A stretch of 17,198 nucleotides of DNA from Candidatus Hodarchaeota archaeon (GTDB lineage: Archaea > Asgardarchaeota > Heimdallarchaeia > Hodarchaeales > Hodarchaeaceae). The notes beneath the pieces were generated by a model. The model was not told where the DNA came from. It ran no database searches and saw only the letters and a list, made by a program, of their open reading frames with translations. This document shows, one piece after another, positions 1 to 17,198 of the stretch. The stretch is from assembly GCA_016839785.1 (NCBI GenBank), contig JAEOTQ010000142.1, positions 1-17,198 of the forward strand, given 5' to 3'. The position numbers and the translations under genes were made by a program. Each line of letters starts with the position of its first letter. Position 1 is the first letter of the stretch.

Positions 1-14
1 GGATTTTCGGAGTT

Positions 15-46
15 AAAAAAAAGAAAAAAGACGTAGACTCGTCTTA
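15..46 (-). terminator. Hairpin plus U-tract terminator of the thermosome operon
   Basis: Minus strand reads TAAGACG-AGTCTA-CGTCTTTTTTCTTTTTTTT. The 6-bp stem (28-33/40-45) overlaps the TAA stop and runs into T6-C-T8. Confidence 0.6.
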
Positions 47-1672
47 ATCGAAGTCGTCTCCGCCCATGCCTTCAGGACCACCTGGCCCATCAGGAGGACC
101 ACCAGCACCTGCTTTTGCGGAAATTATATCATCGATTCTCAAAATCATCTGAGCAGTTTCACTAGCAGCTGAAATAGCGTGAGTCTTAACACGTAGGGGT
201 TCAGTGACTCCTTCCATGTTTTTAACTTTTCCACCAAAAACGTCTACACCAGCTTTGAAATTCCCACTTTCATGTTTGTTTCGAAGTGCAACAATGATGT
301 CAATAGGATCCAAACCAGCATTTTCAGCAAGAGTTCTAGGGATGATTTCGAGTGCATTAGCGAAAGCCTGAACAGCAAGCTGTTCACGTCCTACAAGGGA
401 TTCGGCAAATTTATGCAATTTACGACTGACGTATGCTTCTGGAGCACCGCCACCAGCCACAACTTTTTTATCTTCTAAGACATTGCGCACAACGCAGATT
501 GCGTCATGAATAGATCTCTCAGCTTCATCAACAACAAGTTCTGTGCCTCCACGAACTAAGATGGTAACAGCTTTTGCTTTAGGACAATCTTCAACAAATA
601 CCATATCATCGTCACCGATTTTGGTTTCGTAAACCTTACCAGCAGTGCCTAGATCGGCAGCTGATAAATCACTTAACTTGTTAACAATTGAAGCTCCAGT
701 GGCTTTACCAAGCTTTTCAATATCAGATTTTTTGACTCGACGAATGCCCATAATACCTTGTTTTGCTAAGAGGTGTTGTGCAACATCATCAATACCCTTT
801 TGAGCAATAACTACGTTGGCACCTGCAGCAACGACACTGTCTACCATCTTTTGAAGCATCGAGGCTTCACGATCCAAGAATTCTTGGATTTTGGAAGGAT
901 CAGTGATACTGAGTTCCGAGTCAAATTCAGTTTTAGAAACCTCAAAAGCTTCAGTTATCAGAGCGATTTTGGGATTTTCAAGACTTTTGGGCATACCAGC
1001 ATGAACAACCTCTTTGTCAAGAACAATGCCTTTAACCAAGACAGTAGCTTCAATATCTTCGCCTTCTTTCTTTTCTACCTTAATATCATCAATATCAATC
1101 TTGCCTGTTCCAGCGTCAATGCTTTTAACAGCATCAATAACTATTGAGGAAAGAAGCCCACTTGAACGGGCAACTATTTTTGAACCCATTGAAGTAGTAA
1201 CAATCTCTTTCAAGAGATCATTGTCGTCTGCAGAGACGTCTGTAGCAATTTCGTTGAGATATTCAATAGCTTTTTCAGTAGCTAATCTATATCCTTCTAC
1301 AAGAATTGTAGGATGGATTTTATCACCGGAAATTAACTCAGCAGCTTGGGAAAGCAACTCACCAGCAAGAATAACAACAGTGGTTGTTCCGTCACCAACT
1401 TCTTGATCTTGAATTTTTGAAAGTTCAACCATCATCTTACCTACTGGATGGGCAATATCAATCTCTTTCAGGATCGTTGCACCATCATTGGTAATAACAA
1501 CATCACCAAAATTGTCCAAAAGCATTTTGTCCATACCTTTGGGTCCAAGGGCAGAACGAATTGCTTCAGAGATAACACGAGCTGCAGCGATATTGCTACC
1601 TACTGCATCTTTTCCAGTTGTTCGTTGGGTATCATCTTTTAATATTAATACGGGGGTACCTTGAAATGTCAT
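44..1672 (-). CDS. thsB: Thermosome (group II chaperonin) subunit with acidic C-terminal tail, 542 aa
   Basis: Motifs [58 protein letters not shown] (1681-1685) lies 8 nt before the ATG. The alpha/beta naming is arbitrary. Confidence 0.97.
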   Translation of the reverse strand: MTFQGTPVLILKDDTQRTTGKDAVGSNIAAARVISEAIRSALGPKGMDKMLLDNFGDVVITNDGATILKEIDIAHPVGKMMVELSKIQDQEVGDGTTTVVILAGELLSQAAELISGDKIHPTILVEGYRLATEKAIEYLNEIATDVSADDNDLLKEIVTTSMGSKIVARSSGLLSSIVIDAVKSIDAGTGKIDIDDIKVEKKEGEDIEATVLVKGIVLDKEVVHAGMPKSLENPKIALITEAFEVSKTEFDSELSITDPSKIQEFLDREASMLQKMVDSVVAAGANVVIAQKGIDDVAQHLLAKQGIMGIRRVKKSDIEKLGKATGASIVNKLSDLSAADLGTAGKVYETKIGDDDMVFVEDCPKAKAVTILVRGGTELVVDEAERSIHDAICVVRNVLEDKKVVAGGGAPEAYVSRKLHKFAESLVGREQLAVQAFANALEIIPRTLAENAGLDPIDIIVALRNKHESGNFKAGVDVFGGKVKNMEGVTEPLRVKTHAISAASETAQMILRIDDIISAKAGAGGPPDGPGGPEGMGGDDFD

Positions 1673-1684
1673 TTCTTTTTCCTC

Positions 1685-3346
1685 CTACATCATTGGGGGC
1701 ATTCCGCCCATGCCACCCATTCCGCCCATACCACCCATTCCGCCCATACCTGGGGGCATACCGCCTGGGGCACCACCACCACCCGATTTACTCTGAATGA
1801 CATCATCAATACGAAGAATCAATTCAGCAGCTTCACGAGCAGATCTAAGTGCTTGGCGTTTCACACGGAGAGGTTCAATAATGCCAGCTTTGAAGGCATC
1901 AACATTTTTACCAGTTTCTACATTGACACCAATGTTAGTATTGCCTTGTTCGTGTGCGGCTCGTAACTCAACCAATACATCAATTGAATCAAGACCAGCA
2001 TTTTCAGCTAAGGTTCGGGGAATGATTTCCACCGCATCTGCAAATGCATCAACAGCCATTTGCTCACGACCTTTTACTGTTCCAGCAAATTCTTTGAGAC
2101 CTCTGTGGAGTTCAATTTCAGGACTTCCTGCACCAGCTACAGCCCAACCATCTTCCAGAACATCTCTTACGACGCATAAAGCATCGTGTAAAGCACGTTC
2201 AGCTTCATCAGTGACATATTTAGTGCCACCACGAAGAACGATTGAAACAGACTTGGGATTAGGACAATCTCTCACGTAGATGAGTTTTTCGTCTCCAATT
2301 TGAACTTCTTCAATGAGTCCTGCCGAACCTAAATCGTCAGCAGATAGATCTTTAAGATTAGTGACTACTTTAGCACCTGTGGCACGAGCAAGTTTCTCCA
2401 TATCGGATTTCTTGACTCGACGAACCGCAAGAATACCTTGCTTGGCAAGGAAATGTTGAGCTAAATCATCGATACCTTTCTGGCACAAAACAGTAGTAGC
2501 ACCAGAGGCCTGAATTTTATCAACCATATCTTGAATCATGGATTGTTCCTGATCAAGGAATGCATCCATCATAGAAGCTTCAGTAATGCGGATTTTCGCA
2601 TCAAATTCTGTCTTCTTGATTTCTAATGCAACATCGATTAGTGCAATGGAAGGCTTTTCAACAGAAGAAGGCATTCGAGTATTTACGACTTCTTTGTCAA
2701 TCACAATTCCTTGAATGAGTTCAGAATCAGTCAGACTCTTGCCTTGCTTTTGGATAATCGAGATCATATCTATATCCACTTTCTTATCCTCCATAACTGC
2801 TCTGGTAGCGGTAACAGCCATATCTGAGAGTAGAGTTTTTGCACCCCCAACTGATTTGGAATTCAGAGAGGTTCTAGCAATGGCAGTCAGACTCTCAGTA
2901 TCATCAGCTTCCACTTTATTGGCAATAGCTTGTAAGATCTCGGCAGCTTTATCAGAGGCGAGTTTGAAACCGCCAATGATAACGGTAGGATGAATCTTCT
3001 GATCAAGCAATTTTTCAGCTCGTTTGAGTAATTCACCAGCGATGATTACCGAAGTAGTCGTTCCATCGCCTACCTCTTGATCCTGTACTTTTGCTACTTG
3101 TACCAGCATTTTGGCTGCAGGATGTTGAACATCAATCTCGTCTAGAATCGTAGCTCCATCGTTTGTAATTACGACATCGCCTAATGAATCCACGAGTAAC
3201 TTATCCATACCTCGTGGGCCTAATGCACTACGTACTGCATCAGCCACGGCTATGGCGGCCTGAATATTATTTCGTTGAGCATCACGGCCGCGTGAACGCT
3301 CACTTCCTTCTTTAAGGATTATAACTGGTTGTCCACCTAGTTGCAT
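1685..3346 (-). CDS. thsA: Thermosome (group II chaperonin) subunit with GGM-repeat tail, 553 aa
   Basis: Motifs [51 protein letters not shown] at 3355-3359. The alpha/beta naming is arbitrary. Confidence 0.97.
1700..1750 (-). repeat. 9-nt coding tandem repeat encoding GM(GGM)5
   Basis: The + strand shows repeated catNccNcc units; the protein tail is [23 protein letters not shown]. Confidence 0.9.
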
Positions 3347-3379
3347 AGGAAATTACCTCATATATTGAATCATGCAACA

Positions 3380-3430
3380 AACTGATAGTCATTGTCAGTA
3401 GAATGAAATATTACTAATGACTATACAGTT
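3380..3430. promoter_or_regulatory. Imperfect inverted repeat upstream of the thermosome operon
   Basis: AACTG (3380-84) pairs with CAGTT (3426-30), ATAGTCATT (3385-93) with AATGACTAT (3416-24), and AGTA (3397-3400) with TACT (3412-15). The repeat is seen directly; its function is inferred from position only. Confidence 0.45.
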
Positions 3431-3762
3431 ATTGGGGAGTTTTACACTCGGACAACCCTCATTTGTACAGATTTTTATTTATTGTTATGTGCTTCCGGAC
3501 GATTTCTATGTAATTCCTATAATTTCATGTAATATTTTTCAAGGATTATTCTACCAATCTCCACAAAGATTGCATGATAAAATCATACCGAATCACGAAT
3601 CCAGAAATTATCCTAGTTTTCTAAATCACTTTGTCTTGAATAGTTTGGATCAGTGTCAATCAACAGATGCGAAAGATCTATTGCAAGAAATTAAGAAAAT
3701 AGCTGACTAACATGAAAACCTAATTGTTGATGAAATGTTTCTCCGCGAACTAAGATATCTAA

Positions 3763-4707
3763 ATGGTTTTTGGCTTGAACATAGGCCTTATAAGGAGTGT
3801 TCGCCCTCTTAACGAGATTATTATGTTATTGACCGAATTCATTCAACTAGTCATTGATGCCTATGTAAACACTCCTTTTGTTGATCTTCCGCTTGTACTT
3901 TCTGGATTCCTCTATATTATTCCAACTGGCCTTTCTATTTACTACTACAACAAAGTAGGTTCTTTTGATTATCTTATAATAGGTATAATGACACTAATTA
4001 TGTTTGTTGACCTCGCTTTTCTACCACTTCGAGGCCTTTATGGAGTTGTTAGTCCTGTAATGGATGACATTCTTCTCCATTTAGTGTATTTTACTGGTGT
4101 TTTCGCGATTCCGTTCGCATTACTTCATTGTGTTAGGTATAAATGGGGAAATCAGTCTAGGCTCCTGATGGGAGTATTATGCGTTTTTCTATTTCTATTT
4201 GTACGGGCAACCTTGTTAATATATTTCTTTGAAGTCTTAGTTCCCTACGACTTTCTTGTAGGTCTCTCTTTCGAATTAATTCGGACATCAGTTGGTTTAT
4301 TCTGGATGTATGTATATCTTAGCACTGTTCAAGTTATTAAATACGAACGAATTCGAATACCCAGGGCCTTATGGATATTCTATGGATTTTATTCAGTAAT
4401 CGTTGGGTGTCTTGGTATTCTTCGTGAGTTCTCCCAAGAGTTTGACTTCACAGTTATATTTCCCGATATCCAAGAAATAATATGGAACCTGGGATTTTTT
4501 GGCAGTGTATTCACGCTTTTAGTTATAGCCTCTTTGTTTCCCGAGATGTTTTTGCTTTCTGAAGCACAAATCCATGATGCTAGAAAACTATATGATGAAG
4601 CTGAACGGATTAATTGTAACTCTGAAAAATTGGATAAAGATAAATTATTGGCTCATATGTGTACATATCTCAAAGAAGCCAAAAAATTTGTGAAAGATAC
4701 CAGTTGA
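3763..4707 (+). CDS. Hypothetical integral membrane protein, about 7 TM helices plus a soluble helical C-terminal tail (start may be ATG 3823)
   Basis: 314-aa ORF with seven hydrophobic segments counted by eye, followed by the charged tail PEMFLLSEAQIHDARKLY...YLKEAKK. Confidence 0.8.
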   Translation: MVFGLNIGLIRSVRPLNEIIMLLTEFIQLVIDAYVNTPFVDLPLVLSGFLYIIPTGLSIYYYNKVGSFDYLIIGIMTLIMFVDLAFLPLRGLYGVVSPVMDDILLHLVYFTGVFAIPFALLHCVRYKWGNQSRLLMGVLCVFLFLFVRATLLIYFFEVLVPYDFLVGLSFELIRTSVGLFWMYVYLSTVQVIKYERIRIPRALWIFYGFYSVIVGCLGILREFSQEFDFTVIFPDIQEIIWNLGFFGSVFTLLVIASLFPEMFLLSEAQIHDARKLYDEAERINCNSEKLDKDKLLAHMCTYLKEAKKFVKDTS

Positions 4708-4733
4708 AATCACCTTTAAATTAGGTGATTTCA
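4705..4733. terminator. Perfect 11-bp inverted repeat between convergent genes, probable bidirectional terminator or 3'-end hairpin
   Basis: TGAAATCACCT-ttaaatt-AGGTGATTTCA. The left arm starts with the TGA stop of the 3763-4707 gene. Confidence 0.55.
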
Positions 4734-4751
4734 TATATTTTCTGAGAGAGA

Positions 4752-5453
4752 TTAAATCCCAAATCTCATATTCGCATTTTTGCTGTAGGGGTAATTCCAA
4801 TATTTTCGTGTAATATTTTTCAGAGACTGTGGATATGTTGCAATGAAGGATTGCTTCTTCTTAAAAGCCAACAATCCAAGAGCAAGCATAAAATCAAGAG
4901 CAAGCATTAAAACTTGGTGGATAAAAGGATCGGGGTTAAATTCCAAGAATATAAAAGTAACAGGCATATGGAGAAAGAGAGCCATTGTGACGATGCTTAG
5001 ACGTAAATCTCTACCCTGATAGGCAAGATAGAGGTATGGTACGGGGACAAGTGAGACTAGAGTGAGTAAGGCAATTTTATTTATTATAAAAAGTGTCGGC
5101 TCAAGGTTGAAAGTCAATATTGATCCAATGAGCGTTATGGCCCCTACAAAAATATACCAGATGTATCTATTAATATTAATTATTTCAAATTCGATCGTGC
5201 TGGAGGCTATTATTCCCACTCCAATAGCTACAAACAATGCAAAGTAATCACTTGCTATAAGGTTATCATCAGTACTTAGATACACACCTATGGCAATTAA
5301 AGACCCAAATGCCCATGAAATAAATGTACCCATCCAGTACAAGCTAATCGAGATTTCTTCCTTTTTGTATTTTAAGAAGAAGTAATAAGCAATTCCAGAA
5401 TAAAACACGATTGCTATAATTCTTATCAATGATTCCAAACTTAGCAATGGCAT
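4752..5453 (-). CDS. Hypothetical integral membrane protein, about 7 TM helices, 233 aa
   Basis: Seven hydrophobic segments with short loops and a basic C-terminal tail. SD AGGTG (5461-5465) and a TATA box lie upstream. Confidence 0.8.
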   Translation of the reverse strand: MPLLSLESLIRIIAIVFYSGIAYYFFLKYKKEEISISLYWMGTFISWAFGSLIAIGVYLSTDDNLIASDYFALFVAIGVGIIASSTIEFEIININRYIWYIFVGAITLIGSILTFNLEPTLFIINKIALLTLVSLVPVPYLYLAYQGRDLRLSIVTMALFLHMPVTFIFLEFNPDPFIHQVLMLALDFMLALGLLAFKKKQSFIATYPQSLKNITRKYWNYPYSKNANMRFGI

Positions 5454-5492
5454 AGTTTAACACCTATTCAAATGAAATTATTAGCCTTGAGG

Positions 5493-5500
5493 CTTTTATA
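5493..5500 (-). promoter_or_regulatory. Archaeal TATA box for the 233-aa membrane protein gene
   Basis: TATAAAAG on the minus strand, 40-47 nt upstream of the ATG, leaving room for a short leader carrying the SD. Confidence 0.5.
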
Positions 5501-5656
5501 GCCAGATTCACTCTCTTAGTTTAATGAATATCGAGTCATTCAGGAATTTTTTCCTTGAATTACCCATCTCAGAGGAGAGAAAAGACAGAATTTTGGAACT
5601 TCTCGAATTTTCAAAAATTCAAACAAGATTATTGGAGATTATTCTACTTGATTGCG

Positions 5657-5708
5657 AAAATAAAGTAAGAGACGAAAATAAATAGGGGAAAAATAGTTAC
5701 TATTCCCC
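5657..5708 (-). terminator. Bulged hairpin plus T-rich tract after the metallophosphoesterase gene
   Basis: Minus strand reads GGGGAATAG-TAA-CTATT(TTT)CCCC, then TATTTATTTTCGTCTCTTACTTTATTTT, beginning 13 nt after the stop. Confidence 0.45.
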
Positions 5709-5721
5709 AATTCTTAGAATT

Positions 5722-7764
5722 TTACTTTCGCCTTCTTCGTACTATTGGGATAGCGGAGATAAACAACAGTAACTCAACTAACAGGAATGCTGTGGCTGAA
5801 GCTGTTGTGGTCGTCGTTATCGTGGTAGAAGGGGAGGGATTCGATGGAGGTGCAACAGTAATAGGCGGACAGGCAGGAACTGGAATAGATATCTCCATGA
5901 TACTGGAATAAACCGAGACTATATGATTGGATTCGGCAGCAATATTATATTGGACATCAAGAACTCGTATCCCATTTTGTACAAACGAGTTATAAAGAGT
6001 ACCGCCTGAGATATTATATGCAGGTCCATCTTGCATGTAAAAACGTATATGTGCATCAGTGTATGACTGACTGAAACAATTTCTTACAGCTACTGCTTGA
6101 TTTGCTCGACTTCCATCGTTATCATACATGAAATAGCTTGCTAGTCCTCCTATTGGATTTGAAGGTGCATAGAAAGCTGAAGCATTAGGACTGGCATACG
6201 AGAAGTTAATCATTTCATTATTCGCAATATTGACTACCCTGAAGCTGCAAATATCTCCTACTGCCTCTGTGGTGCCAATATGATGGAGATCTCCAGTTTT
6301 ATCGTATTTATCAAGATGTAAATGCCCATGAAGATGCGCAGCTGCTCCTATAGTTTGTAGTTTTGAAATTATTGCATTACGTTCCGCATCACCTTGAATA
6401 ACTTCCTCACTAGGTTTACCATATGTGGATAAGGGATGATGGAGCATTAAAAATTTCATATCTGCTGAGGCGACGGTATCAAGGGCATCCATCACAAAAT
6501 TATAGTTTGCAATACCATCATCCTTGACATCATTAAATTGTAGACTATGGCTATCCCCTCGGACGAATGCATGGGAACCATAATAGAATATTCCACTTGT
6601 TGGCCCTATTATGGTCGACCACATACCTTTTCCACTTCCCCATTCATAAACTCCTGGAGTGGAGGCTGTTGCTTCGAAATCTCCATGATTGCCTATGATT
6701 GAAACAACAGGTGCGTTGTCTAGATATAGATCACACCATCTTCTGAAATTTAATAAAGCAATCTCATCTGTCCATTCAGTTAAATCACCTACAACAAGAA
6801 TAAATTCTGGATTAAGAAGATTAACTTCTCGTAGAACATCTGTGAAGTTACCTTTACCTGATTCTTCACTTCCGTATTTCCATCCTCCAGACCCATCTCT
6901 ATGAAATTGTGGGTCACCAAGGACTACAAATTTATACTCAGACTTAAATTCTTCAATTAATTTTAGTGAGTTTGGTTCCCAGTCATAGCGTTCCCGTTCA
7001 TTTATTGTCGCAGAGATGTTTACATCAAACAGCCCGATTTGTGAAGGAGCACTAAAACTAAGTTCCCAGATGCCGTTAGTTGGATTAAAAGATGGAGAAA
7101 CGGTGGGTTCAATTGGATTTCCTACACCATTTAATGTTACATGCCAATCTGAGGCGGAAGCAGGAGCTTCAAGCTCAATATCAATAGAAGATGCATTTAA
7201 GGCAATTAATGGCTGAGCAAAGGTTGGTTGAACTACTGAAATGCGCTCATCTTTAAGTAAGGAGTTAATGAACCAATAATTTCCATTATTATTATCTCGT
7301 ATGGCTGCTTCGTCTTCGAAGTAAATTACTAAGTACTCAGGTTTATCATTCATGTTTATAGAAATCGTCCATATACCGCCTGAATCTATCATAGGGGTTT
7401 TTACGAATCGATATGAAGTTAAGGTGTATTCGACTTCGGTGCCAGTGGGCCAGATCTCCATTGAAGGAGGTACCGCTCCAAAATCTTTTCCCGCTACAAA
7501 TTCGTTTCCCCGAACATACATTCCCCAGACCAGGTAAACCTGACCTGCAGAGCTGAGAATCGTTGCGTCTGTAGCTGTAGGATCGTATGTAATTGTAACA
7601 GTCTCTCCCACGTCAGGAGTCAATGGATTCCATTCTACTGGATTAGTAGCAACTGATCCATCTGGAACAGCAGATTTAGAGCTATAAGTCGGGGGTACTA
7701 TCGAATTTAAAAGTAAGAATAAAAATAACGCAAGTAAAAACTTTTTTCTGGTGATCATATACAT
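5722..7764 (-). CDS. Secreted, C-terminally anchored calcineurin-like metallophosphoesterase with an N-terminal CBM-like beta domain, 680 aa
   Basis: Signal peptide (RKK plus hydrophobic stretch); CBM-like segment GETVTITY..VYLVWG..DNNNGNYW; metal motifs GDPQ, VGDLTE, GNH, HHP, HGHLH; Pro/Thr linker, TM helix and terminal RRRRK. Start at 7764 or 7758. Confidence 0.85.
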   Translation of the reverse strand: MYMITRKKFLLALFLFLLLNSIVPPTYSSKSAVPDGSVATNPVEWNPLTPDVGETVTITYDPTATDATILSSAGQVYLVWGMYVRGNEFVAGKDFGAVPPSMEIWPTGTEVEYTLTSYRFVKTPMIDSGGIWTISINMNDKPEYLVIYFEDEAAIRDNNNGNYWFINSLLKDERISVVQPTFAQPLIALNASSIDIELEAPASASDWHVTLNGVGNPIEPTVSPSFNPTNGIWELSFSAPSQIGLFDVNISATINERERYDWEPNSLKLIEEFKSEYKFVVLGDPQFHRDGSGGWKYGSEESGKGNFTDVLREVNLLNPEFILVVGDLTEWTDEIALLNFRRWCDLYLDNAPVVSIIGNHGDFEATASTPGVYEWGSGKGMWSTIIGPTSGIFYYGSHAFVRGDSHSLQFNDVKDDGIANYNFVMDALDTVASADMKFLMLHHPLSTYGKPSEEVIQGDAERNAIISKLQTIGAAAHLHGHLHLDKYDKTGDLHHIGTTEAVGDICSFRVVNIANNEMINFSYASPNASAFYAPSNPIGGLASYFMYDNDGSRANQAVAVRNCFSQSYTDAHIRFYMQDGPAYNISGGTLYNSFVQNGIRVLDVQYNIAAESNHIVSVYSSIMEISIPVPACPPITVAPPSNPSPSTTITTTTTASATAFLLVELLLFISAIPIVRRRRK

Positions 7765-8436
7765 TCAATCCATATTTTGTCTAGTTTAAAGTACAGCTGG
7801 TCATTCAAAGATATAACTATTGATTTTTATTTGATATTTCTTAACTATTACGAATGAAAAATGGAGGGATGAATTTCAGCTACTATTGATGCTTAAATCT
7901 AATTACTTTTTCTAGAACAATCTGTTATTCATCTACAAATCGTAAAAAAATACGAAAAGGGCCTAATTTTCTTTCTCTTTCTTCTTTTTCTAGCTTATCA
8001 GAAGAAGATATATCTTCAATTGTGTTTATCACTTCTTTATTGATCATCTGGCTTTAGAATCGGATAATGATAGTAATTTCATTAAGCAAATCGTAGAATA
8101 TATCAGTGATCAGGTAAATGCACGAAATCAATGAGTAAAATACCTTATTGAGACATTTTAGAGGAAAAAGAGTTCTTTGGAAGAGAACTTCTTAACTCGG
8201 TCATAAATACATTATGATGAGCTTGAACTGAAAGCATACTTGAAGTCATTATCATCTCAAACTTGGATAGAGAAATTTGAAATTTTATTGTGATAGAATC
8301 TAGAGTGGGAATTGAATCCTGTGGTATCTGAGCAATGAAAGAGAAAGATATTTAATAGTAAGTTTTTGGTGGCTTAAATATTCTAGATTAGTGTAATTTA
8401 GAATATGAAATTTTATTGAGAAAAGGTGAAATAAAA

Positions 8437-8640
8437 ATGGCAGGATTTGCAAGTGCAAGAATCGAAAAATTAATTCGTAATGCCGGTGCTCGTCGCGTTT
8501 CCGCAGGAGCTATCAGCAGACTGAACGAGGTCCTCACTGATTATAGTATGGATCTAGCAAAATACGCAGTTGAAGTTGCTCGACACTCTGGTCGAAAAAC
8601 TGTTAAAGAAAACGATGTTAAATTAGCAGCAGCTAAATAA
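8437..8640 (+). CDS. Archaeal histone (HMf/HPh family), 67 aa, no tail
   Basis: Histone-fold motifs LIRNAGARRVS and ARHSGRKTVKENDVKLA. SD GGTGA (8425-8429) 7 nt before ATG 8437 favours this start over TTG 8416. TATA candidates TTTAATA at 8351-8357 and TTAAATA at 8374-8380. Confidence 0.95.
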   Translation: MAGFASARIEKLIRNAGARRVSAGAISRLNEVLTDYSMDLAKYAVEVARHSGRKTVKENDVKLAAAK

Positions 8641-8680
8641 GCTGCTAATACTAACTGTTTTCCTTTTTTTTCTTATTTTA
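8622..8680 (+). terminator. Hairpin plus U-tract terminator of the histone gene
   Basis: ATTAGCAGC (8622-30) pairs with GCTGCTAAT (8641-49) around the TAA stop, followed by TTTTCCTTTTTTTTCTTATTTT. Confidence 0.65.
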
Positions 8681-8724
8681 TCTGTCTGGGGAGCCTAGGA
8701 TGATTGAAAACTAGCAAATACTTC

Positions 8725-8919
8725 TTACTCTATACTAGAATATGTTTGCTGCAGCTCTTCTACGATTGCAATAGTCTCTTGATCAAGATTTTTCCCTGTT
8801 ATAAATGCGAATCCTCTATCATCAGGGTGAAATGTAACTTTTCCTACCGCCAATTCAATAACCTGTTTTGCATCTCGCGTCTCGATCTCTGCCTCTAAAG
8901 CAGAAGAGAGAGCTTGCAT
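8725..8919 (-). CDS. Small acidic hypothetical protein (64 aa from ATG 8919; 81 aa if initiated at ATA 8970)
   Basis: Protein-like alpha/beta composition; directly downstream of and co-oriented with the PLD gene. GGAG lies 8 nt before ATG 8919. The frame stays open upstream to the stop at 8992-8994, with GGAGG 8 nt before ATA 8970. Confidence 0.65.
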   Translation of the reverse strand: MQALSSALEAEIETRDAKQVIELAVGKVTFHPDDRGFAFITGKNLDQETIAIVEELQQTYSSIE

Positions 8920-8966
8920 GAAAAGTTCTCCTTTTTCCCAAGATGATAGTTTAAATTTAATTTTCG

Positions 8967-10439
8967 TTATTTCCTTTGCCTCCGAATTAATTTAATTGAG
9001 AAAACAAATAGCATCAGAGAGAACCATGAGAAAGGAGTATCCTCAGTCGTTGTTGTATCGGGAATTGTTGTTGTAGTACTGTGAGACGAAGTTTCTGTTT
9101 GAGTAACATAAGGGGGATTTTCTCCATCTATCCAATCTGCGTTAAATATCGATAGATAGTAAACCGCAACATTTGTATTTTGTATTACCATTCCTGCTTC
9201 ACGATTATTTGTAAAAGCATTTTCACCAAAATTTATCGATGATAGGAGCGTAACTTCGCCATCGACGATGAGGAGTTTATTATGCGTATCAGATAAATAA
9301 TCGCCAGTACTACTAGCTGAATTTCCCATCCATTTTACTTCAATACCTTTGTTAGCAAAATACTCAGTAACTTCATCGGAATCGCTGTCTTCGTTCACTT
9401 GCACACGCACCTTAACACCACGATTATGGGCATCAACGAGAGCTCTCACAAGTGGAGAAGGATCGTCATCCCAGGCAACATTATCATCAAATTGTGTAAT
9501 ATATTGGTTTTGAATTTCTATGGTGGATGTTGCGCTATCAATCCATGCCTTATGGATATCTAATGCATTATCAGGCGTAAACATTGGACTCAGAGTCATA
9601 GATTCCTTTAAATTTAGTGAGTTAAATGTAGGATGGTATAGTCCTGTAGTACTTATCTTGGGTGTAATATCCGAAGAGTTGTGTGCTTTGAATGATGACT
9701 CAATACTAGTTGGAGTCCAAACATCTGCGACTGCAACGTCTTTCTCCCAAACCTCATTTTTGAAGAACATGGCAATATCTGGCGCATCATGAACTACAAT
9801 CCCCATGTCTCGATTTCCTTTTGAGGAGGCATAAGAATCATCCTCATACGTTGTAACACTTCTTGGACTCCAATTTCCAGAGTAAACGAAGACATGTTTG
9901 TCATCAATTATCCAGTATTTTGCATGATAAAACCCATCGACTTTGTCATCGTCTTTTGTTGAATTAAAAACTGGTATGCCATTATCAACAAGGGATTGGG
10001 CAGCAGCTGCCGTGTCTTCATTCTCAGAACTGCCAACTCTTCTATATGAGATTAAAACGCTAATGTTTATCGATGGATTATTATTTTTTAAGTCAATTAA
10101 TGTCGCATTAAAATCAGGCCTACTAATAGTATACATAGAAACGAATATGGAGGATTCTGCGGTCGAAAGATAACGAAATATTACCTCTTCTGCATTATCA
10201 GGGTTCGCAAACAATGTTACATTGTATGTACCTGTAAAATTTGTTTTGGGGATGTCCGTATGACTTGGGTAGAGTGAATAAATCCGAGGTTGAAGTTTGG
10301 AAGCCTCTTGAGAAGAAAATTCATCTGAAAAAATAAAATTATTTCCATTTATGAACTCTTTTCCTTCAATCATAAGAATTAGGAAAGAAAAGGTTATTGT
10401 AAAAGCAATAAGTAAAGCGAATTGTCTAAATTTTGACAT
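8967..10439 (-). CDS. Secreted, C-terminally anchored phospholipase D/nuclease superfamily protein with two HKD domains, 490 aa
   Basis: HAKYWIID..SGNW and HNKLLIVD..SSINF motifs; internal duplication around PDNA; N-terminal signal/TM; Thr-rich linker, then TPF, TM helix and RRQRK. SD GAGG upstream of the ATG. Confidence 0.9.
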   Translation of the reverse strand: MSKFRQFALLIAFTITFSFLILMIEGKEFINGNNFIFSDEFSSQEASKLQPRIYSLYPSHTDIPKTNFTGTYNVTLFANPDNAEEVIFRYLSTAESSIFVSMYTISRPDFNATLIDLKNNNPSINISVLISYRRVGSSENEDTAAAAQSLVDNGIPVFNSTKDDDKVDGFYHAKYWIIDDKHVFVYSGNWSPRSVTTYEDDSYASSKGNRDMGIVVHDAPDIAMFFKNEVWEKDVAVADVWTPTSIESSFKAHNSSDITPKISTTGLYHPTFNSLNLKESMTLSPMFTPDNALDIHKAWIDSATSTIEIQNQYITQFDDNVAWDDDPSPLVRALVDAHNRGVKVRVQVNEDSDSDEVTEYFANKGIEVKWMGNSASSTGDYLSDTHNKLLIVDGEVTLLSSINFGENAFTNNREAGMVIQNTNVAVYYLSIFNADWIDGENPPYVTQTETSSHSTTTTIPDTTTTEDTPFSWFSLMLFVFSIKLIRRQRK

Positions 10440-10714
10440 TATTAATCCTCATATCAGTTAAGCATTAAATACAAATGAAATTCTTGTTCAGTAATGTTTC
10501 AGTTAACGTATTTTTAACTTTATATCTCCTATCCTTTAAGAGAACATGAACTCAATTTTTAAAAAACATTCTGAACAATCACTCAATGAGTATCCTCGTA
10601 AACATGAATGATGAATATTATCGGCATATAAGTAATTTTCTTTGATTTTTCGTTAACTCCTCTGTCCAAAATGTTTAATTCTTTTAATCTTCAAACACCT
10701 AAATATAGTTAGAA

Positions 10715-10722
10715 TTTATATG
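10715..10722 (+). promoter_or_regulatory. TATA box for the amidohydrolase gene
   Basis: TTTATATG about 40 nt upstream of ATG 10761; SD GGAG at 10749-10752. Confidence 0.5.
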
Positions 10723-10760
10723 TGAATAAATCTGAATGAATTTTTTGTGGAGATATAACG

Positions 10761-12113
10761 ATGGAAAGTTTATTACTAAAAAATGGTTTAGTTGTAACCA
10801 TGAATGCAGATAATGAGATTAAATCACCTATGGATGTATTGGTCGAAGGAGGAAAAATTGTTAAAATTGATAAGGAAATCAAACAAGCCACTGATGAGAC
10901 ATTAAATTGTGAAAATCAAGTAATTTTTCCTGGATTCATTTGTGCCCATACTCATTTGTATTCAGCTCTTCTTCGTGGAGCCCCTATGGATATTTCACCC
11001 CCAACTGACTTTACTCAGAATTTACAACGAATCTGGTGGCCTATGGATGAAGCATTAACCTTGGAAGATGCGTATACCTCCACACTTTACGCTGTTTATG
11101 AATTGGCATTGAATGGAATTACTGCTTATCTAGATACATATTCTGGGCCAAACGCTATAGAAGGGTCACTTGATCGAATCAGTAAAGCTACTCAAGATGT
11201 TGGTACACGTGGAGCAATTTGCTTTGAGGCTACAGAGCGTCGTTCTGTTGAGGAAGGGAAAAGAGGATTGGAAGAGAATCGTAGATTTATCTCTCTGAAT
11301 AATCCTGAGAAATCATTAGTACACGGAATCTACTGTTTACATGCGTCTTTCACAGTCTCAGATGAACTGATTCATAAAACCGTTGAATACGCTGATAAAA
11401 CGAATTCATTCAAAACAATTCACACTTCTGAGGGACTAGTTGATCTGCAACATAATCTTGAACGATACGGGAAACGTACGGTTGAACGATTATACGATGA
11501 AGGATTTCTTGGACCAAGGACAGCACTAGCTCATGCAGTCCACATTAATCAACGTGAAATAGACCTAATTGCGGAAACAAATACAAATGTTGCCCATAAT
11601 CCAAAGAGTAATGAATTGAATGCCGTGGGTGTTGCACAATTGCCCGAGATGCTGGAAATGGGAATCAATATTGGTGTAGGGAATGATGGGTTCATCTACG
11701 ATGCGATAGAGAATATGCGGACTGCATACCTTATGCATAAATTGAATCATCTGAATCCCAGTCAGGTACCAACTCCTTTACAAGTTATTCAAATGATCAC
11801 GATTAATGCCGCCCAAGCGATTGGATTAAAGGATCAAATTGGCTCAATTGAAGTGGGTAAAAAAGGAGATTTTGTTATCTTAGATACCTCTGCTCTACCT
11901 ACCCCGATCCATGAAGGTAATGTCTATGGTCATATGGTCTACGGTTCATTCTCACGAAGAGACATCAAGCGAGTCATTGTAAATGGGAAAACGATTGTAA
12001 AAAATGGTATTCACACCTCTCTCGATGCCAGTGAAGTCAGTCAGCAATCGAAAGACTCTGCGATTAAATTATGGGATAGATTAGACTTAACACCACGAGT
12101 TGTTCCCCTTTAG
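10761..12113 (+). CDS. ssnA: Metal-dependent amidohydrolase, SsnA-like, 450 aa
   Basis: PGFICAHTHLYS (HxH), DF...WWPMDEAL, GSLDRI, CFEATER, EENRRFI, HASFTV, IHTSEG, AHAVH, HNPKSN and GNDG follow the SsnA subfamily pattern as I recall it. The superfamily is secure; orthology to ssnA is probable only. Confidence 0.85.
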   Translation: MESLLLKNGLVVTMNADNEIKSPMDVLVEGGKIVKIDKEIKQATDETLNCENQVIFPGFICAHTHLYSALLRGAPMDISPPTDFTQNLQRIWWPMDEALTLEDAYTSTLYAVYELALNGITAYLDTYSGPNAIEGSLDRISKATQDVGTRGAICFEATERRSVEEGKRGLEENRRFISLNNPEKSLVHGIYCLHASFTVSDELIHKTVEYADKTNSFKTIHTSEGLVDLQHNLERYGKRTVERLYDEGFLGPRTALAHAVHINQREIDLIAETNTNVAHNPKSNELNAVGVAQLPEMLEMGINIGVGNDGFIYDAIENMRTAYLMHKLNHLNPSQVPTPLQVIQMITINAAQAIGLKDQIGSIEVGKKGDFVILDTSALPTPIHEGNVYGHMVYGSFSRRDIKRVIVNGKTIVKNGIHTSLDASEVSQQSKDSAIKLWDRLDLTPRVVPL

Positions 12114-12173
12114 TCTAGGTAATTGCACACAGAGAGAAAATGATTATCACAGAAGGAACAAAAAGAGAAGAAA

Positions 12174-12674
12174 TTAGTTTTGAAGATTTTCCAATGCAGC
12201 AAAAATTTTCGCTTCATCGGGAGGGCCTTCATTTAATTCATGGGGGATATCAATATAGCGAATAATTCCTTCCTTATCAATAATAAAGATTGCTCTTTTC
12301 CCAAAACCTATTTTTGGAATGAAAGCATCATATTTTTTACTAACTTCACCTGTAGGCACCCAGTCAGCTAATAAGGGATATTTTAATCCTCCTAAAGAAT
12401 CAATCCATGCTATATGGACTGGTATAGAGGCTATTCCTATAGCTAAAACTTGAGTATTTAGTACTTCAAACTTATTGACCTGCTTACTATAAGAAGGAAG
12501 TTGATGTGAGCATACAGGAGTGAAATCTTGTGGGTAGAAGGCTAACATAACATTTTTTTTCCCACGATAATCTGATAGTCGAATTTTCTTTCCATCTTGA
12601 GCTGGGAGAGCAAAATCTGGGGCTTCATCACCCACTTTAAGTTTACTGTCACCTTGTATTATTTTTCTAGACAT
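12174..12674 (-). CDS. Peroxiredoxin (AhpC/TSA family, AhpE-like, single Cys), 166 aa
   Basis: VGDEAPDF, peroxidatic motif [10 protein letters not shown] (PxxxTxxC), [27 protein letters not shown] (12681-12685) favours ATG 12674 over the track start at 12704. Confidence 0.92.
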
Positions 12675-13036
12675 TTGTTTCCACCGTAATTGTTGAATTA
12701 ACAATAGTGAAATACCCTATTAAGCTTTACTCTACTAAATTTCAAATTATTTTAGCTCAAAAGTTGTTGAAGCAGATGTTAAACCAATTATAAGCCCAAA
12801 AAGAAGAATTAAAGTAAGAAATTGAATCATTCTCCTTTTCTGTATTAACAATTCACCTTAAAATGGAACAACAATTTCTAAAGGTTTTATCATGAGTGTA
12901 CTTGAAGCCCCCGTTCTTTTTGTGTGTATCTAGATATAATCCTCAGAGAAAGATGGAAAAGAATCGATCTTCTAGCATTGCATTAACTCAATAAGAAATT
13001 TGAAGCTAATCAATCGGTGGTGAGGTTACCCTAGAC

Positions 13037-13064
13037 TAGTTTTCCAAATCGAAAAGGAAAACTA
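13037..13064. promoter_or_regulatory. Perfect 9-bp inverted repeat upstream of carbamoyltransferase 1
   Basis: TAGTTTTCC-aaatcgaaaa-GGAAAACTA, ending 30 nt before ATG 13095. Confidence 0.4.
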
Positions 13065-13094
13065 ATACATTTTTAATTGTATCTAACATAAGGA

Positions 13095-14168
13095 ATGAGT
13101 AGTATGGTAGTCACAGAAGATTTAAAAGGGCGAGATTTTCTCACCATGACCGATTTTACACGCGAAGAAATTGAAACATTTTTGAGTGTAGGAATGGATC
13201 TGAAAAAGCGATTCACGATGCGTGAAGATCATCGACAGATCTTACCCGCGCAAACATTGTTCATGGTCTTTTATAATGATAGTTTACGGACAAGAAATTC
13301 TTTTGAAGCAGGAATGACTCAATTAGGAGGTCATGCCCACTTCCTAGAACCAGGTGCAATATATACACCAGCATTACCCGGAGACGAAATTGCGTACGAG
13401 ACCGAGAGGGTTTCTGATGTAGCGCGTGTTCTCTCCCGGATGGGTGATGCTATTGCAATTCGTATTTACGGAGGCAAATGTGGATGGATGTACGGAAAGG
13501 GTCAACAAATCCAAGAAAACTTTGCCTATTGGAGTAAAAAACCCATCATCAACATGGAATCAGATGTATATCACCCCTGTCAGGGAATGGCCGATGTAAT
13601 GACAATGTACGAAAAAAGTGGTCATAGTTTTAATAATTTGAAAGGAAAGAAATTCGTGATGAGCTGGGCTTATTCCGCAGGTCAAAAACCCATGGCTGTC
13701 CCCCAGACAGGAGTTCTTGCACCTTCCATGTTTGGAATGGATGTTACATTAGCATGTCCACCTGAATTTGATCTACATCCTGATATTATTAAGAAAGTGG
13801 AAGATTACACAGATATTCATGGAGGATCTTTTCAGATCGAACGTGATATGAAAACCGCTTTTGAGGGTGCTGATTTCGTATATCCCAAAAGTTGGGGTGT
13901 CCTAGAAGCACACGGTGTGGATGGTGTACGACCAGCAAAACCAGAGATTATGCCTGACATTATGAATAAATATAAGGACTGGAAAACAACCGTAGAATTA
14001 ATGGATGTGACCAAAAACGGTCGTGGCTACTATATGCATTGTCTACCTCAAGATCGAGGAATGGAAGTAGATGATGAAGTAGCAGATGGCCCCAGATCCA
14101 TCATTTTTGATCAGGCTGAAAATAGGCTGCATGCCCAGAAAGGGGTAATGGCCTGTATAATGCATTGA
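13095..14168 (+). CDS. Carbamoyltransferase of the knotted YgeW/N-acetylornithine-carbamoyltransferase type, 357 aa (start may be ATG 13104)
   Basis: Motifs SLRTRNSF, HPCQ, HCLP, QAENR. It lacks the ornithine-binding DxxxSMG and instead has YPKSWG and the loop KGKKFVMSWAYSAGQKPMAVPQ, which resembles YgeW. Confidence 0.9.
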   Translation: MSSMVVTEDLKGRDFLTMTDFTREEIETFLSVGMDLKKRFTMREDHRQILPAQTLFMVFYNDSLRTRNSFEAGMTQLGGHAHFLEPGAIYTPALPGDEIAYETERVSDVARVLSRMGDAIAIRIYGGKCGWMYGKGQQIQENFAYWSKKPIINMESDVYHPCQGMADVMTMYEKSGHSFNNLKGKKFVMSWAYSAGQKPMAVPQTGVLAPSMFGMDVTLACPPEFDLHPDIIKKVEDYTDIHGGSFQIERDMKTAFEGADFVYPKSWGVLEAHGVDGVRPAKPEIMPDIMNKYKDWKTTVELMDVTKNGRGYYMHCLPQDRGMEVDDEVADGPRSIIFDQAENRLHAQKGVMACIMH

Positions 14169-14197
14169 TTTTGGATAATGTTTCTTGTTTTTGAACT

Positions 14198-15439
14198 TTA
14201 TTCAGAAGGGGAAGGAGATTTCGTTATTTTTTCTTCTTTAAAAGCAACTAAGAGAATGAAAATCAATACTATTGTTACTACTGCAGCGACACCGAAATTA
14301 TATCGAATAGTTTGATTTAAGCCTGCAAATACTCCTCCAAGAATTGTGCCTATTCCAAATCCTAAGTTCTGACTACTACTAAAAATTCCCATGAAAGTTC
14401 CCCTTTTCTTTTCAGGTACACTATTTGTGATTAAAACAGGGCCTGTAACCATTAATCCAATATAAATCGGCAATGTATACGCTAGTGCAGGGAAAAAATA
14501 GTTATCAACTGAAATATACATTGTAATCCAGATTAGGAAGTATCCAACATAGCAGATGAGTAAAATAGGTTTATAGCCACGTTTTTCACCAATTATTCCC
14601 GCAATATGAGAGGCACCAGTCCCTAATAACGTTGCTATTCCAAATACCAAGCCTAATAAAGATGTTGGGGCACCAAGTTCTGATATGAAATATACTGAAA
14701 AAAACATTCCCCCAAAAGAGCCCTGTAAAGATTGAATTATACTTATTATAAATAGAATTAATAAAATTCTTGAGTTAAGCAGTATAGAAAAAATAGTTTG
14801 AGAATTATTCTCTTTAGGATTTGATTGATTCGGAAAAGACAGTACTTCTTTAGTTTTTAAGTTTCTAATGAAAAGAACAAGGAAGAATCCCATAATGCAG
14901 ATTATTAATCCAAGAAAATACAACAAATCCATACCAAATTCGTCAAGTAAATTGCCTCCGACATAAGATCCCAAAAAATAGCCGAAGGATGTTGAAGCAG
15001 CTAGGGCACCAAATAGATTCATCTTACTTTTTAATAAGCTTGTATATTTTAACACAGCAGGATTGAAACACGATAACAAGCTATAGAGTATAATGTAATC
15101 AATGAAGAATAGGAGTGGATCAGTTATAAATAACAATGTTACAAATAAAGTAATGAAAATAATGAATCCTGCGCTCATGACAATTTTTGACCCAATTTTG
15201 TCCACTACCCACCCAAAAACAAAAACCGAGACTACCATTGTTAGTAAAGGAATTCCATTAAGTAAGCCTGTTAAATAATAATCTCCTTGTGTGAGATCGA
15301 AAAAATAAGGACCAATAAAAGGTTGAATTAACCCCCACGGAATAGTAAAGACCATATTTATTACCAAGATCAAAACTATATTCCTGTCTAAAGAAGAGAG
15401 AAACCTGCTTTGAATTTTGGAATAAAGATTAATAGGCAT
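14198..15439 (-). CDS. MFS transporter, about 12 TM helices (track start 15472; ATG 15439 preferred)
   Basis: Motif A-like GWVVDKIGSK and its repeat GIIGEKRGYK; VPEKKRGTFMG; two hydrophobic halves joined by a hydrophilic central loop. Confidence 0.9.
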   Translation of the reverse strand: MPINLYSKIQSRFLSSLDRNIVLILVINMVFTIPWGLIQPFIGPYFFDLTQGDYYLTGLLNGIPLLTMVVSVFVFGWVVDKIGSKIVMSAGFIIFITLFVTLLFITDPLLFFIDYIILYSLLSCFNPAVLKYTSLLKSKMNLFGALAASTSFGYFLGSYVGGNLLDEFGMDLLYFLGLIICIMGFFLVLFIRNLKTKEVLSFPNQSNPKENNSQTIFSILLNSRILLILFIISIIQSLQGSFGGMFFSVYFISELGAPTSLLGLVFGIATLLGTGASHIAGIIGEKRGYKPILLICYVGYFLIWITMYISVDNYFFPALAYTLPIYIGLMVTGPVLITNSVPEKKRGTFMGIFSSSQNLGFGIGTILGGVFAGLNQTIRYNFGVAAVVTIVLIFILLVAFKEEKITKSPSPSE

Positions 15440-15600
15440 TTGAAATACCGCATTTGGAACCAGAAAAAGCATTGCTCTTAATAAATTGTCAATGCGGTAA
15501 TATTTTCCAATGCAAAAAATCCACTCTTAGTGAAACAAATTTTTGTATTATACATTCGAATCTTTAATCGAATATTATTTGACGAAAAACGGGTGATTTT

Positions 15601-16587
15601 ATGCTTAAACCACTAGTAGTAATCGCACTTGGCGGGAACGCCATGATCAAGGGGAAACAGAGAGGAACAGTTGAAGAACAGATAGAAAATATTACCGAAA
15701 CGGCAAATCAAATTATGAAAGTAATTCCGAAGTATCGGGTAGTAATTACTCATGGGAATGGTCCTCAAGTCGGAAACATTATGCTTCAGATGGAAGCAGG
15801 AAGTCATCCCCCTGTTAATCGACCTGTACTGCCCATGGATGTTTGTGGAGCAATGACTCAAGGACAAATTGGATATATGATTCAAAATATTCTAGGTAAC
15901 CTATTGTTGAAGGAAGGACCTCCTAGTAGGACAAATCCACAAGAAAAGATAAATGTGTCTACGATCGTTACACAAGTCGTTGTATCCAAAGATGATCCAG
16001 CCTTTCAGAATCCAACAAAGCCAGTTGGCCCCTTTTACTCTAAAGAGCAAGCTGATTCAATTAAATCAGATCATCCCGAGTTCACAATAATTGAAGATGC
16101 AGGTAGAGGATATCGGAGAGTTGTTCCATCACCTAATCCGATAGAAATATATGAAAAAGTTCAGGTTAATACATTACTTAAAGCAGGTTTTATCGTTATT
16201 GCAAGTGGTGGCGGAGGAATTCCTGTAATAAAAAATGAAGATGGTACTGTTCAGGGTGTTGAAGCAGTTATTGATAAAGATCTGGCTGGAGAAAGATTAG
16301 CCGTTGATGTTGATGCTGAAATTTTTGCTATACTTACGGATACGGATCGAGTTTATCTTAATTATAATTCCCCCAATGCAAAGGGAATCGATACTATAAC
16401 GCGTACGGAAGTTGAGAAGTATCTTGATGAAGGCACATTCGGAACAAGCCTGAAAGGAAGTATGGGTCCTAAGCTAGGAGCAGCATTGAGATTCTTAAAA
16501 GATGGAGGAAAAAAAGTTATTATAACTAGCCCAGAACTTGCTGCTGATGCATTGGAAGGTAAAGCAGGAACCACTATTACTCCATAA
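15601..16587 (+). CDS. arcC: Carbamate kinase, 328 aa
   Basis: Motifs IALGGNA, THGNGPQVG, AMTQGQIGY, DPAFQNPTKPVGPFY, GYRRVVPSP, GGGGIPV, EAVIDKD, GSMGPK. SD GGGTGA lies 4 nt before the ATG. Confidence 0.97.
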   Translation: MLKPLVVIALGGNAMIKGKQRGTVEEQIENITETANQIMKVIPKYRVVITHGNGPQVGNIMLQMEAGSHPPVNRPVLPMDVCGAMTQGQIGYMIQNILGNLLLKEGPPSRTNPQEKINVSTIVTQVVVSKDDPAFQNPTKPVGPFYSKEQADSIKSDHPEFTIIEDAGRGYRRVVPSPNPIEIYEKVQVNTLLKAGFIVIASGGGGIPVIKNEDGTVQGVEAVIDKDLAGERLAVDVDAEIFAILTDTDRVYLNYNSPNAKGIDTITRTEVEKYLDEGTFGTSLKGSMGPKLGAALRFLKDGGKKVIITSPELAADALEGKAGTTITP

Positions 16588-16599
16588 GAAATTTAGAAG

Positions 16600-17198
16600 G
16601 TGAAAAAGATAGAACAATCAGATTTGTATGGTAAGCACTTAATTTGTACCCAAGATTGGACAAAACACGAACTTGATCTCGTCCTAGATCTTGCAGGAAG
16701 AATGAAACGGGAACGTTTCTCGTATTCAAGTGTGCTAGAAAACAAGACTTTTTTCATGTTTTTCTATAATCCGAGTGTAAGAACTCGTCAGAGTTTTGAA
16801 GTAGCGGCTACAGAGCTCGGTGGTCATGCTCAATTTTTAGAGCCAAAAGCTATGAGGTTGAAAACAGAAAAAACGGCTGGAGAAACAGTTGAAGATGCTG
16901 CTCAGGTAATGTCCAGATATGCCCATGGATTAGGAATCCGTATTTTGGAAGATAAGGTTGGAGCATATGGAGAAGGTGAAAAGTTACTTCGAGAGTACGC
17001 AAAATGGTCGGCTATTCCTATTATCTCGATGGCCCATGATAAATATCACCCATGCCAAGGATTAGCTGACGTCATGGGTTGGTCTGAATGGCTCCATCGT
17101 GGACCTCAATATCCTCCAGATTGGAAGACCCTAAAGGGAAAGAAGCTGTTGGTTACATGGGGTCATGGTGCACTCGCTCGTTCATGGTGTTCTGTACA
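16600..17198 (+). CDS. Second carbamoyltransferase (OTCase/ATCase superfamily), cut off at its 3' end by the window; not in the ORF track
   Basis: Manual translation in the arcC frame: ..EQSDLYGKHLICTQDWTKHELD..FFMFFYNPSVRTRQSFEVAATELGGHAQFLEP..GETVEDAAQVMSRY..PIISMAHDKYHPCQGLAD..LKGKKLLVTWGHGALARSWCSV, open to the window end. There is no ATG near the N-terminus; start candidates are GTG 16600, ATA 16609 and TTG 16624. Confidence 0.92.
   Translation, partial: MKKIEQSDLYGKHLICTQDWTKHELDLVLDLAGRMKRERFSYSSVLENKTFFMFFYNPSVRTRQSFEVAATELGGHAQFLEPKAMRLKTEKTAGETVEDAAQVMSRYAHGLGIRILEDKVGAYGEGEKLLREYAKWSAIPIISMAHDKYHPCQGLADVMGWSEWLHRGPQYPPDWKTLKGKKLLVTWGHGALARSWCSV

Follow-up and report, generated by a model that had tools for sequence, protein, structure and literature searches.

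Two knotted-type carbamoyltransferases and a carbamate kinase in a Candidatus Hodarchaeota genome: the probable energy-conserving end of a dispersed purine-type catabolic module

What does an archaeon do with two carbamoyltransferases that are encoded close to a carbamate kinase and an SsnA-like amidohydrolase? According to two papers of 2025 on the bacterial urate pathway, one ureido group of 2,3-diureidopropionate is phosphorolysed by YgeW, which makes ATP together with YqeA, and the second is hydrolysed by YgeY; an earlier sequence-only reading of this locus had given the same account. Li et al. (2025) used SsnA as a marker of the pathway and reported that an F420 ‘luciferase family’ reductase replaces YgfK in Chloroflexota. 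Here we propose, with a probability of about 0.6, that the locus encodes the energy-conserving end of a catabolic module whose genes are dispersed and whose substrate is a purine-type N-heterocycle; ureido groups reached via an SsnA/hydantoinase/XDH route would be phosphorolysed in it.

The window (17,198 nucleotides) is the whole of contig C103 of the genome under study, G000, a metagenome-assembled genome estimated to be 84.5% complete with 3.4% contamination. Analysis of open reading frames combined with Pfam and NCBIfam searches recovered all five genes listed in the sequence-only reading, together with a peroxiredoxin gene (Table 1). The second carbamoyltransferase gene (CT2) runs off the contig. 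The last 127 bases of the window recur unchanged at the end of contig C64, which supplies the missing codons in frame and gives a full protein of approximately 350 residues; its two pieces share 97% and 92% identity with a full-length orthologue (L013:13497-14549). The first carbamoyltransferase (CT1) was found at 85–98% identity in Hodarchaeota and Heimdallarchaeota genome records, which supports the suspected Asgard origin. Public records name these proteins ornithine or N-acetylornithine carbamoyltransferase, a labelling that had been predicted to hide their role. Two RNA libraries of a single study yielded contigs that match parts of the SsnA-like and CT1 genes at 95–99% identity, which is only a weak hint of their expression.

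Table 1 Features of the window and of the contig that completes CT2
Feature	Size	Position	Strand	Evidence and remarks
SsnA-like amidohydrolase	450 aa	10761..12113	+	Amidohydro_1 188 bits; candidate ring-opening enzyme
Peroxiredoxin	176 aa	12174..12704	-	AhpC-TSA 127.9 bits; neighbour, outside assigned pathway
CT1, knotted-type carbamoyltransferase	357 aa	13095..14168	+	OTCace_N and OTCace domains
MFS transporter	424 aa	14198..15472	-	MFS_1 119.6 bits
Carbamate kinase	328 aa	15601..16587	+	TIGR00746 arcC 381.2, cut-off 358.25
CT2, first part	199 codons	16600..17198	+	OTCace_N 127.9 bits; continues on contig C64
CT2, C-terminal part	192 aa	L003:7538-8116	-	OTCace 107 bits

Phylogenetic analysis combined with motif inspection showed that CT1 and CT2 are two sister subfamilies of the extended-120s-loop (knotted-type) transcarbamylases. 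The CT1 clade (support 94–97) stands apart from YgeW, from OTCase and from one arginine-cluster carbamoyltransferase, and the CT2 clade has a support of 98. The description of the window enzymes as YgeW-like holds in a loose sense; orthology does not, as the YgeW models gave 170.5 and 159.4 bits against cut-offs of 453 and 500, neither protein groups with YgeW, and the best solved relative is the Xanthomonas AOTCase (197 bits, versus 151 for YgeW). Neither protein is an OTCase, nor is either an AOTCase, whose signature residues are mostly absent: at positions E92/N185/K302, CT1 has E/P/E (one of three kept) and CT2 a gap/S/E (none of three). CT1 scored 275.7 bits with the AOTCase model NF003384, under its cut-off of 288. 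It combines an extended 120s loop with a long conserved 80s loop and retains the motifs SLRTR, HPCQ, HCLP and ENR. CT2 retains SVRTR, HPCQ and ENR. SxRTR, HPCQ, ENR and the arginine of the ‘IRI’ stretch are kept in both, and so is the full set of carbamoyl-phosphate-binding motifs. In CT2, HxLP is replaced by HPMP (by QCMP in 29 CT2-type proteins of bacteria), and the ‘proline-rich’ loop is without prolines; judged from these residues, the activity of CT2 is not assured.

The pair recurs well beyond the Asgard archaea. A survey covered 64 more distant loci, of which 63 are bacterial, mostly from Bipolaricaulota and other uncultured bacteria; a CT2-type gene adjoins the CT1-type gene in 62 and a carbamate kinase gene is present in 58. 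The occurrence of this arrangement in dozens of unrelated genomes shows that the clustering of the three genes is not due to chance; as the pair also occurs in other Asgard families, the two-transcarbamylase design is not the Asgard variant it had been taken for. In the 30 loci flanked by 5 kb or more on each side, CT2-type and kinase genes were found without exception (30/30 each), followed in frequency by a GntR regulator (27/30), a CysK-like gene (26/30), an XDH Mo subunit located after the CT pair (22/30) and a hydantoinase (13/30); an M20 gene was nearby in only five and SsnA within reach in only four. Intergenic gaps were mostly under 120 bp. Based on the low counts for SsnA and hydantoinase, the core conserved set consists of the kinase, CT1, CT2, XDH and the CysK-like gene, and its substrate could be different from urate. 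Some loci hold more of the known pathway. L072 has the order YgfK (1049 bits, cut-off 835), SsnA (515, cut-off 444), ThrC-like, M20, CysK-like, CT1-type, CT2-type, and L059 has LLM reductase, SsnA (527.6), ThrC-like, CysK-like, kinase, CT1-type, CT2-type. In L064, CT1 and CT2 are accompanied by a true YgeY (538.6 bits) and a third carbamoyltransferase, and M20 genes adjoin the pair in L044, L049, L054, L072 and L087, so that a hydrolase is not dispensable in every case. The two carbamoyltransferases and the kinase also recur in the loci of close Asgard relatives, where CT2 sits beside the kinase and CT1 stands alone, 2–10 kb from CT2. The kinase is directly upstream of CT2 in all eight such loci holding both genes, and CT2 of the window starts 12 bp past the kinase end. 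Gene identity, gene order and co-occurrence are in each of these cases direct observations.

The gene content of G000 bears on the direction in which these enzymes would work. The carbamate kinase, 43% identical to E. coli YqeA, is encoded by a single-copy gene, and the assembly holds three carbamoyltransferases in all. No ATCase, no carA or carB, no argB, argC or argG and, with a close relative's proteins as queries, no pyrB, pyrI, pyrD, pyrF or pyrE was found in the assembly. Its only carbamoyl phosphate consumer of anabolic type is one true OTCase on contig C180 (equivalog model 412.6, cut-off 280.85), which has DxxxSMG and HCLP. Given the absence of ATCase, of carbamoyl-phosphate synthetase and of arginine-synthesis genes, the gene set is best interpreted as catabolic and as yielding ATP. 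It is very unlikely that the kinase instead makes carbamoyl phosphate, as proposed for Pyrococcus, with AOTCase-like CT1 and CT2 carbamoylating acylornithine-like acceptors or feeding biosynthesis. In favour of such a role, the large subunit of carbamoyl-phosphate synthetase was over cut-off in none of 21 genus genomes, 16 of which have ATCase, which leaves the kinase or transcarbamylase phosphorolysis as the source of carbamoyl phosphate; in L015 and L016, CT1 is separated from the MFS-kinase-CT2 genes by a whole pyr operon (pyrB, I, D, K, C, F, E), and the bacterial CT1-type protein scores over the AOTCase cut-off (321.6 > 288). However, G000 keeps CT1, CT2 and the kinase with none of the above biosynthetic genes, the AOTCase signature is largely lost, and arginine-synthesis genes were found near the pair in none of the 30 well-flanked bacterial loci and none of 16 close Asgard loci. 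By comparison, a 43% identical homologue in another Asgard family (L102) lies among argG, argH, argB and argE and has an RRN motif that is missing from CT1 and CT2.

That the window contains no arginine deiminase, as first noticed, was confirmed, and no arcA adjoins the carbamoyltransferase genes. Across the genome nothing exceeded the arcA cut-off of 489.1, the best match being a protein on C45 (93.8 bits over the matching stretch, 151.6 over the whole). The single kinase could in principle mainly serve this deiminase-like protein and the C180 OTCase, with CT1 and CT2 as unrelated neighbours, but we consider this highly improbable: the C45 protein, at 307 residues, is about 100 residues short as well as far under cut-off, the three genes lie on three contigs among unrelated neighbours, and the kinase is linked to the CT pair across phyla.

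We then turn to the candidate upstream steps. NF005540 (SsnA) is the best family for the window amidohydrolase by more than 120 bits (375.3, next family 251.6), although the score is under the cut-off of 444, as it is for another NCBIfam SsnA model (345 against 455.5). The protein is 29.6% identical to E. coli SsnA, of which it is the best match in G000, and shares just 35–36% identity with the bona fide SsnA proteins of L072 and L059. A ThrC-like PLP gene directly follows the SsnA-like gene in five of eight relatives' loci that hold it, and likewise follows the bona fide SsnA of L059 and L072. The peroxiredoxin gene occupies this position in L013, L015 and L025 as it does in the window, and the ThrC-like gene does so in other relatives. 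The MFS gene matched no specific NCBIfam family. Its placement between CT1 and the kinase is shared by the nearest relatives alone (L012, L013 and L016, plus an incomplete copy in L014); it is a possible carrier of the substrate or product.

The module genes of G000 are scattered over at least five contigs. An XDH on C73/C102 shares 38% identity (501 bits) with E. coli XdhD, and a D-hydantoinase on C134, some 13 kb downstream along the contig chain, passes TIGR02033 (417.1 > 393.25). LLM reductase, ThrC-like and CysK-like genes on C182 share 60–62% identity with their counterparts in the L059, L020 and L072 clusters, and a gene for the F420 ligase CofE is present. The xdh and hyuA genes sought after the sequence-only reading thus have XdhD-like and HyuA-like counterparts that co-vary with CT1 and CT2, whereas no YgeX orthologue and no full YgfK orthologue was found in G000. 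Where the bacterial pathway uses YgeW, YgfK and YgeX, G000 has CT1/CT2, an F420-type reductase and PLP enzymes, the latter two being assigned as stand-ins by position only. In a profile of 20 genomes of one genus, whose kinship overstates their independence, 13 of the 14 CT1-positive genomes hold CT2, kinase, SsnA-like, hydantoinase, LLM and XDH genes (CT2 and SsnA-like taken singly, 14/14 each; XDH, 13/14); the six CT1-negative genomes hold LLM in none, XDH, CT2 and a partial SsnA-like gene in one each and hydantoinase in two. A YgeY-family gene is present in G000, on C18; it is neither adjacent to the module nor tied to it across the genus (8/14 CT1-positive, 5/6 CT1-negative genomes), and was not found in the four closest relatives.

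In outline, the module appears to be a modified form of the reductive urate (2,8-dioxopurine) pathway. A distinctly improbable alternative keeps the logic of hydantoinase, carbamoyltransferase, kinase and ATP, with a different ureide as substrate: N-carbamoyl-beta-amino acids from reductive pyrimidine breakdown, products of 5-substituted hydantoins, or allantoate/oxalurate from allantoin. The G000 hydantoinase passes a dihydropyrimidinase/D-hydantoinase model, the SsnA-like protein falls under its family cut-off, and SsnA is rare near the bacterial pairs. Hydantoinase-like, aldehyde dehydrogenase, class-III aminotransferase and C-N hydrolase genes upstream of CT1 in L016 would fit beta-alanine handling. 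Allantoate, too, has two ureido groups, and a Rubrobacter UGTCase encoded next to a carbamate kinase was shown to phosphorolyse it (Barba et al. 2013). Against this stand the XDH subunit in most well-flanked loci and its covariation in the genus, and the joint presence of bona fide SsnA with YgfK or LLM in L072 and L059. Moreover, a search of G000 with a relative's pyrD retrieved no gene of the DHO_dh type (PydA/UacX), allantoinase models stayed under their cut-offs (289.2 versus 631; 266.6 versus 357.85), and no uricase-type gene was seen in the annotated clusters.

For the purine-type module, we infer the substrate, the catalytic direction and the allotment of a separate ureido group to each transcarbamylase. 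The molybdenum XDH and the F420-type luciferase-like reductase would prepare and dearomatise the ring, after which the SsnA-like amidohydrolase and the D-hydantoinase would open the two rings to give a two-ureido compound. CT1 and CT2, working in reverse, would each transfer one carbamoyl group to phosphate, and carbamate kinase would convert the carbamoyl phosphate and ADP into ATP, CO2 and NH3. Processing of the C3 skeleton may be completed by the ThrC-like and/or CysK-like PLP enzymes rather than by YgeX.

Capture of both carbamoyl groups, which would yield two ATP per substrate with the second carbamoyltransferase replacing the hydrolase as the sequence-only reading proposed, agrees with the data but is a tentative part of this proposal, with somewhat less than even odds. 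Alternatively, though this is unlikely, CT1 and CT2 may be subunits of one heteromeric transcarbamylase that captures one ureido group and one ATP, the other group being hydrolysed by an amidohydrolase or M20 enzyme. The near-obligate pairing in distant loci and in the genus would suit such an enzyme, as would the start-stop gaps of -3 to ~30 bp in many pairs, which are common for subunits, the parallel topology of the two clades, and the location of transcarbamylase active sites between neighbouring trimer subunits (Shi et al. 2015). The altered HxLP motif of CT2, the M20 and YgeY genes beside some pairs, and a second TRZ/ATZ-type amidohydrolase that in Asgard loci neighbours the hydantoinase or CT1 point the same way. 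Yet both proteins hold the full carbamoyl-phosphate-binding set, their genes are well separated in close Asgard relatives, and the solved family members listed were all deposited as single-protein enzymes; five longer homologues, weak evidence in themselves, included no CT1-CT2 fusion.

The CT1-CT2 pair itself is not an Asgard invention. If the purine-type reading holds, this would be the first time that a variant of the anaerobic purine pathway with such a pair is seen in archaea.

Gene calls in the window were made by combining an ORF listing with family scans (Pfam and NCBIfam), and the five genes named in the sequence-only reading, coding for an SsnA-like amidohydrolase, a carbamoyltransferase (CT1), an MFS transporter, a carbamate kinase and a second carbamoyltransferase (CT2), were all confirmed in this way. 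The kinase gene is located 1.4 kb downstream of the CT1 gene and 12 bp upstream of the CT2 gene.

Features of the window, with the family matches on which each assignment is based (scores in bits)
Feature	Position	Strand	Matches and remarks
Two tandem thermosome subunit genes	44-1672, 1685-3346	-	each above the alpha, beta and archaeal thermosome models
Two-domain PLD-like protein	8967-10439	-	weak DrmC/NucT-like matches
SsnA-like amidohydrolase	10761-12113	+	NF005540 375.3 against a cut-off of 444; best family by >120 bits
Peroxiredoxin	12174-12704	-	AhpC-TSA domain
Carbamoyltransferase CT1	13095-14168	+	OTCace_N and OTCace domains; 357 aa
MFS transporter	14198-15472	-	MFS_1 domain
Carbamate kinase	15601-16587	+	TIGR00746 381.2, above the cut-off of 358.25; 43% identity to E. 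coli YqeA
Carbamoyltransferase CT2	16600-17198	+	starts 12 bp past the kinase gene; interrupted by the contig end; ~350 aa in full

The genome (G000) is a 4.04-Mb MAG of 248 contigs, 84.5% complete with 3.4% contamination, of which the window is one entire contig (C103). Identical 127-base contig ends chain C31, C103, C64 (reversed) and C134 (reversed), and the final 192 codons of CT2 are found in frame on C64. The order past CT2 (a small gene, a 274-aa gene on the opposite strand, DUF123 and a transglutaminase) is that seen in relatives, and the C103-C64 join was accepted because of this agreement. CT1 is found at 85-98% identity in Hodarchaeota and Heimdallarchaeota MAGs, which identifies the host as an Asgard archaeon. 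Stretches of the SsnA-like and CT1 genes are matched by RNA-library contigs (two libraries, a single study), at most a weak hint of their expression; that none extends over the kinase and CT2 genes is uninformative. Elsewhere in the window, the PLD-like gene is kept immediately upstream of the SsnA-like gene in loci L013, L015, L019-L021, L023 and L025, and the 1.2 kb that separate the PLD-like gene from the gene for a 680-aa metallophosphoesterase (7765-8966) hold no ORF of at least 80 aa, Rfam family or tRNA. Rfam and tRNA scans of the entire window gave no matches.

We set out to place CT1 and CT2 among the known transcarbamylases, the full-length orthologue at L013:13497-14549 being used as a stand-in for CT2 throughout. 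The best solved relative of both was the Xanthomonas AOTCase (197 bits for CT1 and 194 for CT2), followed by the Pyrococcus OTCase (162 and 176 bits) and YgeW (PDB 3Q98; 151 and 88 bits), while the SOTCase in the PDB scored just 90 and 81 bits. Both proteins fell below the cut-offs of the AOTCase model NF003384 (275.7 and 235.5 against 288) and of the OTCase model TIGR00658 (218.4 and 187.2 against 280.85). The YgeW model NF005538 (cut-off 453) gave 170.5 for CT1 and 44.1 and 71.7 for the two halves of CT2, and TIGR03316 (cut-off 500) gave 159.4 for CT1, all below threshold; the YgeW models were absent among the matches of the CT2 stand-in at E <= 1e-40. Residue positions in the AOTCase were obtained with an offset of 20 residues, which we take to be a tag, the crystallised chain having 359 residues and the native protein presumably 339. 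In HMMER alignments to PDB entries 3KZC and 3M5C, the AOTCase signature residues Glu92, Asn185 and Lys302 (Xanthomonas numbering; Shi et al. 2015) correspond to E/P/E in CT1 and to gap/S/E in CT2, so that the triad is missing from both. The corresponding SOTCase residues are A/S/P/V/Q, P and V/I/E (Shi et al. 2015); CT1 fits at two of these positions (P and E) and deviates at 92 with Glu, CT2 carries Ser at 185, and an SOTCase identity was rejected. Both proteins read DRGxE where the AOTCase/SOTCase comparison has RRNxK/E. An OTCase identity was ruled out by the TIGR00658 scores and by the missing DxxxSMG motif, the position of which reads KSWGVL in CT1 and RHWMSP in CT2. The DxxxSMG and HCLP motifs and the TIGR00658 cut-off are all satisfied by another enzyme of G000, on contig C180, which is a true OTCase.

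Both CTs carry the extended 120s loop, which neither E. coli ArgI nor the C180 OTCase has in the alignment. Knotted transcarbamylases, whose fold contains a trefoil knot, are described as having this loop together with a proline-rich loop (Shi et al. 2015); in the latter, CT1 has two prolines and CT2 has none. Both proteins have intact motifs for binding carbamoyl phosphate (SxRTR, HPCQ and ENR), with HPMP replacing HxLP in CT2. YgeW (the YTCase of E. coli, PDB 3Q98) shares with the CTs the extended 120s loop and a neighbouring carbamate kinase gene (Shi et al. 2015), and shares with CT1 a WAYSxxxKPxxVPQ loop, a (Y)PKSW stretch and HCLP; HCLPAD is also found in bacterial CT1-type homologues. 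YgeW is, however, distinguished by a longer chain, extra terminal helices, an extended 240s loop and a short, Trp-free 80s loop (Shi et al. 2015). CT1 and CT2 have 357 and ~350 aa against 396 for YgeW, both lack its long 240s-loop insert and its post-HCLP insert in the alignment, the 80s loop of CT1 is nine residues longer, and both CTs have ENR in place of SWK. The AOTCase of Xanthomonas (PDB 3KZC) and the SOTCase of Bacteroides (PDB 2FG6) likewise share the extended 120s loop with the CTs, but their genes are located in arginine-biosynthesis clusters (Shi et al. 2015), whereas neither CT gene is so placed.

Two trees were built as quick IQ-TREE maximum-likelihood runs with SH-aLRT support only. 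The first included 80 of the 157 CTase sequences, taken from the complete set of Asgard loci, one in three of the distant loci and eight selected loci, and the second 51 sequences, two truncated sequences of <300 aa having been removed before alignment; PDB scores, curated models and locus L102 stood in for characterised AOTCase, SOTCase, PTCase and UGTCase sequences. CT1-type and CT2-type proteins formed separate clades with supports of 94-97 and 98, respectively. E. coli ArgI and the OTCase of G000 fell outside both, as did YgeW, on a long branch of uncertain placement. The label "YgeW-like" given to CT1 by the sequence-only reading must therefore be corrected, the YgeW models being far below their cut-offs and YgeW not grouping with either CT. 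The sister of the CT2 clade was the Asgard homologue of L102 (43% identical), which lies among argG, argH, argB and argE, a positive control for placement in an arginine cluster, and carries the AOTCase-like RRN motif lacking in CT1 and CT2. On these sequence criteria, neither CT is assigned to a named family and the two appear as uncharacterised transcarbamylase subfamilies.

The distribution of the pair was then examined in distant genomes. A one-genome-per-species scan gave 186 relatives, and the best 80 of these 186 loci were used (16 close Asgard loci, 63 labelled bacterial and one Thermoplasmata). The bacterial loci came mostly from Bipolaricaulota/Acetothermia and from MAGs labelled Thermotogae, and also from Caldisericota, Chloroflexota, Atribacteria and Fraserbacteria. 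Neighbours within 10 kb on either side of the CT1-type gene were counted in the 64 distant loci and in a subset of 30 well-flanked loci, in which 5 kb or more was available to either side.

Neighbours of CT1-type genes in distant loci
Neighbour	Distant loci	Well-flanked loci
CT2-type	62/64	30/30
Carbamate kinase	58/64	30/30
GntR regulator	43/64	27/30
CysK-like 490-aa PLP protein	33/64	26/30
XDH Mo subunit	35/64	22/30
Hydantoinase	18/64	13/30
M20 peptidase	9/64	5/30
SsnA	6/64	4/30

With a CT2-type gene beside the CT1-type gene in 62 of 64 distant loci, the earlier view of the twin design as an Asgard innovation was wrong. The commonest order is kinase, CT1, CT2, with intergenic gaps mostly <120 bp. 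The argB, argC, argG and argH genes were found near CT1-type genes in none of the 64 distant loci (0/30 well-flanked) and in none of the 16 close Asgard loci, and no YgeW or YgeX orthologue was found in the 64 distant loci (0/30 well-flanked). Two loci link the pair to established markers of urate degradation. In L072 (Fraserbacteria), YgfK (1049 bits, curated cut-off 835) and SsnA (515, cut-off 444) are followed in turn by ThrC-like, M20, CysK-like, CT1-type and CT2-type proteins, and L059 (Acetothermia) encodes, in this order, an LLM-class F420-type reductase, SsnA (527.6, above cut-off), ThrC-like and CysK-like proteins, kinase, CT1-type and CT2-type. Locus L064 (9986-16627) has, in this order, kinase, CT1-type, a true YgeY (538.6 bits), a third CTase, CT2-type and XDH, which indicates that the twin design is not uniform. 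The third CTase of L064 (328 aa) passes no model and joins the long branch of YgeW, perhaps as an artefact. The bacterial CT1-type protein of L049 passes the AOTCase model of NCBI.

The remaining pathway genes of G000 were sought by tblastn with the proteins of the E. coli cluster, followed by family scans. In E. coli and clostridia, the reductive urate/2,8-dioxopurine cluster comprises XdhD-YgfM, YgfK or UacX, SsnA, HyuA, YgeW or UacY, YqeA, YgeY and YgeX (Li et al. 2025, PMC12507026; Liu et al. 2025, 10.1101/2025.04.24.650524). The Mo subunit of a xanthine dehydrogenase (XDH) lies at the end of contig C73 (38% identity to XdhD, 501 bits), and its Fe-S and FAD subunits and MocA continue across the join to C102. 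A D-hydantoinase (TIGR02033 417.1, above 393.25; 38% identity to HyuA) is encoded on C134, ~13 kb past CT2 along the contig chain; in relatives, a copy with 67-70% identity follows CT2 at a distance of 3.5-4 kb. The SsnA-like protein falls below both SsnA cut-offs (375.3 against 444 for NF005540 and 345 against 455.5 for TIGR03314, IPR017700), is 35-36% identical to the SsnA of L072 and L059 and ~30% to that of E. coli, and relatives of G000 share with these two loci the order SsnA(-like) then ThrC-like. A YgeY-family hydrolase (449.5 bits, above 321) is encoded on C18. Among the genes that the sequence-only reading proposed to look for, HyuA-, XdhD- and YgeY-like proteins were thus found, while YgeX, a full YgfK and arcA were not. 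YgeX gave weak or partial tblastn matches and a family score below cut-off, YgfK just weak or partial tblastn matches with no full orthologue, and no UacX or YgeW orthologue was found in G000, the tblastn matches of YgeW being weak or partial; its best match there was CT1, at 33% identity. Overall, the reductive urate set of G000 consists of homologues of XdhD, HyuA, SsnA (below cut-off) and YqeA, with a YgeY-family protein that is present and does not co-vary with the module.

Contig C182 encodes an LLM oxidoreductase 62% identical to the SsnA-adjacent one of L059, a ThrC-like PLP enzyme with 62% identity to the one whose gene comes next after SsnA-like in five relatives, and a CysK-like PLP enzyme sharing 60% identity with its L072 counterpart. 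CofE, the F420 ligase, is also encoded in G000. On the basis of synteny and co-occurrence, LLM, CT1/CT2, ThrC-like and CysK-like proteins are candidate replacements for the missing enzymes. An F420 "luciferase family" reductase is reported in place of YgfK/UacX in Chloroflexota clusters (Li et al. 2025, PMC12507026). The C182 genes (L096, 9216-13854) are grouped, with a VIT-family protein, beside an 818-aa APC amino-acid transporter. The matches to the LLM ORF contain one TGA in three close relatives and one TAG in a fourth, less close relative; the ORF was probably called too long at its N-terminal end, with these stop codons in the surplus part. A second TRZ/ATZ-type amidohydrolase gene lies beside the hydantoinase gene in G000 (L006 on C134, 1-792) and in L022 (20214-21071), and between the CT1 and SsnA-like genes in L098 and L101, from another Asgard family; its product may be a purine deaminase or a further ring/ureide hydrolase. 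On C18 (L009, 1512-4150), the YgeY-family gene stands back to back with a class-III aminotransferase gene. Of five genus genomes searched at the DNA level, G238 alone matched this pair (72%), the four closest relatives giving no match; the pair is an accessory island, or possibly a binning stray.

Twenty other genomes of the genus, 14 with and 6 without CT1, were searched for the same genes. As these genomes are kin, the pattern of co-occurrence is suggestive rather than a statistical test.

Genes found in other genomes of the genus, by presence of CT1
Gene	CT1-positive	CT1-negative
CT2	14/14	1/6
SsnA-like	14/14	1/6 (partial)
Hydantoinase	14/14	2/6
LLM reductase	13/14	0/6
XDH Mo subunit	13/14	1/6
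Kinase, >=73% identity	14/14	2/6 (two more with a 62% form)
CysK-like	12/14	4/6
YgeY family	8/14	5/6

The sole CT1-positive genome without LLM and XDH is a single contig of 1.4 Mb, 71% complete. At E <= 1e-80, the four closest relatives gave no YgeY-family match. Beyond the genus, 70 of 280 Asgard genomes gave a CT1-type match (E <= 1e-100, 52-60% identity). The pair is thus held by other Asgard families as well; in one of them (L098 and L101), the gene order is ThrC-like, CT2, a facing CT1, amidohydrolase and SsnA-like.

The direction of catalysis was considered in the light of the possible fates of carbamoyl phosphate. The transcarbamylases in the G000 assembly are three: CT1, CT2 and the true OTCase on C180. 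No ATCase, carA, carB, argB, argC or argG was found in this assembly, nor were pyrB, pyrI, pyrD, pyrF and pyrE, even with the proteins of a close relative as queries, and the search for arcA gave nothing above cut-off, only a short deiminase-like protein on C45. The sinks for carbamoyl phosphate would thus be limited to the kinase or one OTCase, which favours a catabolic, ATP-forming role for CT1/CT2 and the kinase. The arginine deiminase pathway (ArcA, catabolic OTCase, ArcC) likewise yields substrate-level ATP via carbamoyl phosphate and a kinase, but CT1 and CT2 lack DxxxSMG, arcA is missing above cut-off and the true OTCase is encoded elsewhere; neither this gene nor the C45 deiminase-like gene is clustered with the kinase gene. 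The 307-aa deiminase-like protein (L104, 3465-4388) adjoins a proline-dehydrogenase-like gene, and the stand-alone OTCase (L011, 5771-6739) adjoins Urm1/ThiS-like and CofE genes.

A CPSase large subunit above cut-off was found in none of the 21 genomes of the genus and in all 14 controls, G217 having a 610-bit fragment of it, and ATCase was found in 16 of the 21. In L015 and L016, a complete pyr operon (pyrB, I, D, K, C, F, E) lies between the CT1 and MFS genes, a slot that measures 29 bp in G000 (14169-14197). The organism of G000, the assembly of which is 84.5% complete, may rely on pyrimidine salvage, and in the L015 and L016 genomes the CT module or kinase may also feed pyrimidine synthesis.

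Of the possible readings, these data best support a modified reductive urate pathway. In this variant, both ureido groups left by ring opening would be removed by phosphorolysis, one by CT1 and the other by CT2, with ATP being made by the kinase. The two ureido positions of 2,3-diureidopropionate are chemically distinct, which offers a natural reason for two enzymes, and the rarity of M20/YgeY genes and their lack of linkage to the module fit a replaced hydrolase. CT1 and CT2 could also be parts of a single heteromeric enzyme. No CT1-CT2 fusion was seen among five longer homologues, a blank that is weak evidence; one distant protein from the same search fuses an amino-acid-kinase domain to a transcarbamylase. 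The substrate could also be another ureide. The interpretation given in the sequence-only reading is supported in part: its assignment to a purine pathway has strong contextual support, and its doubled ATP yield is plausible. SsnA serves as the marker gene for reductive urate breakdown in one of the pathway papers (Li et al. 2025, PMC12507026).

Like the reductive urate pathway, the proposed phosphorolytic variant comprises a molybdenum hydroxylase, a reductase, ring openers of the SsnA and hydantoinase types, transcarbamylase phosphorolysis and ATP formation by the kinase, the G000 homologues showing 38% (XdhD), 38% (HyuA), 43% (YqeA) and 30% (SsnA) identity. It differs in that two transcarbamylases of other subfamilies replace YgeW, ThrC-like and CysK-like PLP enzymes occur where YgeX and YgfK orthologues are missing, YgeY is unlinked to the module, the genes are spread over several contigs and the host is an archaeon. 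A further parallel is UGTCase (Rxyl_2847) of Rubrobacter xylanophilus, which phosphorolyses allantoate and has an adjacent kinase gene (Barba et al. 2013, PMC4016543). As we propose for the CTs, it is a catabolic transcarbamylase acting beside a kinase on a di-ureido product of purine breakdown, but it belongs to the unknotted ATCase branch, serves the oxidative uricase/allantoinase route and is a single transcarbamylase. Nocardioides is reported to have two transcarbamylase genes side by side, upstream of xdhABC (Barba et al. 2013, PMC4016543).

Elucidation of the anaerobic urate pathway dates only from 2025 and is confined to gut bacteria (Li et al. 2025, PMC12507026; Liu et al. 2025, 10.1101/2025.04.24.650524), and the main texts of these two papers mention neither archaea nor a second transcarbamylase. 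"YgeW" and "YgeX" were counted there by Pfam domain only (Li et al. 2025, PMC12507026), so that the twin form would be pooled with the E. coli type. Apart from supplements, which perhaps show two OTCace genes in Chloroflexota clusters, our literature search found no paper tying Asgard archaea or Bipolaricaulota to this pathway, nor one describing the twin-transcarbamylase form. The Xdh of a cultured member of the Hodarchaeales (strain HC1) was read as a source of antioxidant urate, and "carbamoyl" occurs zero times in the available text of that preprint (bioRxiv 10.1101/2025.02.26.640444). We conclude that the module is a variant of a known pathway, seen here for the first time in archaea and built on two uncharacterised transcarbamylase subfamilies.

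To the full reading we give roughly one chance in three: that two hitherto unrecognised CT subfamilies, shared by several uncultured bacterial phyla and by Asgard archaea, there in Hodarchaeales and no fewer than two further families, act in series on a di-ureido purine intermediate, capturing both of its carbamoyl groups and, with the kinase, giving two ATP per purine rather than one, that the module is the sole source of carbamoyl phosphate in a genus without CPSase, and that the Xdh of Hodarchaeales is the entry to purine fermentation and not an antioxidant device. If this is true, two new transcarbamylase specificities would be defined and a systematic mislabelling exposed, many CT1-type proteins being named N-acetylornithine carbamoyltransferase. 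It would also bear on the supply of carbamoyl phosphate in a genus without CPSase, and the role of the HC1 Xdh would differ from, or add to, the making of antioxidant urate. Necromass purines would then be fermentable with a gain of ATP, both by the closest archaeal relatives of eukaryotes and by bacteria that are abundant in sediments.
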